Shown here piece by piece: positions 1 through 64,000 of a stretch of DNA of 64,000 bases (positions are counted from its first letter, which is position 1; the number at the start of each line of letters is the position of its first letter). The position numbers and the translations under genes were made by a program. The DNA lies in sequence record NC_010821.1; one strand, given 5' to 3'. Under the pieces are notes generated by a model. The model made no database searches, was not told where the DNA came from, and was given only the letters and a program-made list of their open reading frames with translations.

Positions 1-1
1 C

Positions 2-1051
2 ATGGTATTTCAGGCATCTCAGTTTGATCTGAATGACTTCGTTGATAGTGTTAGCTTCGGTCATCTGACTTTGAACCTGAGTCCTAACGCTACTCGTGAC
101 ATGGCTCTGTATGATGAACACATCTACTTCAAGATCTGCAAGCACGGCATCCCACAAGAGATGATGATTCCATATACAGCCTTGATGATCATTCAAGATC
201 CAGATGATCCATCCGGTTCCATGCCATGGCCTTATTTCTTGGATCATGGTGAAGACTACACTCCAGACGAAGATGAAGAACTTGACCAGGGTACCGTAGT
301 TAAGAAATCCAATGTAATCGAACTACCTAACTCGGGAGTTAAATTGGAGTTGCGTATTCCTACGCTGGAGGACTATAACAACCTGAATTTCGACAACGTA
401 CTTCAGTTCCCTAAAAAGGATGCTGATGGAGAACTACCATCCGCCGAAGAAATTGCTGAACTCAATCAACTGATGTCGGACAATGGCATGGACATTAATC
501 TGGTGGAGTTCAAACGAAATGACAAGGGTGAGTTTGAAGTTTCGCTTAGCCTTAATGATAATCCGGTAGTTGAATGGGACGGTAAAGATAAGCATCTCAA
601 GCAACTGTCTGATAACCTACCTAAAGGACTGGTTTCCGATGACGGCATTATTGATGTAGTGAAGCTCGCTTCCAAGGCACAACGTCTGGCACTGGCTGCG
701 CCGCCTACGTTGCAACAACGTATGGCTGAACGCGGTATGAGTGTGATCATCGGTGGAGCTAAGCCTGCTGAAGCTAGCATGCCTTTCATTGATGAAGTCT
801 ATCGTGCTAAGCGTGAACGCCGTGAAGCTATCCAGAAAGCGGCAGACGAAGCGTTGTTCAAAGAGCGAGCACTTCCAGCAGGTACAACCCTAGGTGAAAT
901 GCTTCAATCGCCCGGCATGACCATTCGTTCGGATGGTTCTAAAGGTAACTCGGTGTTCTTCCCTGATCTGGATGTACGTAAGTGCTACTTCCATACTCGA
1001 CGTATTGTTCGTCCAGAATGGCTCCAAGTACATGAAGGGGGTCTGAAATGA
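2..1051 (+). CDS. sspB: SspB-like ClpXP adaptor with long acidic C-terminal extension (probably 5'-truncated by window edge)
   Basis: GHLTLNLSPNATRDMALYDEHIYFKICKHGIPQEMMIPYTALMII aligns with E. coli SspB GQIVLNIAPRAVGNLELANDEVRFNARFGGIPRQVSVPLAAVLAI. Confidence 0.7.
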   Translation: MVFQASQFDLNDFVDSVSFGHLTLNLSPNATRDMALYDEHIYFKICKHGIPQEMMIPYTALMIIQDPDDPSGSMPWPYFLDHGEDYTPDEDEELDQGTVVKKSNVIELPNSGVKLELRIPTLEDYNNLNFDNVLQFPKKDADGELPSAEEIAELNQLMSDNGMDINLVEFKRNDKGEFEVSLSLNDNPVVEWDGKDKHLKQLSDNLPKGLVSDDGIIDVVKLASKAQRLALAAPPTLQQRMAERGMSVIIGGAKPAEASMPFIDEVYRAKRERREAIQKAADEALFKERALPAGTTLGEMLQSPGMTIRSDGSKGNSVFFPDLDVRKCYFHTRRIVRPEWLQVHEGGLK

Positions 1052-1212
1052 TTGACGGTATTTTTGCAGCGGCGTACATCTTCACCATCTTAGGTTGGAT
1101 AGGTATCCCGATGGCGGTGCTAGGTAATAACGATAGGATGTTTAAATATCTATTACCCACTACCATTTGCTTTTCAATATTCACTGTAATATGGACTATT
1201 TTCTATGGATAA
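1048..1212 (+). CDS. small 2-TM membrane protein (54 aa, not in ORF track)
   Basis: MIDGIFAAAYIFTILGWIGIPMAVLG...TICFSIFTVIWTIFYG*; overlaps both neighbours (ATGA coupling to the upstream gene). Confidence 0.6.
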   Translation: MIDGIFAAAYIFTILGWIGIPMAVLGNNDRMFKYLLPTTICFSIFTVIWTIFYG

Positions 1213-1603
1213 TATCGGTCGTAACATCGAGGTTCGTGCAATTATCGAGAAAGCTTTTGAAGTATTACAGATGATAAAAGATCCATTGGAACTTTGGTGC
1301 ATCGTAGACCTTGCTCCTGAAGTACGCGGTGCCATTCCACCGACAACAGAGAAGCTGGTGTCTATTGAACTGGGTCCGTTAACCCGTAATACCCGGACGA
1401 CACTACATCCAGATCACTTGATGGTTTCACTTAGTGCAGACACACCTAAGGTTAAATTGCCCTACAGTGCTATCTACTGTATGGCAACCTCAAGTGATCT
1501 AGCCCAGGATCTCAACTGGATGCAGGGTACATCCGAAGGTCGCGACCTAGCCTATGTCGACTTGGTACAACCTTATCACGGGATTCCTAAGTACCAGCAA
1601 TAA
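1205..1603 (+). CDS. second, divergent SspB-like protein
   Basis: LVSIELGP...HLMVSLSADTPKVKLPYSAIYCM resembles the SspB core strand order and the 'vPxxAi' motif. Confidence 0.45.
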   Translation: MDNIGRNIEVRAIIEKAFEVLQMIKDPLELWCIVDLAPEVRGAIPPTTEKLVSIELGPLTRNTRTTLHPDHLMVSLSADTPKVKLPYSAIYCMATSSDLAQDLNWMQGTSEGRDLAYVDLVQPYHGIPKYQQ

Positions 1604-1612
1604 AACACTCTC

Positions 1613-1645
1613 GGGGATTACATATGTAATCCCCTTCCTATTTCG
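1613..1645 (+). terminator. hairpin terminator
   Basis: GGGGATTAC-ATAT-GTAATCCCC followed by TTCCTATTTCG. Confidence 0.6.
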
Positions 1646-1659
1646 CCTAGAGGTATAAA

Positions 1660-3033
1660 ATGCAACAGTATCTAGATTCCATCATTGACATTAAAGAGAA
1701 CGGCGTTTTTAAAGGTGACCGCACTGGCACTGGTACTCAGAGCAAGCTGGGTCAACAAGAACGTTATTCGCTGCGTGACAACACCCTCCCAGTAATTACC
1801 ACCAAGAAGATCCATCTACCGTCTATCATCCATGAACTGATCTGGATGCTATCGGGTGATACACGTGTAGACTACCTGATCGAAAACGGGGTTCGAATCT
1901 GGAACGAGTGGGTAAAACCGCACACCGCTGAATACCGTGCTTTGATGCCAGGTGAATTGCGTAAAGCACTTCAACCAAAAATCGGTGATCGTCATCTATT
2001 GGTCTTTGTATATGGTGAACAGCGTCCAATCAAAGTGATCGATTACAACTCTTATCTGGATTCTCTGAAAGACGAAGCCGCGCGCGATTTCAAACAACAG
2101 TTCAATGAAGAGCAACTAACCACAGCTGAATACGTGATCGAAGTGACACCAGAAGACTGGCGTCGTGTTAGTACACCAGACTTCAAAGAGCACCTTACTC
2201 CAAACCTTATTCCGTACGAATACGACCAGCGTATTTATCGACTACTGTTTGATAAAGAGCCGATGAAGTTGATCGGCGGTGATCTCGGTGCAGTGTATGG
2301 TAAGACTTGGCGTGATATCGAAGACACCCGTGTGATTCCAAAGTATGACTGGGTTGATTATGAAGCTCGTGGTTTTGACTTCGTAGTGGATGTTCCCGGT
2401 ACCAGCATTGAGAATGATCGTTGTGTTGTAACCCGTCGTATCGATCAGATCCAAGACATCATCGATCAACTCCGTACCAACCCTGATTCTCGTCGGATCA
2501 TCGTTTGTGCATGGGCACCTCAACTGGTAGATGAGCAAGCACTTCCACCATGCCATAGCTTCTTCCAGTTCTGGACTCGTGAATTGACAGTGGAAGAAAG
2601 GATCAAGTTACTCCGTACGACTAAACCTGAGATCTATAACGTGATTGATGGGACCACAGGGTATTTCGAACATATCGCTGATATCAATGATATCCCTAAG
2701 CGTGCAATTAGCTGTCACCTCTATCAGCGTTCGGTTGACGCCTTCCTTGGAAAGCCGTTTAACATCACGTTCTATAGTCTGCTGACTCACTGGCTGGCTA
2801 ACCAACTGAACATGGTTGCGGATGAGTTCGTTTGGACTGGTGGGGATTGTCACATCTATTCCAACCACCAAGAACAAACTGATCTTCAGTTGACTCGTGA
2901 ACCGAAAGCTCTGCCAACTATTCGCTTTACTCCTGAAGCTAAGGGTAAAGACATTCGGGAGATCCGTCCAGAAGACTTCGAGATCCTGAACTACGAGTTC
3001 CATCCACACATTGCAGGTAAGGTAGCTGTCTAA
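1660..3033 (+). CDS. thyA: thymidylate synthase with three large in-frame insertions
   Basis: DRTGTGT, TTKK, IIHELIW, PPCH (catalytic Cys), YQRSVD, PFN, GDCHIY motifs. Confidence 0.97.
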   Translation: MQQYLDSIIDIKENGVFKGDRTGTGTQSKLGQQERYSLRDNTLPVITTKKIHLPSIIHELIWMLSGDTRVDYLIENGVRIWNEWVKPHTAEYRALMPGELRKALQPKIGDRHLLVFVYGEQRPIKVIDYNSYLDSLKDEAARDFKQQFNEEQLTTAEYVIEVTPEDWRRVSTPDFKEHLTPNLIPYEYDQRIYRLLFDKEPMKLIGGDLGAVYGKTWRDIEDTRVIPKYDWVDYEARGFDFVVDVPGTSIENDRCVVTRRIDQIQDIIDQLRTNPDSRRIIVCAWAPQLVDEQALPPCHSFFQFWTRELTVEERIKLLRTTKPEIYNVIDGTTGYFEHIADINDIPKRAISCHLYQRSVDAFLGKPFNITFYSLLTHWLANQLNMVADEFVWTGGDCHIYSNHQEQTDLQLTREPKALPTIRFTPEAKGKDIREIRPEDFEILNYEFHPHIAGKVAV

Positions 3034-3266
3034 TGGGTCCTACAGCACTTGAGCTGATTGAAACGAATATCGGTAAAGGTATTCCACTCACGCTTGATGA
3101 TCGCGTGTATTACCATGAAGCTAAGCAGATGGGCGCTGACTACCATAAGGTGGAACCAGCGATTACGAATGCTAAAGACATTCTGTCTTTACTGAGTCGA
3201 CATGGCCTGAATCGCACTGAAGCTGAACTATCCGAGTGGCTGGATAAACAAGGCGTACCTAAGTAA
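3033..3266 (+). CDS. hypothetical protein
   Basis: 77-aa ORF coupled to the thyA stop (TAATG). Confidence 0.7.
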   Translation: MGPTALELIETNIGKGIPLTLDDRVYYHEAKQMGADYHKVEPAITNAKDILSLLSRHGLNRTEAELSEWLDKQGVPK

Positions 3267-3276
3267 CTGACATAAT

Positions 3277-3300
3277 GGGTCCCTCCGGGGACCCTTTTAT
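3277..3300 (+). terminator. hairpin terminator
   Basis: GGGTCCC-TCCG-GGGACCC-TTTTAT. Confidence 0.65.
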
Positions 3301-3313
3301 AATGTGGACTACC

Positions 3314-3868
3314 ATGAACCCTAAATCTGGATTAAGGCCGTATCTGGAAAGAGATGTAGAAGATATCGTTGAGGCTATTATTGACGATGAAGGCAATGTG
3401 GCTTCTCAGATTAAGATCGTGGTCAATGGTCAAACGAGGTTGGTTAACTTAGGTTTGATTAAGAACACGATGAAGTTCATCTGGGAACGACCTGAACCAT
3501 TACCATGGGAGGATACGCTAAAAGAGATACTACTTACAGCATTCCCTGATTACCTTTGGCCGGCAGATACCATAAGCGGTATTAAACTCGAAACCCCACG
3601 TAAGTTGATTCGAACTGCAATAACCAAACGAGACGGCATACTGGTTGCATCTAATGTATTCAGATGTCAATTTGGTGGAAAGGTATTTGGTCCAGAGATA
3701 TCCGCACACTGGATATCAGAACCACTTACTAAATTCCAGCAGATTTACATCATGCATTTACTACTGGCACACGGTGAAGATGGACATGTAGGACATGGGA
3801 TGGTTGACTGGGAACTATTCGTAGATCTAACCACTAATGAAGCTCGATTCGACTTGAGGAATCAATGA
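3314..3868 (+). CDS. hypothetical protein (start uncertain)
   Basis: ORF track 3275..3868; its first ATG sits at the terminator hairpin, so a later ATG was chosen. Confidence 0.65.
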   Translation: MNPKSGLRPYLERDVEDIVEAIIDDEGNVASQIKIVVNGQTRLVNLGLIKNTMKFIWERPEPLPWEDTLKEILLTAFPDYLWPADTISGIKLETPRKLIRTAITKRDGILVASNVFRCQFGGKVFGPEISAHWISEPLTKFQQIYIMHLLLAHGEDGHVGHGMVDWELFVDLTTNEARFDLRNQ

Positions 3869-4188
3869 TGGAACAAGGTATCATAAACCGCATTCGCCAA
3901 TTGGCAGAAGATCTGGATATCGCTGAAACGTATCCAAAGCACATCAACATCACCTTTGATGAAGCTAACGATTACGCAGTCAAGGTACTCAATGCTAAAT
4001 TGAATGGGGTCCCAATGGCAGTGGTCTTGGTCAGTGTTGAATACGACCAAGGGTTGTTGAATTGCCTACGTGGGATTATGGAACAGCGCTTTGGGATGGG
4101 TGAACACATCCTCGACATCAAGGTTCCTAAAACACTCGATCGGATTATCATCAAGTTCGATCAACCTTATTCGTTACTGGAGGCTTAA
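3865..4188 (+). CDS. hypothetical protein
   Basis: 107-aa ORF, ATGA overlap with the upstream gene. Confidence 0.7.
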   Translation: MMEQGIINRIRQLAEDLDIAETYPKHINITFDEANDYAVKVLNAKLNGVPMAVVLVSVEYDQGLLNCLRGIMEQRFGMGEHILDIKVPKTLDRIIIKFDQPYSLLEA

Positions 4189-4407
4189 ATGGATAGTCGT
4201 GCACAGATCATCGGCGCTCGGTATTCGCCATCAGTGAGAGGTTACATACTGGAAGCTATGGAATTAGAAAGGATCGTCAGTGACTTACATTGGTCGCAGA
4301 TGGGCGCTAATGATTGTAAGAATGATCATGGTGAACGAACCAACCATAAACTGAAAGATCAACCGTTCTATGCACGGGGTCGTAACGGTAAAATGCGCAA
4401 TTGGTAA
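4189..4407 (+). CDS. hypothetical protein
   Basis: 72-aa ORF, GGAGG SD upstream. Confidence 0.6.
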   Translation: MDSRAQIIGARYSPSVRGYILEAMELERIVSDLHWSQMGANDCKNDHGERTNHKLKDQPFYARGRNGKMRNW

Positions 4408-4435
4408 CACTTTAATCTATTAAGAGGAAACAAAG

Positions 4436-5842
4436 ATGTCGGCAGTTAAATATAGTGCAGTAGTTGAAAACACCCGTAAACTGGTGCGTGTAGTAAAGGT
4501 AGATGCAATTACCCCAATCAAGAAAGCTGACTTTATCGAGCTGGCCAAAATCGATGGTTGGCAATGTGTAGTAAAGAAAGACGAGTTCAAAGCAGGTGAT
4601 CTGGCAGTGTATGCTGAGATCGATTCCCTGTTACCACTCGACAATCCACTGTTCGCCTTCCTTGGTGAGCGTTCGGATGGTAAGCGGACATTTGATGGCG
4701 TAGCGTACTCTCGTATCCGCACCGCTAAGATGCGTGGTGAAGTATCACAAGGTTTGTTGCTACCACTACCAGAACAATTCAAGGGTAAGAAGGTCGGTAC
4801 TAACCTGACCAACGAACTCGGTGTTCGTAAACTGGAAGCTGAGATCGCTAACGTTGATGGCTTTGATGGTCGTCTTAACAAGGATGGTCCGATTAGTCTG
4901 TGGGAACGTCTGGCGCGTTTTGTAGCAGGTCCACCTGCCGAAGCAATGCATCTTCCTTTCCCTGCTCAGATCTCTAAATCAGATCAAGAGCGTGTTCAGA
5001 ATATCGGTAACCAATATGCCGAAGCAGCGGCGTCCGGCGAGACGTTCGAGGAAACGGTTAAGGTCGATGGTCAATCCATGACAGTTTATAGCTTCCGCGA
5101 TATGGATGAGGCTGGTCCTATTCGCCGCTACGGCGTTTGTTCGCGTAACTTCGACATGCGTATGACTGATGTTGTATTCACCCCTGTACAGGCTTTCCGT
5201 CGCTTTGTAGCACAGAACATGCTTGCCTTAAGTGGTGGGTTCAGTGGTTTGTTCCGTACGGCTCAATTCCTGACTAAACAGGTTATGGATAAAAAGCTGG
5301 ATGCCGACTACGCCATTAAAGAGTACTTCACTAAGCGGTACTTCTGGTTCTCTCCATTTAAAATGTGCATCGCCGCAATGGATGATAACTGCGTCAATTA
5401 TGTTATCACCAACAAAGTACTGGATAAACTGGCAGCTTACAACGTACTGCACGATGACTGCATTACTGTACAGGGTGAGTTGTTCGGTCCAGGTATCCAG
5501 AAGAACTATGAACGTCCTGCTGAGAAACGTTTCGCAGTGTATCAGGTGTATCGTAATGGTAGCGAATGGGTTAAACCGATCGAAGCTCGCGCTATTACCG
5601 AAAGCATCGGCTTGGAATACGTTAAAGTACTGAATGGTTCCACTACGCTACCTAAGTCGGTTAAGGAAGTTCTGACCCGTGCTAAAGGTAAGGGTGCCTA
5701 TGCAGCTTTTGACCCATCGATCAATGCCGTACCTGACATCAACCGTGAAGGTATTGTATTTAAATCAAACACTCGTGATTTCAGCTTTAAGGTAATCTCG
5801 ACTGAATATCTTCTTGAAGCCGAAGCAGCTATGGAAGAATAA
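4436..5842 (+). CDS. RNA ligase, Rnl2/DRB0094 family, with N-terminal OB-fold (tRNA-binding-like) domain
   Basis: N-terminal AD.IELA.IDGWQCVVKK...EIDS; ligase motifs KVDG (I, Lys209), QGELFGPGIQKN (III), FAVYQV (IIIa), REGIVFK (IV), SFKVIS (V). Confidence 0.9.
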   Translation: MSAVKYSAVVENTRKLVRVVKVDAITPIKKADFIELAKIDGWQCVVKKDEFKAGDLAVYAEIDSLLPLDNPLFAFLGERSDGKRTFDGVAYSRIRTAKMRGEVSQGLLLPLPEQFKGKKVGTNLTNELGVRKLEAEIANVDGFDGRLNKDGPISLWERLARFVAGPPAEAMHLPFPAQISKSDQERVQNIGNQYAEAAASGETFEETVKVDGQSMTVYSFRDMDEAGPIRRYGVCSRNFDMRMTDVVFTPVQAFRRFVAQNMLALSGGFSGLFRTAQFLTKQVMDKKLDADYAIKEYFTKRYFWFSPFKMCIAAMDDNCVNYVITNKVLDKLAAYNVLHDDCITVQGELFGPGIQKNYERPAEKRFAVYQVYRNGSEWVKPIEARAITESIGLEYVKVLNGSTTLPKSVKEVLTRAKGKGAYAAFDPSINAVPDINREGIVFKSNTRDFSFKVISTEYLLEAEAAMEE

Positions 5843-5878
5843 GTAGTACTTACAAATTAATCTTAAAGTGAGGATACA

Positions 5879-6610
5879 ATGACACTGCGTATGGAATGGC
5901 GAGAAACCGTTGAATGGCTCCACATGGAAGCACGTATGTTCTATTTCCATGAACCACTCAAGTTCCCTGAAGGCGAGTTTGAGGTATTCGTACCAGCATG
6001 GTTGTTACGAATGGGTAGTTTGGTCCGCACTACCACGCATACGCCCATTGCGAACAATCCAAATGCAAAGTTTCTTTGGTGGTGTTGGCTGCGACTTGAT
6101 CCCGAACAAAAGGAAATTCTTCAAGCGTCTGATACGATGGGTGTCATCGAACATATGGCTAGAGAGTTCGAGTGTTTCCCGACGCTCTTGGCTGACATGC
6201 AGGATCAGCGCAAGATTTATGACTATTGGAACTCTAACCAATACGTCACCACTATCTACAAACTTACACCTAAGTGCATTACCCGTCTAGACAAAGAAAC
6301 ATACTTGGAAGTTTTCTTCCAGTATCAAAGTGATCTAAGGTATCCACGTATCAAGAACTTGGCTATCCAGTATCACGAGAACCTTGAAGACGTACTGGCC
6401 TATGTTGGCCCGACTTACACAGTGATCTCACATACCGATGCACGACTGGTCCTCAAGACCCCTAATGGTAACGCACAGATCCTCAAAGACCAGTGGCTTT
6501 GGTTTAATGGTTTGGAATTCTGTCACGGTGACCTCAAACGGTTGAAACAGGTTCAACTGGGATATCTTGATCCACGTGATGCCCCTGGTATCTGGATTAA
6601 GCCCACTTGA
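5879..6610 (+). CDS. hypothetical protein
   Basis: 243-aa ORF, GAGG SD. Confidence 0.75.
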   Translation: MTLRMEWRETVEWLHMEARMFYFHEPLKFPEGEFEVFVPAWLLRMGSLVRTTTHTPIANNPNAKFLWWCWLRLDPEQKEILQASDTMGVIEHMAREFECFPTLLADMQDQRKIYDYWNSNQYVTTIYKLTPKCITRLDKETYLEVFFQYQSDLRYPRIKNLAIQYHENLEDVLAYVGPTYTVISHTDARLVLKTPNGNAQILKDQWLWFNGLEFCHGDLKRLKQVQLGYLDPRDAPGIWIKPT

Positions 6611-6639
6611 CCTAAACGAGCTATTCCGCAGAATAATCT

Positions 6640-6939
6640 ATGTCAAGAGGTAGTGTAATGATTAAGGGTCGACACATTTACAGCATCTACGAAAATACGA
6701 TTGGTATTGTTCCAGGCAATAAGGTTCAATACCGTATCTACAAAGGTAGTGAGCTTCTGAGTTCAGTTAACCTGATTGCAACCAAGGTTGATATGGTTAA
6801 TCGGAAACCCGTGGATGATTATCGTCTGTGGATGACTGGCGACGAACGCCAAGTTACAGTTGATGCAAGGGCAGTGGTGTTAGCTTACCAGAATGCCCCA
6901 TTATCTGAAGGACTCCATTTTGAACTAGAGGTAATTTGA
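6640..6939 (+). CDS. hypothetical protein
   Basis: 99-aa ORF in operon tiling. Confidence 0.65.
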   Translation: MSRGSVMIKGRHIYSIYENTIGIVPGNKVQYRIYKGSELLSSVNLIATKVDMVNRKPVDDYRLWMTGDERQVTVDARAVVLAYQNAPLSEGLHFELEVI

Positions 6940-6940
6940 T

Positions 6941-7030
6941 ATGAATGCAATCGGTTGTGAAGAAATTGGTGTAGGTGAAGGTCTCTTTAAAGAAGAATAC
7001 GAGGGTCTTGATGAATATGAAGGGTATTGA
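6941..7030 (+). CDS. acidic micro-ORF (29 aa)
   Basis: MNAIGCEEIGVGEGLFKEEYEGLDEYEGY*; GAGG SD. Confidence 0.4.
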   Translation: MNAIGCEEIGVGEGLFKEEYEGLDEYEGY

Positions 7031-7094
7031 CCAGAGTTATTTAATCATACGCTAGCCCCTCATTCCGAGGGGCGCGTCATGATAGGTAACTGTA

Positions 7095-7355
7095 ATGTCA
7101 TACGACAAAGTGTCTCGCCGTGTTAACCGTGTAGAATCCGCCCGAGTGATCCGTAACCAAACTACGGTCTATCTGCTTTACAACGAGTCGAAGTGGCTCA
7201 AGACGCAGAAACCTCATAGCTTCGCCAAAGGTAAGGCTATGAACTGTAGTTGCGGTACGTGCCGTGGTTGGGGACGAGTAGCACGTCAAGATCGTTTTAA
7301 CCTCCAGTTGGAGAAATCAGGAATGACTAAATATGACGTACGTCCAGACATCTGA
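7095..7355 (+). CDS. small basic Cys-containing phage protein
   Basis: PHSFAKGKAMNCSCGTCRG motif, possibly Zn-binding. Confidence 0.65.
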   Translation: MSYDKVSRRVNRVESARVIRNQTTVYLLYNESKWLKTQKPHSFAKGKAMNCSCGTCRGWGRVARQDRFNLQLEKSGMTKYDVRPDI

Positions 7356-7367
7356 AGAGGAATGGGT

Positions 7368-7433
7368 ATGAACAAAGAAACGATTATCGATGAGCGTCCA
7401 GATATCATCACTCGTGAAGAAGACTGGATCTAA
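7368..7433 (+). CDS. micro-ORF (21 aa)
   Basis: MNKETIIDERPDIITREEDWI*; GAGG SD; followed by terminator. Confidence 0.35.
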   Translation: MNKETIIDERPDIITREEDWI

Positions 7434-7438
7434 CTAAA

Positions 7439-7466
7439 AGAGTCCCTTCGGGGACTCTTTTATTCC
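7439..7466 (+). terminator. hairpin terminator
   Basis: AGAGTCCC-TTCG-GGGACTCT then TTTATTCC. Confidence 0.75.
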
Positions 7467-7486
7467 CTGTTATCAAGAGGTGCGGT

Positions 7487-7804
7487 ATGAGTACACTAAG
7501 TGTTTACCGAGTGGGGCTTGAAGGCAAGCCTGAGTTTAAAGTCGTCGTATCGGGTGGTGGCATTACCCGTGTACGCAATAGCTTCCTAGCGCGGTCTAAG
7601 GACCTTGTAAAGGCAAAGTTTAAAGTAATGGCTGTAAAGCATCGAGACTGGGCTATTGTTAATCGGCATCGCCTAGAAATTAATAATATCACCATCGAGA
7701 CATTAGCGGAAAACCTACTCCCTGGAGCAGCTCAACTCTACGCTAATCTTTACATTAATGATTACCCTCAACCTGAACATATCCTCAATCACAAAGGAGC
7801 TTGA
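7487..7804 (+). CDS. hypothetical protein
   Basis: 105-aa ORF, GAGG SD. Confidence 0.7.
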   Translation: MSTLSVYRVGLEGKPEFKVVVSGGGITRVRNSFLARSKDLVKAKFKVMAVKHRDWAIVNRHRLEINNITIETLAENLLPGAAQLYANLYINDYPQPEHILNHKGA

Positions 7805-7805
7805 T

Positions 7806-8201
7806 ATGGACCCGTATCCACATGGCACTGCACACCTCAAAGGTAAAGATCGCTGGATCGCCTACTGGCACATCACTACGTTCCTGGCAATCCTTATGGG
7901 TGCATGGTTACTACACGTGTTGTTCTTTGGTTGGTACTATTGGTTGTTTAAGGGCAAAGGTTATCTCATCCGTGCAAGTGATATCGAGGAAGATTTGGAA
8001 GTTAACAATTCCAAATGGTGGAACAAATATGATGTTGCAGCGGCTAAGAAAGCGGCGGCCTTAAATGATCCAGATAGTCTAGTGCTCTTTACATGGCGTG
8101 TACATCCCCTGTTTATGGCGACTGATATGCTTTATATCCAATCCAAAGGTTATGCTGCGCGGATCTGGGATGAACGCGAAAAGATTTACCACTTTCGCTA
8201 A
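7806..8201 (+). CDS. hypothetical membrane protein
   Basis: AAGGAG SD before ATG 7806; hydrophobic segment HITTFLAILMGAWLLHVLFFGWYYWLF. Confidence 0.7.
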   Translation: MDPYPHGTAHLKGKDRWIAYWHITTFLAILMGAWLLHVLFFGWYYWLFKGKGYLIRASDIEEDLEVNNSKWWNKYDVAAAKKAAALNDPDSLVLFTWRVHPLFMATDMLYIQSKGYAARIWDEREKIYHFR

Positions 8202-8236
8202 TAGTCTGTAATACGTTCAATTTCTAAGAGGTGTAT

Positions 8237-8857
8237 ATGGAAGCTAAAGTCGGTACTAAACTGCAACCCCAAGGTGTATTTAGCATTGTGGGTTTGCTAC
8301 CAAAAGAGCTACAGGAACGGTTCCGCAAAGAATGCTGGACCGAAGAGAAACAAGAAGAGACCGATTTCGTTCCAGATCCGGTACTCAAGTATGACCATGT
8401 ATTGGGTCTGAGCTGGCTGACCGCTGAGGGTATCCCGAATACCCAAGAGGAACTCGATGCACAACGTGAGATGATCTTTAAGACGATGATCTCTGGTCCG
8501 ACCACTTACAACGTGGGTCAGTTCTTTGTATTGTTCCCTAACGTGGTTTACACCACTCGGGACATTGAAGACTCTCTGATGATCGTTGAAGTGCTGGATG
8601 AACTCGAGTTTCCAGCTACTGACAATCTGGTAACCCCTGCACTCCCTGAGTACAACCAATATGGTTACATGAGTCGTGAGGCTCTGGCCATACGTGCGGC
8701 ACTGCATTCGTACGTTGCATCAGGCCGTATTAAGATTCACGAAGGTGCGATGCGCATGTACGCCTGTGAAGAACAATACAAATTTGAAGAAAGGTATAAG
8801 AAGCCTGACGAGAAGCCTTTGACTTTCGTCGAAATGGCTCGCCGCCGCCGAGGTTAA
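8237..8857 (+). CDS. hypothetical protein
   Basis: ~206-aa ORF, GAGG SD. Confidence 0.75.
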   Translation: MEAKVGTKLQPQGVFSIVGLLPKELQERFRKECWTEEKQEETDFVPDPVLKYDHVLGLSWLTAEGIPNTQEELDAQREMIFKTMISGPTTYNVGQFFVLFPNVVYTTRDIEDSLMIVEVLDELEFPATDNLVTPALPEYNQYGYMSREALAIRAALHSYVASGRIKIHEGAMRMYACEEQYKFEERYKKPDEKPLTFVEMARRRRG

Positions 8858-8859
8858 TT

Positions 8860-8970
8860 ATGCGTTACGTGATTGGCGCACTGATTTCAATCGTAATCGT
8901 TTTTGGTTTGGGCTACGGCCTGAACCAAACGGTTATTAAAACTCATCAACTGGAGCAGCAGAATGAGTAA
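8860..8970 (+). CDS. small single-TM protein (36 aa)
   Basis: MRYVIGALISIVIVFGLGYGLNQ...; GAGG SD; fills the gap between genes. Confidence 0.5.
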   Translation: MRYVIGALISIVIVFGLGYGLNQTVIKTHQLEQQNE

Positions 8971-9385
8971 ACAGCAGTATACTCACGCCATGCTGTTGGC
9001 AATGCAGCTGGCCAGCGTGTTTAAACACGTTGACGATTTAGGGATACGTCGAGAAACGTACCAGAACTTCACCCAACTCGAAGGCGAACACGATGACATC
9101 ATTCGTATTAGCTATGATGAGGGTACCCGTAAAGGCCGTAGTTATGTAGAGGCTATTGTTAATAGCGATCGAAATAGCTTTAGGTTCAGACAACGTTTTA
9201 ATTTCGGTATTCTACTGGAACTTGAAATTGATTACTTACACAGTGAAGGTGGTTATCGATCCCTACTCGAAACCATTAAAGACGATACAATCGATGCGGG
9301 TTATCGGACCGAACTAATCTTCGACTTCGAATACTGTATCTCGCTCTTTACTGAGCATGTAGCTTCCAACTTAAATAAAGATTAG
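8963..9385 (+). CDS. hypothetical protein
   Basis: 140-aa ORF, GGAG SD. Confidence 0.7.
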   Translation: MSKQQYTHAMLLAMQLASVFKHVDDLGIRRETYQNFTQLEGEHDDIIRISYDEGTRKGRSYVEAIVNSDRNSFRFRQRFNFGILLELEIDYLHSEGGYRSLLETIKDDTIDAGYRTELIFDFEYCISLFTEHVASNLNKD

Positions 9386-9394
9386 GGTACCTGC

Positions 9395-9976
9395 ATGACC
9401 GATATAATGGACACTCTGATTCAAGAAGCTGTAAATGGCGCACGTGATATCACAGTGGCCATTGGCGATCAAGAACTTCAATTTGAGGTTTGGTTTAATT
9501 ATTTCCTGAGTAAGGTGGGTGAACGTAACCTCTTTAACAAGGCCGTGATCTACGATGACCTAACCTTTAATATGGATGGGTACAGTCCAACCATGTTCCC
9601 TGTGGTCAATCAACTCATCAAAGGAATGTCTTATGTAGGGATGGATATCATCAAGCCATCTAAGACTGGACCGGTTCCAGAGGAACTGGCTGAAACATTT
9701 GGCTCGATGATTGCTGACGACCTCGAAGATCTTTACTGGGTATTGTTCACCATCGTTGAACACGGACATCCATTAAAAGGTGTACGGTATGCCACAGCTT
9801 ATCGTAACGGGGAATTGATTTACCCGCCAGTTGATCCGACCTTCACTGAATACTACCCTGATGAGCACGTGCATGAACAAGCCCGTGGTATTTTTATCGA
9901 TATCAAAGAACGGTTTCTCCGCACGACTCGTCCTGAACTTTTCAAAACTGACGCTAAAGGTGTATTGTTGCCATGA
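9395..9976 (+). CDS. hypothetical protein
   Basis: 193-aa ORF in operon tiling. Confidence 0.7.
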   Translation: MTDIMDTLIQEAVNGARDITVAIGDQELQFEVWFNYFLSKVGERNLFNKAVIYDDLTFNMDGYSPTMFPVVNQLIKGMSYVGMDIIKPSKTGPVPEELAETFGSMIADDLEDLYWVLFTIVEHGHPLKGVRYATAYRNGELIYPPVDPTFTEYYPDEHVHEQARGIFIDIKERFLRTTRPELFKTDAKGVLLP

Positions 9977-10590
9977 CCGATCAAGATCTGTTTGAAGAAA
10001 TTCTGCGCATTATTAGCCATCCTAATGTAGACGCGTCTAGCTTCAAAGGGCACCCACATGAAACAGCTGTTTTCGCCATGGGTGCTTTTTCTGCCGATCC
10101 CTACTATGATGGGAGTTCACCCATTAAATCGTGGAGTCGTGTACTACAACTTGGTAGGTTGATGCAATTATTCTACGATGCACCAGCGCCAGTCTCAATC
10201 GCTATGGCCTTGTGCACAATCGAAAGGTCTAAATATTGGCCAGGTGATTCACATAACAATGTGCTCGAGGGCTTCAAGCATGTAATGTCCGATTACGCTT
10301 ATCGCATCGTGGTTAATGCTATGAGCGGCATTGAATCAAATACTACGCGGACATACCACATGCTAAACCATATCCTTCAACTGGGTTTGTTGTATAGAGT
10401 CCTAAGTTCGGGAAACCAGTCGGTTGATCTGGAGTCAGTTCAGTATTCGCTCGGACGTGCCAACATTGGTTTGCAAAGCAGTGTTGCTGAAAGTGATGAT
10501 GCCCACCCGATGGCACGGGCAATGCTTGAACGTATCATCGAAGAGGTACAACGACTTATCCAACCAAAGGTACGGAGTGATGCTGCGTAA
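9973..10590 (+). CDS. hypothetical protein
   Basis: 205-aa ORF, ATGA overlap. Confidence 0.7.
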   Translation: MTDQDLFEEILRIISHPNVDASSFKGHPHETAVFAMGAFSADPYYDGSSPIKSWSRVLQLGRLMQLFYDAPAPVSIAMALCTIERSKYWPGDSHNNVLEGFKHVMSDYAYRIVVNAMSGIESNTTRTYHMLNHILQLGLLYRVLSSGNQSVDLESVQYSLGRANIGLQSSVAESDDAHPMARAMLERIIEEVQRLIQPKVRSDAA

Positions 10591-10921
10591 AACAATAACT
10601 GTACTCGGTTTCTTGACGTTAATTAGCTGTACGCCAAGTTATGCCAAAGCTGATGTGACACCCCTTACAGCAGAACACTGCAAGACAGTTAAGGTCATGG
10701 CTCGCCAGATCTTGATCGCCATGCAGCAAGGGGCAACACAGTATCAAGTCATGCAAGACCTTAACCATCGCTCAATGATGGATTTCGGAAAGGGTGGGGA
10801 GATAGTCAAGCTTTATCTGCAAGTGAATACATCGGCCTTTGCGCGGAATATCAAGAAGGGGTTCCGTGTAGGTCAGATCTTGCAGATTGTGGACAAGGAT
10901 TGTAATACACAAGTCGAATAA
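10580..10921 (+). CDS. exported protein with signal peptide / possible lipobox
   Basis: MLRKTITVLGFLTLISC-TPSYAKA; GGAG SD before ATG 10580. Confidence 0.6.
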   Translation: MLRKTITVLGFLTLISCTPSYAKADVTPLTAEHCKTVKVMARQILIAMQQGATQYQVMQDLNHRSMMDFGKGGEIVKLYLQVNTSAFARNIKKGFRVGQILQIVDKDCNTQVE

Positions 10922-10924
10922 TAA

Positions 10925-10952
10925 CCCTCCCCTAAGGGAGGGCTTTATTCCG
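10925..10952 (+). terminator. hairpin terminator
   Basis: CCCTCCC-CTAA-GGGAGGG-CTTTATTCCG. Confidence 0.75.
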
Positions 10953-10965
10953 TTAACACATTTTA

Positions 10966-10990
10966 TTTGAGATTTATATTACTAAAGTGT
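10966..10990 (+). promoter_or_regulatory. phiKZ-type early promoter (class B context)
   Basis: TTTGAGATT-TATATTAC(10975-10982)-TAAAGTG, directly after a terminator and before a gene. Confidence 0.7.
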
Positions 10991-11009
10991 AATAATTCAA
11001 AGGTGATCC

Positions 11010-11447
11010 ATGGAACATACAAGATTAGTCGTGGAGGGCCGATGGGTAAATCGAGGTTGCGTCGGGTTACCGAAATGGCAGCTGATGGTTCATCCCGTCG
11101 TCATTAAGTCTCAAATCAATAAAGGTTATGCCGGATGTATCGTACTAGGTGATATGGATTTACCTGACCTACCTATAGTAGACTCTCAATCACCAAAGAC
11201 AATTGATCTCACCCTGCACAACTTTGGGCAGTATAGTTGTAACGAAGGTTTTGAATGGCAGCTGTTGTTGACAACACCAGTACCGTTCATTAAAGACACA
11301 GCCTTCGAAGCACAACGTAAAAACGGTTATGTGTTTCTAGAAGACATTAAACCAAAAGATACTGAGGACGATCTCGATATGTGGATCTTTGAATCACTCA
11401 GTAGTTTGACCGGACCACGTACCATCTCATTCACAAAGGAAAGCTAA
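11010..11447 (+). CDS. hypothetical early protein
   Basis: first ORF after the TATATTAC box; AAGGTG SD. Confidence 0.75.
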   Translation: MEHTRLVVEGRWVNRGCVGLPKWQLMVHPVVIKSQINKGYAGCIVLGDMDLPDLPIVDSQSPKTIDLTLHNFGQYSCNEGFEWQLLLTTPVPFIKDTAFEAQRKNGYVFLEDIKPKDTEDDLDMWIFESLSSLTGPRTISFTKES

Positions 11448-11448
11448 C

Positions 11449-11805
11449 ATGACTATCTATTTCGAAGGTGACGGCAAATCCCGTCCAGTAACTATCTCCG
11501 AGTGCCGCGATCAATTCATCAGTACTTTGAAAGACGTACGTGATGAGATTCTGAACGATCCCACCTTGGAATCTTACGAGGATACTCCACAACGCGACCG
11601 TGTGATCGCTGACCGTGTGATCGGCGGCGTTCTGGGTGTGTTGGACGGTAACAGTGATACATTCCCAGCGGTAAACCTCATCACCTATATCGCTGACGGT
11701 GAAGTCGAAGAAGCCAAAGCCGCAGGTGCCAACTATCTCGACCACTCTGAGTTCGCCGACTTTGGTCAGGGTCTACAAGAGTATTGGAATCAGGTATCTA
11801 ACTAA
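11449..11805 (+). CDS. acidic early protein, C-terminal YW..VSN family
   Basis: ends LQEYWNQVSN*; internal DRVIGGVLGVL. Confidence 0.75.
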   Translation: MTIYFEGDGKSRPVTISECRDQFISTLKDVRDEILNDPTLESYEDTPQRDRVIADRVIGGVLGVLDGNSDTFPAVNLITYIADGEVEEAKAAGANYLDHSEFADFGQGLQEYWNQVSN

Positions 11806-12077
11806 TGGCCAGCCTAGAAGACGACGTTGTATCCCATATCGCCTGGAACCTTTATGGGATTCGCAATACCCTGATCAACGATGAACTCCATAAGCTGACA
11901 CCAGTGCAATTAGTAGACGCCGCTATTAGTCGTACTACAGCAGCTATTCAAGATAGTTTCGAGTTGAAAGCTAAGGGTGCATGTGAATCGAATGGCGACC
12001 CTCATTACTGTGTCGACATCTCGACCTATTATTGGGGTATTGTCAATGACCCTAATGTGGTGATGCATGAGAGCTGA
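11805..12077 (+). CDS. acidic early protein, same family
   Basis: ISTYYWGIVND near the C-terminus. Confidence 0.65.
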   Translation: MASLEDDVVSHIAWNLYGIRNTLINDELHKLTPVQLVDAAISRTTAAIQDSFELKAKGACESNGDPHYCVDISTYYWGIVNDPNVVMHES

Positions 12078-12291
12078 ATGGTGGGTGACTGAACGTAACA
12101 ATCTACAGCTTTCAATCTCTTACCAACAACCCAATGAAACCAGTTCCGGTACATCGGGCTGTAGTAGTGGATGGTGGTTACCTATAGAAGGTGGGATTGA
12201 AGCAACTGCCGAACGCATTCTGGCTATCGTAAAGAAAGACTGGAATTGGCGTGAAGTTAAAGATCTCGATTCGTGGAAGAAACTTTTATGA
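12067..12291 (+). CDS. hypothetical Trp-rich protein
   Basis: 74-aa ORF overlapping both neighbours. Confidence 0.55.
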   Translation: MRAEWWVTERNNLQLSISYQQPNETSSGTSGCSSGWWLPIEGGIEATAERILAIVKKDWNWREVKDLDSWKKLL

Positions 12292-12659
12292 AAACTGCAA
12301 TTGTTCCAAATGACCCAGGCCTTACCCGTCTGATGGAAGTGAACGCTGAGCTCTCAGTGGCACTTGAACAATACGAGAATCATTTCCGTGGTGAGGTGGT
12401 CCGACACCAGTTTGATGCCGTGTCCAGTTCACTGAAGGCCATTACTGATCGCTTGCCCAATCTCAGTGATCAAGAACTACGTATCATTGAGGCTGGTGTC
12501 GCTGATGCCGTTCATAACGCCAGTGAATATACCGTAGAAATGATCGGGCTACACGAGCGTACTCTTGGACTGACTTCCGAAACGGCTCCTGCCGAAATCG
12601 CTAAATCGGCCAATACCATTTTCGGCCAACGAATCGCTAAATATTGGGACGATGTATAA
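12288..12659 (+). CDS. acidic early protein, same family
   Basis: ends GQRIAKYWDDV*. Confidence 0.7.
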   Translation: MKTAIVPNDPGLTRLMEVNAELSVALEQYENHFRGEVVRHQFDAVSSSLKAITDRLPNLSDQELRIIEAGVADAVHNASEYTVEMIGLHERTLGLTSETAPAEIAKSANTIFGQRIAKYWDDV

Positions 12660-13258
12660 TGTCAGAAAAAGGATATATCGTCGCCGTCACACCTTACGTT
12701 AAGCAGAGTCAGAAATATATGAAGAAGCCAGAAATGACTTACGAGTTTATTAGCCATACTGATCGTAAGCGCTATATCCAATTTGCTCACCAAGCATGGC
12801 TACTGGGTTTGCATGAAGATGGTTATCTGCAAAGCCATCTCCGTACGATTTGGAATTGGGGCGATAACTACTTTAGCCAAAACTACACAATCGACTATGA
12901 TTTCGTAGTAGTACGTGCTGACGGCGCGATCGTGGGTATCATCCTTCACGAACATCGTAACTCGACTATTGACACTTACGTGATCCCTAGTTGGCGCCGA
13001 CGTGGTGTCGCTAGCGGTATGGTTAATGCACTGCGTGGATTCGTTGGCGATAGTAAAGTGCTATGTGGCTGGCGCGGTAAGACAGGTCAAGGTTGGGAAC
13101 GTTACTATGAACGTAACTTCATTCTCTATATGGACCAACCCGTCCCACGCGAGATTCTCGATAAGCACTTGACTAAATCTGACGCAGAAACCGCTTTCTT
13201 CAAATCCCTTAAACTGAAAATGTCTGCCGCTTATCGGAAACATAAATCAGGTAAATAA
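12659..13258 (+). CDS. GNAT-family acetyltransferase
   Basis: IDTYVIPSWRRRGVASGMV (acetyl-CoA motif A, R/QxxGxG/A). Confidence 0.8.
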   Translation: MSEKGYIVAVTPYVKQSQKYMKKPEMTYEFISHTDRKRYIQFAHQAWLLGLHEDGYLQSHLRTIWNWGDNYFSQNYTIDYDFVVVRADGAIVGIILHEHRNSTIDTYVIPSWRRRGVASGMVNALRGFVGDSKVLCGWRGKTGQGWERYYERNFILYMDQPVPREILDKHLTKSDAETAFFKSLKLKMSAAYRKHKSGK

Positions 13259-13259
13259 C

Positions 13260-13805
13260 ATGATTAACGTGACGCACGTAAAACGCTCTGACCATGACCA
13301 CTTCATTCGCGTAAACCAAACATTGTTGAAAGGGCGCTACTTCGAACCAAGTGGCCTGCTAAAATTCAGATTAGCTCACACCATCGCCGGTGAAGGATGG
13401 GCATATGGCGAAGACTTTGATTTGTTCCTAGCCTACGCAGAAGGTCGATTAGCAGGCTACTGTGTTTACCTACCTAAAACTAATGGCGTTGAGTTTTACG
13501 TGGTGCCACGTTACAGACGACAAGGTGTAGCATCCGCTTTGGTAAAAGCTGTGCGTAAGCTCACTGGCTATACAGTACTATGCGCTAAGCCTGGATTTCA
13601 GGGCAGTGAAGAGTTCTTTAGACAGGCCCATATCTTTGTAGAAAACGATGATCGCGTTTATGCCACCTTGCGTGAACTAGGTGGTGATAATTACGCCTTG
13701 CTTCCACCCGATGAGTTCGTTAAACTCTATCACCGCGCAAACGCAACTCTTAAAATGCAACTACACCACGCTTTGAGAAAACAAAATGCAACTGCACTGG
13801 GCTGA
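13260..13805 (+). CDS. GNAT-family acetyltransferase (tandem paralog)
   Basis: VEFYVVPRYRRQGVASALVKAV. Confidence 0.8.
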   Translation: MINVTHVKRSDHDHFIRVNQTLLKGRYFEPSGLLKFRLAHTIAGEGWAYGEDFDLFLAYAEGRLAGYCVYLPKTNGVEFYVVPRYRRQGVASALVKAVRKLTGYTVLCAKPGFQGSEEFFRQAHIFVENDDRVYATLRELGGDNYALLPPDEFVKLYHRANATLKMQLHHALRKQNATALG

Positions 13806-14016
13806 ACTATTTATACTGGGTATGTGGACTTTAGCGGGAGGCTTTACATTCATCGGTGAGTTATTTAAAATACCGGTGATGCAATGTCAAAGCCTTTTTG
13901 GAGTTACCTCACGATGGGGTAAGTTCAGTATCGGTTTAGCTTTACTGGCATTCGTAATAATGCGAACCACTCAATGGCTGACGTCTGAAAACCCAACAAT
14001 CAACTGGCAGATGTAA
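13786..14016 (+). CDS. small membrane protein
   Basis: two hydrophobic segments. Confidence 0.55.
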   Translation: MQLHWAELFILGMWTLAGGFTFIGELFKIPVMQCQSLFGVTSRWGKFSIGLALLAFVIMRTTQWLTSENPTINWQM

Positions 14017-14043
14017 TAATTCTTTAACTTAGAGGATTCACAA

Positions 14044-14322
14044 ATGAGCGTAGACAATTTCATTGGTGCAGTAAAAGTAAAACGTGACGAAGCTGTAGAA
14101 CACTTCCTGTCGGAAGACTTCCACCAGGCTATGGCGAATGGCGTAGAAGAACCTGAAGCCGTAGTACGTAAAGGTATTGATCAACTAGTTGGCGGTATTC
14201 TGGATGTCATCTCTGAGCAGTATGAAGATATCGTAACTGCCGAAGATTCTGAAGGTGAGTCGGTTAGCGTAACCGTCGCAAGTGACCTCTCAACTCTGTA
14301 CTTTGAAGAGGTATCGAACTAA
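14044..14322 (+). CDS. acidic early protein, YW..VSN family
   Basis: DQLVGGILDVI; ends LSTLYFEEVSN*. Confidence 0.75.
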   Translation: MSVDNFIGAVKVKRDEAVEHFLSEDFHQAMANGVEEPEAVVRKGIDQLVGGILDVISEQYEDIVTAEDSEGESVSVTVASDLSTLYFEEVSN

Positions 14323-14636
14323 TGTCTGAAGCTAATGCAGTGGAACAAGAAGAAACATACGCAACTGGTACTCAGGTTGTATTGGCTGAATTGAATAAAC
14401 TCCCTGAAAAGATTCTGGGTTACGCTATTCTGGACAATGCTGCTCCAGATGTAAAACTCATTCAGGAAGCCATACGTCGAACGCTGGGTATCGTTGAAAC
14501 CCATATGGATCTTAGCTATCCAGATTCTGACCTCGTACCACAAGGCGAAGGTCCTGACGTTCAACTGACTAAGGTTGAAGTTCATGTGCCAGTAACTGAC
14601 CTCGCTACCAAGTACTGGGATATGGTGAACGGCTAA
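14322..14636 (+). CDS. acidic early protein, same family
   Basis: ends LATKYWDMVNG*. Confidence 0.75.
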   Translation: MSEANAVEQEETYATGTQVVLAELNKLPEKILGYAILDNAAPDVKLIQEAIRRTLGIVETHMDLSYPDSDLVPQGEGPDVQLTKVEVHVPVTDLATKYWDMVNG

Positions 14637-15112
14637 TGACTACTGAACGTAAGCCAGCCCCGGAGATCACAGATCCATGGCTGCGTGAACATGCAGCCTC
14701 GATTAGTGAAGGGGCTCAAATGCTATTCGATCAAAGGGCTCTGAGTGCCGCTGCACAAGGTGCTAAGTCCATGATCAATAGTTGGGTAGGTGAAGCCATC
14801 CAAACAGCTGTATCGGCCGCTCTGACAATGGAACGACCTAAACCTGATCCCGAGGCTAAAGCGATTCTCGACGGTTCGGTATGTGCGATCACTATTGGTC
14901 AATGCGAAGAACTGTTGTTGCAGATTGATGACGATAAAGCCCGCGCTGCCGTTCACTCAACGGTAGAGCATGTATTGGAAGTCATCAATGACCAGTTCTA
15001 TCTGACCCCGAAAGTGCAGGCTAGTGTCGACGGTACCCTGACAACTCGTCCCGCTCCAGTAGACTCGATAGATGCTAATCTGGCATTGCTCTGGGAAGCA
15101 GTTTCTAACTAA
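14636..15112 (+). CDS. acidic early protein, same family
   Basis: ends NLALLWEAVSN*. Confidence 0.75.
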   Translation: MTTERKPAPEITDPWLREHAASISEGAQMLFDQRALSAAAQGAKSMINSWVGEAIQTAVSAALTMERPKPDPEAKAILDGSVCAITIGQCEELLLQIDDDKARAAVHSTVEHVLEVINDQFYLTPKVQASVDGTLTTRPAPVDSIDANLALLWEAVSN

Positions 15113-15133
15113 GTTCTTAATAAAGGTATAGTC

Positions 15134-15490
15134 ATGCAAACTCGTAAATACAAAATCGGTCAATACGTTTCCGCGACAACTCAACTGATCAATGATAAGA
15201 CTGGTGAAGTCTATTTGAATCCGGGTGAGTTGGCCCGCATCATGGTTATCGATCCGGCGTTGCATGAAGGTCGCCCATACGGACTGCGTAAAGAAGGTAA
15301 TGCTGAACTCGGTATTCAGGCTGAGCATATTACCAAGAACTACTTTGCCGAAGACCAATTGTGTGCAAGTCCACAACACCCAGCTAAGGCGGATATCTGG
15401 ACTGAAAAGCCAGAGCAGTACTTCAGTCATCCATCGCATCCGCGTCACAATGAACTGAAGGCTCAGGGCTTCCGCTACACCCCACAGTAA
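15134..15490 (+). CDS. hypothetical protein (SH3/KOW-like N-terminus)
   Basis: KYKIGQYV...GELARIMVID pattern. Confidence 0.65.
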   Translation: MQTRKYKIGQYVSATTQLINDKTGEVYLNPGELARIMVIDPALHEGRPYGLRKEGNAELGIQAEHITKNYFAEDQLCASPQHPAKADIWTEKPEQYFSHPSHPRHNELKAQGFRYTPQ

Positions 15491-15502
15491 GTTGAGGTTG
15501 TC

Positions 15503-15703
15503 ATGGCTGAGCCTACGTCGGTAAAGAATGTTTATGCTGCCCAAGATAGACCCACACACGGACAAAGAGTCATATACTACTTCGAGCCGTTTGAGCAGTG
15601 GTATGTCGGAGTCTATGATGCCGATAAAGATTCTGTTTTTGGTAAATCAGGTTTCACCAGTTGGTTACCAGAAGTAACTAAATGGATGGACGGAGTTAAT
15701 TAA
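15503..15703 (+). CDS. small phage protein, DUF551-like
   Basis: DRPTHGQRVIYY...WYVGVY...VTKWM. Confidence 0.5.
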   Translation: MAEPTSVKNVYAAQDRPTHGQRVIYYFEPFEQWYVGVYDADKDSVFGKSGFTSWLPEVTKWMDGVN

Positions 15704-15765
15704 ATGCCCATTTACGTACAGGTACATCCGCGAACTTTAAAGTAAACCTGCGGAGGTAATGTACC

Positions 15766-15936
15766 ATGTCCAAATCGCGTCGCACTTGCTATTTCATCAA
15801 CACGAAAGAATTCTGGTCCCCACGACCTTACCGTTTCTTCTGTTCCAATAAGGAGAACAAAGTACTCTGTCACAAAGCAGAACGTCGGGTGGTTAAGAAA
15901 GACATCATCGGTTGGGAATTGCAACAGTTGTATTAA
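15766..15936 (+). CDS. small basic protein (56 aa, not in ORF track)
   Basis: GGAGG SD; MSKSRRTCYFINTKEFWSPRPYRFF...QQLY*. Confidence 0.6.
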   Translation: MSKSRRTCYFINTKEFWSPRPYRFFCSNKENKVLCHKAERRVVKKDIIGWELQQLY

Positions 15937-15945
15937 AGTAATATC

Positions 15946-15971
15946 GCCCTCCTTCTGGAGGGCTTCTATTC
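15946..15971 (+). terminator. hairpin terminator
   Basis: GCCCTCC-TTCT-GGAGGGC-TTCTATTC. Confidence 0.65.
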
Positions 15972-15987
15972 TTATAAGAGGCTTAAG

Positions 15988-16470
15988 ATGGATTGGAGAG
16001 TATACGCATCACTGGGACTCGTATTTCTTATTCTGTACATGCTGGTAGTGCCACCTAAAGCCGCACGTGAGAAACTCGTAGTGCAAGCTAAGCGTAAAAA
16101 GCGTAACGCAGAGAATGGTATCGTAGAGCCAAAGACCTATACCAGTATTAAGATCACAGGTATCACAGCTCGTCGGGGTGATTCAACCGTATACCTTACT
16201 GCACTCGGTGGCAATGATACGATCACCTTTGAGGGTATCGCTAAGGGTAACTATTCAGAGACGGCTTATGTTCTGATTGACGGTCAAGGTCAAATGAAAC
16301 AACATCCAACCGAGGTATTGGTACAGAATGAATACCGTAAAGGTGACTGGGGTATTCTGGCTGTAACGATGTCACCAGGTAACGTAACTCAACGCAGTAT
16401 CGTACCTGGAGTAATCCATGAATCCAACGCATTTAAGATCGAACTTAGTATGCATGTTAATCCTAAATAG
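15988..16470 (+). CDS. N-terminally membrane-anchored protein
   Basis: VYASLGLVFLILYMLVV TM segment followed by a basic stretch. Confidence 0.7.
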   Translation: MDWRVYASLGLVFLILYMLVVPPKAAREKLVVQAKRKKRNAENGIVEPKTYTSIKITGITARRGDSTVYLTALGGNDTITFEGIAKGNYSETAYVLIDGQGQMKQHPTEVLVQNEYRKGDWGILAVTMSPGNVTQRSIVPGVIHESNAFKIELSMHVNPK

Positions 16471-16515
16471 TATAGGTTTGCAATTTCGCAATCCGTTCTA
16501 GAAAGGATTAAACTA

Positions 16516-16869
16516 ATGGCTATTCCAAGTTTGGCCGACATCAAGGCCACAGTAAGTGCCGCTGAGATCGCTCCGTATGAAGCAGATATCACAGCACATC
16601 TGGAAACAGCGGGTACTGTTGAGTATCTGGAAACTGCTCCGGCTGCAATGATTGTTCGTACCTACCCTGGTAAAGTAATTACCCCTCAAGGTATTGAAGC
16701 ATTGAAAGCTGCTCTGACTGCTGCCGGTTGGCTTACCCCTACCGTAGTTAACGGTCACGAGATCCCTGCTAGTGGTATTGGTGTTAACACCCAGCAACCA
16801 CGTCCACAGGTAACCGTAACATTTAAGCCGCCAGCGGCTACCCCACCAGAACCAGATACCGGTGGTTGA
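16516..16869 (+). CDS. hypothetical protein (Ala/Thr/Pro-rich, possibly virion)
   Basis: 117-aa ORF, AAGGA SD. Confidence 0.7.
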   Translation: MAIPSLADIKATVSAAEIAPYEADITAHLETAGTVEYLETAPAAMIVRTYPGKVITPQGIEALKAALTAAGWLTPTVVNGHEIPASGIGVNTQQPRPQVTVTFKPPAATPPEPDTGG

Positions 16870-16878
16870 TTTTAAATG

Positions 16879-16934
16879 GTCCTACCTTCGGGTAGGACTT
16901 TATACCGTCATAAAGCCAGTCCTTCGGGACTGGC
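16879..16934. terminator. back-to-back terminators at a convergent junction
   Basis: GTCCTACC-TTCG-GGTAGGAC-TTTATACCG (+) and GCCAGTCC-TTCG-GGACTGGC with TTTATGACG tail on (-). Confidence 0.75.
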
Positions 16935-16951
16935 AATTATGCTTTTCTTTT

Positions 16952-17185
16952 TTACAGATCTTTGAACCCTTTAGGACCAGCAAGTGTAGAAGTGGTCGTG
17001 TAGGTTTCTTTAGACGGTTTAGCCTTAGACTTCTCTACATGCTCAGGTAGTTTCTTTTTACTACCCTTGTCTTTCTCATTAAACTCTTTTGCAACTTTAG
17101 GATCGATTCCTACTTTCTTAGCGAACTTAGGATCATGGCTAGCTGCGGCCATCAGCCGCTTTTGCGCTTCAGATTTTGATGGCAT
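16952..17185 (-). CDS. small Lys-rich phage protein (MPSKSEAQ... type)
   Basis: MPSKSEAQKRLMAAASHDPKFAKKVGI, an N-terminus I recognise from small phage proteins; GGAG SD. Confidence 0.7.
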   Translation of the reverse strand: MPSKSEAQKRLMAAASHDPKFAKKVGIDPKVAKEFNEKDKGSKKKLPEHVEKSKAKPSKETYTTTSTLAGPKGFKDL

Positions 17186-17223
17186 GATTATGCTCCAAGT
17201 GAGTTGGTGGTACATAGGATATA

Positions 17224-17264
17224 TTAGAAGCCTTTTAAAGAGTATATTACAATAGTGAATTAAA
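17224..17264 (+). promoter_or_regulatory. phiKZ-type early promoter (class A)
   Basis: TTAGAAGCCTTTTAAAGAG-TATATTAC(17243-17250)-AATAGTGAATTAAA. Confidence 0.8.
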
Positions 17265-17286
17265 TACTTTCCCTAGGAGTAATACC

Positions 17287-17598
17287 ATGCGTAGCTCGGA
17301 TGAGTTCAAACATTTTCACCGCCTCATTCACGCTGTAGATGTATTGGATGCAATCAAAAACGAAGTCATGGTCTGGGTCGACGAACACGGGCGGTTCCAG
17401 GTTGATTTCAGTATCCTCGGTAAGCCAGCTAGGGCTCGGATGCGTCTGGAAGAATGCGATGAGTGCAGTATTGACCTGTATGATGAACTGGGTCAGATCG
17501 ACGGCAAACTGATTGTTGATTGCGACACGGCCGAGGAGTACACTAAGCTCGCGGAACGTATGATCAGTTACCTGCATCTCCCACGCGATACCTTTTAA
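17287..17598 (+). CDS. hypothetical early protein
   Basis: AGGAG SD; first ORF after the promoter. Confidence 0.75.
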   Translation: MRSSDEFKHFHRLIHAVDVLDAIKNEVMVWVDEHGRFQVDFSILGKPARARMRLEECDECSIDLYDELGQIDGKLIVDCDTAEEYTKLAERMISYLHLPRDTF

Positions 17599-17613
17599 CC
17601 CAAGGAACTTCTG

Positions 17614-17964
17614 ATGTTCAATATCGAAAACCGTGAGCAGGTCACAGATTCAGTTATTGCAGATGTATTGGAATACGCGCTGGTGGTCGGAGCGTACGAC
17701 CCACTTATGGGACGTAAGTTCATGTGTAGTGCACTGTCTCAGCTTTGGTGTGACAACGTGATTAGCAGTACTGTTAGACTCGCCTGTGTGAAAGTTGTTC
17801 TTTCCGCCATCCAAGGCGATATCACCGTTGCCACATACCTGTTAAAAAACAATATGATTGACTATAACACTTTTGCATGTAAGGTTAGTCGTCATATGGA
17901 AACCTGCCGTCACTACTGGCGACTGATTCGTAAACTACGGGGTCAACCGGCCTTGGAGATCTAA
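17614..17964 (+). CDS. hypothetical protein
   Basis: 116-aa ORF, AAGGA SD. Confidence 0.7.
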   Translation: MFNIENREQVTDSVIADVLEYALVVGAYDPLMGRKFMCSALSQLWCDNVISSTVRLACVKVVLSAIQGDITVATYLLKNNMIDYNTFACKVSRHMETCRHYWRLIRKLRGQPALEI

Positions 17965-17965
17965 C

Positions 17966-18304
17966 ATGTTAGAAGTCTATAATGCGTGGCTGGCGCTCCC
18001 ATGGGGCGCCAAGCTTTTGTGTACCGCCCCAATCATTGCGTTACCATTGATCTACTGTACTCACCCCAAACGAATGGGGATGGCGTGGTCACATGCTTGG
18101 ACTCAACAAATCAACAAGGAGATATCCGCTACCCGCAAGCAGCATAAAGGAGCAGTACGTAAAGCGGAAATGGTTGAAACGTTTTATCGGGTAAAAGCAA
18201 AGCTTGCATTGGAAACAGGGGAGTTTGACTGCTACCCTGATATGACACCGGAACAACGCTACGTCTGGAATTATTTCCTAGAGCGTATACGCCCCCAACT
18301 TTAA
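17966..18304 (+). CDS. hypothetical protein with N-terminal TM
   Basis: 112-aa ORF, GGAG SD. Confidence 0.65.
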   Translation: MLEVYNAWLALPWGAKLLCTAPIIALPLIYCTHPKRMGMAWSHAWTQQINKEISATRKQHKGAVRKAEMVETFYRVKAKLALETGEFDCYPDMTPEQRYVWNYFLERIRPQL

Positions 18305-18314
18305 GGAACTGTCG

Positions 18315-18527
18315 ATGCGTCGTGAAATCCGCGTCAACCCATACAAGTTCAATTATGGTGATGGTAAAGGTTCTCTGACCATCCTCATGGATATCGCAAA
18401 GGAAGTGGAGTGTGATGTCGACTATGGTAGTTGGAATAGTTGCGTTACCTACATGCCCGAAGATGATGTCCAGTTCAACAAAGTTACTGAGTTGTTGGAC
18501 GCATTCGAATTCGAATACCGTAGTTGA
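18315..18527 (+). CDS. hypothetical protein
   Basis: 70-aa ORF, AAGGA SD. Confidence 0.65.
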   Translation: MRREIRVNPYKFNYGDGKGSLTILMDIAKEVECDVDYGSWNSCVTYMPEDDVQFNKVTELLDAFEFEYRS

Positions 18528-18532
18528 TGTAA

Positions 18533-18572
18533 TAGAAGCCTTTTAAACGCTATATTACATTTGTGAATTCAA
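18533..18572 (+). promoter_or_regulatory. phiKZ-type early promoter (class A)
   Basis: TAGAAGCCTTTTAAACGC-TATATTAC(18551-18558)-ATTTGTGAATT. Confidence 0.8.
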
Positions 18573-18594
18573 TATTAACCCAAGGAGCATTACC

Positions 18595-18705
18595 ATGGAA
18601 ATTAAAGATGTTGTTAAACAAATTGATACAGTCGTAGCCATCGGCGTTGGCGCCATCGCTACACTGGTTGTACTCACCGCAATCGTTCTTCCAAGCAAGC
18701 GCTAA
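18595..18705 (+). CDS. early single-TM micro-protein (36 aa)
   Basis: AAGGAG SD; MEIKDVVKQIDTVVAIGVGAIATLVVLTAIVLPSKR*. Confidence 0.6.
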   Translation: MEIKDVVKQIDTVVAIGVGAIATLVVLTAIVLPSKR

Positions 18706-18713
18706 GGTCCCCC

Positions 18714-18956
18714 ATGCAACTGACTAACACTGTAACGGCTTGGACCAACCAGCTTCATCATGCATTGGGTAACAAGATCGAGGAAATGATTGTAGCTGAT
18801 CTCCCATCGTTCGAAGCAGATGAAGAACTCCGCGGTTTCTTCGATCAGACCTACCTGGATCTGTACCAGCACGAAGCTTGCCCTAAGGTGCGAGCCGAAG
18901 TGATTGCTGTGATCCAAGTGCATGACCATAAGCTCTGCCGGATTCAAATGCATTAA
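18714..18956 (+). CDS. hypothetical protein
   Basis: 80-aa ORF. Confidence 0.6.
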   Translation: MQLTNTVTAWTNQLHHALGNKIEEMIVADLPSFEADEELRGFFDQTYLDLYQHEACPKVRAEVIAVIQVHDHKLCRIQMH

Positions 18957-18999
18957 AAATTGGACTCTGGTCCATCAACTTAAAGACTGGAGTATCCAA

Positions 19000-19344
19000 A
19001 TGTCCAAATTCAAAAATGCTGTAAATATTACATTGTTCACGATGGGTGTAGCCGGCCTGTTTGTAGACTTTTATAGTCGCAGCAAAAAGGCACATCTTCG
19101 CAACGAACATGATGACGTATCGAACTGGTTTACCATTCAGCGTCATCAGATCGACCTGCTTGAAATCCAAGCCTGCTTGTCCGGCCAAGGTCCAGCTAAG
19201 TTGGTTGAGAATCTGGCGGGTGTTAAGAACATCATCGCTTACGAAAGTATCGATCGTTTCCCAGGTAGTCCAGATGCCGCTGGCGCGCTGACGAACCTGA
19301 ATGATTACATTGACGAAATCATCAAAAGATATCAAGGAGTATAA
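19000..19344 (+). CDS. hypothetical protein with N-terminal TM
   Basis: GGAG SD before ATG 19000. Confidence 0.65.
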   Translation: MSKFKNAVNITLFTMGVAGLFVDFYSRSKKAHLRNEHDDVSNWFTIQRHQIDLLEIQACLSGQGPAKLVENLAGVKNIIAYESIDRFPGSPDAAGALTNLNDYIDEIIKRYQGV

Positions 19345-19345
19345 A

Positions 19346-19582
19346 ATGGTTTTCAACCCCAAGAAGGAAGGCAATAAACTGGTCTACTGCACTCGCAACG
19401 CAAAAGTCGTTGCTGCTAAAGATCTGTGGCCTGAACTGGACAACACTGACGGCATCAACGTACTGCAAGCCGAGCACTATGTTCATGACGAGTGGCACCC
19501 AATCCGTACATCCATGATCGTTGACATCCGTGGCAACGATTACGAAACCCGCAATTCCATCTACCGCGTTATCGATAAGTAA
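19346..19582 (+). CDS. hypothetical protein
   Basis: AAGGAG SD before ATG 19346. Confidence 0.7.
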   Translation: MVFNPKKEGNKLVYCTRNAKVVAAKDLWPELDNTDGINVLQAEHYVHDEWHPIRTSMIVDIRGNDYETRNSIYRVIDK

Positions 19583-19592
19583 GGAATCGAGT

Positions 19593-19979
19593 ATGTCTCG
19601 TAAGAACAGTACCATCATCGCTATCGCGGTACATCCGAAACTCAGTATCGGTGACAAGTTCTATCGCGTTGGTTACAGTGGCGTGACCGAGATCGAACTG
19701 ACCACCAAACCGTTTTGGTACAGCTACAAGAGTTTCCCAGGTGGTCATTGGGAAATAGGCTTTAAGTCAGTGAGTCAGTCTGAAGGATCGTTTAATAAAA
19801 CCATGATCCTGGCCGATGAAGGTTTCACCGGTTTCGTTTATGACGATCGACCAAATCGTCTGGTGAAGAATGCAGAGGACATCGTGCAAGCGCAGATGGC
19901 TTACGATGCTTGGCTGGACCTTTCCAATCAGGAAGCGGAATTCTACACCCGTTCAGCTGACTACCACGACGGCTATTAA
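19593..19979 (+). CDS. hypothetical protein
   Basis: AAGGA SD before ATG 19593. Confidence 0.7.
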   Translation: MSRKNSTIIAIAVHPKLSIGDKFYRVGYSGVTEIELTTKPFWYSYKSFPGGHWEIGFKSVSQSEGSFNKTMILADEGFTGFVYDDRPNRLVKNAEDIVQAQMAYDAWLDLSNQEAEFYTRSADYHDGY

Positions 19980-20022
19980 GCCATCCCGTAATAAATCAAA
20001 ACTAACTAAGGAGCAATATCAA

Positions 20023-20256
20023 ATGTTTAATACTACTCATATCGGCGACACCATGATCCTGACTCCAGATGTAGTTCGCATGACGCCTGAGCGTGAGCAG
20101 GCCATTCGCGACTTCACCGCTGAGCACGGTTCCGTAGTGAGCGCTTCCATCGACACGAATGTTGACGGTACCCTGAAATCTGTCGATCTGTTCGGCGGTA
20201 ACAAGGCTACCCGTGAATCGTTCCGTGAGTCGTTGGCAAAAGTGGCTCTCTACTGA
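20023..20256 (+). CDS. hypothetical protein
   Basis: AAGGAG SD before ATG 20023. Confidence 0.7.
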   Translation: MFNTTHIGDTMILTPDVVRMTPEREQAIRDFTAEHGSVVSASIDTNVDGTLKSVDLFGGNKATRESFRESLAKVALY

Positions 20257-20320
20257 GCCGGGGTGCATTGGGGACCATCGGGTCCCCAAGCATTAACTTA
20301 TTTTTTCGGAGTTTTTGGTA

Positions 20321-21022
20321 ATGGAGCTTTATCGCGATTTGGTATTCAAGCGTAACATTCATGGATACGCTGAAGAAACGCGTGTACAGTTGTACCGCAC
20401 TCACATCCGTCAACTACCATTCTGGGTAGTGTACCACCCACATAACGAAGAACTTGATCTTCGCAAAGTTGAAAAGCTGGGTTCGTACTTCCTTGCTCCA
20501 GAAAGCGTGGTAGGTTATTTCAGGTCTTTCTATAACGCATGGGCAACCGGTAGTGAGTTCATCCCATCGATTGATATGACGGATGAAGCACTGCACGCAC
20601 TGCGTAGCGCAAGACCTGACCCTAATGGTCTGATGTACCGCGTCATCTACCGTAACCCGTTTGCCGACATCCCAGAGTGTGCGTTCGGCCATGGTTTATA
20701 CGACATCGATGAACCGCGTTTTGTATCTACCAAGACTAGTAGCATTGGTCATTGGTGTATCTACAACGAACACGTGGCAAAAGCAGTTACTCGCGTTCAT
20801 GCTGCGATGCCTTTTAGCGGATACGTATGGGACCGTCTTTGCAATAACCCTAGTGGTGGTTACATGGTAGTCCAAGCCACACCATTCAATCCGTCAGGAA
20901 ACCCTATCGAGGGTGAAGAATGGCGTGACATTGAAGAGGCCCCCGTTTGGAACATTAGTGTTCGACTGGACTTCAATGCAGATATGTCTGATATAGAAAC
21001 AATCTTTGAACTTAAACACTGA
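20321..21022 (+). CDS. hypothetical protein
   Basis: ~233-aa ORF, GGAG SD. Confidence 0.75.
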   Translation: MELYRDLVFKRNIHGYAEETRVQLYRTHIRQLPFWVVYHPHNEELDLRKVEKLGSYFLAPESVVGYFRSFYNAWATGSEFIPSIDMTDEALHALRSARPDPNGLMYRVIYRNPFADIPECAFGHGLYDIDEPRFVSTKTSSIGHWCIYNEHVAKAVTRVHAAMPFSGYVWDRLCNNPSGGYMVVQATPFNPSGNPIEGEEWRDIEEAPVWNISVRLDFNADMSDIETIFELKH

Positions 21023-21033
21023 GGAGGTAAAAC

Positions 21034-21513
21034 ATGCAGCATTATGGCATGGTCGCACAAAAGCTGGATCAACACAATACTTTTATGGAAACTGGACGTC
21101 GTCCATCCCTTCCGGGCCAGCAATACAAAGTAGAATATCTTGAAAGTGCCGATAACCTGTATTCGGTTACATCCGACTGGCAAGGTTTCCCTAACTTCAT
21201 GGTATGGAATGACGACCTCACGGTGATCTTCGATCCAATCGGACATTTCAGCTCCAAAGAAGTATTCGATATCGTGTCTGGACATATGGCCAACATGACC
21301 GATGAAGAACGTAAACTGTTCGATCCTATTCTGATCCAGTTGATTACCCTCAATGGGATCAACCAGATCGTTCTCGGCGATGACTTCATCGAGATCTATA
21401 CTCATGTCGCAGGTAAACAAAAACTGCTACTAGTCACCGTAATGAATATGATTGATACATCGGAACGATCGATCGACCGCATCCACTGGCGTAGTCGTTC
21501 CACACTTAACTAA
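21034..21513 (+). CDS. hypothetical protein
   Basis: GGAGG SD, 159 aa. Confidence 0.75.
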   Translation: MQHYGMVAQKLDQHNTFMETGRRPSLPGQQYKVEYLESADNLYSVTSDWQGFPNFMVWNDDLTVIFDPIGHFSSKEVFDIVSGHMANMTDEERKLFDPILIQLITLNGINQIVLGDDFIEIYTHVAGKQKLLLVTVMNMIDTSERSIDRIHWRSRSTLN

Positions 21514-21542
21514 TTGGGGACTTTGGTCCCCATCGAGGGACC

Positions 21543-21812
21543 ATGATTCCTATTACGATCTTTAAACATACCTCGGGCGACTGGGTAGCTAATTGGGGCG
21601 GTCGCATTCACCATGTTACGTTTAACCCAACCGATGATTTGACATTCGTGTCATTGGGGTTGACTGACTTTGGTGCCGTTAAGTTTGAACTAAACCCGCG
21701 TGGAGTGATCCTAGGGGTTTATAATAACCGCACGGAGCAACCGCTTGAAGAGCTTGCATTCCCAGTAAACCACTCACTGTACCGTGAGTTAAATATAGGT
21801 AGGCCTGTATGA
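21543..21812 (+). CDS. hypothetical protein
   Basis: 89-aa ORF, GAGG SD. Confidence 0.65.
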   Translation: MIPITIFKHTSGDWVANWGGRIHHVTFNPTDDLTFVSLGLTDFGAVKFELNPRGVILGVYNNRTEQPLEELAFPVNHSLYRELNIGRPV

Positions 21813-22261
21813 AAACCCGCTATGCAAAACGTGAAGGGTGTGTACCTGATTGGGCGTCATGCATCCGCACCAACCTTGCTCCACCTAGTTTCCAAAGGAA
21901 ACCCATGACCATCGAATTGGATGATGGTTCCGTAGTCTGTGGAAGTCACCTTCATGCAGATGGTCGGCGTTTTAACTTCAGGGATGTTTACGGCACACCA
22001 GTCGATAAAGATTGGGAATACCTACATATCACTCAGCTTAGCTATACCGCTGAGGATGGCAGTACCCAGATCGTCGAAGTAGACCCACGCAATCCACACA
22101 TCATCAACAAAACTCACGTGACTACCAAAATGGGCTACGTGACTAAAGTTAATGGTAAGCGTTGGGGCGTGATGGTTCATCTGAACTGGCGTACCGGTGA
22201 TACCCAAATCATTCCTGACCAAGGTTCCCCAATCACGGGTGCCTTGATCCAACTGATCTAA
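21809..22261 (+). CDS. hypothetical protein
   Basis: 150-aa ORF, ATGA overlap. Confidence 0.7.
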   Translation: MKTRYAKREGCVPDWASCIRTNLAPPSFQRKPMTIELDDGSVVCGSHLHADGRRFNFRDVYGTPVDKDWEYLHITQLSYTAEDGSTQIVEVDPRNPHIINKTHVTTKMGYVTKVNGKRWGVMVHLNWRTGDTQIIPDQGSPITGALIQLI

Positions 22262-22264
22262 TAC

Positions 22265-22291
22265 GTCTCCCTTCGGGGAGACTTCTATTCC
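22265..22291 (+). terminator. hairpin terminator
   Basis: GTCTCCC-TTCG-GGGAGAC-TTCTATTCC. Confidence 0.75.
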
Positions 22292-22303
22292 TTAGGAGTC
22301 AAT

Positions 22304-22468
22304 ATGCTATCAGATGATGCATGGGATAAGTTATGCGATGAACTGAAAAAGAATCCTATCCCTGCGGTGCGTGTAGCCACATTCCCACAGCGCGATGCAC
22401 CTATGGTCATGACTGACAAATGTAGTGGTATTTATCCGATCCGTGAACTTAAAAAGGACCGTAAGTAA
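22304..22468 (+). CDS. small protein (54 aa, not in ORF track)
   Basis: AGGAG SD; MLSDDAWDKLCDELKKNP...KKDRK*. Confidence 0.6.
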   Translation: MLSDDAWDKLCDELKKNPIPAVRVATFPQRDAPMVMTDKCSGIYPIRELKKDRK

Positions 22469-22815
22469 TGTACGTCGAATTTTTCAATATCTCAACGCAA
22501 AAATGTTATTACCTGTGCGGTACCCTGGCAGACCCAGTTGCCATAGTGTACAAGCGCAATGTAACTGACATGATGTTGAAACTTGATGTTGAGATGAAAG
22601 TTATGGACGTGTTCGATATTGTCCGTCCAGTGGTGGATCGACTCATAGAAGTTGAAGGTAGTGGTTTCTGGGTGGTAAAGATCTTCGACTTCACGGACGA
22701 ATCTACTACAAGTATAACCAGACACCGTCTCACCAAAGAATACGGAATCTACCGTGTAGGTGAACCAACTTATATTGATGGCGTCCTGCAACCAACGAAA
22801 TTCATTTCGGTTTAG
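22468..22815 (+). CDS. hypothetical protein
   Basis: 115-aa ORF, TAATG coupling. Confidence 0.65.
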   Translation: MYVEFFNISTQKCYYLCGTLADPVAIVYKRNVTDMMLKLDVEMKVMDVFDIVRPVVDRLIEVEGSGFWVVKIFDFTDESTTSITRHRLTKEYGIYRVGEPTYIDGVLQPTKFISV

Positions 22816-22926
22816 CAGTAGAATCAAAATCACATTTACATTATAGACCAGCAGTAAACAAACTAATACTATCCCCGAATCATCGTGGAGTAAGTTTATG
22901 GCTAAAATTAGAAATGGGGAAACGAA

Positions 22927-23205
22927 ATGGGTTGGTTTAGAGAAGTCGCTGGATTGATTGATCACGTTGCAAAGTCTGACGTCGTACGTGGCATGATTCT
23001 ACAAGCGAACAGTGATATCTATCTACATAAGACAGATCGTGAAAACGGTTATACCGAAGTTAAGTATGCAAACGAAGGTGACGATCTTGAAGTCCTTTGT
23101 GAGGATCTTGAGATCGAAGGGGGCTTTCGCGTAATCAATCGTGACAATCATGACCAAATCGAAACGGTACAACTAACTGATCTTGATGATGGGAGTCATT
23201 CATGA
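22927..23205 (+). CDS. hypothetical acidic protein
   Basis: 92-aa ORF. Confidence 0.65.
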   Translation: MGWFREVAGLIDHVAKSDVVRGMILQANSDIYLHKTDRENGYTEVKYANEGDDLEVLCEDLEIEGGFRVINRDNHDQIETVQLTDLDDGSHS

Positions 23206-23396
23206 AACGTGCACGTCTAAAAGAAGCAATCGTTAATGTTGTATTGGATATACCTATCACCTTGGCTCCAGCTGGTGCGGAAGTAACGATCCTTGAAGAT
23301 AATGGTTCCAACTATGAAGTTGCTTATTATGGCGGGGAATCGCCTTCGACGACTTTCTATGTCCGTCCTAACCAAGTGGAGCTGATCAATGAGTAA
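23202..23396 (+). CDS. small SH3-like protein (DUF4926-like)
   Basis: APAGAEVTILED...YEVAY...FYVRPNQVEL. Confidence 0.5.
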   Translation: MKRARLKEAIVNVVLDIPITLAPAGAEVTILEDNGSNYEVAYYGGESPSTTFYVRPNQVELINE

Positions 23397-23955
23397 TCCT
23401 CCTTTTATCTCAAGTCATCAAGCGAGACAGCAGGTTGTTGATGCAATTGAACAGGTGACAAGTCGCATTGATACATTTGGCTTCGCTATCTGGCCATTGA
23501 TGCCCTACACTGAACGAGGTATCCCACCAGGCTTCATTACCATTGGCTGCACCAAGATTGGTATCCCTGAGTTCTACGTATCGGGTATTCCGGCACACTC
23601 TGATGAAGCTGATCAGCTCATTAAAACCCTGCGTGAGTTCTACAGCTATGCTCGTGACAATGCAATGGGTATAGAGCCGATGGAATTGTGTCATATGGTC
23701 AACACCCGTGATGAAGGTCAGATTGTCCCACAATACCAATATCGGCCAGTAGACTCTGAGCGGCTGATGTATGGTCAGTGCACTATCTTGCGTCACTGGG
23801 CAGAGTCGGTCGGACTGAAAGAACAGGTGATGGGTGTTCAGATTGTACATCGCCAGACACCAGAAGCTGACTTCCCTATGTACTCAACCCCAGCCCAACT
23901 GTTGTTGGATTGGACTCCATTCGGATTTAAACAAGAGGTTGTAACGGGGGTTTAA
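23389..23955 (+). CDS. DUF4262-like protein
   Basis: FGFAIWP...PPGFITIGCTKIGIPEFYVSGI resembles DUF4262 'GWAV...FAYTVGL...GHPELvv.GL'. Confidence 0.55.
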   Translation: MSNPPFISSHQARQQVVDAIEQVTSRIDTFGFAIWPLMPYTERGIPPGFITIGCTKIGIPEFYVSGIPAHSDEADQLIKTLREFYSYARDNAMGIEPMELCHMVNTRDEGQIVPQYQYRPVDSERLMYGQCTILRHWAESVGLKEQVMGVQIVHRQTPEADFPMYSTPAQLLLDWTPFGFKQEVVTGV

Positions 23956-24299
23956 TGGTACTAGAAGACATCAACGTTGCGCGTCCACGTTACTTACAGT
24001 GGACGCTCTTTAGGGATTACCATTACGCTGTGTTCAACGAGCGTGGGGAAATGGTTATGATCCTGGTGATGACTAAAGGTACCTTGCGTAGTTACTGGGT
24101 TAAAGAGTTAAATCCTAAAACACAAAACGTGGTTTATGAAAACCATGAGATCCATGCTCGGATGATGGCTTGCCGTTACATACGTGAGTCTGAAGATCTG
24201 GTTGCAAAGCTTGAGTCAGAGCAACCACCCGGACAGTACTTCCTTTCGGTTGTTAACGCATCGGGTAAAAGACTTTACAACATTTCGATCTGGATCTAA
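23955..24299 (+). CDS. hypothetical protein
   Basis: 114-aa ORF, TAATG coupling. Confidence 0.65.
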   Translation: MVLEDINVARPRYLQWTLFRDYHYAVFNERGEMVMILVMTKGTLRSYWVKELNPKTQNVVYENHEIHARMMACRYIRESEDLVAKLESEQPPGQYFLSVVNASGKRLYNISIWI

Positions 24300-24350
24300 G
24301 TTTTACCGAACAGCTTGATACTCTGTATTAAACCATTAAGAGGCTATGAG

Positions 24351-24899
24351 ATGACACAGGTTCTTCGCGTTGGTAAGTTCTCCGGTAAATATGAATTCCT
24401 CGATAAGGAAGCGCAAGTTATCAGTCCAGAGACTGGTTCTGGACTGATTTCATCGGAGGATGCCGATGTTCTGTTGGAACGGATTCGTCAAGGGTATCAG
24501 TACATTCCAGGTGGCCACTATATTCTGCGTCTTGAAGACGTCGGTGGTATGGACGGCTATTTTGAATTTACTGAGATGATTACCTTCGACACAGATGACG
24601 ATGGTTATGCGATCCCTCGCCATACTCAGCTGGTTACCCAGGCTGCGTTTGATGCCCCATTCTCCGATCACAACCAGATCCTTACAGCTAACGCCTTTAT
24701 CGATTACGCTGAGCGTGTGATTCGTTGGATGAATAATCCAATCGGTTTTGATCAATATGTGTATGATCCAGCGCAAGCTGTGAAGGCATGTGATATCGAT
24801 GACGACGTGGCTGTACTCATGACAGTCGGGGCACGTTATCTGATGCGCGATAAACCAACTCATTACTCTCTGATCCCTACGCGGTTCTACGTGAGGTAA
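24351..24899 (+). CDS. hypothetical protein
   Basis: GAGG SD; ~182 aa. Confidence 0.7.
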   Translation: MTQVLRVGKFSGKYEFLDKEAQVISPETGSGLISSEDADVLLERIRQGYQYIPGGHYILRLEDVGGMDGYFEFTEMITFDTDDDGYAIPRHTQLVTQAAFDAPFSDHNQILTANAFIDYAERVIRWMNNPIGFDQYVYDPAQAVKACDIDDDVAVLMTVGARYLMRDKPTHYSLIPTRFYVR

Positions 24900-24901
24900 C
24901 T

Positions 24902-25417
24902 ATGGATACACCTAAGGTTCTCTACCATGGGTCGCTTTATAAACAGAATGAACTCATGCCAGGCATTAAACGCTCGGGTGAGCTCACTGTATGGGATGGG
25001 GTAGAGACCAACCAGAATCTTTACGCTACTACTGACCCACAGGAAGCTGCTTTACTGGGGATAGGTTCAGCAGCCGAGAAGACGTTTGATACAGATCGGT
25101 TTATTGAACTGGACGGTAACATCTGGTTGTTTACACAAACCCAGATCGACATCAACGATTTCTTGGAGATGGTTATCTATCGATACACCATTCCGGTTCG
25201 GCCACAAGATGGTTGGACCAAGAACAACAACCCGTACAACAATATTGATACTGAGTGGATCACACAGAAAACCATCCATGGTGTAAAGTGTGAGAAACTC
25301 GATATCCGTAAAGTAATGCGTGGGCATACTGTGACAGTAACTCAAGCTCCGGTCGACGTAAGTTTACCTGAGATTACTACTCGTTATGGTAGCGATACAA
25401 AAGTGTATAAACTGTGA
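24902..25417 (+). CDS. ADP-ribosyltransferase-fold protein (Arr/Tpt1-like H-Y-E signature)
   Basis: LYHGS near the N-terminus, LYATTDPQEA (Y-x-T/S strand), DTEW near the C-terminus. Confidence 0.55.
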   Translation: MDTPKVLYHGSLYKQNELMPGIKRSGELTVWDGVETNQNLYATTDPQEAALLGIGSAAEKTFDTDRFIELDGNIWLFTQTQIDINDFLEMVIYRYTIPVRPQDGWTKNNNPYNNIDTEWITQKTIHGVKCEKLDIRKVMRGHTVTVTQAPVDVSLPEITTRYGSDTKVYKL

Positions 25418-25442
25418 GTGGCTTAGCCACTCACTTATTCCG
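25414..25442 (+). terminator. hairpin terminator
   Basis: GTGAGTGGC-TTA-GCCACTCAC-TTATTCCG. Confidence 0.7.
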
Positions 25443-25455
25443 TTAAGGATACAAT

Positions 25456-25707
25456 ATGGATTTTTGGTCTGGACTGTTTATAGCGTTCTCGGGTGGTGCG
25501 TGTGTATACGCTTCACTGGGACTGATGTTGATTTATCGATATTGGTTTGAATCAGGTGCTAACCGTGGTGAAATCGCATGCACTCTTCGGGGTGTGGGGT
25601 TAACATTGATGGTGGGCATTTTGGTTCCAGCCATTTTACTAACACTGCACCTCACCGAGGTGATTACAATGTGGCGAGTCGGTTATGAGATCTTACGAGT
25701 ACAATGA
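25456..25707 (+). CDS. small 2-TM membrane protein
   Basis: AAGGA SD; two hydrophobic helices. Confidence 0.65.
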   Translation: MDFWSGLFIAFSGGACVYASLGLMLIYRYWFESGANRGEIACTLRGVGLTLMVGILVPAILLTLHLTEVITMWRVGYEILRVQ

Positions 25708-25747
25708 CGAAGACTTCGAGCGGTTTGTTTTAGGTAGTACAGGTAAC

Positions 25748-25816
25748 ATGGGGCCGGGCGGTTTTATCGCTTTGGTTATCTTGATTCTTGTTTGTTTGAT
25801 ATGGTGGTTTAAATGA
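25748..25816 (+). CDS. hydrophobic micro-peptide (22 aa)
   Basis: MGPGGFIALVILILVCLIWWFK*; AGGT SD; ATGA coupling to the next gene. Confidence 0.4.
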   Translation: MGPGGFIALVILILVCLIWWFK

Positions 25817-26055
25817 GTCAGTCGGCACCTAGATTCACGTTTTCAAATGTGCTGGAGCTACCATGTGGCACCACTACTGATTCACCCATCATTCGTATTC
25901 CACTGCGTGAAGAGTACCGGAGTAAGTTCAATGCCGCAGCGGCTCGGGATATTTTGAACTCCTTTAGCTTTGACGATATAAAGATCGTACTCTTGGATTA
26001 CCCAGAGTACGGCCCATTCGATAAAGTTGTTGGCTTTTCGGTACAACCAAAATAA
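25813..26055 (+). CDS. hypothetical protein
   Basis: 80-aa ORF. Confidence 0.6.
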   Translation: MSQSAPRFTFSNVLELPCGTTTDSPIIRIPLREEYRSKFNAAAARDILNSFSFDDIKIVLLDYPEYGPFDKVVGFSVQPK

Positions 26056-26066
26056 GAAGGGCATCT

Positions 26067-26366
26067 ATGCACTTTAATGTAGAACTTAAAGTTAAACTCA
26101 CAGCGGAATACTGGTTCATCTACCGTACCATTAATGGCTGGGGTTTAACCCGTAGAATGCGCAACGCCACTGATTTCGATACATTCGCCGAAGCCAAGGC
26201 GGCCGTGTTGGAGTTGGTTAAAATGGATCGTTCAGCGTTCCGTAAGTTCATTCATAAAGAAGATGACTTTGATACCCCCGTCTCACTAACCGTCCTCAGT
26301 CATATGACTGAGGGTGCAGAGAAGCAATCTTTCCAAAAACTATATACTTTCAACGATCAGGAGTAA
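26067..26366 (+). CDS. hypothetical protein
   Basis: 99-aa ORF. Confidence 0.65.
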   Translation: MHFNVELKVKLTAEYWFIYRTINGWGLTRRMRNATDFDTFAEAKAAVLELVKMDRSAFRKFIHKEDDFDTPVSLTVLSHMTEGAEKQSFQKLYTFNDQE

Positions 26367-26370
26367 TGAG

Positions 26371-27198
26371 ATGTCTAAGCGTTATAAGAACGAGCGTTAT
26401 CACGTAGCTGTTCCACATCCACAACTGAGTGCCGCTCAGTCAGTATACGCTCGAGAAACCATGAACCGCCTGTTGGCCGATGTCGATCTGGCGGACTGGT
26501 TCGGTAAAGATGACGAAGATGGTACAGTGCATTATGTGTTCCGTACCTACAAGCTCGGTAAAGTAGTTGAAGAAGCTTTACTCGCGGAATGCAGTAGGCT
26601 GACCGATGCTCATCGTGTATGGGGTCAGCGTCATTGGGTTAGGAAGCCTAGTCGTATCCATGTAGGTCTGTTTACCGACGAAGGTATCTGTGCTATTGTG
26701 GCACCCGGTGATACCTTCAAGGGGATGATGTTCAAACAAGTCAATGGTAAAGTTACCCAAGGTTGGTTTAATCAATCAGGGAAACATTTACCATCAAGAG
26801 AACTGGGTAAGCTCGTACGGTTATGGTTCCAAGGTGAGTCTACTGCCGTATGGAACGCACAGCGTCGATTCCGCTATGAGATGGATAACCCGGAGTCCAA
26901 GCATTACGGTGATATCGAATACGCCTTGGAGAAAGCTCGTGACCTACTGGGTAATAACGCGGCCATCCATTGTGTAAACGATAAAGGTGATCTTTATACC
27001 ATCTCGGCATATGGGATTGAAGCATCCAATTACTGCACCAAGTTCGATCGTGGTGAACAGTGGGTGTTTGAATATGGTGTTGTTCCAGTGGGTATCCCGC
27101 ATGAGGATGTGGTTTATAGCACGGGTAAGAAATCGGTCTTTAAGCAACAGCTCTTAGTGGCGAATACTATGACTATTCTCAAACGAGTTTGTATGTAA
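26371..27198 (+). CDS. hypothetical protein
   Basis: AGGAG SD; ~275 aa. Confidence 0.75.
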   Translation: MSKRYKNERYHVAVPHPQLSAAQSVYARETMNRLLADVDLADWFGKDDEDGTVHYVFRTYKLGKVVEEALLAECSRLTDAHRVWGQRHWVRKPSRIHVGLFTDEGICAIVAPGDTFKGMMFKQVNGKVTQGWFNQSGKHLPSRELGKLVRLWFQGESTAVWNAQRRFRYEMDNPESKHYGDIEYALEKARDLLGNNAAIHCVNDKGDLYTISAYGIEASNYCTKFDRGEQWVFEYGVVPVGIPHEDVVYSTGKKSVFKQQLLVANTMTILKRVCM

Positions 27199-27207
27199 GG
27201 AGTTATA

Positions 27208-28029
27208 ATGCGTACGCCCTATGTATTTAAGTTGGCTTCGGATGCACCTGCTCCCGAGGTAGCAAAGATCTTCAACATTATCCATTCGATGGATCGTGTT
27301 GATAAAAACGACACTCATAAAATCCATGAGGTGCTGTATCGAGATCCTCGTGGTAAGTATCGTACTTACATCGTGCCGTTCGACGAGGAAACAGGTTGCA
27401 AGTTCCAGCAACGTTGTAATGCTGCCGGTCTAAGTGCGTGCATTGATACGGAATACGTAAGTCCACCAGATCGGCATTACGTGGATGTACAGGCGTCTGG
27501 GTTGATTAAACTGCACTGGAGTAAGAAGGATACCTTTATTAGGGTTAAACCTGATGATACGTACCGTCATGAAATCCTTGGTCCAACCTCGGAGCAGACT
27601 GGGATTTACCCAAAAGAGATTTTCTTTGTGGGTCCCATTAAGCAGATCAACAAGGCCTATCGTCGTTACCTTTCAGTGATGCGTAAGCTCCATACCAGTA
27701 ATGGTTACCTCACTACGTATCAACTGGACGATATTCTCAGTGCAATCGAGACTACCGGTGAGGCTTATGGTGGTGCGATGTATATTCTGACCGAGACTGG
27801 GTTGATCGCTCAATTGACTCGCACTGGATTCCATTGGGTAATTAACCGTCCGCCAGTTAGTGAGGATCAGCGTCGTAGTCGGGTGATCCACGGGTATAAC
27901 GAAACGGTCATTGGTGTCGGTAAAGCAGATTGGTACACAAACTACTTTCGTGGGCGGGTAAAGAACCTAGCGTTTTGTGAGTCTTTGCTCAAAGCGGGTG
28001 TTACTCAAGAAGCTTACCTGAAACTTTAA
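27208..28029 (+). CDS. ~280-aa paralog family member
   Basis: AAGGAG SD; EIFFVGPIKQINKAYRR segment similar to 29876/30850/31721. Confidence 0.75.
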   Translation: MRTPYVFKLASDAPAPEVAKIFNIIHSMDRVDKNDTHKIHEVLYRDPRGKYRTYIVPFDEETGCKFQQRCNAAGLSACIDTEYVSPPDRHYVDVQASGLIKLHWSKKDTFIRVKPDDTYRHEILGPTSEQTGIYPKEIFFVGPIKQINKAYRRYLSVMRKLHTSNGYLTTYQLDDILSAIETTGEAYGGAMYILTETGLIAQLTRTGFHWVINRPPVSEDQRRSRVIHGYNETVIGVGKADWYTNYFRGRVKNLAFCESLLKAGVTQEAYLKL

Positions 28030-28036
28030 TTAATCT

Positions 28037-28063
28037 GCCTCCCTTCGGGGAGGCTCTATTTCG
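28037..28063 (+). terminator. hairpin terminator
   Basis: GCCTCCC-TTCG-GGGAGGC-TCTATTTCG. Confidence 0.7.
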
Positions 28064-28074
28064 AGGAGTAATAG

Positions 28075-28443
28075 ATGTCCTGTACTAATGAAATGGCTGA
28101 GATGTTGATCCACTGGTATAGCAACTTACCCGACAGTCAATTGGTATCCCCTCAGTTCCGTCGTGAAGCTCTGTGTGCCGTAACAGAGCTTACTGCTTAC
28201 GATGCCATTCATCACATCGTAAGGAATAGTCCAGAAGCTTTCCAGGTCTATGTAGGTTATCCTAGCTATCTCATTATCCGTCCTTCAGTAGGTGGATTGT
28301 TCACAACCTCGGAAATGCGCTATCAATCCCAATTACCAGAGGGCGGTTATTCGCAACTACATTCGGTGGGGACCAATACAGCATTCGATGCGATGATCAA
28401 CCTCAAGCAGCGTTATGAGTGGGAGATGGCTAATGGACAATAA
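28075..28443 (+). CDS. hypothetical protein
   Basis: GAGGAG SD, 122 aa. Confidence 0.7.
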   Translation: MSCTNEMAEMLIHWYSNLPDSQLVSPQFRREALCAVTELTAYDAIHHIVRNSPEAFQVYVGYPSYLIIRPSVGGLFTTSEMRYQSQLPEGGYSQLHSVGTNTAFDAMINLKQRYEWEMANGQ

Positions 28444-28717
28444 ACCTGTCAACGGGATTTACAAGACTCGACCTAACTGGTACAAACAAACCGGTTGGCC
28501 TGAGGATCGTCATGTCTTCATTCAAGGCGATTCAGTTTGTCTTGTAGATTACATCGCTTACGGTGAGGAGTCTTATCATCGTGAGATCTACAGTTACCAT
28601 AGTTTCTTCGAGGCGAATGAACTTGGTGAACGTGTAGGTCCATTACCTGAAGGTGATTTCAGTATCTGGACTTATCAAGGTCCACCCAAGGAGGAAGGGA
28701 AATGTCTTACGCCCTGA
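28433..28717 (+). CDS. hypothetical protein
   Basis: GGAG SD before ATG 28433. Confidence 0.6.
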   Translation: MDNKPVNGIYKTRPNWYKQTGWPEDRHVFIQGDSVCLVDYIAYGEESYHREIYSYHSFFEANELGERVGPLPEGDFSIWTYQGPPKEEGKCLTP

Positions 28718-28890
28718 TTGGTTTCCTAATGACACTCAGTTTGATCTTGCTGATCGGATGGGTCGGTATGGGTTTCAAATCGAAGGTCGATCGAGTAGTC
28801 CATACCCGTGTTGGTTTTGCACTACTGTTTTCAGTAGCCATTACGGTTTACGCTAACCTTATTACCCTGAGCGTGGAGTTAGCCAAATGA
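28702..28890 (+). CDS. small 2-TM membrane protein
   Basis: two hydrophobic helices; GGAGG SD. Confidence 0.65.
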   Translation: MSYALIGFLMTLSLILLIGWVGMGFKSKVDRVVHTRVGFALLFSVAITVYANLITLSVELAK

Positions 28891-29324
28891 GTTTCTTTGT
28901 GTGTAAACGTGATGACATTATCCACTTCGGTGGAATGCAGTCCGTCATGATGGATTGGGAACACGTACCTACATTCGGTACGTTCAGCGTGGTCATGAAT
29001 GATTGCCGTTTGATGTCACCTGACGATATCTGGGTATGGGTCGGTAGCTCAGTTATCACCGGCTACATTAAAGGTCGGTTTGTTAATACCGGTCTATGGA
29101 CCGAACAGGAAATCTGTCGACTGTCGTATGACAACAAAGCCTTGATCATTATTCGTGAAGGTAAAAATTACTTCATTTATAAAAACGGACACAAGGAATT
29201 CCGTACAGAGGTATCCGACGGTAGTTTGATGTATACCCATGGTTGTGTTGAAGGTCAGGTACTCGATGCCATTGATCGTGACATAATGCCAACGCGTTGG
29301 GTCATCGACAAACGTAAGGTATAA
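28887..29324 (+). CDS. hypothetical protein
   Basis: 145-aa ORF, ATGA overlap. Confidence 0.7.
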   Translation: MSFFVCKRDDIIHFGGMQSVMMDWEHVPTFGTFSVVMNDCRLMSPDDIWVWVGSSVITGYIKGRFVNTGLWTEQEICRLSYDNKALIIIREGKNYFIYKNGHKEFRTEVSDGSLMYTHGCVEGQVLDAIDRDIMPTRWVIDKRKV

Positions 29325-29359
29325 CAATACCCTGCTAACCCATTTGATAGGAGCTTGAT

Positions 29360-29647
29360 ATGTCCAAAAGTAAACTTGAAGCAATCGTGGATTTCATCAT
29401 CTCTAAACAGGACGAGTTTAAAGATACTCCACTCAATACCGAACGTGTATTGTATCCAGAAGACTTCCTCGTGGATAATGTCTCGGCTCTTTACGTACGA
29501 TCCGTTTCAGAAGAGAAATCGAACATCTACGATGGTGTCTGGAACGGGTTGTATTGGATGGCCCGTGAAATCAATAACTATCGTATCAACGTCGCTAATG
29601 ACTGTGACCGTATCAACTTAATGATCGAGGGGCTTAATGAGCGATAA
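29360..29647 (+). CDS. hypothetical protein
   Basis: AGGAG SD, 95 aa. Confidence 0.7.
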   Translation: MSKSKLEAIVDFIISKQDEFKDTPLNTERVLYPEDFLVDNVSALYVRSVSEEKSNIYDGVWNGLYWMAREINNYRINVANDCDRINLMIEGLNER

Positions 29648-29876
29648 ATCCATTCCGCCGACGCAAACGTATTTTGACGTAGACCGTAGTGGGTACTGTT
29701 ACCTACTTAAGGTTAAGTTCTCCTTTAACAAGAAAGGGGAACTCGTGGAAACCATCATGAAGGTTACTCATCTGGGTAAACTGTCTCATCTGGACTATGT
29801 ACTTGACTACAGTTCCTATGTGGTATGGCCACGCGCTTTCGAATCTAACGATATCAAACAACTGGGAGTTAATTAA
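29637..29876 (+). CDS. hypothetical protein
   Basis: 79-aa ORF. Confidence 0.6.
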   Translation: MSDKSIPPTQTYFDVDRSGYCYLLKVKFSFNKKGELVETIMKVTHLGKLSHLDYVLDYSSYVVWPRAFESNDIKQLGVN

Positions 29877-30772
29877 TGTCTAAGTCTAAACGTCACAACA
29901 CCGTAAGTTTGTCGATCCACTACAAAAACGCCAACGATCGTACTGCTTTTGAAAACGAACTCAACCTCGTTCAAGACCTCAGTACGTTGATGACTGCATC
30001 GGCGAAGTTGCATAACCACGCTGCTGATCCTTTGGTGCGACCGCAGGCTTACGTAAAAGACGTTGACGATTACTATGGCTCGATCACTCTTCAGTTCCCA
30101 TTGAAGGCCAAGTGGTACAGTGAAGAAAACGACATGCGTTGCTACAGCCATGTTGGACTGTATAACCTTTTGAAGTTGATCTCAGATGTATGCTCGACGC
30201 ACTCGGTCAACTTTGAAGAGTTCCGTACTCATCTGGATCTGGGCGGGATGAAAGCCCCATGGGTTCTGCCTGTTGAGGGGATGGGTGTTATTCTTCGTGA
30301 AGGTTCTCGACAGATGACTCTCACTGGCGATGTATTGCCACGTGCGGTAAGACTGGGCGTTGCTGAATATGAGGTTGAACAGTTGATCGTGGTGGGTGAA
30401 CCTCGTGCAGTTGAAGACTTCAGTCGGGCATGGGGTCACGTAGCCGATAAATACCGTCGTGTGATGCAGAAGTATCCCACGCATCAGTATCACGGTCGTG
30501 GTCCGCTGATGGACGTAAGTACCATGAAGTACTCGTGGGGTAACCATAACTGGCAAAACGTTGGTGTGTTCGCATTGGTCAAACGTCCTGAGTTTGAACC
30601 GACTTGGGTAACTTTGGGCGAGATGCATAACTCGTCGGTGCTGAAGAACATTATTGATATCGGTAATCACATGTTGAATACCCCACTTCAGTTCTCTAAC
30701 ACGGAACCCTCGATTCGTAATAACATCTTCCTTTCGGACCATGCATATTACAGCTTTGAGTCGGTAGTCTAA
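29876..30772 (+). CDS. ~290-aa paralog family member
   Basis: RHNTVSLSI...GSITLQF...LIVVGEPRAVEDFSRAW. Confidence 0.75.
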   Translation: MSKSKRHNTVSLSIHYKNANDRTAFENELNLVQDLSTLMTASAKLHNHAADPLVRPQAYVKDVDDYYGSITLQFPLKAKWYSEENDMRCYSHVGLYNLLKLISDVCSTHSVNFEEFRTHLDLGGMKAPWVLPVEGMGVILREGSRQMTLTGDVLPRAVRLGVAEYEVEQLIVVGEPRAVEDFSRAWGHVADKYRRVMQKYPTHQYHGRGPLMDVSTMKYSWGNHNWQNVGVFALVKRPEFEPTWVTLGEMHNSSVLKNIIDIGNHMLNTPLQFSNTEPSIRNNIFLSDHAYYSFESVV

Positions 30773-30804
30773 ACGGCATAAGCTGGGGTTGCTAATACAA
30801 CCCC

Positions 30805-30830
30805 TTTCAAATTTATATCACTTTAATGAT
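30805..30830 (+). promoter_or_regulatory. probable early promoter variant (class B)
   Basis: TTCAAATT-TATATCAC(30814-30821)-TTTAATG right after the hairpin at 30785-30804. Confidence 0.5.
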
Positions 30831-30849
30831 AAACCACAGGAACTCTACA

Positions 30850-31734
30850 ATGTCGAAGAATAAAACCTTTCATAGTGTCACCTACACTTTTGAAAACGAT
30901 GACCATCCAATCGTGATCGAATGGTTTGGTAAGAAAATGCTCGAGTTACAGCAGATCGTAAAAGTACATCTTGCTGATAACACTATTCGTCAAGATAAAT
31001 TCAAGGTCGAATTTTTCGGCAACGGGACCATGGTGAAGCTTACCTTCATCACTAACTTTCTGGGTGATGAGCAACTCTACACCAGCTTGATGGGTTACGT
31101 GAACCATCTGATTGGCGTGGCATCGCAGTACGTGGAAATCAAAACTTACTTTGAGTGTAATGACACTCGTCGTAATCGGTTTGCTCTGTTCAACGACTTC
31201 GGTTTGATGATCAAGCGTAATGCCCCACTGGAAGTTCGCAGTGTCGGTAACGTAGCATATAACATCGGTAATGACGTTAATGGCGTGTGGGTCGCCGGTG
31301 AACCAAATCTGGTGCGTAAGGTAGTGGGTCGCATTCGCTACCTGTTGCGCAGTGGTAACAAAAACGTCAGGTTCGGCTATGATAAATTTATCAAAGAGGT
31401 AAAGCTATTTCTTGGTAAAGACGCTGCCGTTTATGTAACACGTGAGGGTGCCGGTTGGGGTGAAGTAATTCATGACGATGGCTACTCTGCCGCTAGTTGG
31501 CAAGATCCATTCCTGAGCGGTTACGTGGAACTGATCGAGGCCGGTAAAGCACCGGATGTATTTGATCTGGTGGGCGCCAAAGACAACTACTTCGATTTCC
31601 CTGCTTTCATGGCGGTGATCTTGGAGCGTGTTGAACAACTGCGTCAAGAAAAACCCCGTCAAGGTGGCTGGGTAAATATCCCAAATGAATTCATTCAATC
31701 TGTACTGAAGGAGATTACTGATGTCGAGTCGTGA
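30850..31734 (+). CDS. ~290-aa paralog family member
   Basis: TFHSVTYTF...TMVKLTF...VWVAGEPNLVRKVVGRI. Confidence 0.75.
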   Translation: MSKNKTFHSVTYTFENDDHPIVIEWFGKKMLELQQIVKVHLADNTIRQDKFKVEFFGNGTMVKLTFITNFLGDEQLYTSLMGYVNHLIGVASQYVEIKTYFECNDTRRNRFALFNDFGLMIKRNAPLEVRSVGNVAYNIGNDVNGVWVAGEPNLVRKVVGRIRYLLRSGNKNVRFGYDKFIKEVKLFLGKDAAVYVTREGAGWGEVIHDDGYSAASWQDPFLSGYVELIEAGKAPDVFDLVGAKDNYFDFPAFMAVILERVEQLRQEKPRQGGWVNIPNEFIQSVLKEITDVES

Positions 31735-32539
31735 TTCTCACCGCGTTAAAGTAGTAATTGGTTGGACCCTACCTAAGGATAATGAACTCAGTGTTATCGC
31801 TGATCATTCTTTGGTAAATGATCTTCGGGTTCTACAGAAACGTGTCGACGGACACTACATGGCAGGTAGTGTGATAAAGACTGTTCAACGTGACGGCGAT
31901 TCGGTAGTGCATACTTTCCGTCTACGTCATAAAGGTTATTCGCGCCATACGCGTAAGACCAGCTGGACCCAGTTGTTACTGTTTGTTGCACAGGTCAAGA
32001 AATTGTCTGCCAGTATCCCAGCAACTATGAATCCAGTATTCGATCTGGATATGGAACAAAACCACATGCCGTGGGTATTCCATACTGGGTTCAACACAGA
32101 TGGTCGCACTAACCTTTTCCTGAGGCCTGAGGCTATTCGCAGCGTTGTTCAACTGAACCGGAAAATTCGTATTTCTAATCCAGAAAATGTTTTCGCTAAC
32201 CTGATGGATCATGGCGATCGGAAAACTTATGCTATGTCTGATCAGTTTATGTTGTTTGGTCGTGAGCGCGCGGTTGAGAAATACGAGCGTTCGCTACGAG
32301 CAATCGAACAGGCAGGTCCAAACAAGAATATCATTGATCCCTATATCCGTGCATCGGGTCAATACGGGTATCCATTAGAAGATCAACTGTTGGTACTGTA
32401 TCGCGATTCAGCCGGGCAATGGGTTAATATCCCAGGTACTGGCTTTGAGGTCACTGATGGTGAGTTCACCCGTGAAGCTCTGACCAGCCAAAGAGATACT
32501 ATCTTCGGTCTCAATTACGAACCACGCTTTGTTAACTAA
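31721..32539 (+). CDS. ~280-aa paralog family member
   Basis: SHRVKVVI...DSVVHTF...FMLFGRERAVEKYERSL. Confidence 0.75.
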   Translation: MSSRDSHRVKVVIGWTLPKDNELSVIADHSLVNDLRVLQKRVDGHYMAGSVIKTVQRDGDSVVHTFRLRHKGYSRHTRKTSWTQLLLFVAQVKKLSASIPATMNPVFDLDMEQNHMPWVFHTGFNTDGRTNLFLRPEAIRSVVQLNRKIRISNPENVFANLMDHGDRKTYAMSDQFMLFGRERAVEKYERSLRAIEQAGPNKNIIDPYIRASGQYGYPLEDQLLVLYRDSAGQWVNIPGTGFEVTDGEFTREALTSQRDTIFGLNYEPRFVN

Positions 32540-32597
32540 CCTAACCGGGGTAGTTCGCTACCCCATAACACAATCTTACCTAAAGGACTAATAATAA

Positions 32598-33266
32598 ATG
32601 CCGATCGCTCGCACACCTGAGCACACTGCAATGCGTAAATTGCTGATGCGCTATATGGCGGAGTATACAAATAACTCTTCAGCTCCAGCAAACATCCGGG
32701 GTGGTTTCTTTGCAATTCATATCACCGACACTAACATGGTGTGGGTGAACGAAACAGGTAGCTTTGCCAGCACACTCCAACGCTGGAAGAATAAAGGTAC
32801 TTTCGCCGATTGCGTAGGACAAGCTATTAAACGTGGTGCTAAACTGGAACTTTGGTTCTTGACACAGCCACAGCGGTTCTGCGTGAACGAATTAAAAGAA
32901 GAACTCAGCGAATTGAATAAAATAGCTGAACGAAAAGAACGCGTTATGTCTGGTCCTGGTAAACTCTACAGTATCCGACATGCTGGCTCAATGGACTTCT
33001 TCCTTTTAGCCGATCGTATCAACACCGCACCAACTTCACTGCTGTCTAACTTTGTTACCCGTCTGCAAACCATGCGCGGTGACAATCGTAATCAATTGTT
33101 GGACCAGTTTGTTAGTGAGCAGACCTCTGACATCATTAAAGGTACCGGTTTCGATATTACTCATATTGATGACTTCGATAGCTGTGAGGACCTCTGGCTG
33201 AAACGTCAGGTCTATATCGATGACAACAAATTCGGTCGCAATCTGAACTGGCACAACGTGGACTGA
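32598..33266 (+). CDS. degenerate tandem GIY-YIG-like domain protein
   Basis: GGFFAIHITDTNMVWVNET and GKLYSIRHAGSMDFFLL mirror GIY-x9-11-YIG strands; C-terminal ...KRQVYIDD...NLN pattern. Confidence 0.45.
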   Translation: MPIARTPEHTAMRKLLMRYMAEYTNNSSAPANIRGGFFAIHITDTNMVWVNETGSFASTLQRWKNKGTFADCVGQAIKRGAKLELWFLTQPQRFCVNELKEELSELNKIAERKERVMSGPGKLYSIRHAGSMDFFLLADRINTAPTSLLSNFVTRLQTMRGDNRNQLLDQFVSEQTSDIIKGTGFDITHIDDFDSCEDLWLKRQVYIDDNKFGRNLNWHNVD

Positions 33267-33297
33267 TCCACTCAATCTTTCTATTAGGTTTACTGCA

Positions 33298-33978
33298 ATG
33301 ACTTCTAAAATCGTAACCTTTCCAGACGTACCAATGACCATGGTCATTAAGCGTCTTACCGATTACACCGTGCAACACTATTCCGGCTTGGATGACATTC
33401 CACATCTCTGTGTGAAAGTCCGCCATCATAATGGCTTCGCGTGGTTTGGTATCAGCATCATTCCAACGGGTAATTATCCTAACGGGTTCCCTGCACCATG
33501 GCCGGCTCAGTTGGTACGTAATGTCAAGACCCAGTTCCTTCAGGCGATGGCTCAGGTTATCGATCTGGCTGAAATGGATTCTGACGTGGATCTGTTGATG
33601 CGTAGTATCCAAGACATCTGCGCCAAGCGTAAACGTCCTGTGATGTTCGGTACTGGCGGTAATGAGTTCATCCAGATCTCGTCTACCAACAACGTTCAGA
33701 TCGAGCTGTATCGCGATGAGGTGAAGCCAGAGTCGTCGACTTACGGTGGTTATTTCTTCGTGGTGGAATATGACGGTCAAACCTTTCCGGGGTTGCTGTA
33801 CCATCGTGGGATCATTGCATACAACTATATCACCAAAGAAGCCGCTCATGGTTTGATCCGTGAAGAACTCCAAGCTAAGTTCCCTGAGTTCTTCAATGAC
33901 CCATCGAAGTTGGTGATCCCTTTCGGTGAAATCATGCAGTTACCACGTAACCGTAACAAGTGGGCTAAGGTGCGATGA
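33298..33978 (+). CDS. hypothetical protein
   Basis: 226-aa ORF. Confidence 0.75.
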   Translation: MTSKIVTFPDVPMTMVIKRLTDYTVQHYSGLDDIPHLCVKVRHHNGFAWFGISIIPTGNYPNGFPAPWPAQLVRNVKTQFLQAMAQVIDLAEMDSDVDLLMRSIQDICAKRKRPVMFGTGGNEFIQISSTNNVQIELYRDEVKPESSTYGGYFFVVEYDGQTFPGLLYHRGIIAYNYITKEAAHGLIREELQAKFPEFFNDPSKLVIPFGEIMQLPRNRNKWAKVR

Positions 33979-34352
33979 AAACACAGACGCTAGTTATTGA
34001 CCTGATTCGTAACTGGCTTCCGAACGCTACCACTGGTTTGTGGGCGAAGCACTCGATGGAGGGCTTCGATATCATCACAGTTCTGACTGAACCCGAGTAC
34101 CCTGGATTGGAAAAGATTCAGGGGAAAGTCATTTGGGCAGAAGACGGTGTAATTGATGACAAGGCTAATGCTGAACGCAATCTGCTGATTCATCAGGTAG
34201 CCCGTAAGTTCGCCAAAGCCACTGAAACGGTGCTCATTGGCGTCAGGCATGTTGATCGTATTACATACCTCGACTTCAAAGGTGAGTCTATCAAAAACGT
34301 TGAAGGGTTCGACTGGGTGGATGTCGTTCTAGAAAAAGAAATCATCGTTTAG
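33975..34352 (+). CDS. hypothetical protein
   Basis: 125-aa ORF, ATGA overlap. Confidence 0.7.
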   Translation: MKTQTLVIDLIRNWLPNATTGLWAKHSMEGFDIITVLTEPEYPGLEKIQGKVIWAEDGVIDDKANAERNLLIHQVARKFAKATETVLIGVRHVDRITYLDFKGESIKNVEGFDWVDVVLEKEIIV

Positions 34353-34379
34353 TAAAAGAATACTCAGTGTGTAATATTA

Positions 34380-34855
34380 TAGGAGTGAATGCTCCTAGCC
34401 CGTGATAAAAGCCTCGTAAAAGTGTTGCTTTCATTTCCCACCCCATCACGGGTTCCCCCTATTCAGGATCACTGCTCTGGTAGTGAACCAAATGAACAAG
34501 GGTGTTCGCAGGGGTTATCTCTCTAACCAGGGTCCCCGTCACCATAAGCAGTAGGTTAGATGCCCTGCTCGAACACCCGCCTAAGCATAATGAACTTTCG
34601 GAATAATTCGCCCGTCCCCAAATAAGGTGGGATGGTTAGTTGGAGATGACCAGTCTCCTAAACCGAAGCACTGATCACTAGGGTGGTACCTATTCGATAC
34701 AGTGAAGTTACTCGATCATATCGGTGTTACACCCCCGATCGAAGTGGCGACTGACAAAGTGATACTTCCTACTAAATGGGTTGTTCAGCTGGCCAGCACA
34801 CATGCGTCAGATTAAACCTCAAGCCCCCACCCTCGTAGGTGGGGGCTTTATTCCG
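34380..34855 (+). ncRNA. candidate large structured non-coding RNA of unknown family
   Basis: ~500-nt gap with no credible ORF in an otherwise gap-free genome; at least 10 nested helices with plus-strand G:U pairs; ends in a strong terminator. Confidence 0.65.
34821..34855 (+). terminator. hairpin terminator closing the candidate ncRNA
   Basis: AAGCCCCCACC-CTCGTA-GGTGGGGGCTT-TATTCCG. Confidence 0.8.
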
Positions 34856-34870
34856 TCTCAAGGAGAAACT

Positions 34871-35068
34871 ATGAGTTTGTACGATCAGTTGTTTAAGCTG
34901 TATATTACGGTGAAAGATCCGAAGGTTGTCCGGTATCGTCGACATCCATGTCAACTGCGTATTGTCGGCAAGGCCCGGCATATGTGGGGTAACGAAAGTA
35001 AACTCGATCCCGGTTCTCAAAGCACTGAAACGATTGAAAAACTCATCGCCCGTTATTACATCGATTAA
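34871..35068 (+). CDS. hypothetical protein (65 aa)
   Basis: AAGGAG SD before ATG 34871 (the track start at 34781 runs through the terminator). Confidence 0.65.
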   Translation: MSLYDQLFKLYITVKDPKVVRYRRHPCQLRIVGKARHMWGNESKLDPGSQSTETIEKLIARYYID

Positions 35069-35077
35069 GGAGTTCTT

Positions 35078-35569
35078 ATGAAAAAGCTTGATAAAACAGG
35101 TCCACTTAAAGCAGCCTATTATCTCATCACCAGTTATGCTGATTATGAGAAGGCTATTCTCGAATACCTTAAAGAGAATGATCACAAACCTGAGGACTGG
35201 GGTATGCGTGACCAGTTCAATGTGAATGAATTGGTTGAAGGTCATCACATCAAAGGTAATCGTGAACTCTACACCAACGGTGAATCCCCAGAGTTCATCC
35301 TGTGCATCAACTTCGATGATCAGTTTGTACAACTCATCGTTAATTTCGTGAGTGTGTCTGACTTCATCGTACCAGAAGGCGATGTACCTGCACACATGTA
35401 CGAGTTCGAAATCGAGCGCCACATGCGAGAATCCCCGTACCGCATCCACCGTAGCCAGTATCAAGTTATGGCTAAGGATGCGTTCGAGGCGCACGTGCTG
35501 GTAGGTCAGTGCTATTCCCGTGACGAAGAGTATGATCTCAAAATCGCTAGCTGGAGGAAAGTAAAATGA
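35078..35569 (+). CDS. hypothetical protein
   Basis: AAGGAG SD, 163 aa. Confidence 0.75.
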   Translation: MKKLDKTGPLKAAYYLITSYADYEKAILEYLKENDHKPEDWGMRDQFNVNELVEGHHIKGNRELYTNGESPEFILCINFDDQFVQLIVNFVSVSDFIVPEGDVPAHMYEFEIERHMRESPYRIHRSQYQVMAKDAFEAHVLVGQCYSRDEEYDLKIASWRKVK

Positions 35570-36063
35570 AGCGCCTTGACCAATACGAAGGTAGCAATCG
35601 CTCAGGCATGTTCAAGTATCGGATCGAAGCTGATGGTGAACTCGAACAGGCTATCCAAGCTGCGTGCGATGAGATGTCAGTTAGCACGGGGGAACCGCAT
35701 GGTATGGATGATCGCCCGAAGCATTATCCTTACATTGCGTTCATCCACCCTGACGATGAATACTATCGCGTGGATCTCGGCTTTGCGACTGCTGAAGATC
35801 TTGTAGGGGATGGTCCAGGTAGTCTGGATGAGCTGAAGGATATGCTCTATAACTACACTACCATGAAGCCGTGGTTGGATCGTATTCATGAAGCCGCACA
35901 ACTTAACGGTGAAGCAAGTATCGAGTTCCGCGATCTTGATGATGAACCTAACTTCGGCAATCAGTACGCTATGAACAACAAACAGGCTGACTGGCTCCGT
36001 AGTCAAGGCTGGGTGGTGCACTGGGAGAAATACCCACGTACTTGGATCGTATCTGGCTGGTGA
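35566..36063 (+). CDS. hypothetical acidic protein
   Basis: GGAGG SD, 165 aa. Confidence 0.75.
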   Translation: MKRLDQYEGSNRSGMFKYRIEADGELEQAIQAACDEMSVSTGEPHGMDDRPKHYPYIAFIHPDDEYYRVDLGFATAEDLVGDGPGSLDELKDMLYNYTTMKPWLDRIHEAAQLNGEASIEFRDLDDEPNFGNQYAMNNKQADWLRSQGWVVHWEKYPRTWIVSGW

Positions 36064-36084
36064 TTTCAATTAAGGAGTAATAGC

Positions 36085-36225
36085 ATGCATGACATCGTAG
36101 GAGATCGTCTTAAGAAACAGATTCAATCCCGCCGTACAGAACGGCTACAGTATATTTTCCTCTATTCATTCCTCGGAGTGAATGGACTGTACATCGCATA
36201 CGAACTAATCAAACGATTTATCTAA
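36085..36225 (+). CDS. small single-TM protein (46 aa)
   Basis: AAGGAG SD; LQYIFLYSFLGVNGLYIAY. Confidence 0.6.
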   Translation: MHDIVGDRLKKQIQSRRTERLQYIFLYSFLGVNGLYIAYELIKRFI

Positions 36226-36233
36226 GGACGAAT

Positions 36234-36665
36234 ATGAAAACCCTAAACCCGATCCATGCTGATCACGAAAAGGTCTACAACCACTTTGTAGACCGTCAGG
36301 AGAACGGTCAGTTCGATCGTTACAACGCTGATATGCAGTCTTTTATCAATCGGGTCTGGAATAAGAATCTGGGTGTAGTAGCTGCTATGTCACATAGTGG
36401 TATTGGAGCAGACGTATCGAACGGCTTTGTGCAGTTTGTTGCAGATAACCCATCCATGATGGTTCGCCTTATTGGATGGCTGACTGAGGTACGTGACGCT
36501 TTACCAAAACTACAACAACCCACGGTTGAGATCCGTAGTAAGACTACTCCTAACCATATCGATGATGCAACTCATTATCTAACAGTAATGTTTCGAACCC
36601 CTCGATTCAAAACTAAGGATGATGCTAACACCTGGTGGAGTAAACTGGTCCAATCTTATAACTAA
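36234..36665 (+). CDS. hypothetical protein
   Basis: AAGGA SD, 143 aa. Confidence 0.7.
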   Translation: MKTLNPIHADHEKVYNHFVDRQENGQFDRYNADMQSFINRVWNKNLGVVAAMSHSGIGADVSNGFVQFVADNPSMMVRLIGWLTEVRDALPKLQQPTVEIRSKTTPNHIDDATHYLTVMFRTPRFKTKDDANTWWSKLVQSYN

Positions 36666-36680
36666 ACATTGGAGCAGACC

Positions 36681-37121
36681 ATGAAAGCAGTATTGATTAA
36701 AGGTAATCCCAAATTCGTTAGGGGTGATGAAGCAAAAGCGTACTATCAGGAAATCGTTGAGTTTATGGAAGGACTTGGCGTGGAGGTCATCGAAGACCAA
36801 GGTCTCGACAACACGTGTCCACCTCCAGCTGATTTCTACGTGGCCCATTCACGTGGGGTCGATCGTGAGTGCTGTTTCGATACACCAGAACAAATGGCTA
36901 ACTTCATTAAGTTCGGTGTACCAGAAGGCGTGATCCATCCAGTCGATTTAGATTGGTGGGATCGTGGGCGTAAAGGTGTTCCACCCCGTGAGCACTTTGT
37001 GTTTACAGCAGACCAGAAGCTGGCTATCCAGAATAAGGTTGATGCCTTGCGTAAAGCTACCACTCCAGTACCGATCCAGAAATCACGCCAGTCTGCTTCA
37101 CGCAGGCCGGGTGTACGATAA
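36681..37121 (+). CDS. minimal alpha/beta-hydrolase-like protein
   Basis: AVLIKG strand; YVAHSRG nucleophile-elbow-like motif; VIHP. Confidence 0.45.
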   Translation: MKAVLIKGNPKFVRGDEAKAYYQEIVEFMEGLGVEVIEDQGLDNTCPPPADFYVAHSRGVDRECCFDTPEQMANFIKFGVPEGVIHPVDLDWWDRGRKGVPPREHFVFTADQKLAIQNKVDALRKATTPVPIQKSRQSASRRPGVR

Positions 37122-37126
37122 CACGT

Positions 37127-37176
37127 CATAAAGCCCCTCCGCAAGGAGGGGCAATATGTTGTTTTTTTCTTTTATG
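37127..37176. terminator. bidirectional terminator at a convergent junction; 27-nt duplicate of 60805-60831
   Basis: CATAAA-GCCCCTCC-GCAA-GGAGGGGC-A. Confidence 0.75.
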
Positions 37177-37576
37177 CCATGCGAACTACGCGTTGTAATT
37201 CTTTACCCTTAGCCCAGAGCTTAGGGAACAAATCGTCACGCTCTCGTACGACCATACCGCCACCACGAACCTTATTCGAAGAGGGATACAGTTCTGGGTT
37301 GTCTTGGGCTTCTTTCATAAGTTGGGTCATGTAAAGATCCAAGGTATTCTGATCATCTTGCGTGCATTTAGAGAACACACGCTTGAAGTAATCGTCACAG
37401 TAATCGAAGTCACGTACTACGCGATACCCACGGCTTCCCAGATCGATACGGAAGTATTTACGGTAGTCGTGGTAACCGCCACCAATACGCCACATCTCGT
37501 TACCCGGTTTATTCACGAGGCGTTCGATTTTAAAAGATTTAAGGTCTTTCCATAGTTGAATCAATTTAGTTTTCAT
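37172..37576 (-). CDS. hypothetical protein
   Basis: 134-aa ORF. Confidence 0.7.
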   Translation of the reverse strand: MKTKLIQLWKDLKSFKIERLVNKPGNEMWRIGGGYHDYRKYFRIDLGSRGYRVVRDFDYCDDYFKRVFSKCTQDDQNTLDLYMTQLMKEAQDNPELYPSSNKVRGGGMVVRERDDLFPKLWAKGKELQRVVRMA

Positions 37577-37818
37577 TTTACACCATTGATGGTTTTGATG
37601 AAGGTATGTGCTTCATCGATATTAATGATCTTGATATATTTTGAATCGTTGTTGCCTACCATCATATTAAGTTGACTTAGCCATGACGAATAGTGTTCTG
37701 GCCCCTTGAGACGAGATGGCCACTGAGTCAACTCAAGCATGTGTTGGTAAGCACACTTAGTAGGGCGTCGATCGGGTAGCAATAAACTACCCAGCCATCC
37801 TAGAATTCTTTTTAGCAT
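37573..37818 (-). CDS. hypothetical protein
   Basis: 81-aa ORF, coupled overlaps. Confidence 0.6.
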   Translation of the reverse strand: MLKRILGWLGSLLLPDRRPTKCAYQHMLELTQWPSRLKGPEHYSSWLSQLNMMVGNNDSKYIKIINIDEAHTFIKTINGVK

Positions 37819-38225
37819 TTATTCCAATCATCCACCTGCTTGAGGAAATCTTGAATGACCCAGCCCCATTTACCAGCCCATTCTTTGACGGTATAGGGTA
37901 TACCAGATGGACCAGCAACCGATTCCAGTATGGTCGACCATTCGGTCTTATAGCAGTACTCTACTTGAGACTCGTAACGCTTTATCGAGATATCCAGTAG
38001 GTAAAGATTCTGGTCTGTTACGGTTGCTCTCAATCCTAGGTAAAGACCCTGTTCCATTAAGTGGGCAAGCTCGACCCGTTTAAAGTCCTTCGGGTTGAAT
38101 GTCACAACTATATCTGGTAGTGGTTCACCGGGCTGAGTTCTTTGAAAAGGTAGTTCATCCTTAGGTGGAAGTTGCTCAGATGGTGCAGGACGATTATTGA
38201 TCAAGAACTTTGAAGTATCAAACAT
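37812..38225 (-). CDS. hypothetical protein
   Basis: 137-aa ORF. Confidence 0.7.
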   Translation of the reverse strand: MFDTSKFLINNRPAPSEQLPPKDELPFQRTQPGEPLPDIVVTFNPKDFKRVELAHLMEQGLYLGLRATVTDQNLYLLDISIKRYESQVEYCYKTEWSTILESVAGPSGIPYTVKEWAGKWGWVIQDFLKQVDDWNKC

Positions 38226-38228
38226 AGT

Positions 38229-38480
38229 TTACCCCACGCTGTAACCGACCGTGTAAATCTTACGTTTGATCTTGAACTTAAAGACCTTGTAAAATTCACC
38301 TAGTGGCGGTACATCCGTTTCGAACCGACTACCATAGACCATGTCATCGGTTTTTTCAAAGAACGTAATACACTTACGTGCAATGTAGTCTCGTCGACCT
38401 TTGGTTAGATAAGGATAGGTTACTTTGAGCTGCTCATCAATCAGCTTTGGGAGGTGTTTTGCAATGTAATCATCAATCAT
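38229..38480 (-). CDS. hypothetical protein
   Basis: 83-aa ORF. Confidence 0.65.
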   Translation of the reverse strand: MIDDYIAKHLPKLIDEQLKVTYPYLTKGRRDYIARKCITFFEKTDDMVYGSRFETDVPPLGEFYKVFKFKIKRKIYTVGYSVG

Positions 38481-38487
38481 CGTAAAC

Positions 38488-39396
38488 TCACTTTAAGAAT
38501 GTACCACAGGAGGCCTTCACATCAGTTCCTACGCGTGGGATCAGCTTAACCTTAGCATCGGGTAGATGACGCTGGATAAAGCCGTGTAGGTACTTTACAT
38601 GACCCTCCACGGGTTCCTTGGAGTAGTGACCTTCCGGTGGATTGTATCGGACGATGTTCCAGTTCACTTTCAGTCCAACTTCTTTGATCTCATCAATGAT
38701 AGCTTTAACGTCACCGATGGAATCGTTCTGATCGTTAATGAATGCATAATGAATCTTAGGTGTTTTACCGGTAGCTTCTTGCCAGCACTTCAGTTCATCC
38801 AGTGCCGTTTCAGGTGCTGCCGCTTTAGGTAGCCACTGTTTACGGAACTTAGGATTCAGACTGTAAAGTGAGTAGTAGAGTTCAGGGTAGACTTCTGGGT
38901 CAGTGAACACATCAGTCAGTTTAGTAAAGCCGAACTCTTTTGGCCAGATGGTGGAGATCAGGAACTTAGCTTCCAATCCCCATTGTTCGGCCATACGCTT
39001 AAGACCACGTAGGATCTCATCGGCATTCTCAACGAAGTGTTTGTTAGCTAATGGTTCACCACGCGCCATGAAGTTGAAGTGTACCTTAGTGGCTGCACTA
39101 CCTACATGGTTATTTCGGACCATGTCGATGTAATGGTCGAATACACGTTCAGCTTGTTCGAAGTATTCCTGTACAGTAACGTCACGGGAATCCGTCTGAC
39201 CAGTTGCAGTCAACCAACACATCCTGCAAGCTTGTTTACAGCCTGTCTGAGAGCTTAGATAAACAATGAAGTAATCGTCTACCCTTTGTACGAAACGTGC
39301 TTCTAATCGCCCTGTATGGTCTTCAAACTTACGCTCGAAGTTAACGGAGCGATCTAGCTCAGATTGGTGCGTCGTGTAAATCAATTGACTCTGCAT
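38488..39396 (-). CDS. RlmN/Cfr-like radical SAM enzyme (truncated N-terminus, divergent active site)
   Basis: LSSQTGCKQACRMC (CxxxCxxC), MARGEP (MGMGEP-like), YSLY, WNIVRYNP, VGTDVKASCG (methyl-carrier Cys). Confidence 0.85.
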   Translation of the reverse strand: MQSQLIYTTHQSELDRSVNFERKFEDHTGRLEARFVQRVDDYFIVYLSSQTGCKQACRMCWLTATGQTDSRDVTVQEYFEQAERVFDHYIDMVRNNHVGSAATKVHFNFMARGEPLANKHFVENADEILRGLKRMAEQWGLEAKFLISTIWPKEFGFTKLTDVFTDPEVYPELYYSLYSLNPKFRKQWLPKAAAPETALDELKCWQEATGKTPKIHYAFINDQNDSIGDVKAIIDEIKEVGLKVNWNIVRYNPPEGHYSKEPVEGHVKYLHGFIQRHLPDAKVKLIPRVGTDVKASCGTFLK

Positions 39397-39649
39397 GGGT
39401 GCTGGTCCTCAAACGGTAAACGAATCGAATAGGTGGATAACCATTAACTGTTATGGTGGATTCATCGAAGTCTTTGTTATCGTACTCAACTGTAACTTGA
39501 TGGGGCCAGAACAACCCTTTTCTTATTTGATCTTCAATTTGACAAACTAGGTGGTAACCACGCATTGCAGCATTACACCCATTAAAGTGATCGCTGCAAA
39601 CGTGGTCAACCAGTTCGTCAAGCTTACGCTTGATCGACTCCATCTTCAA
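39359..39649 (-). CDS. small protein, module-A gene 3
   Basis: 96-aa ORF; PHQVTV segment shared with neighbours and 46675. Confidence 0.6.
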   Translation of the reverse strand: MKMESIKRKLDELVDHVCSDHFNGCNAAMRGYHLVCQIEDQIRKGLFWPHQVTVEYDNKDFDESTITVNGYPPIRFVYRLRTSTHAESIDLHDAPI

Positions 39650-39950
39650 CTCCAGTTACCAGACTAGGTACATCATACCTTGGTTTGATTTTGATATGGG
39701 GTTTGTCACCCAATTCTGACAGTGTCAGGATCACTTGGATTTGCTTGTCCCCTTTAGGGTTAACTCGAATACTGTGTGGACCTGGATAGGAATCAAAATG
39801 ATCCCTTAGAGTAACGTATACTTCATGTGCCGATTGCAGCTGAGTCAGGTCCGGTTTATTTTTAAAGACCTGTCCAACAATGTTAGTTACGGTATTGGTC
39901 CAAGTTGCAGCATGTTCCGCTTTGGCTGCAACAATTGCTTCAGTAGTCAT
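39624..39950 (-). CDS. small protein, module-A gene 2
   Basis: TVTNIVGQVF...LRDHFDSY.GPHSI; GGAG SD. Confidence 0.7.
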   Translation of the reverse strand: MTTEAIVAAKAEHAATWTNTVTNIVGQVFKNKPDLTQLQSAHEVYVTLRDHFDSYPGPHSIRVNPKGDKQIQVILTLSELGDKPHIKIKPRYDVPSLVTGVEDGVDQA

Positions 39951-39962
39951 TTTGAAACTCCG

Positions 39963-40466
39963 TTATTTAATCAAGATCACAAAGGTATCTGGGTGAAAGG
40001 TTTCAGCAACCCATTTATTAAATTCAGCGCGTTTGACGTAGCCCGCACCGACAGTAAATTGTGCATCATCAACGATCACGTACCGCGTGTTAAGTTTCTC
40101 TTCGTCGCTTAGTTGTGCATTCCACTTCTCAATGGTTCCACTCGCACTTGGTACTAGCTGCGTGTAATCGACCCTTTCGCGCCCGGTATTTTTTAAGTAG
40201 TCATTAGCTAGTGCCAATTTAAGATAACTGTCTTTAGTAATTAGAATGCATTTATTGGGATGTTTAGCGATCCATTTCAATGCGCCTTGACTAAGCCCAC
40301 ACTGACGACCTACGTAAAGACCAATGGTTTTACAATCTCTTACCACCCAAGCCGGATCACCTCTATGTTGGGTATTACCCCACCGTTCCCAATTGTAACG
40401 TGTAACTTTTTCTAAGGCGTCTATAATGCTAACATAATCGACAAGCGGTTTAACGTAATCATTCAT
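39963..40466 (-). CDS. degenerate P-loop NTPase-like protein (RQCG motif)
   Basis: KTIGLYVGRQCGLS (Walker A without K-T/S) and YVIVDDA (Walker B-like). Confidence 0.55.
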   Translation of the reverse strand: MNDYVKPLVDYVSIIDALEKVTRYNWERWGNTQHRGDPAWVVRDCKTIGLYVGRQCGLSQGALKWIAKHPNKCILITKDSYLKLALANDYLKNTGRERVDYTQLVPSASGTIEKWNAQLSDEEKLNTRYVIVDDAQFTVGAGYVKRAEFNKWVAETFHPDTFVILIK

Positions 40467-40536
40467 GTTTCATACTCACTATTTAATTGTTTCAGAGTAG
40501 GCGGTATGCCTACAATATCAGCACGCTCAGTATTTA

Positions 40537-40577
40537 TTAGAACCCGATTAAAGAGTATATTACAATGGTGAATCTAA
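40537..40577 (+). promoter_or_regulatory. phiKZ-type early promoter (class A)
   Basis: TTAGAACCCGATTAAAGAG-TATATTAC(40556-40563)-AATGGTGAAT. Confidence 0.75.
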
Positions 40578-40593
40578 ACCCTTAAAGGAATTA

Positions 40594-40950
40594 ATGATGC
40601 GTGTAAAAGCGATGGATCTCACCTTGGAGATGGTTAAGGCATCAAGTGACGCTAATCCCATCATCATAGAACACTCACACGGTACTTTCACCATCAAACG
40701 TGGTTGGTACGGTACGTCTGGTGGTCGTGAGCTGCCCGGTGGTACCGAATACATTATTCCAATACTACTGTTGGAATTCCGTGACCGTAATGATTGGTTA
40801 GTCGGTTGCGAAGAACACTACGAAGGGGTATTCCAGTTGCTTAAACTGAGTATCCTTGATAAGGTCCGCACCAATACCTTTGTGTTCGATAAAGGTATGG
40901 AGCTGGAAGATATGGTTTCCCTTTGGCTGCACAACACAATCACGGAGTAA
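40594..40950 (+). CDS. hypothetical early protein
   Basis: AAGGA SD; first ORF after the promoter. Confidence 0.7.
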   Translation: MMRVKAMDLTLEMVKASSDANPIIIEHSHGTFTIKRGWYGTSGGRELPGGTEYIIPILLLEFRDRNDWLVGCEEHYEGVFQLLKLSILDKVRTNTFVFDKGMELEDMVSLWLHNTITE

Positions 40951-40955
40951 TAGCA

Positions 40956-41441
40956 ATGCGTAAGGTAATTGCAGTTGTAATGATGGCATTCGCTGGTTTG
41001 GTGCAAGCTGGTATCAACAGTAACATCGAATACGAATATCAGGTTGCTGTACCAAAGACCATGGTGGATGTCGTCGTGACTCCAGCAATGTGTTCTGAAT
41101 ACAGTGGTCTTGCTGTTGGGGCTAAGGTACTGTTTGATTTGAACCTCAGTGATGAGGCCATTCAAAACAGCATGGTTAACGTCGCTGCGGATAACATGGG
41201 TAACCGTGTAGTGTGGTCGACTTTCCATATGGTGCTTAAGCTTGACACCATTACGGCAATGCGAGATTGGCCTAACCAGGCTGAATTCCAGAAGGTGCGT
41301 AAGGCCAGTCCTAATCAAGATGAACGTCTTTACTATCAGAAATATGCCGAGCAACAATGCAAAGCTAATCAAGAAGGTAAGACTATCAAAGTGCTTAAAG
41401 TTGTTCGTCGGGTTGCTGGTAGTAACACTGAGTTCAAATAA
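40956..41441 (+). CDS. exported protein with signal peptide
   Basis: MRKVIAVVMMAFAGLVQA signal peptide; two Cys; GGAG SD. Confidence 0.7.
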   Translation: MRKVIAVVMMAFAGLVQAGINSNIEYEYQVAVPKTMVDVVVTPAMCSEYSGLAVGAKVLFDLNLSDEAIQNSMVNVAADNMGNRVVWSTFHMVLKLDTITAMRDWPNQAEFQKVRKASPNQDERLYYQKYAEQQCKANQEGKTIKVLKVVRRVAGSNTEFK

Positions 41442-41450
41442 CGACATAAC

Positions 41451-41479
41451 GCCAGCTCCTTCGGGAGCTGGCTTATGCC
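41451..41479. terminator. bidirectional terminator
   Basis: GCCAGCTCC-TTCG-GGAGCTGGC-TTATGCC. Confidence 0.75.
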
Positions 41480-41488
41480 TTTTCTTTT

Positions 41489-42349
41489 TTACAACAATTC
41501 AAAACTATACAGCATCTGAACACTCAGTGATTCACTGTGACCCACTTCCTTTGTGTCACCTGCATCGTTAATGGCCCAGAATTTACCAGTAGATGATTCA
41601 GTACTGGTCAGGTACCATTTGCCGGGTTGCAGTGACCAGCCGGATATTGGTGGATTCGTAGAGGGGATACCCGATAAGAAGAATGTGCCAAGGATAGCCT
41701 TGAATTCATCTAATGTAGGTACCCATGTCTGGTATTTCACTTGAGGTGTAGTCAGAGTCCGTCCTTGGGTAACAGCCCCACCTAGCAAAGTAATCGTCAT
41801 AGGTAGGTACTGATCCACTAAGTCACCTGACCTCGCAAAATATCCATTACGGTAAAGTGCGACCGCAGTAACCATCCCCTTGTTTGGTGTAGTATTGCTG
41901 CCATAGAGCACACCGTCAATCGTACACCACATGGGAGCGCTAGCCGCATTATCCCAACCGATATTGGTACCTGCTAATGCTTCAAATGCGCCAATATTTG
42001 GTCGCTCAGCTGCAATGATACTTGAACTAATATAACCTGCATTAGCATCACCGTAAAGGTAATATGGATTCTTGCTAAAGATCGCAATCATCTTATCGGA
42101 CCAATCGATCAATCGAATACATGGACCGTAAACGATCTGATTGTCTCGTCCACGATAAGCCCACATCACCCAGTAAGGCTTGTCCTTAATCGGAAAGGTT
42201 AGATTATATCCCGAATACGAAGTGGTGTTGTTCATATAGGGTTCAGGTAAGCTATCCTTATCGAACTTGGTTTCACTCACATAAACGTAAAGGCCATCGA
42301 TGTGCTCACTCCCGGTTAACCCATAGGGGTTATCAACTGATATTCTCAT
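41489..42349 (-). CDS. virion structural / tail-fibre-like protein (FN3-like + gp131-like domain)
   Basis: N-terminal beta domain (LYVYVSE...YWVMWAY) and YQTWVPTLDEF, paralogous to neighbours. Confidence 0.6.
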   Translation of the reverse strand: MRISVDNPYGLTGSEHIDGLYVYVSETKFDKDSLPEPYMNNTTSYSGYNLTFPIKDKPYWVMWAYRGRDNQIVYGPCIRLIDWSDKMIAIFSKNPYYLYGDANAGYISSSIIAAERPNIGAFEALAGTNIGWDNAASAPMWCTIDGVLYGSNTTPNKGMVTAVALYRNGYFARSGDLVDQYLPMTITLLGGAVTQGRTLTTPQVKYQTWVPTLDEFKAILGTFFLSGIPSTNPPISGWSLQPGKWYLTSTESSTGKFWAINDAGDTKEVGHSESLSVQMLYSFELL

Positions 42350-43206
42350 GAGTAATTCCTATCTGTCTTTGGTAAGAACCGGATGATGGGTTTCCAATAC
42401 CACTCGTAGTTGTAATGGGTATTCATATAGATGGACTGTGGTCGGCAAGGAGCGTATGGATTTGCTTGTTGAACTAAAGACTGTCCATTAGATTCATTAG
42501 CTATCGCGAATACCATGTAGCTATTGACGTCCTGTCCTACAATTGGACGTAAGGCATTTTGTCGCGGGTATTGTTTAGCGATGTTCCACTTAGTTGGCGT
42601 TTGCCCATCCAGAATAGCTAAAGCAACGCTATTGTCAATTGATTTGATATATTCATAGCTGCAATAACCAACATCGACATTACGCATTGAGCCGCCACCG
42701 GCCCTGCTCATGAAAGCTTCGAAGTTATCAGTTGGGATCTTTATCACACCTGTTGCCAATGTGTAATATATGTCGGACCCTACCTTAAATTTTAGCCATC
42801 TACCATTCCAGTTTTTAAACTCGATGCCTGGACCACCTACGTTAGCTAAGTCAGTTACGCTTGGTAAAAGGCTGGCCTCGCCAGCGTCGACGAGACCAAA
42901 ACTCCAAATCGTGTCAGTACCTGACTCGGCCTGGTCGTATGTACCCGGACCATAGAGACTAACGTCGCCTAATACAATGTTAGGTGACATCACTGATTCG
43001 CCACCTTGTTTGTAAACACGGAAACGATAGTTATAGTCTTGACCCAAAACAGTATCACGGTCAACGTACTGTGTTTCAAATCCATCAAGTGTAGCAATAG
43101 GTGGATTTACAGGAACATCTGGAATCTCAGTACCGACGGGTTCACGGTAGAGATCAATATTCGTCAGTGTTCTGGAGTTAGGGTTATTAAAGTTGATAGT
43201 AATCAT
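42346..43206 (-). CDS. virion structural / tail-fibre-like protein (FN3-like + gp131-like domain)
   Basis: IDLYR...QYVDRDTVLGQDYNYRF (FN3-like); YGPG; C-terminal WKPII. Confidence 0.65.
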   Translation of the reverse strand: MITINFNNPNSRTLTNIDLYREPVGTEIPDVPVNPPIATLDGFETQYVDRDTVLGQDYNYRFRVYKQGGESVMSPNIVLGDVSLYGPGTYDQAESGTDTIWSFGLVDAGEASLLPSVTDLANVGGPGIEFKNWNGRWLKFKVGSDIYYTLATGVIKIPTDNFEAFMSRAGGGSMRNVDVGYCSYEYIKSIDNSVALAILDGQTPTKWNIAKQYPRQNALRPIVGQDVNSYMVFAIANESNGQSLVQQANPYAPCRPQSIYMNTHYNYEWYWKPIIRFLPKTDRNYS

Positions 43207-45161
43207 TGGACCACCACCTTAGCATACGGAGGGTAGATACGATCAACTTGCGGTGCGATCGTATTGATAGGTTTGAGGACTGTCTCCAATGGATCTGCCA
43301 GATCCAGAACCAACAATATCGAATCCGAGGTGTCATTCAACCATGGTTGGCTAAGCATTGTGTAGATTCGATTGTTGTGGAAAGTGGACGTACCTTTGAA
43401 TCGCTTCTGTGCACCGATGCTAGGTACGTCGGCCATAACTTTCAGCCATCTGGATTCATTTGGTAACCACTGATAAACATAGAACTTAGCTTCGTCTGAC
43501 GGAATACTTGCGCTGGTAACCAAGAACAATGTGTCACGCCATGTAAATAACTTACCGCCTTTGGTGACTGGCAGTTCGGTACCTTGGGTTGTGATGCTCG
43601 ACATATAGAACGAGTTCGGTGGGTTCAGCGGTAAAGCTTTACGATAAGCTGCGTTCGTATAACCATTAGCTGAACGCGTGCCGCCGACCTCCATCAGATA
43701 TCCAGCGTATGCCCCAACAGCTGCACCGCCGGAGGTTGATGGCATTCCCGTAGTACCTGTTTGCAGAGTACCGTCAAACGTAGCCGCTTCGGCGGAGTAG
43801 TAAGTACTAGCTATGGTGGGTTGTTCGGTGTAATAAGCTCCGAAGATAAAGATCATATCTTTATTTAGAGCCGTATCGAAGTAGACCGTACCACTGGAAC
43901 CAAAGCCAAATGTAACGTTGGTAGTCAGTGTAGTCCACAACCCTTCCGGTGTACCATTGTCCTCCCAGACTTGAACGTCGTTGTAGAGTTCTTGATAACT
44001 CCACTCGGTCGTGCCAATGCGCTTCACACCACCAAAACAATAAATCTTATTGTTATAGACCCACGTTACTGGCTGGTAAACTCCAACTGGTAGCGGTGCA
44101 TGGATTTGTTCGTCCTCACCATTCAAATCAAAACTGATGTGCCTGGTAGATGCATCTAACCCGGTAGTGAAGGTGGTTGAAATACCACCGAAGAAGTGAA
44201 CTCGGTTGTTAACAACTTCTGCACCACACATCATCATCCGGTCTTCAGGTAGAGTAGGTTTAACCACTACATCAGAATCTGGAAAGGCTGTGTCACTCCG
44301 ACTAACCAATTCCAACACCATGAACAATGGGTGCACACCATTCCAATCAATTAGTATTTGATTGCCGGCAAGATCGACACTAAGGTTATCTGCTTCGGTC
44401 ATACGACTTGAAGTAACAACAGGTGAACTGTAGGTATGTGGATTGTTATTAGAGATCGCAACTTCCTGTTGATTACCCAATACCGATGATGGATACAGTT
44501 TGATATAGAGTTGATTGAACTCGTTCTCAGTCATCAATCTGAATCGGTAGGTAAATCCATTAGCATGTACCTTACGACCTTGCTGCACTTTAGTTGTGAT
44601 GGAGTTATATAAAACCGCATTAAGCTGGTCCTTACCATCGCCACTGCTAAATAATGCACCTGCTTTATAAAGCTCTTCCAAAGAACCTTGTACCACGGGT
44701 ACGTCTGTAATAAAAAGTACCTTGTCATCAATCAAACATTTCTCAACGTTTGTGTTAGCATGATCGACCCCTTCGATCCATGGGATATTAGGAAAGTCTA
44801 CAGGTAACTGACTAACTGGATAAACCGTGTTAAGTGGAATCGATCCATAGCGTCCTACTTTAGCATCACCCCTTAAGATCATATCGGGAACGGTACTATC
44901 TGGATTGACCTGAGGACCCGTGAAGTATTTCTTCATGGTCGTGTACATCGGACCAACGATCTCAGATGCGTTGTGCACTACACCAATCCGGTAATACACT
45001 AGTCGATTAAGTTCAACTGTGGTATCATGGTACTCGGTTGTAGTGGCGGGTAAAGATACCAGGGGAGTAGGACACTTATCATAAGTGAACGTTTCGTAAC
45101 TGCGATAAATATTAATTGTGCTATCGGCAGTCGTATTGTAATTCGTCAAGTCAATACGCAT
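43203..45161 (-). CDS. virion protein: FN3-like + gp131-like + Kelch beta-propeller
   Basis: EYHDTTVELNRLVYYRI; YRFRLMTENEF; Kelch repeats NRVHFFGG, NKIYCFGG, MIFIFGA, YLMEVGG, NNRIYTM. Confidence 0.7.
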   Translation of the reverse strand: MRIDLTNYNTTADSTINIYRSYETFTYDKCPTPLVSLPATTTEYHDTTVELNRLVYYRIGVVHNASEIVGPMYTTMKKYFTGPQVNPDSTVPDMILRGDAKVGRYGSIPLNTVYPVSQLPVDFPNIPWIEGVDHANTNVEKCLIDDKVLFITDVPVVQGSLEELYKAGALFSSGDGKDQLNAVLYNSITTKVQQGRKVHANGFTYRFRLMTENEFNQLYIKLYPSSVLGNQQEVAISNNNPHTYSSPVVTSSRMTEADNLSVDLAGNQILIDWNGVHPLFMVLELVSRSDTAFPDSDVVVKPTLPEDRMMMCGAEVVNNRVHFFGGISTTFTTGLDASTRHISFDLNGEDEQIHAPLPVGVYQPVTWVYNNKIYCFGGVKRIGTTEWSYQELYNDVQVWEDNGTPEGLWTTLTTNVTFGFGSSGTVYFDTALNKDMIFIFGAYYTEQPTIASTYYSAEAATFDGTLQTGTTGMPSTSGGAAVGAYAGYLMEVGGTRSANGYTNAAYRKALPLNPPNSFYMSSITTQGTELPVTKGGKLFTWRDTLFLVTSASIPSDEAKFYVYQWLPNESRWLKVMADVPSIGAQKRFKGTSTFHNNRIYTMLSQPWLNDTSDSILLVLDLADPLETVLKPINTIAPQVDRIYPPYAKVVVQ

Positions 45162-45163
45162 GT

Positions 45164-46129
45164 TCAGCTCCCATCAATAGGTCCAGTTAGGCCAGTGTAA
45201 ACCAGTACGGGCCAGATCAACGTAGAGTCCCAATTACTCGTAACTGAATAATCAACATCTTCCACGTGTAGTTCTTTTGGTCGAGCTGGGGCAGGACCTG
45301 TCGCGGTCGTCCAATTAATAGACGTTCCAGTGGTATCAGTCCAATCGCAAGTTAAGATCCACTTCACAGTGTCGCTTGGGTAACGCTGTGTAAGTGTATC
45401 ATAGAACTTCACTTGACCATTATTGATACCTAACCGATTACCTGTTTTGTTGCCAGTATCAGCGTCTTCAATCCGAGAATACATCTCAGTGATCACACCC
45501 AACATGGATCTAAGTTCGCCAGGGAAGTGTTCTATGTCATGTTCAGTATTAGACGAGTGTACTGCCGATGGAACTAACAAAGCCCATTCATGTAAACCCA
45601 TCGTGAATTTAATGGGTTGACCTGAGATCAATGTTTGGACCTGGGTGTCTTGTAAACTGATCTCAGTACCTAATGCAACCGGGTAACTAAAGGTACCGCG
45701 TACTGAACCACCTACAGCGAACTTATGTGGGTAAGTATTAAGCGATTCATCTAGTGGTGATAAGCCAAGTATATTGCGGACATAATTCAAAGAAGGTATC
45801 GTAGCCCCATCGGATGGGAATACGTCGTAATAACCAAATCGTTCATCACCAAAGACGGTTCTCGAATTACCTGGACCTGTATACGGGTTTGCATCAAACG
45901 CAAATAGTTTAGACATTGGGGACGCGTCCTGTCCCGTAACAGACTTAAACCGATAATAATAGGTTAAGCCCTGCTCTACGTCCGTATCAAGGTAAGTCGA
46001 AATACCGTTGTCGACTGTTGCGATTAAAGCTGCCTCATCAGGACGCTCAAAAGGAGACGTTGATCGATAGATCTCAGTCTTATGTACTGACCCAGTATTA
46101 GGGTCTAACCATTTAAGTTGAATTAACAT
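45164..46129 (-). CDS. virion structural / tail-fibre-like protein (FN3-like + gp131-like domain)
   Basis: LKW.DP...EIYRS...TYLDTDVEQGLTYYYRF; YTGPG; C-terminal IWPVLV. Confidence 0.7.
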   Translation of the reverse strand: MLIQLKWLDPNTGSVHKTEIYRSTSPFERPDEAALIATVDNGISTYLDTDVEQGLTYYYRFKSVTGQDASPMSKLFAFDANPYTGPGNSRTVFGDERFGYYDVFPSDGATIPSLNYVRNILGLSPLDESLNTYPHKFAVGGSVRGTFSYPVALGTEISLQDTQVQTLISGQPIKFTMGLHEWALLVPSAVHSSNTEHDIEHFPGELRSMLGVITEMYSRIEDADTGNKTGNRLGINNGQVKFYDTLTQRYPSDTVKWILTCDWTDTTGTSINWTTATGPAPARPKELHVEDVDYSVTSNWDSTLIWPVLVYTGLTGPIDGS

Positions 46130-46130
46130 A

Positions 46131-46292
46131 TTAGGCCGGTCCTGGTATAATCTGTGGTTCTTCGGTAGTTGTGTTATCTACATCTATAACCTGGAATGTA
46201 GCAGCTGGTGGAATGCTACCTTCGTAAACGTCAATCGCGTCAGTGATTGCCTGTAACGGCACACCACCAACAAATAGTAAGGCGTCTATCAT
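46131..46292 (-). CDS. small acidic protein heading the structural cassette (53 aa, not in ORF track)
   Basis: GAGG SD; MIDALLFVGGVPLQAITDAIDVYEG...PGPA*. Confidence 0.6.
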   Translation of the reverse strand: MIDALLFVGGVPLQAITDAIDVYEGSIPPAATFQVIDVDNTTTEEPQIIPGPA

Positions 46293-46328
46293 AGTTACCT
46301 CGATGATTTACAGAGTTACATAACATAA

Positions 46329-46356
46329 CGGCATAAAGCCTCCCCGGAGGGAGGCT
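46329..46356 (-). terminator. hairpin terminator
   Basis: AGCCTCCC/GGGAGGCT stem; TTATGCCG tail on the minus strand. Confidence 0.7.
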
Positions 46357-46666
46357 AATATAGTGTGCCGATCATGTAATTGGAAAGATAGATATCGATA
46401 CTTCTGTCAGTATGGGTAACTCGCGGTTTCCAATAAGTGTCTCGGCCAGCCAGTGCATCTCGAGCTAAATGACTTTTATATAAGTCCAATAGAAAAGACT
46501 CCAGCATAGCCGCCTTTTGAGCGAGGGTGTGCGAAGAGTCACAGAGGATATTAGCTTCAATATACGTGCGCAGGTTGGTAGCGTAGTATTGGATCAGAGC
46601 TTTATCGGGACCAGCTATTTCATCATACGGATCATGTTGCGTTCCAGTCAAATTAGTTTGTATCAT
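46355..46666 (-). CDS. small protein, module-B gene 3
   Basis: 103-aa ORF, AGGA SD. Confidence 0.65.
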   Translation of the reverse strand: MIQTNLTGTQHDPYDEIAGPDKALIQYYATNLRTYIEANILCDSSHTLAQKAAMLESFLLDLYKSHLARDALAGRDTYWKPRVTHTDRSIDIYLSNYMIGTLY

Positions 46667-46674
46667 GGTTGTTC

Positions 46675-47019
46675 CTAAGTGATGGTGAGAATACTATCGC
46701 CATTATAGAAGACTTCAACAATAGTCTTGTTTATATTAACCCATTTTGCTTCGATCGTGTGATCGGGTTTAGTTGCGAACGACATGATCTTGTAAAACTC
46801 TAGGTGTTCATTCAACCGATTCAGGACAAACTGATCGAGTAGTTGTCCCCGATACCTTTCGACAAATATTGGAACTACGATATTGCAGTACGTTTCGATT
46901 AATTCATCATGTGGACATTTGGTTGGGAAGGCCAACTGATATTTTAACCTAGTTAGATCCCATGACGCGTCTCTTTCAGCCTGCGATCTGAAATCGTTAG
47001 TGTAAGGATACATAATCAC
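46675..47019 (-). CDS. small protein, module-B gene 2
   Basis: TYCNIVVPIF...LNEHLEFY...DHTI, similar to 39624..39950. Confidence 0.65.
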   Translation of the reverse strand: MIMYPYTNDFRSQAERDASWDLTRLKYQLAFPTKCPHDELIETYCNIVVPIFVERYRGQLLDQFVLNRLNEHLEFYKIMSFATKPDHTIEAKWVNINKTIVEVFYNGDSILTIT

Positions 47020-47534
47020 CCCATGTCGTTGCAGATAATGACGCCATCAAAGCCAATGTTAGTCAGCCAGTTATAGAACTTCTCTTTACGCACTGCTTTA
47101 AAGAAGGCCACCGAATTCTGAATGTAAATTCTATTAATGGTGATATTGAAGAAATCGTAATCTTGGCGAACGAATTCAGATATCTCCATCTGTGTTAACA
47201 CTCGCCTTACCACACTTAGCGGTAAGCTGGTATTATCCCCGGTTGAGCCGATCGGAACGTATTCACGGTTAAATGTAAAGCTATTGCGAAAGGTCTCACG
47301 AACACTTTGGTTAGGGGTGATTAGGATAGCATCGTCGTACTTAAGGAAATCTTGATGCATCCAGTACGCAGCACCACATTGCCTAGGTGCACGATAACCT
47401 ACTGTTTTAAAATCTTTAAGCCATGTAGCTTGATCATGTTCCAACCCGAAGTGTGCTTTCAATTCAGTGTGGGTCGTTGCTTTCTCAATCATGCCATCAA
47501 TGAAGCTTTGAATAGCCTCTATATGTGGATACAT
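47016..47534 (-). CDS. degenerate P-loop NTPase-like protein (RQCG motif), paralog of 39963
   Basis: FKTVGYRAPRQCGAA...AILITP...KFYNWL..GVII. Confidence 0.55.
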   Translation of the reverse strand: MYPHIEAIQSFIDGMIEKATTHTELKAHFGLEHDQATWLKDFKTVGYRAPRQCGAAYWMHQDFLKYDDAILITPNQSVRETFRNSFTFNREYVPIGSTGDNTSLPLSVVRRVLTQMEISEFVRQDYDFFNITINRIYIQNSVAFFKAVRKEKFYNWLTNIGFDGVIICNDMG

Positions 47535-47551
47535 TGTTATTACCTCTTAGT

Positions 47552-47577
47552 CGAAATAAATCCTGCCCGAAGGCAGG
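47552..47577 (-). terminator. terminator after tRNA-Leu
   Basis: TCCTGCC-TTCG-GGCAGGA-TTTATTTCG on the minus strand. Confidence 0.7.
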
Positions 47578-47588
47578 ACTATTAGAAT

Positions 47589-47675
47589 TGGTGCCGGTGG
47601 TGGGCCTCGATCCCACAATCCCTTACGGGCGGCGGATTTTAAGTCCGCTATCTATACCAATTCGATCACACCGGC
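47589..47675 (-). tRNA. trnL: tRNA-Leu(TAA), 87 nt, encoded CCA, atypical T loop
   Basis: GCCGGTG/CACCGGC acceptor stem, GCGGA-CTTAAAA-TCCGC anticodon arm, long variable arm, GTGGG-ATCGAGG-CCCAC, ACCA end. Confidence 0.92.
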
Positions 47676-47795
47676 GGGTAGCACTGACGAATCAGTGCGA
47701 CGGACTATACTGGTCCGTTGCAGCTCAGTTACCATGAGTAGGCTATCACGGAGTGTAATTACTCATATAGTATTACACTCCTGGTATTCTTTTAC

Positions 47796-48416
47796 TTAGG
47801 GGGTTACCAGCTCGCCCCATTTAGGATCAAAGGCAATCAACTCGTCACGACTGAGTTCACGCATCCGCCAAGCTTGGATGGAATCAAACTTGATTGTGTT
47901 ATCGTGACAGGAGTACATGTATCCTTGAATTCGGTGACCGTCGGTAGTATAGCCAGTGGTTTCAATTGGGCACACGAATACGTTACCGCGTGCACCTTGC
48001 TTGAACGTGTAGTCCTTTAGTCCGTAAACACGTACATTGATTCCTTCACTGACCGTACTTGAGCGACCAGTGGGCCATATGGCATTTTCATAGTAATCAA
48101 CTTGAGCAATGGTAGCGGGCAGCAGTTTACGGAGTTCATATTCAAACTCTATCTTCAGCTTGATGTTATTCAGTGCATCGAATACGACTTGATCAAATAC
48201 ATAGAAGCCTTCATGGGTGTGTCCTTCGCCTCTATGTACGATGAAACCGTGTTCGCGTTCACCTACGTGAATCGGGTATTGCTCCGTAGATTCCTTAATA
48301 GCCCAATCACTGACGTATTCTATTGATTCTACGACTGTTAGAGTCTTACCAGATTGGTGAGTGACCGTGATTGGACCGTGTTGGTCGATGTACGTGCGGA
48401 TGATGTTGTCATTCAT
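47796..48416 (-). CDS. hypothetical protein
   Basis: ATG 48416 chosen (track uses TTG 48464); ~206 aa. Confidence 0.7.
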   Translation of the reverse strand: MNDNIIRTYIDQHGPITVTHQSGKTLTVVESIEYVSDWAIKESTEQYPIHVGEREHGFIVHRGEGHTHEGFYVFDQVVFDALNNIKLKIEFEYELRKLLPATIAQVDYYENAIWPTGRSSTVSEGINVRVYGLKDYTFKQGARGNVFVCPIETTGYTTDGHRIQGYMYSCHDNTIKFDSIQAWRMRELSRDELIAFDPKWGELVTP

Positions 48417-48487
48417 TTTTAATTGCCTTTGATATTGGACATCGTCTTGGTGACGTGCCTTCAATAAATTAATATAGCTAGTATTAT

Positions 48488-49066
48488 TTAACCGTTGAAC
48501 TTACGAGCTTCGGTTTCATTATCGTAGAGTGTGCAACCCCAGTTAGACCAGAGTCCGGTGTTAGGGTTGTAACGCCACTCTTTGGTTTTGTGTTCGCCGA
48601 GTTGTTCTTTAAGGTTTTTCACGGCTTCATTAAAGCTATAGCCTACACCTTTACCCAACAGGTGGGCTTTAGCGTCTTCACCCGTTGCGCGATAACCTTC
48701 CATCCATACTTCGAACTCACGTAGTTTCAATACCGTACCACGTTGCTCCTTCAGGACTTGCATAACTTGTTCGAAGTCGTCATAACCCAATGCGGTTAAA
48801 TCGCGCATCAATGCACGTTGCGCGTCACCATCTTTCAGATGTTCCACCAGATCCTCGTCAACGATCATCAGACCGCCTAATGCAATGATGTTAGCTAACT
48901 GTTGTACTTTCATCCACTCGCCCTTAGGATCGACTACAGGTTCTCCTGAAGGTGGGGGTGCATGACGGTCTAAGATGATACCGATTGGTTTGATGGTGTA
49001 TCGAGTTAGACGTTTAAACACATTAGTGTGGTCTAGGTTAACTTCGGTTGTAAATTCTTGTGTCAT
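48488..49066 (-). CDS. hypothetical phage protein
   Basis: 192 aa; C-terminal FEVWMEGY...WGCTLYDNETEARKFNG motif I recognise from other phages. Confidence 0.7.
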   Translation of the reverse strand: MTQEFTTEVNLDHTNVFKRLTRYTIKPIGIILDRHAPPPSGEPVVDPKGEWMKVQQLANIIALGGLMIVDEDLVEHLKDGDAQRALMRDLTALGYDDFEQVMQVLKEQRGTVLKLREFEVWMEGYRATGEDAKAHLLGKGVGYSFNEAVKNLKEQLGEHKTKEWRYNPNTGLWSNWGCTLYDNETEARKFNG

Positions 49067-49075
49067 TTTAGTTAC

Positions 49076-49405
49076 TCAGTGAATTACGTCAATGCCATGG
49101 GTATGACACATGCACGTACATAGGTCGGATTCCTTCCCGTCTAGTAATAGGAAGGATTGTTGTGGCCATCGTTGCTCACGACTGTAGATCCATTTAGCCA
49201 TATCAGACTCACGGTCTTCGCGGACTTCTACAATAGCACTTAAGCCGAATAACTCCCGGATGGTTTCCATATTGACTGCACCCGGAGAAGTTTGATATTT
49301 TGCATAGGTTCTTTCACAGCAGGGTTGGCACATGGTCACCTCACAGTGTGCATCGACGGTTAAGTAGTTCTTCTGTAACTTCTTCTGCCTTGAGTTGTGC
49401 TGCAA
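49076..49405 (-). CDS. Cys-rich protein, probably Zn-binding
   Basis: CQPCC and LCTCMCH. Confidence 0.6.
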   Translation of the reverse strand: MQHNSRQKKLQKNYLTVDAHCEVTMCQPCCERTYAKYQTSPGAVNMETIRELFGLSAIVEVREDRESDMAKWIYSREQRWPQQSFLLLDGKESDLCTCMCHTHGIDVIH

Positions 49406-49523
49406 TCCGACGGTCGGTTGCAGCTAGTCGTTCCTGAGTCTTACGTAAGCGCTCAGCCCGTTCCTCAGGGGTTTCCTTAGAACGACGATAATCAATTAGA
49501 TCTTGAATAGATTGAAGGCTCAT
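49341..49523 (-). CDS. small charged helical protein
   Basis: ends EEVTEELLNRRCTL*; ATGA-coupled to its upstream paralog. Confidence 0.6.
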   Translation of the reverse strand: MSLQSIQDLIDYRRSKETPEERAERLRKTQERLAATDRRIAAQLKAEEVTEELLNRRCTL

Positions 49524-49693
49524 AAATCGACCACTCGGTTTAGCATTTCTGGCGTTACTTTTTGTGCTTCAGCTTTTCGCTTCAGAATAATTGTCATTAT
49601 CCTAGTCCTAGCTCGTGCCTTACGTAAGAATTCCTCGTGGGAACTGTACCCCATTACTTTCCAACAACTTGGTTCGCGTTCCTGAGTCGACAT
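49520..49693 (-). CDS. small basic protein (57 aa, not in ORF track), paralog of 49341
   Basis: GGAG SD; MSTQEREPSCWKV...QKVTPEMLNRVVDL*. Confidence 0.6.
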   Translation of the reverse strand: MSTQEREPSCWKVMGYSSHEEFLRKARARTRIMTIILKRKAEAQKVTPEMLNRVVDL

Positions 49694-49742
49694 AGTCTTA
49701 ACTCCGATTTATTAGTTATAATAAGTGCACTCCAGTAAAATA

Positions 49743-49770
49743 CGGCATAAGGAAACCCCTGAGGGTTTCC
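49743..49770 (-). terminator. hairpin terminator
   Basis: GGAAACCC-TCAG-GGGTTTCC-TTATGCCG. Confidence 0.75.
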
Positions 49771-49960
49771 AAATACCACACGGTCCCACTAGGCAGCTTC
49801 AGTATGCGATGGAAGGACTTCAAGTGTTATGCTACAACGCTCTCTCCGGCAACTACGGGTCTTTTCCCTCAATCCGTGAGGCCCAGGGTCTTCTCACGCT
49901 TACGAGGCGCTGGCACTATCGTAATTTGCATGAGCGTTGTATTCCCGTGCACAGGAATTC
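49771..49960 (-). ncRNA. candidate structured RNA downstream of the tRNA-like gene
   Basis: 10-bp long-range stem 49932-49941/49833-49842 with nested stems; U:G pairs favour the minus strand; no credible ORF. Confidence 0.4.
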
Positions 49961-50070
49961 TAGCGTTGCTTGGCTATCAAAGCCAGTTGTCTAGCAAGTA
50001 ATACATCACGTAAGCGATCACGTTTCTCACATTCTTTTACAGGTGTGTCTTTGGTATCGTTCACAGTCAT
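49960..50070 (-). CDS. possible 36-aa peptide
   Basis: GAAGG SD; MTVNDTKDTPVKECEKRDRLRDVLLARQLALIAKQR*. Confidence 0.3.
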   Translation of the reverse strand: MTVNDTKDTPVKECEKRDRLRDVLLARQLALIAKQR

Positions 50071-50091
50071 TACCTTCAGTTCATATATAAT

Positions 50092-50183
50092 TGGAGTACC
50101 CGACATGATTCGAACATGTAACCTCCTGAGATCGGCACGTAGCTTATGATCTTGGGACTCTATCCAATTGAGATTACGGGCAC
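50092..50183 (-). tRNA. tRNA-like gene (Arg-type body) with expanded anticodon arm; pseudo-tRNA or functional mimic
   Basis: GTGCCCG/CGGGTAC acceptor + TCCA; ACATG-TTCGAAT-CATGT T arm; D loop AATTGGATA; 31-nt anticodon region instead of 17. Confidence 0.75.
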
Positions 50184-50213
50184 CTCTACATATAGTACTA
50201 AAGCTAGTATTGT

Positions 50214-50927
50214 TTAACCGCTAACGTATTCTAAAACTGGGCGCCAGCCCCTGATACGATCGCTGTTCGCTACACCACTAAATGGATATATTCCACGAAC
50301 GTTACTGTTGCCATTACCTCGGGCAATTTGCAATCCAGTTGACGTAGTTTCTTGAATGATGGCGCTTACACCGTCAGATGTAGTTGGGGCTAACCCGAGG
50401 TCGCCGATACTGTAGCTGGCGAGGGCAGGTCCCTCTAAAGCTGCGGCTCCAACCACGGTGGACATTAAACCATACATCAGTTTGTTCCATTCTGTGCCAT
50501 TCCCATATGGGATGCCATCGTCAACGTTTGCGCTTCCAGGATATGGGTTAACGTTACATGCATTTATTAATCGCACTCGATATACCTTACCTAAAATCGT
50601 GATAAGTTTATTTTGTGCTGCTGTGACAATACCTAAGTTATTCATTGTTGCCCATGGTAGGTTAGCACGGGCTGCGCGTTTAGGCATATATTGGACATTC
50701 CCGTTATACGCCATTTTAAGCCATCCCTCGGTAGGATATGGGTTAGTACCAGTTGTGATACCCACCGCTGTAGCCAAGGCCGCGTAGGTGATAAACTCAC
50801 TTGAACTTACCTCACCGAAGAATCCAATAGTCGAGTTCCCTGTTTTAAGTGATTGAGGGCCTGGTAATCCTTCTGGCCAATTACCGCCGCTCGAGGAGCC
50901 GCCAGTAGTCATTAGTAAGTCGATCAT
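50214..50927 (-). CDS. virion structural protein, phiKZ gp131-like family (C-type-lectin-like C-terminus)
   Basis: PGP..L..G...GFFGEV, GWLK, YRVRLI, EWNKLMY, RGWRPVLE. Confidence 0.75.
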   Translation of the reverse strand: MIDLLMTTGGSSSGGNWPEGLPGPQSLKTGNSTIGFFGEVSSSEFITYAALATAVGITTGTNPYPTEGWLKMAYNGNVQYMPKRAARANLPWATMNNLGIVTAAQNKLITILGKVYRVRLINACNVNPYPGSANVDDGIPYGNGTEWNKLMYGLMSTVVGAAALEGPALASYSIGDLGLAPTTSDGVSAIIQETTSTGLQIARGNGNSNVRGIYPFSGVANSDRIRGWRPVLEYVSG

Positions 50928-50960
50928 TTTAGTAATCCTGAATAAATACATAGAATAGCA

Positions 50961-50990
50961 CGTCATAAGACCTCCCCTTTCGGGGAGACC
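50961..50990 (-). terminator. hairpin terminator
   Basis: CTCCCC-GAAA-GGGGAG then GTCTTATGACG on the minus strand. Confidence 0.6.
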
Positions 50991-50995
50991 TATAT

Positions 50996-51208
50996 TTAAC
51001 GACAGTGTCTCGACATTGGATCAACTACGGCTGCAACACATGGTTGATATGGGATACCCAACTCGATACATTTTTCACGGAGGGTAGTATCCGCAGCAAT
51101 AGCGGCTTTGATTAGCTCCATCGAACGCTTCTGTTGTGCCCGACGTTCTTCGATGGGGGTGTTGTTTACCACTTCACGCAGTTTGGTGATATTCAGTACA
51201 GGGATCAT
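50996..51208 (-). CDS. hypothetical protein
   Basis: 70-aa ORF adjacent to the upstream stop. Confidence 0.6.
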   Translation of the reverse strand: MIPVLNITKLREVVNNTPIEERRAQQKRSMELIKAAIAADTTLREKCIELGIPYQPCVAAVVDPMSRHCR

Positions 51209-51209
51209 A

Positions 51210-52055
51210 TTAACCTACGAAAACGATACGGGTATTAATGCGACCGAGCTTAGCGAACAGTCGATAGAGTTTGGTAAGGTTCAGTTGGTCCGAAGTAAGA
51301 TAACGATGCGCATTGAAGATTACCAGCAGATTGAAATTACGCTGGAACTCTGGGATCTGGATAAGCTCACGTGCGAGATACTTAGATTCCATCAACCACT
51401 TGGATGGTTCTACAACGTCAGACGTATACGCACAATCGTCATCAAGATCAGGCAACGCTACAATGTCACCACCTGAGGCGTTGAAGAAGTCAATTACCTT
51501 ACGTGGACTCATACGGTAGTCTTCGCACAAACCTTCCTCGATCACGGTTTGAGTTCTGTGTGCAAGACCCATGAGTTTGTTAAGTGCCGGGGTTTCTACT
51601 TTATCAGGTTCGAGATAGTTGGATGCGTCCAACATCACTACTTCATCAGGCTTCAAAGCGTTAATGTGTTTACGGATATTTACCATTTGATCACGGGTGA
51701 ATTCACCTGCAATAAAAGAGGCGTTAGAGCGGATCTCTTGCCATGTAGGCTCTACATCAAGGTAGGCTACATCAACTGGCCCTTCGTAACAATCAAATGC
51801 TTGGATAGCCAGATGTGCAATGACTTCTGCTGCCGTAGATGTGCGGTCTATACCTCTTGCTTGGATGCCATAATCATCTGGATCAGATTGTTCAAAGTAA
51901 TGGTGAATCGCGTCAATGGAGTGGAGGTAACTGGTATCGAATATACGTGCACCATCCGCATAACTAAGTGTGCCTTCGATATAAGATGTTGGATCGTATT
52001 TTACAGGCGTAATGTCTGGTGCGCAATCAGCGCTCTTTTCAGCTATTGTACTCAT
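51210..52055 (-). CDS. possible degenerate RecA/DnaB-fold protein
   Basis: strand-helix order GIQARGIDRTST (no GKT), VAYLDVE, VVMLDASNYL, LMGLAHRTQTVI. Confidence 0.35.
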   Translation of the reverse strand: MSTIAEKSADCAPDITPVKYDPTSYIEGTLSYADGARIFDTSYLHSIDAIHHYFEQSDPDDYGIQARGIDRTSTAAEVIAHLAIQAFDCYEGPVDVAYLDVEPTWQEIRSNASFIAGEFTRDQMVNIRKHINALKPDEVVMLDASNYLEPDKVETPALNKLMGLAHRTQTVIEEGLCEDYRMSPRKVIDFFNASGGDIVALPDLDDDCAYTSDVVEPSKWLMESKYLARELIQIPEFQRNFNLLVIFNAHRYLTSDQLNLTKLYRLFAKLGRINTRIVFVG

Positions 52056-52252
52056 TTCTGTATCCTATTCCCTTCAGGGATGTGGTGTCAGTTATGTAGC
52101 GAAACTGCTACACATGGTACCCACTGTAGTATTTTTACGTCATAAAACCCACAACCTAGTTAGACTAAGCTGTGGGTTTCACGAAGACTTACTAAAAAAT
52201 CAAGTAATTCAAGGTGTTACATATAATTGCTTATTTTGCGGGGACTTTATGA

Positions 52253-54559
52253 TCATGAATCTTTAACTGATTTTTCGATCAATTGGAATACTGCCATGAT
52301 GTAGGGCTGGAGTTTATGGAACTCAACGCCAACTCTACGCAAGTCATAGGTACGCTCCATTGCTTTCTCATATAGATCTGCAAACTTAGGATCTTTAACC
52401 TGATTATACATCTCGCTGTAGTTGGACTTACCTACGTATTTCCAATCCATCCAAGCCGGGGTGTTAATAAAATTATCATTCCAGCGTTTAACGAAGGTTA
52501 GGTCTGCTCCCAGTGTATCGAACAGCGCGTGCAGCGTTTTAGCTTTAGCAACAACCTCTTCGGGGGTCAGTGTCTTAACTTCTCCAGGTTGTGGTTTCGC
52601 TTTAGGTATTTCAACCTCAGGTGCTTTCAGTTGACGAGTGGCCTTCATTATAGTAATGGCTTTCTCGACGTTAGCTGAATTATCGAGCTGCTTACGTTTG
52701 ATCATATCCATAACCGTTTCCATGTTATTGAATGCCTGTTCCGCTACCTTGTGATGTTCCACTCGGTTGGCTTGACAAGCCTTAATAAACTCTGGAACAA
52801 CAGTATCATACTCACTCAACAAGTTAGCACCATCTACAGTGACCGTCGCCTTATCTGCTTGGCCATGGGTTTTTACCCAATTGAGGTTAGTGTACTTCTT
52901 AACTTCTTCCTGAAGTGACTGTAGGAATCCCTTACCTACGGTATCGTAAATCGCGGTATCCTTACCCTTCGTGAAGAACTTTTTTATTGAGCTAAGTAGG
53001 TCTTCCGTAGATGGTACTGTAGGCATAGACTCATAGTTCTCAATCGATACCTGTACCACTGGTTGGAACGTTTCCAATCCAACGGTCATTATTTTACGGG
53101 CTACTGGATCTAGCCCATCTGGGCCTGCCAGTTCAATTTGTTGTTTATATCGGTTTAATGTCTGGCACATATAGTCTTTACCCTGTCTTTGTTTATAGTT
53201 TTCACCACTGATAATTGAATCTCCTTTAATAGACACATCCAAATACCTTACCAACCCAACAATAGCGTCCCAGTAAATACGGTTTGCAATCATCCCACTG
53301 CTGTGCGTTGTACCAGTAGTATTAGGACTTAAGATATCCCAGATCAGGGAGTACCAGTCACCGTAAGGCACTTTACCGTAGTCTTTAGGTTCCATGGTGT
53401 AGACCATATCATGCATGACGTCGGGCCAATTATCTGGTGCACCAGTCATGTTCGTCTTGAACTCATCAATCGAACGTTGTACATCAGAGGCTACTTGAAG
53501 TGCACCCGCCTCGTCAAGCGCGGGGATTGGTCGATCATCGACAGTGTATACAAAATCCACCCGTTTCGGATTTTCATGTTTTACACCGTTGCCCACGATA
53601 GGTTTTGTAGGATATTTAATATCATGGTTTTCCATTGGGATCTTATCTACCAAAGCTCTGGCTTCGGCGTAGACCTCCGGTGAAAGCTTTCGCGAATTCT
53701 TAATCAATAGGTCTGCTGCGGGTTTGGTCTTCTGACGCCAACTGTCCGTAACGGATTTAACTTTTGCGCGAGTGGCGAGGAATGCATCCAGTTGCTTCTT
53801 AGCACCAGCAATATCGACCTTACCGTCTTTACCAATATACTTAAGTACGCTTTTCCCACTCACATCACCTTTGATGTAAGTCTGGTCTTTTAGCCAGGCG
53901 GGCCGAATTATATCTCGCTCAATATGCTGGATTATACTCCAACCAAATGTGTTGTCAATAAACAGCTTCTGCGCGGATTTATTTGACATCCCGAAGAATT
54001 TCTTTACATCGGCAATCAACCCCTCATTACTGATAGTGTTGCTCATCATGGTATTCCTAAATGATTGTAGGAGTTGGAGTCGACGATAACCTTCAGGGTT
54101 ATAGTGTTCCATACCCGGTTTAATTGTAATGGTACCTTTATAGTTACGACCAGCATAGTTGGCCTGAACTATTCGGGTGATGTAAGAGTTAAGTCCTTTT
54201 CCAGCCATGGCTAGTCGACGCATGTAATCGAGTTGTTCTCGTTCAGTAGACTTCAACGTATACAGATAGCGTGAACCATCTGAGAACATTACTACCAGCC
54301 AGTCTTCGCCATGATCATAACCACGGATACTGGAGTTACCTCCAATGTTGGCATACTCGAATGTATGTCGATGGACTTCCAATAGTTCTGCTAAAGCTGT
54401 TGGTGTAACACCTAGCTCTTCGGTGAGCTCTTCGTCCACCTCAGGCCAGAATGTTGTGCTAACATCATCCCAGTACTGCTTAACTGTATCGAATGCATCC
54501 TCATTAGAGACGCTTGGTCGATAAGTGAGCTTGTGAATCAGTCGTTCTAATCTTTTCAT
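52253..54559 (-). CDS. phiKZ-type internal head protein with S-x-E cleavage sites and an embedded KTSC-like domain
   Basis: VSNE, ISNE-GLIADVKKFF, VSIE, PSTE-DLLSSIKKFF; NSSIRGYDHGEDWLVVMFSDGSRYLYT...LAMAGKGLNSYI. Confidence 0.65.
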   Translation of the reverse strand: MKRLERLIHKLTYRPSVSNEDAFDTVKQYWDDVSTTFWPEVDEELTEELGVTPTALAELLEVHRHTFEYANIGGNSSIRGYDHGEDWLVVMFSDGSRYLYTLKSTEREQLDYMRRLAMAGKGLNSYITRIVQANYAGRNYKGTITIKPGMEHYNPEGYRRLQLLQSFRNTMMSNTISNEGLIADVKKFFGMSNKSAQKLFIDNTFGWSIIQHIERDIIRPAWLKDQTYIKGDVSGKSVLKYIGKDGKVDIAGAKKQLDAFLATRAKVKSVTDSWRQKTKPAADLLIKNSRKLSPEVYAEARALVDKIPMENHDIKYPTKPIVGNGVKHENPKRVDFVYTVDDRPIPALDEAGALQVASDVQRSIDEFKTNMTGAPDNWPDVMHDMVYTMEPKDYGKVPYGDWYSLIWDILSPNTTGTTHSSGMIANRIYWDAIVGLVRYLDVSIKGDSIISGENYKQRQGKDYMCQTLNRYKQQIELAGPDGLDPVARKIMTVGLETFQPVVQVSIENYESMPTVPSTEDLLSSIKKFFTKGKDTAIYDTVGKGFLQSLQEEVKKYTNLNWVKTHGQADKATVTVDGANLLSEYDTVVPEFIKACQANRVEHHKVAEQAFNNMETVMDMIKRKQLDNSANVEKAITIMKATRQLKAPEVEIPKAKPQPGEVKTLTPEEVVAKAKTLHALFDTLGADLTFVKRWNDNFINTPAWMDWKYVGKSNYSEMYNQVKDPKFADLYEKAMERTYDLRRVGVEFHKLQPYIMAVFQLIEKSVKDS

Positions 54560-54630
54560 AATATACTCAATATGGCGTTGAGATGACCTATGCTATATAC
54601 AATGTTTTTAAAGCCCACAGGTAAAGTAAA

Positions 54631-55890
54631 ATGATTGACCTAATGTTAAGTTTAGTTCAAAAGCCAGCGATCGAGGAAGATGATTCCGGGTTACCTTTCC
54701 CAGCTGGTACGCCGTTTAAAGGTGTAGTGAAGTCAGCTGATTTTATTAATGGTACTAGTTTGGCTGGACTACTCGGTATAACGGCCGGTACCCCTATTAA
54801 CACCAACTCGGGCTGGTTACATTTTGTAGAGGACAACGGCTACAACATCTACATTGCTAAGAAACCGTTAAGATACGGGCTGACGTGGGAAGCCATTAAC
54901 ACGGGTCAGACGGATAAAGAGATTGTGATTGGTGGCACCACTTACACCGTGCAGTTTATGACGGGTACTAAAGCGGCAAACCAACCAGCAGTTGTTGCAA
55001 GTGGTGGTGGTCAATGGGACCGCTACATGTATAATATCTACGGTGGTGAATTAGCCAGTTCGCTTCCATCCACCCGTTTAAATTGGGGTAGTTACACTGA
55101 GAAGATGCTTGGTATCCCGTTGATCTCTGAAGCTCAAAACGTTAACACTCTACCATTCGGTTGTGCCAGTTACACACTGTATACATCAAGTAATGGCGGG
55201 CATGCCACTCGTGGTCTCCGCTACCCGCTTGGTACAGGTACTCCAGAAATCATGGGTGTGTGGTGGGGTGGCGCCAGTAACTTCGAGACGCATTACGGCT
55301 GGAGGCCAATGCTTGTTGAGAAAGGTACTGTACCGCCAATTGAGGAAACACCTTACAAGGGATTGATCCAGCCAGCTGACCTAATCTCACCAGCTGACCT
55401 TTCGACATTACTAGGTATCACTGAAGGTCAGATCGTTTCTGGTGCAGGTCAATGGATGAAGTTTGTTGAGAATGGTAAAGAACTCTATATCGCACAGAAA
55501 TCTTTCAGGTCATCTATTCGTAAGAAAACGCTTGACGCTGCCGGTGTGAGTAATGTGGCGGCAGGTAAGTTGGTAACGATTGGTGGTAAGAACTATCAGT
55601 GCCGTCTAATGACTGATGCTGAATGGAACAGATACATGTATTCAGTGTATAACAACGCTATAACTGTAGTGAATACCAATTTCTGGGCAATGTACACTCC
55701 TGCCGAATTAAACGTTTCTACTGGTGCAGCGTCCGCTGGTACGTTATCGTACATATATGGTAACCCGGCGAGTACGGGCACTCGTGGATTCACGGGGATC
55801 GGTAACTCGTGGGGTGTGGCCGACTGGGCTGATGGTGGTACCGCGGTTCCAGGCTATGGCTGGAGACCAGTGCTTGAGTTGGTTCCATAA
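54631..55890 (+). CDS. virion structural protein, two tandem gp131-like domains
   Basis: PFKGVV...GWLHFV...GWRPMLVE and PYKGLI...QWMKFV...RLMTDAEWNRYMY...GWRPVLE. Confidence 0.8.
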   Translation: MIDLMLSLVQKPAIEEDDSGLPFPAGTPFKGVVKSADFINGTSLAGLLGITAGTPINTNSGWLHFVEDNGYNIYIAKKPLRYGLTWEAINTGQTDKEIVIGGTTYTVQFMTGTKAANQPAVVASGGGQWDRYMYNIYGGELASSLPSTRLNWGSYTEKMLGIPLISEAQNVNTLPFGCASYTLYTSSNGGHATRGLRYPLGTGTPEIMGVWWGGASNFETHYGWRPMLVEKGTVPPIEETPYKGLIQPADLISPADLSTLLGITEGQIVSGAGQWMKFVENGKELYIAQKSFRSSIRKKTLDAAGVSNVAAGKLVTIGGKNYQCRLMTDAEWNRYMYSVYNNAITVVNTNFWAMYTPAELNVSTGAASAGTLSYIYGNPASTGTRGFTGIGNSWGVADWADGGTAVPGYGWRPVLELVP

Positions 55891-55900
55891 TAACATAAAC

Positions 55901-55931
55901 GCCTCTCCTTTACGGGAGAGGCTTTATGCCG
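55901..55931 (+). terminator. hairpin terminator
   Basis: GCCTCTCC-TTTACG-GGAGAGGC-TTTATGCCG. Confidence 0.75.
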
Positions 55932-55936
55932 TAACG

Positions 55937-55965
55937 GGAAATAAAGTCCTACCCGAAGGTAGGAC
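55937..55965 (-). terminator. hairpin terminator; stem identical to 16879-16898
   Basis: GTCCTACC-TTCG-GGTAGGAC-TTTATTTCC on the minus strand. Confidence 0.75.
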
Positions 55966-56077
55966 CATATTCATCAACCAACACTAAAGGAGAGACCAAA
56001 TCATGCAACACCAAGCAATCAATGGAGCAACGAATGCATCGCTACATAACATGGGTAAAATTTATCCTTTAGGTTAC

Positions 56078-57238
56078 TTACAAATCGAAATCAAATTTGT
56101 CTTGTTCATTGGACGTATTGATAACGTTCACCATGTAAGAGTTCAAATCGACCTCTTGAGCTGCCGATTGGTTTGCCCCAAGATCGAGGTATTCTACCAT
56201 GTATGGCAGTGGGTTCTTATCAGGGAACTCTAATTCAAAGCCGGTGGTGGCCAAGAACTCTGCACGCATCTCGTCAGTGATACCGTCTTTATGACCAGTG
56301 AAGGTGCCGGCAGCATTGCAGTTGAACAGTACCCATTGAACCATCTTCTTCAGGGTGACGCCCGGTAGTTCACGACCTTCAGAGAACAGGTAGATCAACC
56401 AGTTCACTTCGGACATCAGGATTTCCCAGAACAACTTAATGCATTCTGCTTTCGTGTCTTCGTATGCAATCAACCCACGCTCTGTTTTGAGCAGTGCTTT
56501 AATCACTTCCTGACCGAACTGTGCATGGATCTCGTATTCGTCTTGAGCGATCTTCTGGACACCCATAACGATCGGTTGGAACATACCCAGCTTACCCAAA
56601 GCAAACGTTACAGCAAAGGATGCCATGAACTGAATACGCTCAAGGTAGTACAGAGCCATGAAGAACTTAAAGATCTTGTTGTAGAGAGCTTGATCGTTGG
56701 GGATCGTACGGCAAGCATAGGCGTGAGAAGCATCATGTGCTTCACCCATGATCTTAGCCACAGTTACCAGACGTTGCTGTGCTTCTTCTACACGCAGGAT
56801 CTCCTCCAGAATAACCTGTGGATCTTTGAAAGAGTTACGAACGATCTCAGAGTAAGTCAGGGCATGAAGGTTTTCGTTATCGTTAATACGGACATAGCCT
56901 GCCCATACACGTGAGTCAGTCAGTACTGGACCCAGAATGTTGACGATAGCGCGAGATGCCGTAGCGTCAGCTTCCCATTGCCATGCTAGGGTCTTGATCA
57001 TCATGTCGTAGAACTGTTTATCGCAGGTCTCGAATTCGTGCAAGCAGTCGCCGTATGGGAATTCGTTTTCATCCCAGTCCATACTACGCAGACGCTTATA
57101 AAGATCAAACAGAGCTGGGTGGTGGTTGTGGATCGAGTCAAACAAGCCCGGCTCTTGACCCAGAATAATTTCAGGGGAATTGTAATCAGTCTTGGTGTTG
57201 TTGAAGATCTTGATTGGAAGGTCTACTTTCTTGGACAT
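56078..57238 (-). CDS. nrdB: ribonucleotide reductase class Ia beta subunit
   Basis: W-EAD, ENLHALTY (Glu, His, radical Tyr), LERIQF, QDEYEIH iron ligands. Confidence 0.93.
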   Translation of the reverse strand: MSKKVDLPIKIFNNTKTDYNSPEIILGQEPGLFDSIHNHHPALFDLYKRLRSMDWDENEFPYGDCLHEFETCDKQFYDMMIKTLAWQWEADATASRAIVNILGPVLTDSRVWAGYVRINDNENLHALTYSEIVRNSFKDPQVILEEILRVEEAQQRLVTVAKIMGEAHDASHAYACRTIPNDQALYNKIFKFFMALYYLERIQFMASFAVTFALGKLGMFQPIVMGVQKIAQDEYEIHAQFGQEVIKALLKTERGLIAYEDTKAECIKLFWEILMSEVNWLIYLFSEGRELPGVTLKKMVQWVLFNCNAAGTFTGHKDGITDEMRAEFLATTGFELEFPDKNPLPYMVEYLDLGANQSAAQEVDLNSYMVNVINTSNEQDKFDFDL

Positions 57239-57663
57239 TATACTGCGCTCTTAGTTTTGAAGAATTCGTTTTCGTAGTAGTCTTTCATTGTTACTTGTTC
57301 AGTCCAGTTACCTACTGGAGCTAGGACGACACCGAAGTACTGGTACTGACCTTCCAGTAATTCAATCTCGTTCACTGATTCATACGTCCATTGTTCTGCA
57401 AGCAGATGTGATTGGGCATTAGGAATGGCTTTGAGGACCTCAAAGATATTGTGGCCGTCGGTTTTAATCACGTAATGAGGGTAGGGATCGAAACGTCCAG
57501 TTTTTTCTCGATTAGGATCGATTAGTTGGATTTCAAATTCATGGGACTGATCCAGTTTAACGTATCCAAATTCGGTATACAGTGCTACCACAACGCGGTC
57601 GCCATGTTCATTAAGCCATCGCTGAACGTTGTCATCACCTTTAACTAGTTTAATTGTAGCCAT
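57238..57663 (-). CDS. hypothetical protein coupled to nrdB
   Basis: 141 aa; AAGGA SD; TAATG overlap. Confidence 0.7.
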   Translation of the reverse strand: MATIKLVKGDDNVQRWLNEHGDRVVVALYTEFGYVKLDQSHEFEIQLIDPNREKTGRFDPYPHYVIKTDGHNIFEVLKAIPNAQSHLLAEQWTYESVNEIELLEGQYQYFGVVLAPVGNWTEQVTMKDYYENEFFKTKSAV

Positions 57664-57721
57664 TGTAGAATCCTTGAAATTGATTTGTCTGTATTAGATA
57701 CAGCTTGTAAGTAAATTATTG

Positions 57722-57755
57722 AAAGTCATTTAAAGCCTATATTACTACTGGGTAA
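57722..57755 (+). promoter_or_regulatory. phiKZ-type early promoter (class A-like)
   Basis: AAAGTCATTTAAAGCC-TATATTAC(57738-57745). Confidence 0.65.
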
Positions 57756-57848
57756 TACCGTTAGTACTATTTGTCACATCCTAGCTATGTGATGGTCTAA
57801 ACTTACAGAGGACTCATTATGATCCATAATACAGCTTGAGGTTACAAT

Positions 57849-58181
57849 ATGTTTGCAAGACTTCGCGCCACAGGTAAGGCGGTTATTCCGACAGCGTCGA
57901 TGAATCACGACATAAAGTGCATAGTGAACGGAGCAGCAACTCCGTTCACTATGGCTAACGACGAGGTTCATTGCTTTGGACTATTCGACTCGCGTGATCG
58001 ATTAGTGGGGTACTTCGGAAATCAAGGATTAGTCCCTGAAATACGAGATGCCACTTATATCGATGGGTTTATGGAACCGATGGTAACAGATGCGCCGGAA
58101 GGTTGCTATGTTAAATCGGTATCCAGATTTTACAAATCAGTAGACCCTAAGATCTACTATAAGGTACGCACTTTACATTAA
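57849..58181 (+). CDS. hypothetical early protein
   Basis: GAGG SD, 110 aa. Confidence 0.7.
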   Translation: MFARLRATGKAVIPTASMNHDIKCIVNGAATPFTMANDEVHCFGLFDSRDRLVGYFGNQGLVPEIRDATYIDGFMEPMVTDAPEGCYVKSVSRFYKSVDPKIYYKVRTLH

Positions 58182-58241
58182 GGTGTAGTAAAACCGTAGT
58201 GCACTGTTAGCGCAGTGCATTACACTACATATCATTGCAAT

Positions 58242-58655
58242 ATGAGTAATTCTTTTATGACCGAAATTAAACAGTTGGATCTCAGTATCCTTAAACGCGA
58301 GCAGTTCGAGAACAAGCGTAGTTACGATAACGCGGTGTGGTATCTCGAACATTTGAACGACCTCGTGATGCTCCACAACTCAGGATACATTCTGTTCTAT
58401 AAAGACCGTATCTTCATTCCTGAATTGAAGGTTAGCTATTACGCTGTCGATGATGCCCCATTTGATGGCGAAGATGGTGAATTCGAAAAGACCGGTGAGG
58501 TTAGATTTATCGGTTTCGGTCCAGCTGGGTTGATCGGTATTACTCGCTGCCTTAAGAAAGGACGTATCTACGTTTCCAAGCGCGAAGCTAAGGAATACCT
58601 CAAGGCTATCCAAGTTGTTCATAAACCCGACTTCCATAACTTTCTGGATCTGTAA
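58242..58655 (+). CDS. hypothetical protein (start uncertain)
   Basis: track 58215..58655; later ATG preferred. Confidence 0.65.
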   Translation: MSNSFMTEIKQLDLSILKREQFENKRSYDNAVWYLEHLNDLVMLHNSGYILFYKDRIFIPELKVSYYAVDDAPFDGEDGEFEKTGEVRFIGFGPAGLIGITRCLKKGRIYVSKREAKEYLKAIQVVHKPDFHNFLDL

Positions 58656-58658
58656 ATC

Positions 58659-59024
58659 ATGGCTAAGCTGAAACTACTTAATACCAAAGACATCACCGCT
58701 GAAATGTTCGACAGTGAACGTAGCTTTATGGCGGGTATGTTCGCGATCAATGTCTGCAACAAAATCATTGAGCGCGCGAATGCTGGTAACATCGTATTCC
58801 ATTTCGAACAACTGGTGAAACCGGAATTCGAACTCCGCTGGGAAGGTGATAAGTTCCTAGGTCTTTACCTGAAGGACTTTGAAAATGCTTGGGTTCAAAT
58901 TGTTGGTGATCACACTAACGATGGTAAAATTGTCTGTCGTAAGTATGACATTCGTGACTTCTTTAAGTTGTGGCGTGTGGCAGAAATTAAAAACGTTTAC
59001 AAAGTATCTGACCTGACTCGATAA
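58659..59024 (+). CDS. hypothetical protein
   Basis: 121-aa ORF. Confidence 0.7.
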   Translation: MAKLKLLNTKDITAEMFDSERSFMAGMFAINVCNKIIERANAGNIVFHFEQLVKPEFELRWEGDKFLGLYLKDFENAWVQIVGDHTNDGKIVCRKYDIRDFFKLWRVAEIKNVYKVSDLTR

Positions 59025-59036
59025 GGAACCACTGCT

Positions 59037-59453
59037 ATGACTATCACCTCTGTCTCGGAGAGTGCAGGACTACGAGAGCGTTTTATTGAAGATGCAAAAA
59101 TGGTATATAAGAACCGCAATTTAGATTTCTCTCAAAGCAAACACCCTGGCCAAGAAGGTCGTTTCCTTGATAAGAAGGTCCACCACATGTGGCTGGGTTA
59201 TGAACTCATACACACTGCTGGCCAATGGCGGGATAAGGAAGATGTGCCATCATCTATCCTCGGTCACTACATTGTTGGTAACCACACTGGTCCGGGGCTT
59301 AAGCTTGTGACTGGCTATAGACCTTTCGTTCACCGGAACAAGCGCCTTGCATGTATGGAAGCTGACCGGTTAGCCAAAGAGCACGGTAACTCATTCGCCG
59401 TATTTCGCTGTATCAAAACTTTCTCACCTGGCCAAGGAACTAAAGATGAATGA
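59037..59453 (+). CDS. hypothetical phage protein
   Basis: AAGGA SD; PFVH...ACMEADRLAKEHG..FAVF motif. Confidence 0.7.
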   Translation: MTITSVSESAGLRERFIEDAKMVYKNRNLDFSQSKHPGQEGRFLDKKVHHMWLGYELIHTAGQWRDKEDVPSSILGHYIVGNHTGPGLKLVTGYRPFVHRNKRLACMEADRLAKEHGNSFAVFRCIKTFSPGQGTKDE

Positions 59454-59904
59454 CAATCTGATCATTACGGTAACCTCTAACGCGGAAGGTCTTGCGAAAT
59501 TTGCTGGTCGACGTGAACTGCCACCGAATGTCGATTTTGATGGAGACAAGTCAATCGATGATTTGGCAGAAGACTTTTCCCGTGGCGTATTGAAAGACAT
59601 CATGGATCGAGTCAAGTCGGGTGAATTGGATAACTCCACTCCAATCAGTTTACCTCAAGCCATGCGTGATCGTTTGATCGCAAGCTTTGAACGTACGGCT
59701 AAACAGTTCTGCCCGATCTTCTCGTACAGTGTTGACTCCGATGGTCAGATCTGGTTAGACTGGCCACGCTGCAATGGTGACGAACATGCAATGCGTTCTC
59801 CCATGGAGGACGTAGCTGTTAATAAAGCCTTGCATCGTCTCGCTACCCGTAGTAACATTCGTGCTATCCATGTGACCAAACCGTTCGTGGATATCTTCGA
59901 ATAG
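59446..59904 (+). CDS. hypothetical protein
   Basis: AAGGA SD, 152 aa. Confidence 0.7.
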   Translation: MNDNLIITVTSNAEGLAKFAGRRELPPNVDFDGDKSIDDLAEDFSRGVLKDIMDRVKSGELDNSTPISLPQAMRDRLIASFERTAKQFCPIFSYSVDSDGQIWLDWPRCNGDEHAMRSPMEDVAVNKALHRLATRSNIRAIHVTKPFVDIFE

Positions 59905-59915
59905 CCTCAGCGTTA

Positions 59916-59956
59916 TTAGAAGCCTTTTAAACGCTATATTACAATAGTGAATTAAA
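59916..59956 (+). promoter_or_regulatory. phiKZ-type early promoter (class A)
   Basis: TTAGAAGCCTTTTAAACGC-TATATTAC(59935-59942)-AATAGTGAATTAAA. Confidence 0.8.
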
Positions 59957-59977
59957 CATTCTACTAGGAGCACTGTA

Positions 59978-60274
59978 ATGAAGCTCAATAAAGGTCTCAC
60001 AACCTTTCTGGATCTTGTTGACGCCGTTCGTAAACTGGACACCGCCAACGCACTGCATTGTTACACGCCGGCCTCGGTAAAGTTCTGTGTGGCCATCACG
60101 GGTCTCGCTCCACATACCCTGAAAGAAGTTAGCATTTACTTGGACAATGATCCATCTACATGTAAACTCTATTTTGTAGAGAAATACACTGGTGCCACCG
60201 GTAACACCTTTGACGTAACGTATGAGCCGATCGATATCACTGCACAACGCATCATTGATTTCATCACTGCTTAA
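59978..60274 (+). CDS. hypothetical early protein
   Basis: AGGAG SD, 98 aa. Confidence 0.75.
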   Translation: MKLNKGLTTFLDLVDAVRKLDTANALHCYTPASVKFCVAITGLAPHTLKEVSIYLDNDPSTCKLYFVEKYTGATGNTFDVTYEPIDITAQRIIDFITA

Positions 60275-60301
60275 TAAACTTTATCCATAAGGAAATATAC
60301 C

Positions 60302-60796
60302 ATGACTCAAGCTACCCCAATCACTCTGGCTCAATTCGGCGAACTGAACGTACGTATGGCCGCTCTGGTCGGCGCCAAGACCCAGGCTATCTTCGGTACT
60401 CCTGAAGAGCGCACTCACATGACCAACCTCACTCTGGCTGGCATCGACAGCTGCAATGAGATGATCGAGCTGATCAAAGCTGGTCTGACCTACGAGAGCT
60501 GGAAAACTTACCTGGACGGCAAGAATACTCTGGACGGTATCCTGGGTAGTTTCGAAAACGAAGACGGCGACATGGCTAAACTGTGCCAAGACTACCGTGA
60601 CGCCGATCTCAGTGAAGTATACAAAGACGCTATGGCGTCCGGTCAGTTCACCGTGGAAGCACTGGAAGCCAACAAGCAAGCTCTGGAACAGCGACTGGAG
60701 TGGGTCAAGAGTCTGTGGAAGGACGAAGACGAAACTGCTGTAGCTGAAGCCAATCTGGCTGATGTTGCAAAAGCCATCGACCTCGACGCTCAGTAA
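60302..60796 (+). CDS. acidic helical early protein, probably highly expressed
   Basis: AAGGA SD; strong CTG/GAA/C-ending codon bias; followed by terminator. Confidence 0.8.
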   Translation: MTQATPITLAQFGELNVRMAALVGAKTQAIFGTPEERTHMTNLTLAGIDSCNEMIELIKAGLTYESWKTYLDGKNTLDGILGSFENEDGDMAKLCQDYRDADLSEVYKDAMASGQFTVEALEANKQALEQRLEWVKSLWKDEDETAVAEANLADVAKAIDLDAQ

Positions 60797-60801
60797 CCTT
60801 A

Positions 60802-60848
60802 CGGCATAAAGCCCCTCCGCAAGGAGGGGCACTATGTTTATTTATTTT
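60802..60848. terminator. bidirectional terminator (duplicate of 37127)
   Basis: CGGCATAAA-GCCCCTCC-GCAA-GGAGGGGC-ACTATGTTTATTTATTTTTT. Confidence 0.75.
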
Positions 60849-61027
60849 TTGTATTCGGGTATTTCAGAATCAGTGAAGTGCGCCTCAATAGCAGCACCTA
60901 ACCAATCTCGATGATCGTCACCACCATGTTGAATTTTATCAAACAGCGTAGTAGTTAGATGTAATACCCTTTTGATCTCAGGGTCATCGGTACGAGTAAT
61001 CAACTCATCTATTTTCTCTTGGATCAT
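60842..61027 (-). CDS. small protein downstream of nrdA (61 aa)
   Basis: GAGG SD before ATG 61027 (MIQEKIDEL...). Confidence 0.6.
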   Translation of the reverse strand: MIQEKIDELITRTDDPEIKRVLHLTTTLFDKIQHGGDDHRDWLGAAIEAHFTDSEIPEYKK

Positions 61028-61034
61028 ACGCGCC

Positions 61035-63329
61035 TCACAGAGTGCAACCATCAGCCGAACACATGGCGGCATTACCCGAGTTATCAATCGCGGATTCCAT
61101 AGCTTCCAGAGACAGGTTAGCTGTGGTTTCAGTATTGAAGTAGTAACGGGTCTTCATACCCATCTTAACCATGTAGAAATAGTCCTTCAACAGTTCGTTG
61201 GAGTCGATCTCTTCAGTACCTACGATCCGACGATAGAAATCAGCGGAGATACCTTGGTCAGTAAACTTCTGGAAGATCGCATAGCAATCAATCAGATCTT
61301 TAGTTGGGATGTCCCATGCGAACTGATACTTAACTGATGGATCATCACCATACGGAGCAGCCCAGTACAGATGGTTATTCTGATCGTTCTTAGACAGAGT
61401 CAGGCGACGTACTGGATAGATCGAGTTAGCACCACCCAGTGCTTTCGAGCTGGATTCACCCGGCATGTAAGCAATCAGCACCGAGTGAGCAATACCACCG
61501 TTAGCTACAACTTCGGCACGGAGCTTCTCCCAGTTATAAGTGTAGTCGAAGCTACTGCCTTTTGGATCGATAATGTTATCAACTGCACGCTGATAAGTAT
61601 CGATTGGCAACCAACCCGCTGGCCACTTGGTCTTATGAATCCATGGAGCCAGACCACGTTCTTTAGAGATCGCAATCGATGCTTTGATCATGAAGTACAT
61701 GTGACGTTCAGCAATCCAGTGGATCTCACGCTTACCAGCATTGGAGGTGTAGTCCAGGCCGTTCTTAGCCAGGTGAGTAGCCAAGCCCATCATACCAACG
61801 CCAGCACTCATACGTTGCTTAGCAGTGAATTCCAAGTGTGGAATCACGTAGGTGGAATTCAGGATGCAGTAGTCAATCATCTTCAGAGCGTAGTAGCATA
61901 CTTTCTCGTACTCTTTATCGTTCTCGATGTTTTCAACCGATACAGCAGCCAGAGAACAAGTAGCGATTTCACCACGACCATGGTCTTCACGAGATACCAG
62001 GTCTTCCATTTCGTAGTAAGGACTGGTAGGCTCAGCGATTTCCATGCACAGGTTGGAACTGTGGATTGGATCAAGGAAAGGAGTGTGTCGGTTCATCTCA
62101 TCGATTTGACCAACATATGCCACGCCGGTTTCTTGGGCTTCTTTCAATGAACGGCGCAGGATATCACGAGCGGACATCCAATGTTTGGTGAAGGATTCAT
62201 CTTTCTCGTATTTCTCATACAGACGAATGAACTCTTCGATGTCTTTACCATAGAACGCTTCATGTAGGTCAGGAGCGGTATAAGGGTTGAATGCAAAGAT
62301 CTGTTCGTTACTTGCAGCTTTCTTAGCGAAGAACCGGTTGGTCAACATTGCAAAGTGCATGTCACGGTTACGACGGTCAGGAGTAGACAGTGGGTTACGC
62401 AGACCTTGGATCATTTCAACTTCTTGGTCGAAAGATTCAAAGAAGCAAGTTACAGCGCCACCCCGACCAGCTTGTACGTTAGCAACGATCGATTTACCCA
62501 TCGCATCGTAATACTTCTTCTTACCATGGTGAGCAAACAAACCACCACGAACAGCATCGCCTACGGCACGAGTCATGATGTTAACACCGATGCCAGCAGA
62601 CATCTGTGTCATTTTGTCGCCGATGTAATTCCCCAGAGCCAACGAAGTACCATTATCACCAACAGCAAATAGGCAGCAACTAGCAAAGCCCCGATGACTA
62701 GTACCGAGGTTAATGTAATTAGGAGTAGGCGCAGAAAGCTTCTTGTAAGCGAACAGCTCGTAGAAATCACGGACGACTTGAAGACGGGTAGCTTTTGGCT
62801 CATTCTCAGCCAGAGCCATTGCCATACGAATGTAAGTGAATTGAGGAGACTCATATTCAGCTCCGGTTACACGGTTACCCAGAGCGTATTTCTTACGGAT
62901 CTGGTGCAGTGCAAAATGTGGTTGTTCAAAATCGAGGTCATGTTTGATGAACTTCTCGATCTTCAGATAATCTTGGGTATTGTACTTCAGCTTAACCATC
63001 AGACCGTCTTTCTGCATGCGTGTGTGCAATGCTTTAACAGTCGGGATGCCATCAGTACCATACAGGTGTTTATGAATCCATACAGCGTACAGACGACCAG
63101 CAAACAGGTAATGTGACCAAGTACGGTGACTCAGGGTGTTCTCGATCAACGCCATCTGGAAAGCTTGAGAGCTTACGGTTTCAGGTAGCGTTTGAATGGT
63201 TTCCATAACGATGGAAGACCAATCTACTTTATCCTTGAGGTTCTCAGTACCCCACTCACACCAGCGGTTGGCTTTCGCTGCGTTGAATGGTTCTTGAGTT
63301 CCGTCGAGTTTGATAATGTTCTTGATCAT
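61035..63329 (-). CDS. nrdA: ribonucleotide reductase class Ia alpha subunit with ATP cone
   Basis: IIKLDG.QEPF (ATP cone), ASCCL, SNLCMEI, TCSLA, KTRYY, C-terminal CSADGC. Confidence 0.96.
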   Translation of the reverse strand: MIKNIIKLDGTQEPFNAAKANRWCEWGTENLKDKVDWSSIVMETIQTLPETVSSQAFQMALIENTLSHRTWSHYLFAGRLYAVWIHKHLYGTDGIPTVKALHTRMQKDGLMVKLKYNTQDYLKIEKFIKHDLDFEQPHFALHQIRKKYALGNRVTGAEYESPQFTYIRMAMALAENEPKATRLQVVRDFYELFAYKKLSAPTPNYINLGTSHRGFASCCLFAVGDNGTSLALGNYIGDKMTQMSAGIGVNIMTRAVGDAVRGGLFAHHGKKKYYDAMGKSIVANVQAGRGGAVTCFFESFDQEVEMIQGLRNPLSTPDRRNRDMHFAMLTNRFFAKKAASNEQIFAFNPYTAPDLHEAFYGKDIEEFIRLYEKYEKDESFTKHWMSARDILRRSLKEAQETGVAYVGQIDEMNRHTPFLDPIHSSNLCMEIAEPTSPYYEMEDLVSREDHGRGEIATCSLAAVSVENIENDKEYEKVCYYALKMIDYCILNSTYVIPHLEFTAKQRMSAGVGMMGLATHLAKNGLDYTSNAGKREIHWIAERHMYFMIKASIAISKERGLAPWIHKTKWPAGWLPIDTYQRAVDNIIDPKGSSFDYTYNWEKLRAEVVANGGIAHSVLIAYMPGESSSKALGGANSIYPVRRLTLSKNDQNNHLYWAAPYGDDPSVKYQFAWDIPTKDLIDCYAIFQKFTDQGISADFYRRIVGTEEIDSNELLKDYFYMVKMGMKTRYYFNTETTANLSLEAMESAIDNSGNAAMCSADGCTL

Positions 63330-63445
63330 TCGGGTATTTCCAGTCTAGTGTTTGGTGTTGGTTGTGAAATAGATTCTAACATAGAGTTTACCGTTGAGTA
63401 AAATTAAAATCTGGTCTAGGGTACCGCATAAGGTTAACTCAATTT

Positions 63446-63472
63446 GTTTGAGATTTATATTACTAATATGAA
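63446..63472 (+). promoter_or_regulatory. phiKZ-type early promoter (class B)
   Basis: TTTGAGATT-TATATTAC(63456-63463)-TAATATG. Confidence 0.7.
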
Positions 63473-63484
63473 TCAATCCTAACT

Positions 63485-64000
63485 ATGGCGGAACCTAAGA
63501 TGGAAAACACATTGTTCAATAAACTCACTGAAAGCATGCAGTCGTTCAATACATCCCCACTCTTCGATATCCCCACTGGTAAATACTTGGAAGGGGGTGA
63601 TCTACTCAAAGGGTTGGCAGGTCATGCCGTATTGCACAAGGGCGGCCCTAGTATACAGTTAATTACTAAGCTCTGGGCTTTGGTGGAAGAGTATGAACCC
63701 AACACTGTATCGCGTTACACGGCGGCGTATCACCTGTTACGTGTAATGGGTTATGACGTACGATGGGAAGACACCACTAAGTGCCCTGATGTGTTCTGGA
63801 TCAATACTGAAGGAAATGGTGAAGACGAAGCTAAAATGATCCACGACATCCTTCATCGGGATTACAAGCTTGAGCCTAAGGCTGACCTCCCTGAGGGTCT
63901 TAGTGGGGCTGAGTTATACGAATGGTTCAAAGGAATCAATAACAAAGAACCTGTGCTCATTATCGATTCTATTTCACAAGAATCTACCCCTCAGTCCTAA
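63485..64000 (+). CDS. early protein with UvsX/RecA-like fragments
   Basis: PLFDIPTGKYLEG and VLIIDSISQ (Walker B-like); no Walker A; ends at the window edge with TAA. Confidence 0.4.
   Translation: MAEPKMENTLFNKLTESMQSFNTSPLFDIPTGKYLEGGDLLKGLAGHAVLHKGGPSIQLITKLWALVEEYEPNTVSRYTAAYHLLRVMGYDVRWEDTTKCPDVFWINTEGNGEDEAKMIHDILHRDYKLEPKADLPEGLSGAELYEWFKGINNKEPVLIIDSISQESTPQS

Follow-up and report, generated by a model that had tools for sequence, protein, structure and literature searches.

What lies between gp424 and gp425 of Pseudomonas phage 201phi2-1, and what might it do? We analyzed a 64,000-nucleotide stretch of record NC_010821.1 (the window; window position + 252674 = NC_010821 position), in which the last base of gp424 is 34352. 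The annotated start of gp425 (34802) falls within the RNA described below, overlapping helix P8 and the terminator, and the gp425 homologues of Phabio, L009 and L028 start at the ATG equivalent to 34871. Because this start is common to the homologues, the real gap is 518 nt (34353-34870), and the downstream gene lies outside the RNA.

34860-35068 (+), gp425, with ribosome-binding site AAGGAG at 34860-34865 and a likely true start at ATG 34871.

The gap is the largest within the first 50 kb of the window, in agreement with the sequence-only reading, which had singled it out as the largest without a credible open reading frame (ORF). It contains no conserved ORF, the longest being 45 aa, and the sole comparable annotated gap (7031-7486) holds an unannotated ORF of 86 aa. 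Relatives differ from 201phi2-1 here by 1-nt and other non-triplet indels. Two coding sequences annotated across the region in phage Viktualia are spurious, and the gp425 start in 201phi2-1 needs correcting.

The gap folds with a minimum free energy (MFE) of -166.5 kcal/mol, compared with -144.1 +/- 6.9 kcal/mol for 100 dinucleotide shuffles (z = -3.24), none of which was as stable. The minus strand gives z = -3.08, and therefore energy alone cannot choose the strand. Pairs that are G:U on the plus strand only, as had been read earlier, are indeed present; the 13 G:U cells of helix P4 would become A:C on the opposite strand, and both the promoter and the terminator are on the plus strand. All helices that had been listed from the sequence came back, whether in the MFE fold, in the consensus fold or when elements were folded in isolation: 34380-86/34391-97; 34398-406/34445-453; 34466-475/34480-489; 34500-508/34570-578 continuing into 34509-513/34563-567, with 34522-528/34554-560 inside; 34596-601/34663-668 with its arms 34612-618/34629-635 and 34642-647/34653-658; 34669-676/34696-704 with 34679-682/34689-692; 34707-717/34737-748; and 34751-755/34806-810. 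Elements folded alone yield homologous helices from unrelated sequences, and compensatory base changes occur across relatives in nearly every helix.

A conserved promoter and terminator bound the putative transcript:

34355-34383 (+), 29-nt promoter motif AAAGAATAC-N6-TGTAAT-NN-TATAGG, also found upstream of tRNA-Leu.
34381-34852 (+; NC_010821 287055-287526), predicted long-form transcript of ~470 nt, aligning over its full length with long-form homologues.
34821-34852 (+), intrinsic terminator: 11 G+C-rich base pairs (34821-31/34838-48), then UUUAUU; each relative has a stem sequence of its own, and the pairing is kept.

Judging from the motif, transcription would begin at about 34381-34385. 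The motif lies immediately upstream of the RNA in 19/19 family members (consensus AATAC-N6-TGYAAT-NN-TATRKR), and the 201phi2-1 RNA has both this consensus and the strong plus-strand terminator that had been read from the sequence (stem 34821-34848 plus UUUAUU). At the terminator, GGCUUUAU is conserved while stem sequences vary between relatives. With two mismatches, the 29-nt motif recurs at 47764-47792 on the minus strand (0 occurrences expected by chance), directly 5' of a tRNA-Leu (47589-47675) that is the only tRNA or tmRNA detected in the window by ARAGORN. This tRNA-Leu gene is transcribed from a 'middle' promoter (PMC11512511). Like the RNA locus, the tRNA-Leu cassette (47589-47792, minus strand) has a leader hairpin at its start and a terminator (ending UUUAUUUCG) followed by a ribosome-binding site and the next gene. 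Unlike that locus, its product is a tRNA, and the two RNAs have no common sequence or structure.

The RNA had been called an orphan, which is wrong because homologues exist across phiKZ-like phages. At least 20 homologous loci occur among phiKZ-like (chimalliviral) phages of Pseudomonas, always at a single syntenic position on the plus strand and between the promoter and an intrinsic terminator; they include Viktualia, Phabio, phiKZ, PhiPA3, PA1C, Psa21, RVTF4 and 12 uncultured contigs. The locus is downstream of a gp287/gp423-family gene, and Viktualia and Phabio have an extra gene between gp424 and the RNA. Short forms of ~115-140 nt, consisting of P4 alone, are present in phiKZ (~115 nt; NC_004629, about 263172-263292), Phabio, Psa21 and RVTF4. 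Long forms of 375-480 nt are present in 201phi2-1, Viktualia, PhiPA3 (~390 nt), PA1C and five metagenomic phages. When the P4 sequence pattern was sought in metagenomes, 9 of 10 matches were chance occurrences in coding DNA, and the sole match on a genome contig, a Streptosporangiaceae MAG, matched neither of the covariance models R1 and R2.

Common to all family members is P4, a hairpin of ~85 nt, and we define the family by this hairpin, in which AUCUC in the internal loop faces UG(C) and a stem of 3-5 bp carries the apical loop YNCCCGUC, and which is followed by a CCUA tail. In 201phi2-1 the parts are as follows:

34494-34590 (+), universal core module: 5' flank (A)UGAAC, hairpin P4 (34500-34578) and 3' tail GCCUAAGC; one copy per locus by covariance models.
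34500-07/34571-78 (+), P4a.
34508-13/34563-68 (+), P4a'.
34514-21 (+), P4 internal loop GUUAUCUC, facing UG 34561-62.
34517-34521 (+), invariant unpaired AUCUC of this asymmetric internal loop, identical in 19/19 aligned sequences.
34522-28/34554-60 (+), P4b.
34531-33/34541-43 (+), P4 apical stem, with apical loop 34534-40.
34535-34540 (+), invariant CCCGUC of the apical loop (~8 nt), identical in 19/19 sequences.

Models R1 and R2 find exactly one copy at each of 19 loci (57.9-93 bits), and R2 places the 201phi2-1 core at 34495-34590 with 81.1 bits (E = 2.7e-21) and all family motifs present. Across 19 sequences, 96.1% of P4 cells are paired and both partners have changed in 18/20 pairs. Covariation scores 0.656, compared with 0.205 in shuffles (0/500 reach 0.656) and <=0.12 in slid registers, with the qualification that the shuffles overstate independence because the aligned sequences are phylogenetically related. 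The stem under CCCGUC covaries (GGU/ACC, GGC/GCC, GCG/CGC, GCU/AGC, UACC/GGUA, CACC/GGUG and ACAAG/CUUGU), and the GAAC and CCUA flanks form a third invariant unpaired element. T34503 and A34575 are both missing in Viktualia, a paired indel by which one whole base pair is lost. Between 201phi2-1 and Viktualia the core module is 92.7% identical, versus 73-76% for the flanking genes.

Could the gap instead hold no RNA gene at all, being a degenerate coding gene, an origin, packaging site or other DNA-level element, or what is left of an intron or mobile element? The coding sequences annotated in Viktualia, the good fold of the minus strand and the occurrence of group I introns in phiKZ-like phages all lean that way. 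However, the ORFs are unconserved and the indels are not multiples of three, the Viktualia indel removes a complete pair, and the G:U pairs, promoter and terminator all specify the plus strand. As for an intron, a conserved gp424 stop codon and an independent promoter precede the RNA, no intron model matches, and there are no split exons, since another gene separates gp424 from the RNA in Viktualia and Phabio. We consider a non-RNA origin very improbable; 34381-34852 almost certainly encodes a real structured RNA, conserved and on the plus strand, that belongs to a new family.

That this is an undescribed large structured RNA of a jumbo phage, as first proposed from the sequence, is upheld by the covariation, the upstream promoter and the outcome of Rfam searches. 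At gathering thresholds, no model of Rfam 15 (4227 models) matched anywhere in the window; relaxing to E <= 10 for 34200-35000 gave sub-threshold chance matches near the terminator and one in downstream coding sequence, and seven related loci returned tRNAs only. The models covered tmRNA, RNase P, 6S, SRP, group I/II introns, hammerhead, twister, pistol and hatchet, as well as GOLLD, ROOL, HEARO, OLE, raiA and riboswitches. The lack of tmRNA, RNase P, group II or hammerhead signatures that had been noted agrees with this, and ARAGORN found no tmRNA at the locus. Other small RNAs appear in the transcriptome, Grad-seq and antisense-oligomer papers on phiKZ and 201phi2-1, as well as in a jumbo-phage review, this locus being undescribed in all of them. 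Novelty thus holds at the level of the RNA family.

Upstream of the core, 201phi2-1 has three hairpins:

34381-34397 (+), P1, AGGAGU-GAAU-GCUCCU, which overlaps the start site and in Viktualia has two covarying pairs (AGGACA/UGUUCU).
34398-34453 (+), P2, GCCCGUGAU ... AUCACGGGU with a variable interior, in 7/7 long forms having the 5' domain.
34466-34489 (+), P3, with an A:U to U:A swap in L009 and L017.

Compensatory changes in P2 include CCCGUGAU/AUCACGGG, CCCAUGAUC/GAUCAUGGG and CGCAUGAUAAAC/GUUUAUUAUGCG. The three hairpins are an addition of the 201phi2-1 clade; PhiPA3 and PA1C have no 5' domain. This bears on a pseudoknot or switch that had been suggested between TCCCACC (34436-442) and GGTGGGA (34626-632). 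The complementarity is real, but in none of the long forms does it exceed that of shuffles, and the two phages without the 5' domain have no place for it.

Downstream of the core, the long forms have a 3' domain with two three-way junctions that folds separately and places ~240 nt between P4 and the terminator:

34595-34669 (+), first three-way junction, of the same architecture in independent folds of all long forms.
34596-601/34663-68 (+), P5, UUUCGG/CCGAAG, invariant.
34612-18/34629-35 (+), P5a, an arm of the first three-way junction.
34642-47/34653-58 (+), P5b, with seven different helix sequences and both-side changes in 5/6 pairs.
34649-34652 (+), ACCA of the P5b loop, one side of a predicted loop-loop (kissing) contact with the P6 loop UGGU.
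34669-34704 (+), hairpin P6: outer helix 34669-76/34696-704 with both-side changes in 6/7 pairs, inner helix 34679-82/34689-92, loop GUGGUA 34683-88.
34684-34687 (+), UGGU of the P6 loop, the putative partner of ACCA 34649-52 (N-CCA:UGG-N' pairing).
34704-34710 (+), GAAGUUA, the P6-P7 junction, invariant in nine long forms, its GUUA doubling as the P7 base.
34707-34748 (+), hairpin P7, with a variable interior and base GUUACU/AGUGGC that covaries (GUUAC/GUGGC, GUUAU/AUAGC, GUUAC/GUAGC).
34751-34810 (+), P8 multi-helix domain, closed by CUGAC 34751-55 / GUCAG 34806-10, which is paired in all clades, and enclosing a variable hairpin and P8b.
34789-34796 (+), palindrome CUGGCCAG, the P8b hairpin with a GGCC loop, invariant in 9/9 long forms.

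Together, P5b and P6 show compensatory changes in 14/17 pairs (covariation 0.80 versus 0.28). The tertiary contact predicted between the P5b and P6 loops is supported by NCCA:UGGN' Watson-Crick complementarity in 9/9 long forms, with N:N' being A:U in six, U:A in one and G:C in two; it was counted by script because MAFFT and covariance-model alignments left the P5b-loop CCA in differing columns. The P8 closing helix is fully different by clade (CUGAC/GUCAG, CUGGUGC/GUACCAG, CCUGACA/UGUCAGG, GUUUUCCU/AGGAAAAC and UACCU..CCAGA/UCUGG..AGGUA), and the pair flanking the P8b palindrome covaries, from G:C in 201phi2-1 to A:U in PhiPA3. Against model R3, the 201phi2-1 3' domain scores 80.7 bits, with CUUUCGG/CCGAAGC, NCCA:UGGN, GAAGUUA and CUGGCCAG all present.

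This domain raises the possibility that the long form is catalytic or self-assembling, either as a self-processing ribozyme or as a homo-oligomer joined through the palindrome. ROOL, GOLLD, OLE and raiA RNAs are reported to form homo-oligomers. Such an RNA would fit with junctions (CUUUCGG/CCGAAGC, GAAGUUA) that stay invariant among covarying helices, with the conserved tertiary contact between loops and with an 8-nt palindrome kept in every long form. Nevertheless, Rfam yields no ribozyme or large RNA at a cut-off as loose as E <= 10, phiKZ, Phabio, Psa21 and RVTF4 do without the 3' domain, and a 4-nt GGCC loop is geometrically poor for kissing, so that we judge the proposal improbable. It is compatible with the trans-acting RNA that we favor below, and would refine that explanation.

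What, then, does the RNA do? A scaffold, ribozyme, defence-protein sponge or phage-nucleus-associated RNA had been suggested from the sequence as candidate roles. The likeliest role is that of a trans-acting stable RNA, and its main rival is a cis-acting leader. Taken as a whole, the reading that this is a free-standing gene for a stable RNA of the middle phase, acting in trans via P4, is one that we hold slightly more probable than all others together; for action in trans through P4 itself, we put the chances as even. The RNA would be made in the middle phase and would be stable, as tRNA-Leu is, and would act in trans. The invariant single-stranded nucleotides of P4 would provide a contact surface for a conserved partner, perhaps a protein of phage or host, or else a second RNA loop. 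As for the optional 3' and 5' domains, these may be accessory folds, stabilizing the RNA or giving it a further binding activity. Within the window, no convincing hairpin with a complementary GACGGG loop was found as a candidate partner for P4. The P4 loop was also considered as an antisense to 16S rRNA, in the region that we take to read 5'-UGACGGGGGCCC-3', and this was rejected: complementarity reaches up to 12 nt in the 201phi2-1 clade, and family-wide only the 6-nt CCCGUC is conserved.

As a cis-acting 5' leader, the RNA would set the passage of polymerase through the terminator into the downstream genes (gp425-gp429; gp289 onward in phiKZ), either as an attenuator responding to a ligand or protein, or by making the phage polymerase termination-resistant in the manner of HK022 put RNA. 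The order of promoter, structured RNA, terminator, ribosome-binding site and same-strand gene is invariant in the members examined, with 4-44 nt between the RNA and the gene that follows; synteny is kept at the site, and in most members a gene of the gp289 family follows one to three genes downstream. In 201phi2-1, transcription units with a terminator close after the start site have been linked to regulatory RNAs (PMC11512511). Arguing against gene-specific control in cis, the first downstream ORFs belong to at least five unrelated families or clusters, and in long forms the independently folded domain of ~240 nt separates P4 from the terminator. Furthermore, in 10 short forms 17-189 of 200 shuffles equalled the best complementarity between upstream RNA and either half of the terminator, most of these forms hold P4 and the terminator together in their MFE fold, and tRNA-Leu, whose product certainly acts in trans, has the same cassette. 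A riboswitch-type antiterminator is rejected, with no conserved competing terminator pairing in the 10 short forms, and the RNA is not tied to one functionally coherent downstream gene as a generic riboswitch or attenuator would be. A put-like mechanism is compatible with the complementarity tests, because it needs no alternative pairing. Overall, we regard a cis-acting leader as distinctly less probable than a trans-acting RNA, though a serious contender. The proteins encoded next to the RNA gave no Pfam domain, and PHROGs assigned them to 'unknown function' only, apart from a weak HslV-like match for phiKZ gp289.

More speculatively, and rather unlikely in our estimation, the RNA could be the nucleic-acid part of an unrecognized ribonucleoprotein or RNA-only machine of the nucleus-forming phiKZ-like phages. 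P4 would be its universal functional core, perhaps a decoy or sponge for a host RNA-binding or defence factor, or a regulator of phage polymerase or translation, and the long-form 3' domain would add catalysis or self-assembly via CUGGCCAG.

The family matters for a group of phages whose RNA biology is almost uncharted, even though phiKZ, PhiPA3 and 201phi2-1 are the chief laboratory models of nucleus-forming jumbo phages. The small RNAs reported so far in such phages are few; no function has been assigned to any of them, and all lie at other loci. The family is a concrete target in phages that are genetically and biochemically tractable. Its ~115-nt phiKZ and ~390-nt PhiPA3 versions can be probed with tools that already exist, namely antisense oligomers, Grad-seq and ONT-cappable-seq.

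Among known systems, the T-box riboswitch offers a partial likeness, in that UGGN pairs with NCCA, N covaries and an intrinsic terminator lies downstream. In 201phi2-1, UAGGGUGGUACC (34679-34690) equals what we take to be the T-box consensus. This 12-nt string is unconserved, however, reading GACUGGUACU in Viktualia and CCUGGCUGG in PhiPA3, and the NCCA comes from a loop within the RNA itself, not from the 3' end of a tRNA. Stem I and the specifier loop are both missing, the UGGN sits in a hairpin loop 130 nt upstream of the terminator without overlapping it, and no T-box model matches even at E <= 10; a T-box is therefore rejected. Like HK022 put RNA, the P4 RNA is a structured RNA placed right after a phage promoter and before a terminator, and might conceivably act on its own polymerase. 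The two have no sequence or structural similarity and the polymerase here is the phage's own multisubunit enzyme, so that the likeness is one of analogy.

Closer in setting are sRNA005 of 201phi2-1 and the phiKZ sRNA upstream of gp182, which likewise have a phage start, a terminator and then a gene (PMC11512511), and such elements are conserved in 201phi2-1, phiKZ and PhiPA3, as the P4 RNA is. Nevertheless, sRNA005 is at another locus, 5' of tail gene gp277 and outside the window, and is unrelated to the P4 RNA in sequence and fold. The ONT-cappable-seq screen for sRNAs in 201phi2-1 retained only units of <250 bp (PMC11512511). At up to 470 nt the 201phi2-1 RNA is above this cut-off and, unlike sRNA005, has a complex predicted tertiary fold.

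The nearest parallels in complexity are GOLLD, ROOL, HEARO, OLE and raiA, likewise RNAs of several hundred nucleotides with multiple junctions, covarying helices and invariant junction nucleotides, in which, as in the P4 family, a conserved tertiary contact and carriage by phages are found. The P4 family matches none of their models, is smaller (~375-480 nt) and has another architecture. In contrast to them, its members so far all come from phiKZ-like phages of Pseudomonas and from a single syntenic site, and it is modular, with its universal 85-nt hairpin also standing alone as an RNA of ~115-140 nt.

The 601 bases around the RNA match positions 286974-287574 of Pseudomonas phage 201phi2-1 (NC_010821; genome coordinate = window coordinate + 252674) at 100% identity. 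The RNA is flanked by gp424 (33975-34352) and gp425, and the annotated gp425 start at 34802 falls within RNA helix P8 and the terminator. However, the gp425 homologues of Phabio and of related loci L009 and L028 begin at an ATG equivalent to 34871, with AAGGAG just upstream, and therefore the true non-coding stretch is 34353-34870 (518 nt). This comparison supports ATG 34871 as the gp425 start, which would give a 65-aa protein. The longest open reading frame (ORF) within the RNA is at most 45 aa, and no ORF is conserved across it and its relatives. Based on annotated features in the first 50 kb of the window, the only gap of comparable size, and the second largest, is 7031-7486 (gp358 to gp360). 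An 86-aa ORF that includes CxxC lies there at 7095-7355 (+) without annotation; it is probably a dropped coding sequence and not an RNA. The ORF-free gap claimed from the sequence alone is real. In Viktualia (PV037725), the RNA homologue is overlain by two annotated "hypothetical protein" coding sequences (3998-4279 and 4359-4448), both probably spurious.

When the region was searched with BLASTN against 50,697 phage records, Viktualia was the sole match (74.8% identity), and relaxed E-values added a match of 68 nt in a Phabio gap without annotation. Scanning IMG/VR and metagenomes with sequence patterns contributed three loci (L003, L009 and L017); nine of ten metagenome pattern matches were rejected as chance matches in coding DNA. 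Covariance models of the core hairpin P4 (R1, and R2 rebuilt from it) were run on syntenic loci fetched via the neighbouring gp287/gp423-family protein, and found exactly one copy per locus at 19 distinct loci (57.9-93 bits), including phiKZ, PhiPA3, PA1C, Psa21 and RVTF4. All copies lie in an unannotated gap on the same strand as the flanking genes. With homologous P4 at 19 loci, the label "orphan" that the RNA had been given no longer applies.

Main features of the RNA and two of its relatives:
34500-34578, + strand, core hairpin P4, aligned in 19 sequences
34517-21, + strand, invariant unpaired AUCUC in the P4 internal loop
34535-40, + strand, invariant unpaired CCCGUC in a 7-8-nt loop; the 3-5 bp stem beneath covaries
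34649-52 with 34684-87, + strand, loop-loop contact of ACCA with UGGU
NC_004629 ~263172-263292, short form of phiKZ, upstream of gp289
HQ630627 ~291105-291490, long form of PhiPA3

Across the 19 sequences 96.1% of P4 cells are paired, and in 18 of 20 pairs both partners vary; the covariation score of 0.656 compares with 0.205 in shuffled alignments (none of 500 reached 0.656), and sliding the partners by 1-3 columns gives 0.12 or less. T34503 and A34575 are both absent in Viktualia, equivalent to the loss of one base pair; helices are kept by compensatory substitutions and one paired deletion. Invariant and unpaired as well are UG(C) facing the internal loop, a 5' flank resembling GAAC and a 3' tail of CCUA. 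The 5' strand of P5a holds another CCCGTC hexamer (34610-34615), but L003 has CCCATC here and Viktualia differs too; lacking conservation, it is probably coincidental.

Short forms consist of P4 and a terminator (~115-140 nt) and are found in phiKZ, Phabio, Psa21, RVTF4 and six uncultured phages. Long forms, with an added 3' domain, are found in 201phi2-1, Viktualia, PhiPA3, PA1C and loci L003, L009, L017, L028 and L048; those of PhiPA3 and PA1C have no 5' hairpins P1-P3. In the 3' domain the invariant P5 (UUUCGG/CCGAAG) closes a three-way junction with P5a and P5b, followed by P6, an invariant GAAGUUA, P7 and P8, the last closing a second junction, inside which a hairpin carries CUGGCCAG, a palindrome that is invariant. 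This architecture is identical when each sequence is folded alone, and isolated elements form homologous helices from quite different sequences, P5b in seven versions. When P5b and P6 are aligned by fitting to the model, both partners vary in 14 of 17 pairs, with covariation of 0.80 versus 0.28 shuffled (0/500) and at most 0.24 slid. The two loops are joined by N-CCA (P5b) and UGG-N' (P6), in which N:N' is Watson-Crick in all nine long forms: A:U in six, U:A in L017, and G:C in PhiPA3 and PA1C. A pattern of the 3' domain alone recovered the known members and one new long form (L048) with zero false matches, and matches of its covariance model, R3, are restricted to the nine long forms. At ~2398-2745 of L033 (IMGVR_UViG_3300042009_000063), P4 is followed by a different 3' extension of ~250 nt with no CUUUCGG, GAAGUUA or CUGGCCAG and no R3 match, which may represent a second type of long form.

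The minimum free energy (MFE) of the plus strand is -166.5 kcal/mol versus -144.1 +/- 6.9 in dinucleotide shuffles (z = -3.24). Since the minus strand also reaches z = -3.08, folding energy indicates structure without picking a strand. The strand is indicated by G:U in 13 P4 cells, which would be A:C if read on the other strand, and by a promoter and terminator both on the plus strand. Compensatory changes, G:U cells, promoter and terminator, and the lack of a conserved ORF together favour an element acting as a plus-strand RNA, not as DNA or protein, and a non-RNA explanation is improbable. Between 201phi2-1 and Viktualia, P4 is 92.7% identical and the adjacent genes 73-76%; the other RNA domains are 58-71% identical with pairing retained. 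The sequence-only reading is supported: its helices were all recovered in the MFE, consensus or isolated-element folds, its G:U argument for the plus strand holds, and covariation and folding energy, two of the checks it had proposed, came out in its favour. Its proposed pairing of 34436-42 with 34626-32 is not supported, being no better than shuffles, with the 5' partner domain absent in PhiPA3 and PA1C.

Upstream of every member is the motif aAAgAATAC-N6-TGYAAT-NN-TATRKR, and at the 3' end of each there is a G+C-rich hairpin and then UUUAU, bearing out the terminator earlier placed at the end of the block. The full 29-nt motif recurs once in the window (2 mismatches, 0 expected by chance), immediately 5' of tRNA-Leu; according to PMC11512511, a "middle" promoter drives this tRNA.

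Other units carrying the promoter motif:
47589-47792, - strand, tRNA-Leu(UAA) gene with the same motif, a structured 5' leader of ~88 nt and a terminator that has TTTATTTCG at its end
58226-58250, downstream to ~58170, - strand, third copy (1 mismatch), between gp459 and gp460 and antisense into gp459

A 5'UTR-derived sRNA just 5' of a tRNA is mentioned in the same 201phi2-1 transcriptome paper (PMC11512511); because ARAGORN finds tRNA-Leu as the sole tRNA in the window, it may be the one meant. The third copy directly precedes a hairpin, GTGCACTG-CGCTAA-CAGTGCAC, plus GGTTTT, and this unit is a candidate antisense small RNA of ~45 nt.

As to function, we give roughly an even chance to a putative trans-acting RNA working through P4. 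The cassette has the layout of the phage tRNA gene, as a stable RNA acting in trans might, and the strongest constraint falls on unpaired P4 nucleotides, as expected of a recognition surface. In long forms, moreover, a self-contained domain with tertiary structure separates P4 from the terminator. That the RNA is a ribozyme or self-assembles has a slight probability. A cis-acting leader, which we consider less likely than a trans-acting RNA, would fit the invariant order of promoter, RNA, terminator and ribosome-binding site, and the gp289-family gene (phiKZ gp289, L021 13755-14483) located 1-3 genes downstream in most members. However, the gene next downstream comes from at least five unrelated families across members, and in the ten short forms pairing that would compete with the terminator does not exceed chance, P4 and terminator coexisting in the MFE fold of most; put-like antitermination, though, would work without alternative pairing. 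Proteins of the gp289 family are about 225-246 aa long with the N-terminus MTYIV.DG..., and they match an HslV-family peptidase weakly in PHROG (E = 1.3e-5); no member was found among the examined ORFs downstream of the 201phi2-1 RNA. The search for a partner of the RNA gave none: no domains were found in neighbouring proteins, and no complementary GACGGG hairpin in the window. Complementarity of the P4 loop to a conserved segment of 16S rRNA was set aside, as it is present in 201phi2-1 and not kept across the family.

Compared with known RNAs, neither the RNA nor its relatives match any Rfam family, and ARAGORN finds no tRNA or tmRNA at the locus, in agreement with the earlier statement that signatures of tmRNA and some other known RNAs are lacking. 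The string UAGGGUGGUACC and the UGGN:NCCA pairing resemble a T-box, but the defining features of that class are missing and the identity was dropped. Reported small RNAs sit at other loci: sRNA005 of 201phi2-1 upstream of gp277 (PMC11512511), and those of phiKZ in the PHIKZ298/297 spacer, in the p40 5' UTR and upstream of gp182 (PMC11512511). The 201phi2-1 sRNA screen left out units of at least 250 bp (PMC11512511), and our literature search found no RNA described at this locus. The large structured RNA, first proposed as an undescribed jumbo-phage noncoding RNA, genuinely belongs to a family of structured RNAs in phiKZ-like Pseudomonas phages that is well supported and had not been described before.

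Follow-up and report, generated by a model that had tools for sequence, protein, structure and literature searches.

The closest described relatives of the enzyme studied here are RlmN and Cfr. RlmN of Escherichia coli forms m2A2503 in 23S rRNA and m2A37 in tRNA (PDB 3RFA and 5HR7), and Cfr forms m8A2503 in 23S rRNA (PDB 9P0P). In RlmN, C355 is methylated by SAM, and the methyl-Cys is converted to a radical that adds to adenine (PMC9692996). A second Cys, C118 in RlmN and C105 in Cfr, is indispensable for resolution of the adduct; since 2014, C118 has been regarded mainly as a general base, which deprotonates C2/C8 and triggers radical fragmentation (PMC9692996). RlmN C118A stays attached to RNA (PMC9692996), and so does Cfr C105A (PMC2836569). 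It was found by Kaminska et al. that Cfr E91A behaved like C105A, giving a primer-extension stop without methylation (PMC2836569). The thiyl radical of RlmN C355 is stabilised near M176, and the loop that bears C355 is flexible (PMC9692996).

A short protein from a jumbo phage, gp170 of Tunturiibacter phage Tunturi_5, resembles the protein described below in lacking the N-terminal domain of RlmN. Spore photoproduct lyase (SPL) is a radical SAM enzyme that acts on nucleic acid in DNA repair and has a Cys and a Tyr in its active site; Cys141 and Tyr99 of SPL relay an H atom. Our literature searches turned up neither an account of class A enzymes whose resolving Cys has given way to Tyr nor a function for phage RlmN-like or Tyr-family genes.

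Identity and surroundings of gp434

The window, a 64-kb stretch of DNA analysed here as a whole, was identified with 100% identity as part of Pseudomonas phage 201phi2-1 (NC_010821), a jumbo phage with a 316.7-kb genome that infects Pseudomonas chlororaphis. The sole long ORF at 38488–39396 is gp434 (YP_001957153.1) on the minus strand, with its ATG at 39396 and its stop codon at 38488–38490. A longer N-terminus is impossible, because an in-frame stop lies 5 codons above the ATG. The RefSeq name of gp434 is 'Fe-S-cluster redox domain-containing', and databases already tag the gene as RlmN-like or as an Fe-S protein. The features of the gene, all on the minus strand, are as follows.

38488–39396, minus strand: gp434 CDS, 302 aa, radical SAM protein of RlmN/Cfr-like class A fold, Tyr-for-Cys family, phrog_27142
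39301–39303, minus strand: Glu32, equivalent to RlmN E105 and Cfr E91 by alignment; Glu in 150 of 150 family representatives
39259–39261, minus strand: Tyr46, encoded by TAT and aligned with the resolving Cys (C118 in RlmN, C105 in Cfr)
39238–39264, minus strand: VYLSSQTGC, which contains Y46
39217–39240, minus strand: CX3CX2C (C53/C57/C60), ligands of the radical SAM [4Fe-4S] cluster, equivalent to RlmN C125/C129/C132 by alignment
39052–39069, minus strand: MARGEP (MGMGEP in RlmN); M110 is equivalent to RlmN M176, and R112 replaces RlmN M178
38863–38871, minus strand: S176-L-Y178 (S233-L-H235 in RlmN); the Ser is retained, and a near-invariant Tyr stands in place of the His
38503–38514, minus strand: ASCG loop with Cys297 (codon 38506–38508), equivalent to the methyl-carrier Cys (RlmN C355, Cfr C338)

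The GC content of gp434 was 0.46, compared with 0.453 for the window. The gene lies within a leftward block from gp436 to gp430, and its neighbours in 201phi2-1 (gp428–gp437) had no Pfam matches and matched only PHROGs of unknown function. A scan for sigma-70 promoters and terminators gave no signal above that of shuffled sequences. An unannotated ORF of 96 aa (39359–39649, minus strand) showed no similarity to the ORFs that precede the Tyr-family gene in D6, Phabio, CcrColossus and Marchewka, and no small conserved partner ORF upstream of the Tyr-family gene was found in the comparison of these four phages with 201phi2-1. No match for gp434 was obtained among the defence models of PADLOC-DB v2.

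Predicted fold of gp434

The scores of gp434 against curated models were far below the family cut-offs: 66.1 bits (E = 2.6e-18) for the RlmN model TIGR00048 with a cut-off of 290, 31.9 bits for PRK11194 with a cut-off of 633, and 37.1 and 42.8 bits for the Cfr models TIGR04432 and NF000424 with cut-offs of 550 and 530, respectively. The Pfam radical SAM model PF04055 gave 22.4 bits, below the gathering cut-off of 29.5. Despite this sub-threshold score, gp434 belongs to the radical SAM superfamily, as indicated by the CX3CX2C motif, the SAM-binding motifs and the barrel of the structural model. A single-sequence phmmer search of gp434 against PDB gave no match and a family profile was needed, with which the best match was Cfr 9P0P (67 bits, E = 1.9e-17).

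The AlphaFold2 model of gp434, built from a 35-sequence alignment, had a pLDDT of 90.8 and a pTM of 0.89. Its sole weak part was the C-terminal loop bearing C297 (pLDDT 54–58), which would fit the flexible loop of RlmN (PMC9692996). The top Foldseek matches of the model were RlmN-type chains (TM 0.76–0.78, E about 1e-15), followed by Cfr, while unrelated radical SAM enzymes were matched at E of about 4e-8 or weaker. By VIA-align, the model was superimposed on RlmN 5hr7 with a Z score of 28.0 and an rmsd of 2.4 Å over 275 residues; Z scores were 25.7–28.0 for RlmN-type chains, 19.5 for Cfr, 17.0 for the next family, pyruvate formate-lyase (PFL) activase, and 13.8 for SPL. The likeness to RlmN and Cfr is thus far beyond chance, and the class A core fold is predicted for gp434, the same fold as that of RlmN and the same core as that of Cfr.

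The first-pass annotation had noted that the N-terminal RNA-binding extension is missing, which was borne out in two ways: the match to the RlmN model spans positions 74–341 of 355, and residues 1–301 of the structural model pair with RlmN 75–360. gp434 therefore lacks RlmN residues 1–74, that is, the helical RNA-binding domain, and compared with Cfr it also lacks an N-terminal domain.

Equivalence of residues to RlmN and Cfr

gp434 was about 20% identical to RlmN. Three independent alignments agreed on the equivalence of Y46 with C118 and of C297 with C355. These were an alignment of the family profile with the PDB chains of Cfr and RlmN, a MAFFT alignment with E. coli RlmN from NC_000913, and an L-INS-i alignment with E. 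coli RlmN and four other canonical RlmN proteins (five in total). Y46 and RlmN C118 each lie 7 positions before the first cluster Cys, ungapped. The Tyr in VYLSSQTGC, which had been read from the letters as standing at the C118 position, was thus placed identically in each alignment. The CxxxCxxC motif and C297 of ASCG, claimed earlier to be kept, were found at the coordinates given above and aligned with those of RlmN, and the reported replacements of MGMGEP by MARGEP and of SLH by SLY were likewise both present.

The residues retained from RlmN are E105 (E32), M176 (M110), S233 (S176) and C355 (C297), with E180 (E114) and N312 (N252) as further equivalents, whereas C118, M178 and H235 are swapped for Y46, R112 and Y178, respectively. 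In terms of motifs, gp434 and RlmN have in common CX3CX2C, GEP, the Ser of SLH, ND, NP and the C-terminal Cys loop. Cfr has the same C-terminal Cys and its E91 corresponds to E32, whereas its C105 is replaced by Tyr46; no sign of the A2503 target or of antibiotic resistance as in Cfr was found for gp434. Tunturi_5 gp170 has a comparable C-terminal motif (SACG-M-F) but differs in having Cys at the resolving position (VILCLPTQ), and it is 24–26% identical. In the gp434 model, strands 30–36 and 42–47 form a hairpin preceding the cluster loop, and from the strand register E32 is predicted to face Y46 across this β-hairpin.

Conservation of Tyr46

A word-indexed search retrieved 1808 relatives of gp434, and an exhaustive profile search gave at least 419 clusters (50% identity) at E ≤ 1e-30 and 920 at E ≤ 1e-10. 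An alignment of phage homologues, suggested earlier as a check on whether the Tyr is conserved, gave a clear answer: position 46 was Tyr in each of the 119 full-length close homologues, in all of the 66 intact bacterial copies and in 149 of 150 representatives of the 50%-identity clusters. Among the representatives, Cys was found at the C297 position in 149/150, M110 was kept in 149/151, and E32 was kept without exception; the cluster Cys residues C53/C57/C60 were near-invariant in the family. The near-invariant signatures of the N-terminal half were SxxDxSxN, E32, R34, Y46-L-S-S-Q and M110-A-R112-G-E-P, and those of the C-terminal half were Y175-S-x-Y178, R185, W188, H216, N224-D225, N247, N252 and D292-V-x-A-S-C297-G. 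GEP, S176, N224-D225 and N252 were thus also conserved. Five longer representatives had N-terminal extensions, in which no Pfam domains were detected.

No conserved Cys other than C53/C57/C60 and C297 was found in the 119 close homologues. C204 in LKCW, which had been named as a possible stand-in for the resolving Cys, occupies a variable column (R/A/S/E), so the earlier view that the resolving Cys is absent was upheld. Cys residues in columns 39, 233 and 234 were also considered as stand-ins, but none of these was present in more than half of the members.

The lone exception among the representatives, P0258, has Cys at position 46. This Cys is probably real, because it was seen on two phage-like contigs. 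Tyr (TAT/TAC) and Cys (TGT/TGC) codons are one base apart, and the Cys in the P0258 lineage suggests that the two residues can fill the same role. Judged by its conservation, loss of the resolving Cys is a family-wide and selected trait.

Phylogeny and distribution of the Tyr family

In the tree from a quick maximum-likelihood search, members of the Tyr family formed a single long-branched clade with a support of 99, apart from canonical RlmN and from Tunturi_5 gp170, which was placed as an outgroup. By sequence, it is a distinct, mostly viral family separate from RlmN/Cfr, and about 75% of its ESM Atlas clusters were viral. Among named phages, three groups carry it: a subset of the Pseudomonas jumbo phages (201phi2-1, Viktualia, RVTF4, D6, Psa21 and Phabio), the Caulobacter jumbo phages CcrColossus and CcrPW, and Brevundimonas jumbo phages; the family was also found on T4-like metagenomic contigs. 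In bacteria the gene is accessory and patchy; in one planctomycete family, 13 of the 121 genomes sampled had it. Four bacterial genomes with a Tyr-family gene were checked for canonical RlmN, and each contained one that scored above the cut-off. Since the same bacteria also carry canonical RlmN, the Tyr family is an addition to it and not a replacement.

Gene context and a possible link to tRNA

The only tRNA gene called by ARAGORN in the 64-kb window lies about 8 kb upstream of gp434 on the same strand and is a candidate substrate of the enzyme:

47589–47675, minus strand: tRNA-Leu(UAA)

In related Pseudomonas-type jumbo phages, a tRNA array that includes this tRNA-Leu abuts the rSAM gene. 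In four loci (L087, L089, L093 and L091) the last tRNA ends about 400–460 bp upstream of the rSAM gene on the same strand, and in D6 and Phabio the array is similarly placed upstream. In 8 relatives, a gene for the RNA ligase RtcB was located 0.8–2 kb downstream. The synteny with the tRNA array comes essentially from one lineage and amounts to few independent observations. Neither RtcB nor AbiEii was found in the 201phi2-1 genome, in which the locus is a reduced version of the jumbo-phage arrangement of tRNA array and RtcB.

About 2.5 kb downstream of the rSAM gene, the Caulobacter and Brevundimonas phages encode a CCA-adding tRNA nucleotidyltransferase. On the T4-like contigs, the rSAM gene is located between UvsX/gp32 and UvsY and has no tRNA link. 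tRNA genes or enzymes acting on tRNA ends were thus present in three of four contexts, which is circumstantial and suggests that the target is tRNA. By analogy, these contexts would fit the tRNA activity of RlmN.

Bacterial loci with AbiEii-type nucleotidyltransferases

Directly upstream of the rSAM gene, in divergent orientation, 37 of the 70 bacterial loci encode an AbiEii-family nucleotidyltransferase (NTase; PF08843, 76–82 bits). These loci are mainly from Myxococcota and Planctomycetota. A leucine-rich repeat (LRR) protein of 480–700 aa follows in 35/70 loci, and a sulfotransferase-like protein was found in 19/70. The loci without AbiEii had no widely shared neighbour, with a weak second sulfotransferase-like match in L026. 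No description of a bacterial rSAM-AbiEii-LRR cluster was found in the literature.

The bacterial NTase neighbour matched AbiEii models in PADLOC-DB v2 and has kept the NTase motif (RGG...D-x-D, later KDL-x-D), and because this motif is conserved the AbiEii-like NTase is probably active. AbiEii/MenT-type toxins nucleotidylate tRNA 3' ends. In L046 the gene order was rearranged, with the rSAM and AbiEii genes still adjacent. In the quick tree, the AbiEii-linked copies from Myxococcota and Planctomycetota formed one derived clade, implying a single origin of the linkage, which has since been retained in both phyla. This clade was sister to the Pseudomonas jumbo-phage clade with weak support.

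Proposed mechanism and alternatives

On the preferred reading, gp434 would be catalytically active as a radical SAM enzyme of the class A (RlmN/Cfr) fold. The chance is about even that it performs methyl transfer of the class A type via C297, with a Tyr46/Glu32 base, instead of a Cys, resolving the adduct; we infer the methyl transfer, the role of Tyr46 and Glu32 and the tRNA substrate alike. SAM would methylate Cys297 on the flexible C-terminal loop. A second SAM would be cleaved at the C53/C57/C60 cluster, and the 5'-deoxyadenosyl radical would generate a thiomethylene radical from the methyl-Cys, which would add to a purine sp2 carbon in RNA, most likely tRNA. Tyr46 would then resolve the protein–RNA adduct, serving either as general base or to shuttle a proton; Glu32 on the facing strand, perhaps together with the family-specific Arg112, would activate it. 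Finally, the Cys297 thiyl radical would be reduced. Since gp434 has no RlmN-type RNA-binding domain at its N-terminus, recognition of the substrate would fall to the core or to a partner.

The first-pass annotation had proposed that this enzyme uses different chemistry. That holds for the resolution step, which cannot be the RlmN/Cfr one, because the resolving Cys is absent and there is no substitute Cys; a change of the chemistry as a whole was not supported, as E32, C297 and M110 are all kept. Among the three options offered there, another general base agrees best with the retention of E32, C297 and M110 and with the natural Cys46, whereas a stable crosslink and a non-RNA substrate are less likely. 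As C118 is viewed mainly as a general base, a Tyr could take its role. RlmN C118A/S mutants, however, do not turn over. Other observations also speak against resolution by a Tyr/Glu base on tRNA: the RlmN-type N-terminal RNA-binding domain is missing, 201phi2-1 has neither RtcB nor AbiEii and its sole tRNA in the window is 8 kb away, and in one phage lineage the gene lies among the DNA recombination genes UvsX, gp32 and UvsY.

The presence of a Cys/Tyr pair in the place of a Cys/Cys pair could also be explained by non-methylating radical chemistry on nucleic acid, in which gp434 would be a lyase, an isomerase or a repair enzyme with an H-atom relay through Cys297 and Tyr46. By analogy with Cys141 and Tyr99 of SPL, the 5'-deoxyadenosyl radical would take H from the substrate, and Cys297 and Tyr46 would quench the product radical. 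Besides the precedent of the SPL Cys/Tyr relay, the scores far under the RlmN and Cfr cut-offs, the family-specific changes at the SAM/substrate site (R112 for M178 and Y178 for H235) and the nearby RNA repair genes (RtcB and the CCA-adding enzyme) are consistent with such a relay. The likeness of gp434 to SPL, however, is at the level of the superfamily only (Z 13.8), with a different residue placement and no methyl-carrier loop in SPL, whereas the DV-x-ASCG loop and M110 of gp434 are exactly as in the methylases. As the top structural matches are also all class A methylases and a natural Cys46 variant exists, we regard the relay as unlikely. A non-RNA substrate, which could be DNA (adenine C-methylation of phage or host) or a protein such as the AbiEii-type NTase, seems more doubtful still. 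The absence of the N-terminal RNA-binding domain and the position of the gene between UvsX/gp32 and UvsY on T4-like contigs would be accounted for, as would the divergent adjacent AbiEii gene in 37/70 bacterial loci from two phyla, a linkage that survives the rearrangement in L046. If the substrate were a protein, which seems just as doubtful, the rSAM enzyme would serve as an antitoxin that acts by catalysis, and the copy in phages would counter host defence. Yet the characterised relatives all act on RNA, AbiEii is absent from 201phi2-1, and the AbiEii-linked copies all fall within one derived clade in the quick tree. As for DNA, we know of no modification of their own DNA by nucleus-forming jumbo phages.

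It is very improbable that gp434 is a suicide crosslinker, in which Cys297 would be methylated and the RNA adduct left in place, so that the protein would inhibit translation in a single turnover while bound to tRNA or rRNA. The attachment of RlmN C118A (PMC9692996) and Cfr C105A (PMC2836569) to RNA, together with the lack of any Cys at or near the resolving position, would agree with such an end product. Its role, which must be held equally improbable, would be host shut-off in phages and that of an abortive-infection effector beside AbiEii and the LRR protein in bacteria, where the gene belongs to the accessory genome (found in 13/121 genomes of one family) and adjoins a toxin-type NTase. 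However, the position is filled by an invariant Tyr and not by just any non-nucleophilic residue, which argues for a catalytic role together with the invariant Glu32. Moreover, several unrelated phage lineages carry the gene beside genes that maintain tRNA function, no immunity partner was seen in the phages examined, and gp434 had no match in PADLOC. The crosslink also enters a broader and distinctly unlikely view, that the Tyr family is a tRNA-directed weapon or shield in the conflict between phage and host with Tyr-based or non-resolving class A chemistry. One possible form is a counter-defence enzyme whose C-alkylation of tRNA would defeat AbiEii/MenT-type NTase toxins or other tRNA-targeting defences, and which may have been acquired from the bacterial rSAM-AbiEii-LRR module or passed on to it; the other possible form is a single-turnover enzyme that would weld itself to tRNA or rRNA.

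Implications

Class A methylases are defined by two Cys residues, and the one that is missing in the Tyr family has been reported as indispensable. The family therefore offers a natural experiment on adduct resolution, setting a general base against a disulfide or a thiosulfuranyl radical, and its product or its target may prove to be new. The tRNA genes, RtcB, the CCA-adding enzyme and the AbiEii-type toxin as neighbours point to an unexplored tRNA-centred conflict, and the bacterial loci indicate a conserved rSAM-AbiEii-LRR cluster.

Flanks of gp434 and the tRNA module of related phages

Two features were seen around the radical SAM gene gp434 in the window:
37133-37152, GC-rich hairpin with an 8-bp stem, within the 50-bp gap between convergent gp429 (+) and gp430 (-)
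39359-39649 (-), unannotated ORF of 96 aa with a TTG start, occupying the 227 bp that separate gp435 from gp434 and overlapping the start of gp434

The hairpin is likely a two-way terminator ending the leftward block with gp434, in a terminator scan that overall was not above shuffled sequences. The 96-aa ORF does not resemble any of the ORFs that precede the radical SAM gene in other phages, and it is therefore probably not a gene.

In relatives of 201phi2-1, the radical SAM gene was found in a compact module, in the order of tRNA array (Leu, Leu, Ser, Cys, Thr), radical SAM gene, small ORFs and the RNA ligase gene RtcB. In 201phi2-1 the array is gone from the side of the radical SAM gene, with one tRNA-Leu(UAA) left in the window ∼8 kb upstream as detected by ARAGORN, and the phage genome has no RtcB. 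The T4-like phage group, in which the gene lies inside a DNA replication and recombination block (terminase, gp32-like, UvsX-like, radical SAM, UvsY-like), is the sole context of the radical SAM gene without a hint of tRNA.

Loci carrying the radical SAM gene (coordinates within each locus)
tRNA array-radical SAM-RtcB module: L087:9147-13030; L089; L091; L093; L083 (phage D6); L084 (RVTF4)
T4-like block: L103:1887-9670; ∼17 viral contigs resembling it
Bacterial gene with divergent operon, examples: L041:1362-6891; L009:2111-6861
P0258 gene: L140:1799-2680; L141:2442-3323

Bacterial neighbourhood

In Myxococcota and Planctomycetota (loci L009-L056, also L003 and L005), a conserved operon divergently adjoins the gene of the Tyr family, the family of gp434, in which the position of the resolving Cys is almost always Tyr. 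It encodes an AbiEii-family nucleotidyltransferase with an intact catalytic motif and an LRR protein of 480-700 aa, often together with a sulfotransferase-like protein. The search revealed no antitoxin domain of the AbiEi type, and none of the PADLOC models describes the gene set. The set could represent an undescribed conflict or defence module.

Variation at the resolving position

Other phages also encode RlmN-like proteins that are short and lack the N-terminal domain. Tunturi_5 gp170 (L080:2911-3909) keeps the resolving Cys. The Klebsiella phage 05F01 protein (L079:2863-3792) has Val at this position and a Cys three residues further on. The 05F01 gene has an ADP-ribosylation gene on one side and the gene of an anaerobic ribonucleotide reductase on the other.

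Inside the Tyr family, one phage lineage, represented by P0258, was found to carry Cys at position 46 together with Cys at position 106, which is His in gp434. This natural Tyr-to-Cys variant could serve as a comparison enzyme.
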